From the NCBI RefSeq assembly GCF_001194135.2, contig NC_068981.1, forward strand, positions 108,856,011-108,888,578: a stretch of 32,568 nucleotides of DNA, written 5' to 3'. Position numbers and translations under genes: made by a program. Origin of the DNA: Octopus bimaculoides. Its lineage: Eukaryota. Under the pieces are notes generated by a model that worked only from the letters and a program-made list of their open reading frames with translations, did no database searches and had not been told where the DNA came from. Positions 1-32,568 of this stretch are shown piece by piece (the stretch's first letter is position 1; every line of letters starts with the position of its first letter).

Positions 1-138
1 CACACACACACATACATGACAGTTGATTTTTGCTAATGAAATAGCCAAGCAAGTCTTTCTTTAATTCTTTAATTTCTCCTTTTCCTTCTCTCTCTCTCTC
101 TCTCTCTCTCCACAACACAAATTAGCGACTCGGAACTG

Positions 139-1049
139 GTACGTTATTTTGATTCTTCTTGCTTTCATCTTTCTAATTCCGTTCTTTTTTTTTTTCTTGT
201 TTATTTTGTGTTAGACTTTTATTTTATTTCTAATTCTTTTCCAACCCTTCTATTATTTCTACCCCCTCTGCTAATCCCCAACAACCACCCACTACCACAC
301 GCGGCATCACCAACTGCAGACGCTGATGTGGTCACCATATACAGACTTAACAACGCTCTTGTCTGCCTCACATATTACAACCATCTCGCACATTCTTCAC
401 ATACTGATATAGTAGCACCTTTAGTTCTCAGTGAGAGAGAATCAGTCAGTTAGAGATGAAGACAGACGAGCAGAGACCAAAGCAGGAAGTGAGGTGGTAA
501 GGCGGAGAGGAAGATTAGATGTAAAAGAGAAAGTGGGAGAGAGAGAAATACACCCACAAACACATACATTACCGCCCTTATACATGCGCACTCACAACGC
601 GTACTCACACGCGCAGTCACAAATAATTAAAGGAAAGAGGATGAAAAACAAATAGTACAAGCTTGCTATCAACAAATGAGCAACTTCAGTTTTGCAGTAA
701 ACTTGACTGGCAACATTCTCCGTTGTAGTTGCTTTATCAAGATCAGTGTAGGGAACTTATTACACTGACAGGATATGGTATTGTACTAAGCGTATATATT
801 TATACACCTCATCAGTATAGCTGCCATTTAATATTTATATTCTGCAATGAACACATGTCTCTTCAGTCAAAGAGATAGCATATCAGAATATATATACTCT
901 TCATGAACATTTTAATGACATTTCAACTGAAAAAATATCATAGATTTTGTTACAAAATATACATTTATTTCTATATTTATCTACCAATTCATATATTTAT
1001 ACAGACAAATACTTGTATTCATTTCTCGCACATTGCAATTTATTTGCAG
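139..1049 (+). other. Candidate 5'-UTR intron of the GPCR gene
   Basis: Donor-like CTG|GTACGT at 136-144 and acceptor-like pyrimidine-rich ...ATTTATTTGCAG|G ending at 1049. Motif match only, no transcript data. Confidence 0.3.
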
Positions 1050-1502
1050 GAAACGAAGGAAGATTATTCAACGGTGGAAATTAATATTTTCTGAAGTCTG
1101 AAAACTTTACACAGGACAACTATTCGTGTTACCATTCGAGATATTGGAAGTGACACTACATGAAATGAATTCTAAAGAACTATTACTAAACGAAATATGT
1201 TGAAATATTTTGAACAACTCAGACAACCTTCGATTTCTTTCCTTTTGTTATGCTTTTGTCTTTGACTCTAAAACAGGACGGTACTTCTTTGGATTTTACC
1301 TGGAATGATTAGAAAACTCAGAGACAAGCCTTGTGAGCTGTCATCAAGCGGAGGTTTTCAGTTTAAACACTCTGTTTTGATTTGTTTTTGTTTTCATGTG
1401 TCCATGAATGTGTGAATTAATTTTTGCACTATTTTTGACTTTCCAATTCTATTTTAAATTGCATATATTTTATTTTGAGCTTTCATACTTATTTTACAAA
1501 AC

Positions 1503-3101
1503 ATGGAAAATGTTTCCAAAGATATTTTGATGGGACCATCTCCTGTCGGTGGAGATAGCGGGGAGTTTTGGAAATATCTAAAAGTATTACCAGTCATTAC
1601 TCTAACTTTAATTACACTTATTGGTAACGGACTGGTCACTATAATGTTTATTCGCTACAAACAACTTCGGAAATGTAAGAACATTTTCATTGTCAGCCTT
1701 GCATTTGCTGACTTTCTCATTGGATGTACGATGCCTGTTTACATACTTGAAGAACTAGGAGGAAGATTATGGTCAATACAAGGGCCTTTCTGCAGGGTGT
1801 TCCTCATGTTTCGATATTCATTGTTCTATATCTCTCTTCTTAGTATTATGCTGATATCTGTAGATCGATGGTGGTCTATAAACCACCCATTTTCCTATCG
1901 AGTCCGTCAAAGCAGAAAACTTGCCCTCTGGTCTGTTTTGCTGAGCTGGGGACTTAGCTTTGCTATTTATGCTCCACCAACACTTGGATGGAATGATGTC
2001 GACCATAGTAAAAACCAAGTAGTTGTCACACCAAAAACATTGTTTTCTATATTATCATCTACCGTTGGACCAATTGCTTCTGAAACTACACCTTCACAAC
2101 CTGTAATCTCCATTGACAGCACCCAAGTGACTTGCCATGCCCCATTTGAAAATAATCTAATCTTCATTGCGTTGACTTCTATTATCTTATATTTGCTACC
2201 GTTACTAGCTTTGTGGATAATTAACGCTAGTATTTATTTTAAGATTAGTCAGCGGAAAGGAATGAAAATTCGACGATCTCTAAGCACATCGGACACTTTC
2301 TTTCTCAATTACCGAAAATCATCCTCAGAATCGGATACTATGGGACAGCTGGAAGAGTTTCTTGACAACATGTTACCAAATATTCATCGGAAAGGAAGCA
2401 ATGTTGGTGGTATGTTAATATGTGATGAAAAAAGAAACTCTTTCGTGGGTCCTTTATCAACGAGACGAAATCCCCTAAGTCACTATGTATCGAATACCTC
2501 AGCATTCGCACAATATGCTCGAATCATTCAACATAAGAGACATGTCTCTTTCGATGCTACTGGAATGATGATGCCTGTTACAAAACAGAAGCGATACTCT
2601 ATTATTGGGTTAACCAAGGGTGGAAGCACCAGTAGTAATAGCAGCAGCAGCAGTAGCGGTTCCTCCAGCTCCGGTAGCCGTAGTGGTTTGGCTCTGCGCC
2701 GTCAAAGTGATGATTTGGTTAAAGACATGTTCGTCAAACAGGACAAGAAAGCTGCCTGCTCGCTGGGCTTTCTTGTGCTAGTTTTCACACTTTGTTGGAC
2801 ACCATACACCGTGTGCAGCATTCTGAGATCTGCCTACGGGAGTTGGTATATACCGTCTCTTGCTATGACAATAAGTTATTGGGTTCTCGCCACCAACTCT
2901 GCCATCAATCCTTTCCTTTATGGCCTCTGCAACAGTGACTTCCGTAAAGCATTTAGGTCTTGGTGTAAAAATCGAAACTCCAAACAAAGACGCTTCGAAG
3001 AAGCTCTTCTTTATTATGGTATCCCACAAAATAATGAACCGGAAGTAATACATGAACAAACTTCTTCGACTCCGTCCCGGGATTCCCGCAAAATTCCTTG
3101 A
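1503..3101 (+). CDS. Intronless class A (rhodopsin-like) GPCR, 532 aa, histamine H3/muscarinic-like scaffold with non-canonical binding pocket (orphan)
   Basis: Seven hydrophobic segments with GN (TM1), LAFAD (TM2), C3.25 (C97), DRW (R122=3.50), W4.50 (W149), ECL2 Cys C211, P5.50 (P233), D6.30, CWTPY (TM6), NPFLY (TM7) and helix 8 FRKAF. H3-like strings: NASIYFKISQR, QDKKAACSL, YWVLATNSAINPFLYGLC. Good start context aaacATGG and an N-terminal NVS sequon. Confidence 0.95.
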   Translation: MENVSKDILMGPSPVGGDSGEFWKYLKVLPVITLTLITLIGNGLVTIMFIRYKQLRKCKNIFIVSLAFADFLIGCTMPVYILEELGGRLWSIQGPFCRVFLMFRYSLFYISLLSIMLISVDRWWSINHPFSYRVRQSRKLALWSVLLSWGLSFAIYAPPTLGWNDVDHSKNQVVVTPKTLFSILSSTVGPIASETTPSQPVISIDSTQVTCHAPFENNLIFIALTSIILYLLPLLALWIINASIYFKISQRKGMKIRRSLSTSDTFFLNYRKSSSESDTMGQLEEFLDNMLPNIHRKGSNVGGMLICDEKRNSFVGPLSTRRNPLSHYVSNTSAFAQYARIIQHKRHVSFDATGMMMPVTKQKRYSIIGLTKGGSTSSNSSSSSSGSSSSGSRSGLALRRQSDDLVKDMFVKQDKKAACSLGFLVLVFTLCWTPYTVCSILRSAYGSWYIPSLAMTISYWVLATNSAINPFLYGLCNSDFRKAFRSWCKNRNSKQRRFEEALLYYGIPQNNEPEVIHEQTSSTPSRDSRKIP

Positions 3102-3343
3102 GTGATTAAAAAAAAGATAACAAGGAGGGAAACATTTCTAAGCGCAAACAATTTCTTACGGTTAGAGTTTAGGTGAGGTCATCCATCGCAGTAATATGGG
3201 ACAGATCCTTTATTTAAATCGACCGAAAACCGCGAAGATATTGTTTGAAAATTCAATCTAAGAAATCAAATGAGCACTGTGACTGAAGCAAATAGAATTC
3301 CTACATGCATTTTAAGAATTAAAATCAACGGATGTGCAAGAAG

Positions 3344-3415
3344 AATAAAAAGAGATGAGGCCCAAATATCATTGAAGTTTGGCATATACTTGTTAACTAT
3401 ATTTGGACAAATAAA
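3344..3415 (+). terminator. Candidate polyadenylation signals of the GPCR mRNA
   Basis: AATAAA at 3344-3349 and 3410-3415, followed by a T/GT-rich tract at about 3510-3570. AATAAA is common by chance in AT-rich DNA. Confidence 0.3.
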
Positions 3416-4887
3416 ACTACCAAAATGGGAACAAATCTGTTATCAACAGACACCATGTGCATTCTGGAACCATTAACCAAAAGAAATTAACTGACTCTAA
3501 AAAACAAAACTCTTTTTGTTTTGTTTTTGTTTATGTTTCGTATTCTTGTATTTTTCTTAACTTTTTCCTTTGTTATTGAAGAAAATCAAACTTTATATGA
3601 ATGATTTTTTTCAAGTATGAATGGACAGTCCGATTTTCATCCCCATTAACATCACTACAATTAACATTATTATATTGTTGTTGTTATAAACATTTTTATA
3701 CTGTCATGTTTATCACACTATCATAACTATCGTCTTCATTATCGCGGAAAAGCCGACATCATTTCCATCATTCTCAATATTTATAGGCTTCTACTACTTT
3801 TGAAATTTTATTTATATATCTAAGCATTTTACTCATATATTACCTTCGCTTATGACGTCAGATGAGTTGTTGTCAATGTACTAAATATAGATTATATTCA
3901 ATCTGGATGTCATTCCCGTGCGACAAAGTCAGAAACCACGCATAAACGTGAAGTACACTTTTTTTTTTAAGCCTACACATAATCAATCTCATTAAGTCAC
4001 GCAGTGATACATTTATGCCCGCCTGACACGTGCATAGACATATACACTACAGCTAGAGACACCCACACACAAATGAACATGTGTGTGTGTATGCATGTAC
4101 GAATGTATGTGTACATGTATGTGTATGTATGTATGTACATACATATATATACTTATACATATGTATGTATAATAACTACATAAAATATATATGATACACA
4201 TAATGTATATAATATATATGTGTATATATACGTATATACATACAAAGACACGCATGCATATTGTTAATTGACTGATTGTGCTGAAAATATACAAGTACTG
4301 GTGAGGAGAAAACTGGCAGACGACTTATTATTGTTATTATTATTATTGTATTATTATTACCCCCACTCCCAAGAAAAAATGAATTCATATGAACACTTAT
4401 TAATTAAATCTACGCCATTGAACCCATATAATTGTTACAGTGAAAATACAATGCCTTTTTTTTTCGCAATATAAAATCAATATAATATGCATGTGATTAA
4501 TTTGTTGTCACCCAGCGTATGTCAATGAAGACGCAACATAAATATTCTTAATAGGGAGAAATGCTGTAAGTATTCTAACTCCCAATTGTTAATCTAATAA
4601 TTATTTGTCTCTGTGAAGTATTTATTGATACATGCTGTAGATTATTCCCCGGTAAATACATTACTAAACGAATCGGCAGCTTAGTTTAGTTTGCCTGTTA
4701 AAACATATTTTAACCAAAATTGTTTAATAGATTTTTCAAAAGGCAAAACACACCTATTTCCAGTTTCTCTCCACATCAATGTCCATATTTATAACTGAAA
4801 AAGATATCTTTATTTATTTAAGTAAAATCATGGACATATTCGAGACGGTAGGGAGAGATTTTGAATTTAGTCCAGTACCAGATCAAA

Positions 4888-4890
4888 AAC

Positions 4891-4952
<62 letters not shown>

Positions 4953-4968
4953 TAATAATAATAACAAT

Positions 4969-5022
<54 letters not shown>

Positions 5023-5033
5023 TATTATTATTA
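4888..5033. repeat. Compound trinucleotide microsatellite (AAT)n-(CAT)n-(TAT)n
   Basis: Directly visible; gives the poly-N/H/Y pseudo-ORF 4861-5256. Confidence 0.97.
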
Positions 5034-5170
5034 TAACGCAGGCAATATTTATATCATGTATATCGTAAGGAACAAATTGAAACGAGATTTCTTATTTACA
5101 TGCTGTTATGCTGGTATATATGTGCATGTGAGTGTGTACGGAAAGAGAAGACAAATGGTAATAAAACAGA

Positions 5171-5171
5171 A

Positions 5172-5212
<41 letters not shown>

Positions 5213-5217
5213 AAGAA

Positions 5218-5252
<35 letters not shown>
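5171..5252. repeat. (AG)n microsatellite
   Basis: Directly visible, with a few AAAG interruptions. Confidence 0.95.
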
Positions 5253-5384
5253 TTAAAATTGTTGTTGGTCTTTCGTTGAATATAGTGTCGACAAATTGAT
5301 TAAAATATATACTTATAAATCCTAAGTATGTTTCTATAGTTGTAGATCCTAGTACGGGAAACAAACAGATGTATTACGAATGCA

Positions 5385-5539
5385 TGTGCGTGTGTGTATA
5401 CATACAAGAAAACACACACACACACATACACATATATACATATATATATGTATCTATGTATTTATGTGTGTGTGTGTGTATATATATACGCACATACGCG
5501 CGCACACACTCTTTCTCTTTCTTTCTCTCTCACACACAT

Positions 5540-5590
<51 letters not shown>

Positions 5591-5774
5591 NNNNNNNNNN
5601 NNNNNNNNNNNNNNNNNNNNNNNNNNNNNNNNNNNNNNNNNNNNNNNNNNNNNNNNNNNNNNNNNNNNNNNNNNNNNNNNNNNNNNNNNNNNNNNNNNNN
5701 NNNNNNNNNNNNNNNNNNNNNNNNNNNNNNNNNNNNNNNNNNNNNNNNNNNNNNNNNNNNNNNNNNNNNNNNNN
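5385..5774. repeat. Compound (TG)/(CA)/(TA) microsatellite running into an assembly gap (N 5591-5774)
   Basis: Directly visible. Confidence 0.95.
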
Positions 5775-6093
5775 ATAAACTATAAACACTTTCTCGTACA
5801 CACACACACACTCTCGCACAACTACTAATGTATTGTATACAAATGATTGGTGTGTTAGTTCATATTAATGGTGTGGAAGTTATCACATTAAACACAGAAT
5901 TAGCAGTCTTAATAAGAAGCTATAACAATATCGATGAGTTCTCCCTGCCAGTTAACTTGCTCCACTAACCATAGTTTTGTTTCTAGATCTACCAACATAA
6001 CTAGCGCAAGCATCTCCGCTGCCACCATCACCTACAACAGCATTCTTAGGTTTGGTAATACCAAACCTAAGCCACCACTAGAACTATTATAAA

Positions 6094-6296
6094 GCGGCGA
6101 GTCGGCACAATCATTTGTACGGCGGGCAAAATGCTTAAAGATATCTCATCTGTCTTCGTGTTCTGAGTTCAAATTCTGAGAGGTCGACTTTGCCTTTCAT
6201 CCTTTTGGAGTCGATAAAATAAATACCATTTGAGCACTGGAGTCGATGTATCCCTCCATCAAAATTGCTGGCCTTGTGCAAAAATTTGAAACCAAT
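6094..6296 (+). mobile_element. tRNA-derived SINE family B (Meta-domain-like), near full-length diverged copy
   Basis: Head GCGGCGAGTCGGCACAATC, B-box-like GAGTTCAAAT, core GAGGTCGACTTTGCCTTTCATCCTTTTGGAGTCGATAAAATAAATACCA repeated at several places in this window. The core resembles my recollection of the MetaSINE domain. Confidence 0.8.
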
Positions 6297-6360
6297 ATGT
6301 ATTTATTACGCATGATCCAATAGAGAGACATACGAAAGACGTCCTATCCTGATTTGACAT

Positions 6361-6480
6361 CCTGCCGAGGTCAACTTTGCCCTTCCTCTTTTCGCGGTCG
6401 ATAAAATAAGTACCAGCCAAGTACTAGGGTCTGTGCAATCGACTAGCCCTGTTTTCCAAAATCTCAATCCTTTTGAAAGA
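6361..6480 (+). mobile_element. SINE family B, 5'-truncated copy
   Basis: GCCGAGGTCAACTTTGCCCTTCCTCTTTTCGCGGTCGATAAAATAAGTACCAG matches the core of the 6094 copy; a (TTG)n tract follows. Confidence 0.75.
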
Positions 6481-6584
6481 ACGATTGTTGTTGCTGGTTT
6501 TATTGTTGTTTTGTTGTTCATGCTGTTGTTGTTGTTGCTGTAATTGTTATTGTTGAAGTCGTTACTGTGTTTATTGTTGTATAT

Positions 6585-6656
6585 AGTGGATTGGCAGAAT
6601 CGTTAGAGCGTCGGACAAAATGTCTTAGGTATTTATTCCGGTTTTTTACCTTCTGA
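6585..6656 (+). mobile_element. SINE family B, head fragment
   Basis: TTGGCAGAATCGTTAGAGCGTCGGACAAAATG...TTCTGA matches the heads of the other copies. Confidence 0.6.
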
Positions 6657-6713
6657 TAAGTGGTCCTGTTGTCAAAAGATAACGTCCAGTCAGTAAATTT
6701 CTCTCTGATGTAT

Positions 6714-6890
6714 TGTTGTTTAGCTCAAGGTCAATCCTGATCAAGGAAACCCATAATCAAAACCACTCAAGCTGAGACTATCCCGTTTTTTTCATTATAA
6801 GACATAGTGTATCTAGGTCAATATTATCCCATGTGTATTTCCTAGGGATAGTTGACTGTTATTTCAAACAGATCGAGCGATAACGTTAGC
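6714..6890 (+). repeat. Unclassified interspersed repeat (family C)
   Basis: Diverged similarity to the reverse complement of 25321-25484 (TTTAG..CAAGTCA.C.CT, ATCCC, TTATCC, TATTTC segments). Eye alignment only. Confidence 0.45.
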
Positions 6891-8703
6891 TCTCTCGTTG
6901 TCTCATTAAAGTTTTGTTATCGGTTGTTTCGTGCCCCAAATTCCAAATCCCTTTCAATATTATTTATGCCACCTTATTTGAGGCAATGAGCAACAAATAG
7001 ATATATACGGTCCTCTACAAGAATTGATTCTCAATTTTAGCACTAGATCTCGGAACTAAGAAAAGAATCATTAAACTGCATTAAAGCATTTCTATATTTA
7101 TCCATATTTTTGCTATTTTATATGCACACATTCACATGTGTATATGTATATATATATATATGTGCATGTATATATGTATGTGTGTATAGAGAGAGAGAGA
7201 GAGAAAGAGAGAAATAGACAGATACATACATACATACATAACCTATCTCTACTGTTCTGTTTATATTTGTCATACTTAAACTAGAATGTATTTGAAATGC
7301 GTTAAATGAACAGACATGAGCAAGATCTGACTAACTTACATAAGTTTGAAATTTATCAGATGTAACATGGTGACTTAACAAATTCATATGATTAAAAAAA
7401 CATTCAATAAGTATTTTAGCTATTTCAAAGCCAAATTTTCTTAATTATCTTTGAAAGAAATCAAAATAGAATGCAATAGAAAGTAATCTAAGAAATCTAA
7501 AGTTCCTTATTTCACTATAAAAGTACTTATATTCATACTTTTCTTTTCTCTCTCTATCTTTTTCTCATTGACACGCCCTCTCTCTCTTTCTCTTTCTCTC
7601 TCTCTCTTTCTCTCTCTCTCTCCCTCTTTCTCTCTCTCATATTTCATTATAGCTGTAGACTGATGTTGCATATATGCCGTAAATATATTTAATGTATTCT
7701 AATAATGTACAGAGTGAGTTGAAACTTCGATTGGGTTTTGAACCTTACAAAATGCTATTTAACTTCACTGTAGTCGCTAAAGCTCTTGTAAAAAAAACCT
7801 GAGCGCCACAATATCTTTCTCCTTCTTACAAATCAGTCTTTTTAAAAAATTTTCTCAAACTCCCAAGGCTATCGATACAATCAATATATTTACCAGTTGT
7901 TGCTAATGCCATAATGGAAGGTTCAACAGCCTCGTTTATATTCCTAGTGGAAGACTTGGCTTCATTTACATGTATCACCTGAGGGCAAGGCATATATACT
8001 CAACAAAATCTATTTCATTCGGTGTGATTTCTGACTTTCTGTCTATCTAGGAAACAAAGACATTTTATAAAAGTATTTTTCCAATACGTTTCTCCATTTT
8101 CTTTGTTTATACTGTTTTGTATATATTCTGTCGTCTCAATTTGCTTACCGTTTATAGGTATATTGGTAATTCTAATATATGTAATTCCAATCGAGGTGTT
8201 CTATTTGGGATCAAGTTTGAGCTAAGTTTACCGTTAAATGCAGTTAGTGTCAGAGTTCTGTGTAAAATCAAGAACACAAACTGAACAGCAACAATTCTGT
8301 TATTCCTACTTGACCTCTACTAAAACTTGTTACGTTTTAAACGTTTATGTTTGTTTAAACGTATATGTACTTTTTAAGCTCATATCTATATCTAACATGC
8401 ATATGTGAGTATCCATATAATTACGTACGTATAAAAGCATGACATAAATATCCTAATGACAAAAATAAAAGCAAACAAGTGAACCACCAGAAGAAAATGT
8501 AAAAAGTAAAGCAATTAACTGCAACACCAACAATAACAACAATAACAACAACAAACAATAAGAATAAGGTTCATTTCATTGGGTACAGTTGTAATTTAAT
8601 AATAGCAACAATTATTGCACCAGCAACACAGTAGTAACATTGTTTAGTTACGTCCATTTAAGATCTGAGTTGAAAACTCCTCAACTTTGCCTTTTATTAA
8701 TAC

Positions 8704-8740
8704 CATCATCATTGTCATCATGATCATGATCATCATCATT

Positions 8741-8823
<83 letters not shown>
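8704..8823. repeat. (CAT)n microsatellite
   Basis: Directly visible; source of the poly-M and poly-I ORFs. Confidence 0.97.
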
Positions 8824-9044
8824 TAATTTCGCCGTCGTCAACATCATTTTTGTAACGCACGCTGTGATGTTCTATATATCCTGTGCATAAACCATCCGCA
8901 AACTATCTTGAAACTGTCCTAAGAAAAAAACAGTAGATAATGCTCTTGAGAATTTAATAAACTTCACAGCCTCCGTTGCCACTCTCCCAAGAAATATTAA
9001 GCCTTATGTCCACAACCTTTATTATATACTTTTTTATTGATAGA

Positions 9045-9420
9045 GAGTGCATAGATTAGCAGAATTCTCAGTGGTATGTAGCTTTGTCTGTTCATACTTT
9101 GAAATCAAATCCCGCCAAGTCGACTTTACTCTTCAACCTGGATCGATAAAATATCTTCCAGAGGACATTAAGTCGGTGGTATTCTTTCTCCAAAGGTGTG
9201 ACTTTGTGATTGCGCATGTATACGAAATCATTATTTTCATAGATGGTAGAATCAGTAAAACACAAGATAAAATGTCTTGCAGTATTTAGTCACATCCATT
9301 TACCCCTGGAGTTCAAATTCTATCAGTCTCAATAGAATTTCAACTCTGTAGTCGATAAAATGTACTAATCGAATACCGTGGTCGATTAAGTCAACTATCT
9401 TAATAACTCCGAGTGTGTGG
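9045..9420 (+). mobile_element. Two highly degenerate SINE family B copies in tandem
   Basis: CCCGCCAAGTCGACTTTACTCTTCAACC..GATCGATAAAAT (about 9110-9150) and GAGTTCAAATTC...GTCGATAAAATGTACTAATC...GGTCGAT (about 9310-9390). Confidence 0.55.
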
Positions 9421-10923
9421 TCTTCTGCTAAGGTTATACATCATTGTTGTTATGAAGATCAGAATTGGCAATGTGTTTTTGCAAAAACGCCTTTTGATAT
9501 TAATTGCTTCCTTTTACGTTCAAAACTCGGCAGCATGATAAAATAAATTTTGGCATAGATTCATTCGGTTAGACTTTTGCCCCTGTAATGTCAATAATCA
9601 AAATCATACACTGTTATTTTTTTCCATTTCCACATTGTCTAAAATGATGATGACAATAATAATAATAATAATAATAATAGTTTCTTGCTGCCACGAGGTC
9701 GACACAACAAACACAACCAGCTCCTAAAACAAAATTATTTGCTTCAAAATTATTTACTTCAATTGCCTTCAACGAAGTCACTAAAATTTATATTAGCTTT
9801 CTGACAGAAAAGAAGAGGTAATCATAGATAATTATTTCAATATATGGAACGTTTAGTGGGTCTTTTTATGTTTTTTTTTAGACAGGATACGAACGTCTAA
9901 AAAGTAAGTGGCATTCTGTGATAAAAAAATTTCAATATGAGACTTATGAGAATTTCAATGACTTTGCAGGATATTGCATTCGGGCTGTCGTTTAACACAC
10001 AAATTTACTTACAAAAAAAAAAAAAGCAAAAATCTGGAAAAAGCAAAACGAGAGAAAATGTATACACTCACACACGCTCACATACACAGACACACCCAAA
10101 TATTTCCAAGATATTAATGTTTATTTTTGTACCATGTCAAATTATTCACATTGTATACCATTAAAATATGAATCCTGAAAAAGGATATGAATTAACTGGC
10201 TTGTTAAAGTGTTGTTACTTAAATTTTTTCTTATTTTGCTTTGTTGTTTAATGATAATGCGGTGCATGTTAAATAACCATTTCAGTAAAAGATAATGTTG
10301 CTACTGATATTGTAACTGTTGTTGCCTTATTACTAATATTATTACTACAGAGTTAATTGTTTGATAGTCTTGGTTATACAACAGGAGAAAACTCTTCCAT
10401 CTGCATTAATCTACTCCCGTCACTAATAACCATGTCTCGCATACAATAGGGGATTCGATCTATTGTAATTAAATAATAATTGCCGTTGTATGATAGATAT
10501 AAATACTTTGATTGGTTTGGATGTGAGGTGGAGGCTATACTGGTGGTGGCTCCCCAGCAGATCGTCTTAGATAGTCGAAGCTGATGGCAATCGATTCTTT
10601 TTTTTCAACTGCAGGAAAAAATATGGAAAGGTAGGGAATAACGTATGAAAGAATTAAAGAATAAAGGTAAGATTAAAATAATGGCATTTATTAGTGTTTC
10701 TCAGTTAGTATTGAAAAGACAAACTCCAATCGGATAATTATCGAAGAATAAAGAAAAATGAGTGAAGTGGTTGTTGTTATAGAAGACAAAGCAACAAAAT
10801 TAACAGAAATGATTCGTGCTTGCTAAATGATATCAACGCAAAGACTCAACCCAATGATTCATATGGAAGGTACTTGAATATATTTATAGGTTGTACAATT
10901 CAAAGATGTTATTTTCTTCAGTA

Positions 10924-23109: not shown

Positions 23110-23310
23110 TTATAATTCTGTCTAATTTTGGCTCAAGGCTAGCAACTTTGAGGATAGTGGGGCGCTGATGTAATCGTCCCACTGCTAAACTGGTGCTTAT
23201 TTTATCGACTTCGAAAGGATGAATGGCAAAGTCGACCTCAGAAGTATTTGAATATAGAATGTGAAGAACCGGAAGAAATGCTGCTAATCATTTTATCCGG
23301 TTCTGCCAGA
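23110..23310 (-). mobile_element. SINE family B, diverged copy
   Basis: Reverse complement reads GGCAGAACCGGATAAAATG...TTCAAATACTTCTGAGGTCGACTTTGCCATTCATCCTTTCGAAGTCGATAAAATAAGCACCAG...CAAAGTTGCTAGCCTTGAGCCAAAATT. Confidence 0.8.
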
Positions 23311-23741
23311 GAAGTGAATGAGTGTTTACAAGGGTACTCTCTCTCTTTTTCTCTCTCTCCGTCTCTCCATAATACCTGTCCCACAAAGCAATGTGAAAAT
23401 ATAATCCAAATTACAAACCTTAAATTGTCATTGTGACTGGGACTAAGGATAACCTTAAAAAGCAACCCCAGAAACAAGGTAACAGGAACAAAACCTAGCA
23501 TCAAACAACTGAAATAAGAAATGACAAAAAAAAACCCCAAAGAAAGCAGAATCTTTTAAACATTTGTTTCTGGCATAATCAATCACTAAACTCTATACAA
23601 CCATACTTCCATTACACAACATAATAACAACTACCAGTGCCATACATCATATAAACACATCAAACTTTTCTCAAAATTAAGCACAAAAGCAAAAATTGTG
23701 GGAAAAAGACAAATCACAATACTCAAGATGCAAACCTTCTA

Positions 23742-23831
23742 TTTAGACCATGAGTATCACTCCATATTTCTTTTAGACCATGAGTATCACTCCATATTTC
23801 TTTTAGACCATGAGTATCACTCCATATTTCT
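23742..23831. repeat. Perfect tandem repeat, 3 x 30 bp (TTTAGACCATGAGTATCACTCCATATTTCT)
   Basis: Three identical contiguous units, no spacers. Confidence 0.97.
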
Positions 23832-24499
23832 ATTATATAACAGTAAAAAATAATAATGAAATAATGAAATGAAAAATAATAAGCAAGATTCTTTAAAGAC
23901 CAACACCTCTGTGGAATTTGAACTAAGGGCAAAAAGACCAATATAAAACGATGTAATACATCATCATTGATTAATACATTCCTATGTAGGCCCCAAAATC
24001 ATTACGAGAAACTATTACCAACAACAATGGTGAAAAAAAGGCACGCTGAATATAATTTGAGTGTACAATTCTCAAAATGAAAGACACATAGTCTCTTGAA
24101 GAGCACTTTCAGTTGCAACAGTACATTCCAACTCTCCAACTCTCTGTGATATGTTCAAATATCTCCAAACACCAAATATCTCCAAACGCCCGATCTCTAT
24201 TACAATTACAATTTCCTCCGAATATAGCTACATATATGCATTCGTACAACGCTGTACTTTATCACAAAACAAGGCGACTATCATATAGAACGTTGAATTA
24301 AATAACTCATTTATCTAACTTATGTATATTCATGTATAGTTGCAAAGAGATTTCCTTTAATCAACCCAGTTATAGTGAGTATATACACACGCACGCGCGC
24401 ATGCAGAGATAGGAGGAGTGAGACAGAGAGGCAGGTAGTGAGAAACCCAACTTTGATATTCATTTAGGTAGGTACTTTAAATCATAATACGGACACATT

Positions 24500-24560
24500 C
24501 TCACACACACATACACACACACACATACACACACATACATACATACATACATACATACAT

Positions 24561-24628
<68 letters not shown>
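24500..24628. repeat. Compound (CA)/(CATA)/(TA) microsatellite
   Basis: Directly visible; immediately precedes a SINE A head. Confidence 0.95.
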
Positions 24629-24629
<1 letters not shown>

Positions 24630-24631
<2 letters not shown>

Positions 24632-25002
24632 CCGGGATGTGGCTGTGTGGTAAGAAGATTACTTCGTAACCACATGGTTTTGTGTTCAGTCTCACAGTGT
24701 GGTACCTTGGGTAAGTGTCTTCTACACTCGGGCCAACCATAGAGTTGTGAGTGGCTTTAGTAGACGGAAACTGAAAGAAGCCCGTGGTATATATATATAT
24801 ATATATATGTGTGTACCACCGATTGACAACCCGTGTTGGTGTGTTTACTTCCTCGTAATTCAGCAGTTCGGCATAGGGCCGATAGAGTAAGTACTTGGCT
24901 TAGAAAAAATATATGTAATAGGGTCGATTCATTCGACTAAAAACTCTTCAAGGCGGTGCCCCAGCATGGCCGCAATCTAATGACTGCAACAAGTAAAAGA
25001 TA
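24630..25002 (+). mobile_element. SINE family A, complete older copy
   Basis: Head TGGCTGTGTGGTAAG, internal short (TA)/(TG) tract, body TTGACAACC..TGGTGTGTTTAC, 3' box GGCGGTGCCCCAGCATGGCCGCA..TGACTG.AACAAGTAAAAGA. Confidence 0.88.
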
Positions 25003-25201
25003 ATAGATAGATAGATAGAGAAAGAGAGAGAGAGAGAGAGAGAGAGGGGGGGATACATACATGCATACATACATAATTATAATTGAGCTTATGTAAGTAT
25101 GTCTACGCTTGTTACCTAAACAGTGCCAACCCTTCCAGTCACCATTCCCAAAACAATTCCTATACCAACTACATCACTGAAGGACTGAGACAGAAAGTGC
25201 A

Positions 25202-25232
<31 letters not shown>

Positions 25233-25320
25233 AGACTTGTTGTATTAATGTTTGGTATATTTTGTTTCATGTAATGTGACATCAATATGTCAGCTAAACT
25301 TTTTGCTGAATAAGACTGTT

Positions 25321-25628
25321 ACTACATGCTCACTAGATTTGCTAGAAATGACAGCTAAATCCCCTGCAAATCACACCTTGAGGTAAAGTATATATTGGAT
25401 AAGAGTTCCTGATATACAAACGGATGGGATGGTCACAAGTGAAATGACTGTGTGTTCGTTTAGAGCTGACTTGAGACTAAATAGTCACTGCCAAGTTTAT
25501 TTCGAACTAGCGAAGTAAACTTCGGGAGAAATTTGGCTGCTAGTTCTAGCATCCAAAATTTTCTCAAATCAAGCCTTACTCTCTTAAATTAGAACGGGTG
25601 CATTGAGCTAAGTAGTCCTATATGTACA
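25321..25628 (-). repeat. Two rearranged copies of unclassified repeat family C
   Basis: 25321-25484 and 25561-25628 read as the family on the minus strand; 25524-25552 is an inverted piece of the same family. Confidence 0.45.
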
Positions 25629-26256
25629 ATAAGATGAACTAATATTTTCTTTATTATATAAACTAAGAGAAAACTCTCCGGTGGGAGGTGTTTCTCTTAG
25701 TGTATCTATTGAGATAGGCATGCACGTATGTGTGTATGTGAATATGTTTTCTATGTAATTGATATATACACGTTTATTATAGATACATACACATACACTT
25801 ATACAACCACATGTGTATGATTATGTGCTTGTATATGCGATAATATTTGGCTGCTTTGCAGATTAAATAGTTAGTACCAACCTGGTTTATATATTTCATC
25901 TTTCTATCTCTTTTCTCCACCTCTCTCTCTCTCCCTCTCTCTCTCCCCCTCTCTCTCTCTCTCTCTCTCTTTCGTGTGCGCGCACTTAATATTTCATTCC
26001 ATCTTATACTCCTTCTCTAACTATTCTTTCACTGTATCTCTTAGAACGAGAAAGAGTGTGAGAGACAGAGAGAGATAAAGAAGAGGAGTTTGTGTCTGTA
26101 GGGTGTGTGTATGGATGCCTGCGTGTACCTTTGTAGCGTTTTCCTTCCATCTAAATCATGCGCTATATGTCTTTCACGCATGCAGTTACAGACGTACATA
26201 AAGAGAATGTGAGCAAAGGGTGAAGAGAAAGAAAAGAAAAGAGAAGAAAGAAAGGA

Positions 26257-26289
<33 letters not shown>

Positions 26290-26612
26290 AGAATTATTAT
26301 TCCCATGCATCGAAGAGAAAAAAGGTGCACAGCTGTTTTATATATTTAGCAAATTGGTTGCCACTCGTTTTTATCAAGGTGTTCTAAGGCTAACACAACG
26401 CCTCCTACCATCGAAGTAAACTAAAGAAAGAAAAGAAAAACTAAATGAAACTAGATAACTATTAGAAAAAAAAACCTTTGCTTGCAAATATAAAAAAAAA
26501 ATGAAACGGGGAAAGTTATTAAGATGAAATGAGATGTCAGAGACCTCAGAATGACTGTATTCTCCCGCAGAGAAAGTGAAATATTTCCTCCTTGCACTTT
26601 GAGAATACTCAC

Positions 26613-26691
26613 CTAAATAACCCTACCTTCAATTAAGTCCCAATGGATATTTTAAAATCCATAAGTGAAGGAGAAGATAAATGTGTTTCTC
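26613..26691 (-). other. Candidate 79-bp non-coding exon
   Basis: Minus strand: long polypyrimidine tract TCTCTTTCTCTTTATTTCTCTCTGTCAG|G and canonical donor TTAG|GTGAGTA. Stop codons in all three frames. Confidence 0.4.
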
Positions 26692-26789
26692 CTGACAGAG
26701 AGAAATAAAGAGAAAGAGAATACGATGTCTAGGTTTCATCTTACATAAACCTAGGAACGTGAACAGGCATACCTGCATTTGTGATGTGT

Positions 26790-27626
26790 ATGCGTGTGTG
26801 TGTGTGTGCTGTTTGTGTGTATGTGTTTGTATATATGTATGCATGTATATATGCAAATATGCTTACATCTATATACGTATATATATATATATATATATNN
26901 NNNNNNNNNNNNNNNNNNNNNNNNNNNNNNNNNNNNNNNNNNNNNNNNNNNNNNNNNNNNNNNNNNNNNNNNNNNNNNNNNNNNNNNNNNNNNNNNNNNN
27001 NNNNNNNNNNNNNNNNNNNNNNNNNNNNNNNNNNNNNNNNNNNNNNNNNNNNNNNNNNNNNNNNNNNNNNNNNNNNNNNNNNNNNNNNNNNNNNNNNNNN
27101 NNNNNNNNNNNNNNNNNNNNNNNNNNNNNNNNNNNNNNNNNNNNNNNNNNNNNNNNNNNNNNNNNNNNNNNNNNNNNNNNNNNNNNNNNNNNNNNNNNNN
27201 NNNNNNNNNNNNNNNNNNNNNNNNNNNNNNNNNNNNNNNNNNNNNNNNNNNNNNNNNNNNNNNNNNNNNNNNNNNNNNNNNNNNNNNNNNNNNNNNNNNN
27301 NNNNNNNNNNNNNNNNNNNNNNNNNNNNNNNNNNNNNNNNNNNNNNNNNNNNNNNNNNNNNNNNNNNNNNNNNNNNNNNNNNNNNNNNNNNNNNNNNNNN
27401 NNNNNNNNNNNNNNNNNNNNNNNNNNNNNNNNNNNNNNNNNNNNNNNNNNNNNNNNNNNNNNNNNNNNNNNNNNNNNNNNNNNNNNNNNNNNNNNNNNNN
27501 NNNNNNNNNNNNNNNNNNNNNNNNNNNNNNNNNNNNNNNNNNNNNNNNNNNNNNNNNNNNNNNNNNNNNNNNNNNNNNNNNNNNNNNNNNNNNNNNNNNN
27601 NNNNNNNNNNNNNNNNNNNNNNNNNN

Positions 27627-27690
<64 letters not shown>
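26790..27690. repeat. (TG)/(TA)/(CA) microsatellites flanking a 728-N gap (26899-27626)
   Basis: Directly visible. Confidence 0.95.
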
Positions 27691-27692
<2 letters not shown>

Positions 27693-28920
27693 TCATTCAA
27701 CTTCCGTCAAACTGGGAAAAGTATTGAACTTGTTATACTACTGGTTTTTATCAAGCCGTGAGTAGAAAATAAATGATCGGTCTAACACGTTTCTAATTTT
27801 GTGAGATCTTTATTAAAAAAAAAAAAAAAGAATATCTGTTTATTTAGACAGGGCATGCAAATTAGATTGATCAATTTTTCTGAGTCTGAGTTTGTATACT
27901 ATATAAATTGTTAAAGCTACTAATCTTTTTCTGGTCAAAACACGAGCATCCTTCCTGCGCTAAAAGTGTAACGAGACCAGTCCGATTGATGCTAATTTTT
28001 TTCTCTCTACAGAAACATTAAACTAATGGTGAAAACACTTTGTTCGCTGTCTTTACACGAGGCTAAAAATTCATGTATATTGAAAATGGCTATAGATTTT
28101 AAATTATTCCAATTCGTTCTGCAATATTAATTATGCATTAAAACATATTCTTATACTTTGATGCATTTACGATAATGATACTACATAATAATATATGCAT
28201 AAACGGAGATTTACTACCAAGCTACTCTGGTAAAATAATCATAAACAGTGATTTACATCTGATTAGATAGAATCACTTGAATTCATCACATTTATTAGCA
28301 TAATTAATTTCAGTGAACTCTAATATAGAATCCAAAAGTCGACATCGGCAAAAATTGTACTGAAAGCTGGAGGATGCCAATGTAGATACTGCAAAATATA
28401 TTGCATGATACAGTAGAGTTTGTGCCAAGTTTATTATTCTTCCGTATGTTAAAATAGCAACATGGTACCATACAGATATGTTTTGATATGAACATGGAAA
28501 AACATACATATGACAAGATACACTTCGTAAGAAATAACTCAAAGTGAAATAAGTATGTGTTAACATAGTAAAATAACAATAAGGTAAAAGATACGTCTTA
28601 AGAAGCAGAAATATTGCGATATAGTAAAATATGTATTTCCTCTAGGTTGGAGTGTAGGTGGATTGAGCCAGAAGCTTGTGCGAAGATAATTTCCTGTCGT
28701 GAAACTAAGTGCATTGTTTTATATATATATATATATAGAGTTATTAATATTTCTAAGTCTCTCTAAAGGAGACTACGGCAGCGGTACTGGAAATTAATAG
28801 TTATCGCCAAGCCAACATGGCAGTCCCAAAATTAGGACGAAAGCTGCCGTGAATTAGCTCCAAGAAGCCATCGCCTCTAGCTAGCTATGTGACACACGAA
28901 CCTGTGTCCTTTATAACCTT

Positions 28921-29200
28921 CGAACATATATGTATATATATTGTATTATATATTGTATTATATATATTGTATTATATATAATAATGTACATATAATATTA
29001 TATGTATTNNNNNNNNNNAATACATATAATATTATATGTACATTATTATATATAATACAATATATATAATACAATATATATACATATATAATAATATATA
29101 ATATTATATATAATATAATATATATACATATATAATAATATATGATATTATATATACATATGATATAATATATACATAATTATAATACAATCTCTGATTG
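28921..29200. repeat. AT-rich low-complexity region with perfect inverted repeat around a 10-N gap (29009-29018)
   Basis: 28947-29008 is the exact reverse complement of 29019-29080. Confidence 0.9.
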
Positions 29201-29234
29201 TATACATACATATATGCATGTGTGTGTGTGTGTG

Positions 29235-30118
29235 GTGTGTCGCCATTTTATATTTTTAATTTCGCGTATGTGTATTGTTTGTTTTTGATTTTGTCGACTA
29301 TACAGTATAATAGGCTCAGTTGGATACTGCCTGTGAGAGAAACAGCACCATGATGCAATTCAGTCTGTCAGAAATTTGGAAGCGACATGCTGTACTACTT
29401 GGCATTCGCGCCGGAAGCTCGAGTACAAACAGATGGTAAAATCACAGAACAACCGTTGACTTGCCGTGTCCACGAATATGTACCGAAAGTGATAAAAATC
29501 AAACATCCACTCAACATTATAGCGTTTGGAGTGGTCACTAGTAAATGGTGACGTTATACTTCCATTAATCTCCCCACACAGCCTCAGACTCAACACGGAG
29601 GCCTACATCAAGTGCCTGGAGGAGGTAGTGCTGCCCTGGATCAAGAGAGTGGCTGCTCGAAGACCCTATGACAGGCAACAGGACTCTGCACCATGCCACA
29701 CAAGCGGGAGAACCCAGTAATGGCTGTCAGACTATTTCTGCGACAACATCCCCCTAACATCTGGTCACCTAACTCCCCAGACTGCAACCCCCTTGATTAT
29801 TATGTGTGGGGCGCAGTTGAGCGAGAGACCAACAAAACTCCTTGTAACACCGAAGATGAACTGAAAGCAAGGATTATGGCAGTATTCAATAACTTAAACA
29901 AGGAGACCGCCCAGAAGATTTGCAGGAGATTCCGAAGTCATATGGCGGCCAAGTTTGAAGCCAATGGCGATTTTATTGAATAAATTTACTCTTTACTATT
30001 TCAAGATGTAATTTTGTAATTTTGGTAAATTAATTATGTAATTTTGGTAAATATATCTGTTAAAATGAGATGTTAGTGTTATTTTCATTTTTGCGTAATA
30101 TAATCATCGCACCCTCTA
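29235..30118 (+). mobile_element. Internally deleted Tc1/mariner-superfamily transposon, DD37D (maT-type) transposase pseudogene
   Basis: N-terminus MMQFSLSEIWKRHAVLLGIRAG joined directly to QMVKSQNNR. Then QQDSAPCH and WSPNSPDCNPLDYYVWGAVE with 37 residues between the two Asp after restoring a 1-nt deletion at about 29751. C-terminus ANGDFIE*. Right end CATCGCACCCTC followed by TA; left end eroded. Confidence 0.85.
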
Positions 30119-30204
30119 TATAGATAGATAGGTGTATGTATATACATATATGAATATGTATATATAAAGATACATACATATATATTTATATATATATATA
30201 TATA

Positions 30205-30820
30205 CATACACTGTTGGCGATCTGTGTCGTAAAAAATACTTAGTGGTATATATTCTGCCTTTATGTTGTTAAGGTTATTTCTACGGAAATTATAGCCAGC
30301 ACTGATTTTTTGCTACTACATTCGTATCGAGACGTTAGTGCTGGCTATAATTTCTATAGAAATAACCTTAACAAAATAATGTAAAGAGCACTGCTAACGC
30401 AGTAGGACGTGGTGGTGACTTATAAAAACATTTAATATACTTTATAGTGTATTATGGTTGCATAACGAAACACTGCGTGTCTACAAGTCATTAGTCTGCC
30501 TTAATGTTATGAGTTCTTCCCTGCCTCTCGTTCATTAGACCCCTCCCTCAAATATTTTCAGGCTTTCTGCCTATATGAAAAAGGGCTACTATAATTTTCT
30601 CTTAGGCAGAATCCTTGGAATCGCGTCGACAAAATGTGTGTCGGTATTTCTTCGAGTTCTTTACATTCTGAGTTCAACTTCCGCCGGAGTTATCTTTGCC
30701 TTTCATCATTTTGACGTCTATAAGATAAATACCATTCGAGTTACTGCGGTCGATGTAATTGACTAAACCCTCCTCTCAAAATTGCTAGACTTGTGCCAAG
30801 ATTTGAAAGAATTATTATAA
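30205..30820 (+). mobile_element. Cluster of three SINE family B pieces (head 30205-30265, deleted copy about 30455-30580, full copy about 30600-30820)
   Basis: The last copy has GGCAGAATC...TTCTGAGTTCAACTTCCGCCGGAGTTATCTTTGCCTTTCATC...GATAAATACCA...GGTCGATGTAATTGACT..CCCTCC..CAAAATTGCTAGACTTGTGCCAAGATTTGAAAG; the first two are more degenerate. Confidence 0.7.
30266..30374. repeat. 38-bp inverted repeat (2 mismatches) with 33-nt spacer
   Basis: TTGTTAAGGTTATTTCTACGGAAATTATAGCCAGCACT (30266-30303) versus AGTGCTGGCTATAATTTCTATAGAAATAACCTTAACAA (30337-30374). Confidence 0.95.
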
Positions 30821-31219
30821 TTATTTTATACACAAGTAACACTGTGACACATTTCTTTCATCAAATGTTAAAACATTTACACATCTTAAGGCAGTATTTC
30901 TCTCTTCCTCGTCGCCGAGCAATCTTTAATGTAAACAAAGAAAAAAGTTTCACATTTTTCTGGCCCACGAAGTAGCACGCTTTAACTTCTTTTCTTCTGT
31001 TATACTCGCAGCCCTCCCCCATCTCTCGCTCTCCACTGAGATGCGGCCATGTCTGAAGCGATTGTTTGTTTTACTATTTTTTGAGTTCTTCCTTTCCAAC
31101 GTTTTATTTATATTATATACTCTTCCTATATCTACGATGAAGTGGTTTCTGCTTCCCTCTACAGTTCGCTATTCATTGCTCTGGTATTCCTCTCACATCT
31201 TGTAACATCCAAGAATATA

Positions 31220-31863
31220 CAAGGTGTGTTCAGAAAGTACCCGACCATTTTTCCTTGCAAAACTAATGTCGCGTGGACAAAATCCTTTGAGTGGGAAGTG
31301 ATGTCACCCTCGTGTGCATACGGGAAAATTTTTGCGCATGTAGGCTCAACCTACAAGCCGAAATGAAGAGCCGATTAAGAAGTTTCAGCGAATAGCCATG
31401 GAAGACCGTCGTGTAACAATCCAGGAAATTGTTCACGAAATGGGAAGTACATGCTCAGTGCATTCCGTTTTAACGGAGGATTTATGCAAGCGGAGAGTAT
31501 CGGCGAAACTCATCCCCATGGTGCTAGAGGAGCGGCAGAAGCAAATCCACATGAAAATCGCTCAAGACATGCTGAAATGTGCAAACCACGATCCAGATTT
31601 CATGAGGACCATCATTACTGGTGATGAGACATAGGTTTATGATTTCTGCTCGATACGTTAAATCATCTTGCGTGTAAGCAAAAATCCGACGAGTGCGCAC
31701 TATACGACTGTGCTCTAGGCGTAACAGCCAATAACTGACTGGCGTGAAAATTTCCACACATTCGCATAAAGGGTAGTGTCACCTCCCGCCCAAAGGATTT
31801 TGCCCACGCGACATTAGATTTGACGCGAAAAGTAAAAGCGGATACTTTTTTTAACGCACCTCG
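31220..31863 (+). mobile_element. Non-autonomous mariner derivative (644 bp) with about 115-bp inverted arms and TA target-site duplication
   Basis: TA|CAAGGTGTGTTCAGAAAGTA...TACTTTTTTTAACGCACCTCG|TA. Internal transposase fragment MEDRRVTIQEI...RRVSAKLIPMVL...FMRTIITGDET*VY contains the second HTH, the WVP-like linker and the first catalytic Asp. Confidence 0.88.
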
Positions 31864-32568
31864 TAGTTGTCTAGCTGCAAAATCGTATCTCACATCAACT
31901 GTGAGTACTTTACACTGCTATCCATGTGCAACAAAGAGCCTGCATTTTAGGCACTTCATGTCATATACCAACTTCAAATTATCTTCCTAGGGCATCCTCA
32001 ATTCGACAATGAGGTCATTTTTGATACGAAAGGCATAGCCTTGCGTATAAATATGGGCGGGGAAATTGCTATTGCAATATGAAGGGGAGAAAACAGGCAT
32101 GTGGCCATCATTCAGTTATCTGTTAGCCACTATTTTTGCATTACTTCTCGCATTCACGTGGAAAACAACTAAGTGCATCTTCAGATTGTTTCTTATCACA
32201 ACGATGTGGCTGAATGACATTTTTTAGTAAATTAAGATAATTAAATCTTAGTTATTTTGTCAAGTATTTCCTTCCAGGTACAGATTGCATTCTGTGAGAA
32301 CATGCTTCAATAAAGAATAGCTTCCATTTCATTTTGATGACAATTAGTCGTATCTTTGCTCCACCCCCAACCTTTTTAGGATTAACCTTGAATTTAAAAC
32401 ATAGCATTGTTTTTGTTGCACGTTCTTCTCTTATGGTCGTATGTATCCGAAGAAGGCGGCGAATTTCAAATTGACATAATGCATGCGTTGTTCGATTAAC
32501 TGGAGCCGCCTGAAATAGCCGTAATGCACTAATATCTTATCATCCTTGTTACTTATATATATATATAT

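What the first reader, a model, noticed from the sequence alone, without database searches (positions are those of the whole stretch)
1791..2912. Aminergic-type GPCR with Arg at 3.32 and Ala at 7.43: charge-reversed pocket, candidate receptor for an anionic or non-amine ligand
Seen: counting from C97 (3.25) and R122 (3.50), position 3.32 is Arg104 (CGA, 1812-1814) in FRYSLF. Position 7.43 is Ala463 (GCC, 2889-2891) and 5.46 is Leu229, while T5.42/S5.43, W6.48, Y6.51 and W7.40 are kept. Established: Asp3.32 is the near-invariant counter-ion for the ligand amine in aminergic receptors, is H-bonded by Tyr/Trp7.43, and H3 uses Glu5.46 for histamine. Asp to CGA needs more than one base change, so a single sequencing error is unlikely. 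All activation motifs (DRW, D6.30, CWxP, NPxxY) are intact in an uninterrupted 532-codon ORF. Inference: a functional receptor whose amine-binding residues were replaced together, possibly to bind a carboxylate, sulfonate or phosphate ligand, or to act as a constitutive or peptide-sensing receptor. This may represent an uncharacterised cephalopod signalling system.
Basis: partly seen in the sequence, partly recalled or inferred. Interest (0 to 1): 0.85.

Follow-up and report, generated by a model that had tools for sequence, protein, structure and literature searches.

The report
Mollusc orphan receptor, arginine replacing amine-binding aspartate
This octopus gene encodes an intact receptor from the histamine/acetylcholine receptor lineage in which the aspartate that normally binds the transmitter's amine is an arginine; the change is conserved across molluscs and under strong selection, so it is probably a working receptor for an unknown, probably non-amine, signal.

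Summary
Window 1503-3101 (+) is one uninterrupted 532-codon ORF for a class A GPCR. Arg104 (CGA, 1812-1814) aligns with Asp114(3.32) of human histamine H3 receptor, Ala463 with Trp7.43 and Leu229 with Glu5.46. All activation motifs are intact.

It is not a cephalopod oddity or an error. The window is Octopus bimaculoides. The protein is 99% identical in O. vulgaris/O. sinensis and 89% in Argonauta, with dN/dS about 0.06. Orthologues occur in gastropods, bivalves and a chiton.

In that mollusc clade 3.32 is Arg in 32 of 34 sequences, encoded by CGA, CGG, CGT or AGG. Another cephalopod has Lys. The family (signature DRWWS) is monophyletic (100% bootstrap) and groups, with moderate support, beside H3-type receptors that keep Asp3.32/Glu5.46/Trp7.43.

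Molluscs also keep such canonical H3-like paralogues, so this is a diverged paralogue. Loss of Trp7.43 and Trp3.28 and gain of Glu at the top of TM2 accompany the Arg; loss of Glu5.46 is cephalopod-specific.

The ligand is unknown. An anionic or zwitterionic small ligand anchored on Arg3.32 is my favoured reading but is untested. An internal salt bridge, as in GnRHR or CXCR1, is the main rival. I found no prior description. Interest is moderate.

The parts
1503..3101 (+). Complete single-exon coding sequence (532 codons plus stop) of the orphan class A GPCR
   Evidence: Same 532-aa model in O. vulgaris/O. sinensis (P0001) and Argonauta (P0002). ORF identical to O. bimaculoides GCA_001194135.2 CM046601.1.
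1785..1883 (+). TM3 (aa 95-127), the most conserved helix; family signature R-x-S-L-L-Y-V-S-L-L-S...D-R-W-W-S
   Evidence: AF2 helix 95-127 with pLDDT 90-94; alignments.
1791..1793 (+). Cys97 (3.25), disulfide partner of Cys211 in ECL2 (2133-2135)
   Evidence: C97 and C211 nearly invariant.
1812..1814 (+). Arg104 (3.32), CGA; takes the place of the amine counter-ion Asp
   Evidence: R in 32/34 mollusc-clade sequences (entropy 0.38 bit) and D in 10/10 H3-like outgroup. Codons CGA/CGG/CGT/AGG, and Lys AAA in another cephalopod.
1749..1754 (+). Glu83-Glu84 at the extracellular end of TM2. E83 aligns with Tyr94 (2.64) of H3R and is a candidate counter-charge for Arg104.
   Evidence: E in 22/34 molluscs versus Y/W/F in the H3-like outgroup. 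Y94(2.64) lines the extended pocket of H3R (PMC9569329). Proximity to R104 is not measured.
1863..1871 (+). D121-R122-W123 (DRY-type motif; DRWWS in the family)
2187..2189 (+). Leu229 (5.46); Glu in H3/H4 receptors and in many non-cephalopod orthologues
2262..2690 (+). Long third intracellular loop (about aa 254-396), predicted disordered. It is flanked by conserved basic/Ser motifs: KIRRSLSTSD at aa 255-264 and RRQSDD just before TM6.
   Evidence: pLDDT <50 for 259-282 and 289-393. (R257 R258 S259 S261 nearly invariant). The loop is under purifying selection, w=0.047.
2742..2744 (+). Asp414 (6.30), ionic-lock partner of R3.50
2793..2807 (+). C431-W432-T-P434-Y435 (CWxP toggle plus Y6.51)
2889..2891 (+). 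Ala463 (7.43), GCC. It is Trp/Tyr in canonical aminergic receptors and small or aliphatic throughout the mollusc clade.
2907..2921 (+). N469-P-F-L-Y473 (NPxxY)
279..718 (.). Conserved non-coding block 0.8-1.2 kb upstream of the ATG; candidate promoter or 5'-UTR exon of this gene (inferred)
   Evidence: 71% identity to Argonauta, where otherwise only the CDS aligns. Near-perfect cores and indels of 7/9/13/14 nt.

Best explanation
SHOWN. The gene is the Octopus bimaculoides orthologue of an old orphan class A GPCR family under purifying selection. The family is found in cephalopods, gastropods, bivalves and a chiton. It is a paralogue of histamine-H3-type receptors, and molluscs also keep canonical D3.32/E5.46/W7.43 copies. 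At the base of the mollusc clade the amine counter-ion Asp3.32 became Arg (Lys in one cephalopod). The change came together with W/Y7.43 to a small residue, W3.28 to F/Y, and Tyr to Glu at the top of TM2. Every switch needed for G-protein activation is intact: D2.50, S3.39, DRW, D6.30, F6.44, CWxP, N7.45/S7.46 and NPxxY.

INFERRED. The receptor cannot bind a protonated amine through the classical 3.32 salt bridge. Arg3.32 is by far the most conserved pocket residue and is more conserved than any candidate internal partner. I therefore take it to be the primary ligand anchor. It would bind a carboxylate, sulfonate or phosphate group of a small anionic or zwitterionic (possibly lipid-like) ligand in the old orthosteric pocket. 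In the resting state it would be charge-balanced by E83/E84, and by E5.46 in non-cephalopods. Ligand binding at TM3 would then drive the usual W6.48/PIF/NPxxY rearrangement and G-protein coupling through the highly conserved ICL2 and ICL3 ends.

CONFIDENCE BY TIER.
- Functional conserved orphan that is not a canonical amine receptor: about 0.85.
- Arg3.32 contacts an acidic group of the ligand: about 0.4.
For: Intact ORF and motifs.

Homology and fold. Best solved relatives are H3R (3e-37), then 5-HT7 and M5. Foldseek top hits are M2 and H3R, TM-score 0.83-0.85 on target length.

Selection. w=0.056 against O. vulgaris (dS 0.05) and 0.06 against Argonauta. TM core w=0.03.

Conservation of R3.32.
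- R in 32/34 mollusc sequences, entropy 0.38 bit against a mean of 1.90 for the pocket positions listed.
- Four different Arg codons plus Lys AAA.
- All 100+ DRY/DRF-type outgroup hits keep D3.32.

Phylogeny. Family bootstrap 100, mollusc R clade 96-98, grouping with the H3-like cluster 63-87. The nearest outgroup's best PDB hit is H3R at 2.8e-81.

Paralogy. Canonical H3-like paralogues exist in Nucella, Gigantopelta and Pecten. Nucella and Owenia each carry both types.

Coupled pocket changes. R persists in 12 mollusc-clade sequences that lack E83, so its role is not only to pair with E83.

The octopod pocket is otherwise hydrophobic or aromatic (F3.28, L3.29, F3.36, Y3.37, L5.46, Y6.51, Y7.39, A7.43) with a second Arg at 6.58.
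Against: No ligand, expression or signalling data exist here.

AF2 coordinates are not exposed by the tool, so the environment of R104 (distance to E83/E84, Y435, Y459) could not be measured.

Apart from R3.32 the extracellular half is less conserved than in H3-like receptors: 2.01 versus 1.55 bits, and pocket positions 1.90 versus 1.19. That fits lineage-specific ligands or ligand independence as well as it fits a shared small ligand.

The precedents for cationic 3.32 in class A (GnRHR, CXCR1, NTSR1) are peptide receptors with an interhelical salt bridge, not small-anion sensors.

One land-snail paralogue lost the Arg (L3.32), and non-mollusc relatives have E, K, S or F.

The tree is neighbour-joining on a simple distance, and the sister relation to H3 is only moderately supported.
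Confidence: 0.5

Rival explanations
1. Structural or tethered cation. Arg3.32 does not bind a ligand anion. It forms an interhelical salt bridge (with E83/E84 on TM2, or acids at 7.36/3.33 in other lineages) or sits in the aromatic cage where the ligand amine used to be. That shapes the pocket for a peptide or other neutral ligand, or gives a constitutively active, ligand-independent receptor.
For: A family-specific Glu sits at the H3R-Y94(2.64) position: E in 22/34, and Y/W/F in the outgroup. Where it is missing, an acid is usually present at position 84, 7.36 or 3.33. The one mollusc sequence without Arg or Lys (P0066, L3.32) has also lost E83.

Aromatic residues at 3.28, 3.33, 3.37, 5.47, 6.48, 6.51 and 7.40 are largely kept.

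Precedents are the GnRHR K3.32-D2.61 and CXCR1 K3.32-E7.39 salt bridges.

The intracellular half is more conserved than the extracellular half (1.49 versus 2.01 bits).
Against: R3.32 is more conserved than any proposed partner: 12 of the 34 mollusc-clade sequences lack Glu at E83, and 10 of those 12 keep Arg. Owenia has E83 together with E3.32, so E83 is not strictly tied to the Arg.

The sodium-site residues (D2.50, S3.39, N7.45, S7.46) and the D6.30 ionic lock are intact. By established knowledge these are features of receptors that hold an inactive state.

The short N-terminus (about 25 aa) is more typical of small-molecule receptors than of peptide receptors (inference).
Confidence: 0.27
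2. Non-canonical amine receptor. The family still senses histamine or another amine, or a polyamine. It would use Glu5.46 and/or the TM2 Glu as counter-ion, as teleost TAARs use Asp5.42 and schistosome SmGPR-1/2 respond to histamine with Asn3.32.
For: Descent from, or proximity to, the H3-type lineage. E5.46 is retained in 15/34 mollusc members and 4/5 basal members. Precedents for amine recognition without D3.32 are PMC4695389 (abstract) and PMC3289605.
Against: Cephalopods have Leu at 5.46. A guanidinium in the centre of the pocket should repel a cationic head group (inference).

Molluscs keep separate canonical H3-like paralogues with D3.32/E5.46/W7.43. The amine-binding role is therefore already covered, and the R3.32 copy has diverged for more than a phylum's history.
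Confidence: 0.15
3. The database names are right: it is a muscarinic M5-like or histamine H3 receptor.
For: Automated names of orthologues; best PDB sequence and fold hits are H3R and M2/M5.
Against: One orthogroup carries five different automated names: M5-like, M3-like, H3-like, tyramine Ser-2-like and 5-HT1A-like.

D3.32, Y/W7.43 and W3.28 are absent. N6.52 of muscarinic receptors is Thr. E5.46 of H3/H4 is Leu.

The family forms its own 100%-supported clade.
Confidence: 0.04
4. Artefact or decaying gene: assembly error, or a pseudogene drifting after loss of the ligand site.
For: None beyond the unusual residue.
Against: The residue is identical in four assemblies of three Octopus species, with a synonymous CGG in Argonauta. 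w is about 0.06, also in ICL3. There are no frameshifts or stops.
Confidence: 0.01

Closest known systems
Histamine H3/H4-type receptors (human H3R, PDB 7F61/8YUU; invertebrate H3-like receptors)
   Same: Best sequence match (3e-37) and among the best fold matches. Shared features are the long ICL3, CWxPY, W7.40 and the C3.25-ECL2 disulfide. Many non-cephalopod family members still carry Glu5.46. The family groups beside the H3-like cluster in NJ trees (63-87%)..
   Different: Asp3.32 is Arg. Trp7.43 is Ala (small throughout the clade). Trp3.28 is Phe/Tyr. Tyr2.64 is Glu. DRF/DRY is DRWW. Glu5.46 is Leu in cephalopods. Canonical H3-like paralogues coexist in molluscs.
Muscarinic acetylcholine receptors (the NCBI name of the O. 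vulgaris orthologue is 'M5-like')
   Same: Overall fold (M2 is the top Foldseek hit), long ICL3, Y3.33, Y6.51, Y7.39, T5.42.
   Different: Lacks D3.32, N6.52, Y7.43 and W4.57. It lies outside the muscarinic clades in the tree.
Schistosome SmGPR clade (SmGPR-1/-2, histamine-responsive, Asn3.32) and teleost clade III TAARs (Asp5.42 instead of Asp3.32)
   Same: Lineage-restricted amine-like GPCR clades that have lost the canonical Asp3.32 yet are functional (PMC3289605; PMC4695389).
   Different: Those carry a neutral residue or a relocated acid and still bind amines. Here the residue is a conserved cation. No close sequence relationship to SmGPRs was seen; the only flatworm hit, P0215, is a D3.32 muscarinic-type receptor.
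Class A receptors with a cationic 3.32: GnRH receptor (Lys3.32-Asp2.61), CXCR1/2 (Lys3.32-Glu7.39), NTSR1 (Arg3.32)
   Same: A Lys or Arg at 3.32 paired with an acid on TM2 or TM7 that shapes the pocket and is needed for agonist action (PMC5662886, PMC10425996). Here R104 has E83/E84 on TM2.
   Different: Those are peptide or chemokine receptors from unrelated class A branches. The resemblance is analogy, not homology, and pairing of R104 with E83 is not demonstrated.
Carboxylate-sensing class A GPCRs (HCA2 Arg3.36, SUCNR1 Arg3.29/7.39, FFAR1 Arg5.39/7.35; own knowledge)
   Same: A buried Arg on TM3 in an otherwise hydrophobic or aromatic pocket, as a possible acid anchor.
   Different: Different positions and no sequence relationship. 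Function here is untested.

Membership tests
Class A (rhodopsin-like) GPCR, Pfam PF00001 | Seven TM helices and a significant 7tm_1 match | tested here: met
   7tm_1 E=9.8e-46, 156.8 bits against a cut-off of 30.5, covering aa 41-473. AF2 gives seven TM helices plus helix 8.
Class A (rhodopsin-like) GPCR, Pfam PF00001 | Reference residues and microswitches: N1.50, D2.50, [DE]R[YW], W4.50, P5.50, CWxP, NPxxY, C3.25-ECL2 disulfide | tested here: met
   N42, D70, D121-R122-W123, W149, P233, C431-W-T-P434, N469-P-F-L-Y473, C97/C211.
Aminergic (biogenic amine / muscarinic) receptor group | Closest homology to aminergic receptors | tested here: met
   Top 60 PDB sequence hits are all aminergic or muscarinic. 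Foldseek top hits are M2, H3R, M3, M4 and beta1.
Aminergic (biogenic amine / muscarinic) receptor group | Asp3.32 counter-ion for the ligand amine | tested here: not met
   Arg104. R/K throughout the mollusc clade.
Aminergic (biogenic amine / muscarinic) receptor group | Trp/Tyr7.43 hydrogen-bonded to Asp3.32; Trp7.40 | tested here: inconclusive
   7.43 is Ala463 (not met). W7.40 is W460 (met).
Histamine H3/H4 receptors | Asp3.32 plus Glu5.46 pair that binds histamine | tested here: not met
   R104 and L229. Glu5.46 is present in 15/34 orthologues from other mollusc classes, but always with Arg3.32.
Histamine H3/H4 receptors | Placement inside the H3/H4 clade | tested here: not met
   The family forms a separate 100%-supported clade beside, not within, the H3-like cluster. 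Canonical H3-like paralogues exist in molluscs.
Muscarinic acetylcholine receptors | Asp3.32, Asn6.52, and the Tyr lid (Y3.33, Y6.51, Y7.39) with Tyr7.43 | tested here: not met
   R104, T436 and A463. Only Y105, Y435 and Y459 are kept.
Mollusc 'DRWW / Arg3.32' orphan family (defined here) | DRWWS motif at the end of TM3, Arg/Lys3.32, small 7.43, KIRRSLSxSD after TM5, RKQSDD...QDKKAA before TM6, monophyly | tested here: met
   All are present in the window protein. Clade support is 96-100%.
Carboxylate/anion-sensing GPCRs (functional class) | Activation by an acidic ligand that depends on the pocket Arg | not testable with these tools
   Needs heterologous expression and mutagenesis.

The most novel reading that the evidence does not exclude
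A histamine-H3-type receptor was duplicated in early lophotrochozoans. In the mollusc stem lineage its counter-ion was inverted (Asp to Arg, possibly through Glu and Lys intermediates still seen in relatives). This would have created a phylum-wide receptor for an acidic or zwitterionic transmitter or metabolite. Candidates are imidazole-acetate, gamma-glutamyl-amine conjugates (the known route of histamine inactivation in Aplysia), taurine-type sulfonates, or a fatty acid. That would be a previously unrecognised small-molecule signalling system in molluscs, made by charge reversal of the aminergic pocket.
Probability: 0.3. Interest if true: 0.75.

Novelty: new variant of a known kind. Interest (0 to 1): 0.45.

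Why it matters
Asp3.32 is the most dependable ligand-binding residue in aminergic GPCRs. A whole family that has kept the opposite charge there since before the mollusc classes diverged, next to canonical H3-like paralogues, is a natural experiment in how a transmitter pocket is repurposed.

It also gives a clean deorphanisation target: a single intronless ORF with one obvious residue to mutate. In addition it flags a systematic annotation error, because orthologues are variously called M5-, M3-, H3-, tyramine- or 5-HT1A-like. If the ligand proves to be an acidic metabolite, the family would add a new receptor-ligand class to mollusc and cephalopod neurobiology.

Tried and rejected
1. Sequencing error or pseudogene: rejected.

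2. Cephalopod-specific novelty or gene expansion: rejected. Only one orthologue was found per cephalopod. Gastropods have two or three paralogues.

3. 'It is simply the mollusc H3 receptor': rejected, because canonical D3.32 H3-like paralogues coexist in Nucella, Gigantopelta and Pecten.

4. Relationship to schistosome SmGPRs: the only flatworm hit was an ordinary D3.32 muscarinic-type receptor.

5. A profile search with the basal, non-Arg clade (A2) returned almost nothing new. The taxa of P0028, P0064, P0069 and P0072 stay unknown.

6. Pocket geometry. The structure tool returns no coordinates, so the R104-E83 distance could not be measured. A second prediction was not run for that reason.

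7. Literature. Searches on orphan aminergic mollusc receptors, R/K3.32, H3-like or M5-like names and monoamine-receptor phylogenies found no description of this family. The library is incomplete, so this is not proof of novelty.

8. Expression. The exact octopus protein is found only on the genome record. Orthologues sit on short 1.8-1.9 kb contigs that may be transcripts, but that is not evidence for the octopus gene.

9. Other ORFs in the window (17560-18213, 19323-19772, and others) have no Pfam match.
Full report
1. WHAT IS IN THE SEQUENCE

The window holds one long ORF at 1503..3101 on the + strand. It has 532 codons, an ATG start and an in-frame TGA 27 nt upstream. Pfam calls it a class A GPCR (7tm_1, E=1e-45, aa 41-473).

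- C97 (1791-1793)
- R104 = CGA (1812-1814)
- D121-R-W123
- T225/S226
- L229
- D414
- C431-W-T-P434
- Y435
- W460
- A463 = GCC (2889-2891)
- N469-P-F-L-Y473

The Ballesteros-Weinstein assignments do not rest on counting alone. In the HMMER alignment to human histamine H3 receptor, the best solved relative at 3e-37, R104 lies opposite D114(3.32). L229 lies opposite E206(5.46) and A463 opposite W402(7.43). The H3R numbers were checked in the H3R structure paper PMC9569329.

An AlphaFold2 model built on 35 family sequences gives seven confident TM helices (pLDDT 85-95) plus helix 8. ECL2 (171-208) and ICL3 (259-393) are disordered. Its best structural matches are M2 muscarinic and H3 receptors, with TM-score 0.83-0.85 on target length.

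2. REAL, SELECTED, AND NOT CONFINED TO CEPHALOPODS

The ORF is identical to Octopus bimaculoides GCA_001194135.2. O. vulgaris and O. sinensis encode a protein with three differences. Argonauta hians encodes one that is 89% identical.

Nei-Gojobori estimates:

| Comparison | dN | dS | dN/dS |
|---|---|---|---|
| O. vulgaris | 0.0028 | 0.050 | 0.056 |
| Argonauta, whole ORF | 0.059 | about 1.0 | 0.06 |
| Argonauta, TM core | 0.031 | 0.98 | 0.03 |
| Argonauta, ICL3 | 0.069 | 1.46 | 0.047 |

The Argonauta dS is near saturation, so that ratio is approximate.

The Arg104 codon is CGA in Octopus and CGG in Argonauta. It is CGT and AGG in two other molluscs. In a further cephalopod contig it is Lys (AAA); there the gene is split by a probable long-read indel in TM5.

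Homologue searches recover a tight orthogroup. Members come from Patella, Haliotis, Lottia, Batillaria, Nucella, Babylonia, Pomacea, Physella, Biomphalaria and Lymnaea. Others come from Bradybaena, Argopecten, Saccostrea, unionid mussels and the chiton Liolophura. E-values run from 1e-60 to 1e-111. After these the scores fall to the general aminergic background.

Across the orthogroup the automated names disagree: M5-like, M3-like, H3-like, tyramine Ser-2-like and 5-HT1A-like.

3. THE FAMILY AND ITS POCKET

Every family member ends TM3 with DRW(W). The family lacks Asp3.32, apart from the annelid relative with Glu noted below. Every one of the >100 DRY/DRF-type hits in the exhaustive profile search keeps Asp3.32.

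In the 34-sequence mollusc clade, 3.32 is Arg in 32, Lys in 1 and Leu in 1. That is an entropy of 0.38 bit, against a mean of 1.90 for the pocket positions listed.

Neighbour-joining trees give the following bootstrap support:

| Clade | Support (%) |
|---|---|
| Whole family | 100 |
| Mollusc Arg clade | 96-98 |
| Family plus H3-like cluster | 63-87 |

The H3-like cluster carries D3.32/E5.46/Y6.51/W7.43. It includes fish and newt H3, amphioxus HRH3/4, Saccoglossus, a rotifer and the annelid Owenia.

Basal family members are the annelid Owenia P0065 (Glu3.32) and four sequences of unknown taxon with Lys, Phe or Ser at 3.32. These still have Trp/Tyr7.43 and Glu5.46.

Changes that map to the base of the mollusc clade:
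- D3.32 to R
- W/Y7.43 to A/V/L/M
- W3.28 to F/Y
- S/T3.37 to Y/F
- Y4.57 to H (reverted to Tyr in octopods)
- Tyr to Glu at the position aligned with H3R Y94(2.64), which is E83 here (Glu in 22/34, Gln in 5)

Glu5.46 is ancestral. It is retained in 15/34 mollusc sequences and is Gln in 8. Its replacement by Leu is specific to cephalopods.

E (GAR), K (AAR) and R (AGR) are linked by single-base steps, and all three occur in the family. A stepwise Asp to Glu to Lys to Arg path is therefore plausible (inference).

4. A PARALOGUE, NOT THE MOLLUSC H3 RECEPTOR

Canonical H3-like receptors with D3.32, E5.46, Y6.51 and W7.43 exist in Nucella lapillus, Gigantopelta aegis and Pecten maximus. Nucella has both kinds (P0009 and P0020 versus P0168). 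So does Owenia (P0065 versus P0081 and P0091). The duplication therefore predates the annelid-mollusc split. The Arg copy has been kept alongside an amine-competent copy, which argues for a distinct function.

5. HOW IT PROBABLY WORKS

Shown:
- The signalling machinery is intact: D2.50, S3.39, L3.40/P5.50/F6.44, DRW, D6.30, CWxP, N7.45/S7.46 and NPxxY.
- The intracellular face is the most conserved part. It includes ICL2 DRWWSIxxPFSYRVRQS, KIRRSLSxSD after TM5 and RKQSDD...QDKKAA before TM6.
- Mean entropy of the intracellular half is 1.49 bit, against 2.01 for the extracellular half.

Inferred:
- The classical amine salt bridge is impossible.
- Arg3.32 is far better conserved than any other pocket residue.
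- It is also better conserved than any possible internal partner. Of the 12 mollusc-clade sequences without Glu at E83, 10 keep the Arg.

I therefore favour a direct role in ligand recognition. The Arg would anchor an acidic group of a small anionic or zwitterionic, possibly lipid-like, ligand. E83/E84 (and E5.46 outside cephalopods) would balance the charge or bind a cationic part of the ligand. I put this at about 0.4.

The main rival (about 0.27) follows the only documented uses of Lys/Arg3.32 in class A. These are interhelical salt bridges that shape a peptide pocket or are needed for activation: GnRHR K3.32-D2.61 and CXCR1 K3.32-E7.39 (PMC5662886, PMC10425996).

In support of that rival:
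- When E83 is absent, an acid is usually present at position 84, 7.36 or 3.33.
- The one mollusc sequence with neither Arg nor Lys at 3.32 has also lost E83.
- A guanidinium parked in the old amine cage could also make the receptor constitutively active.

Non-canonical amine binding through E5.46 or E2.64 is possible. Precedents are teleost TAARs and schistosome SmGPR-1/2 with Asn3.32. It is less likely (about 0.15), because cephalopods lack E5.46 and canonical paralogues persist. Being a true muscarinic or H3 receptor, or an artefact, is essentially excluded.

6. LIMITS
- No functional or expression data could be obtained.
- Model coordinates are not exposed, so R104 contacts are unmeasured.
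- Trees are distance-based.
- The taxa of four basal sequences are unknown.
- The literature library is incomplete.

Within these limits I found no paper describing this family.

7. VERDICT
A functional non-canonical receptor is supported; cephalopod specificity and a simple charge reversal are not.
- It is a new variant of a known kind: an unrecognised orphan subfamily of the aminergic/H3-like lineage, found across the mollusc classes sampled, with a conserved cationic 3.32.
- Interest is moderate (0.45). It is a good deorphanisation target and a neat case of pocket repurposing. However, orphan amine-like GPCRs without Asp3.32 are not unprecedented, and the anionic-ligand idea remains untested.

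Noticed in passing
window 279-718: A conserved non-coding block lies 0.8-1.2 kb upstream of the GPCR start codon. It is 71% identical to Argonauta hians, where otherwise only the CDS is alignable. It has near-perfect cores, for example GGTCACCATATACAGACTTAACAACGCT, and indels that are not multiples of three. It is a candidate promoter or 5'-UTR exon.
   Followed up: partly
window 1-13663 versus L003 (O. vulgaris OX597814.1): The window is collinear with O. vulgaris at 86-94% identity. The window itself is O. bimaculoides chromosome record CM046601.1, around 108.85 Mb.
   Followed up: yes
window 10922-11103, 16709-16901, 24587-24808: Three copies of a dispersed repeat of about 180-220 bp, two of them directly abutting N-gaps. 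All three hit the same two places upstream of the O. vulgaris gene (L003 about 2381-2545 and 2909-3148). Probably a SINE-like element that breaks the assembly.
   Followed up: no
window 17560-18213 (-) and 19323-19772 (-): ORFs of 217 and 149 aa that read like decayed retroelement protein fragments. Neither has a Pfam match.
   Followed up: partly
window 5591-5774, 11104-11242, 16902-17292, 21436-21601, 26899-27626, 29009-29018: Six assembly gaps (1618 N in all), each flanked by (TA/CA)n-type simple repeats. These repeats generate many spurious long 'ORFs'.
   Followed up: no
L005 6001-7786 (ENA ERZ21867824 ctg117965l): In another cephalopod assembly of unknown species the orthologue is called as two overlapping genes (P0074 and P0003), because of a frameshift in TM5. 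This is probably a long-read indel error. It carries Lys (AAA) at 3.32 and Cys at 7.40.
   Followed up: partly
P0080, P0082, P0112 (unnamed ENA proteins): A very divergent sub-branch of the family has ERW instead of DRW, Arg3.32 directly followed by Asp/Glu3.33, and Glu7.36. The counter-charge appears to have moved to a different place.
   Followed up: no
window 2778-3059 (-): A 93-aa antisense ORF lies inside the GPCR coding region. Nothing marks it as more than a chance ORF.
   Followed up: no
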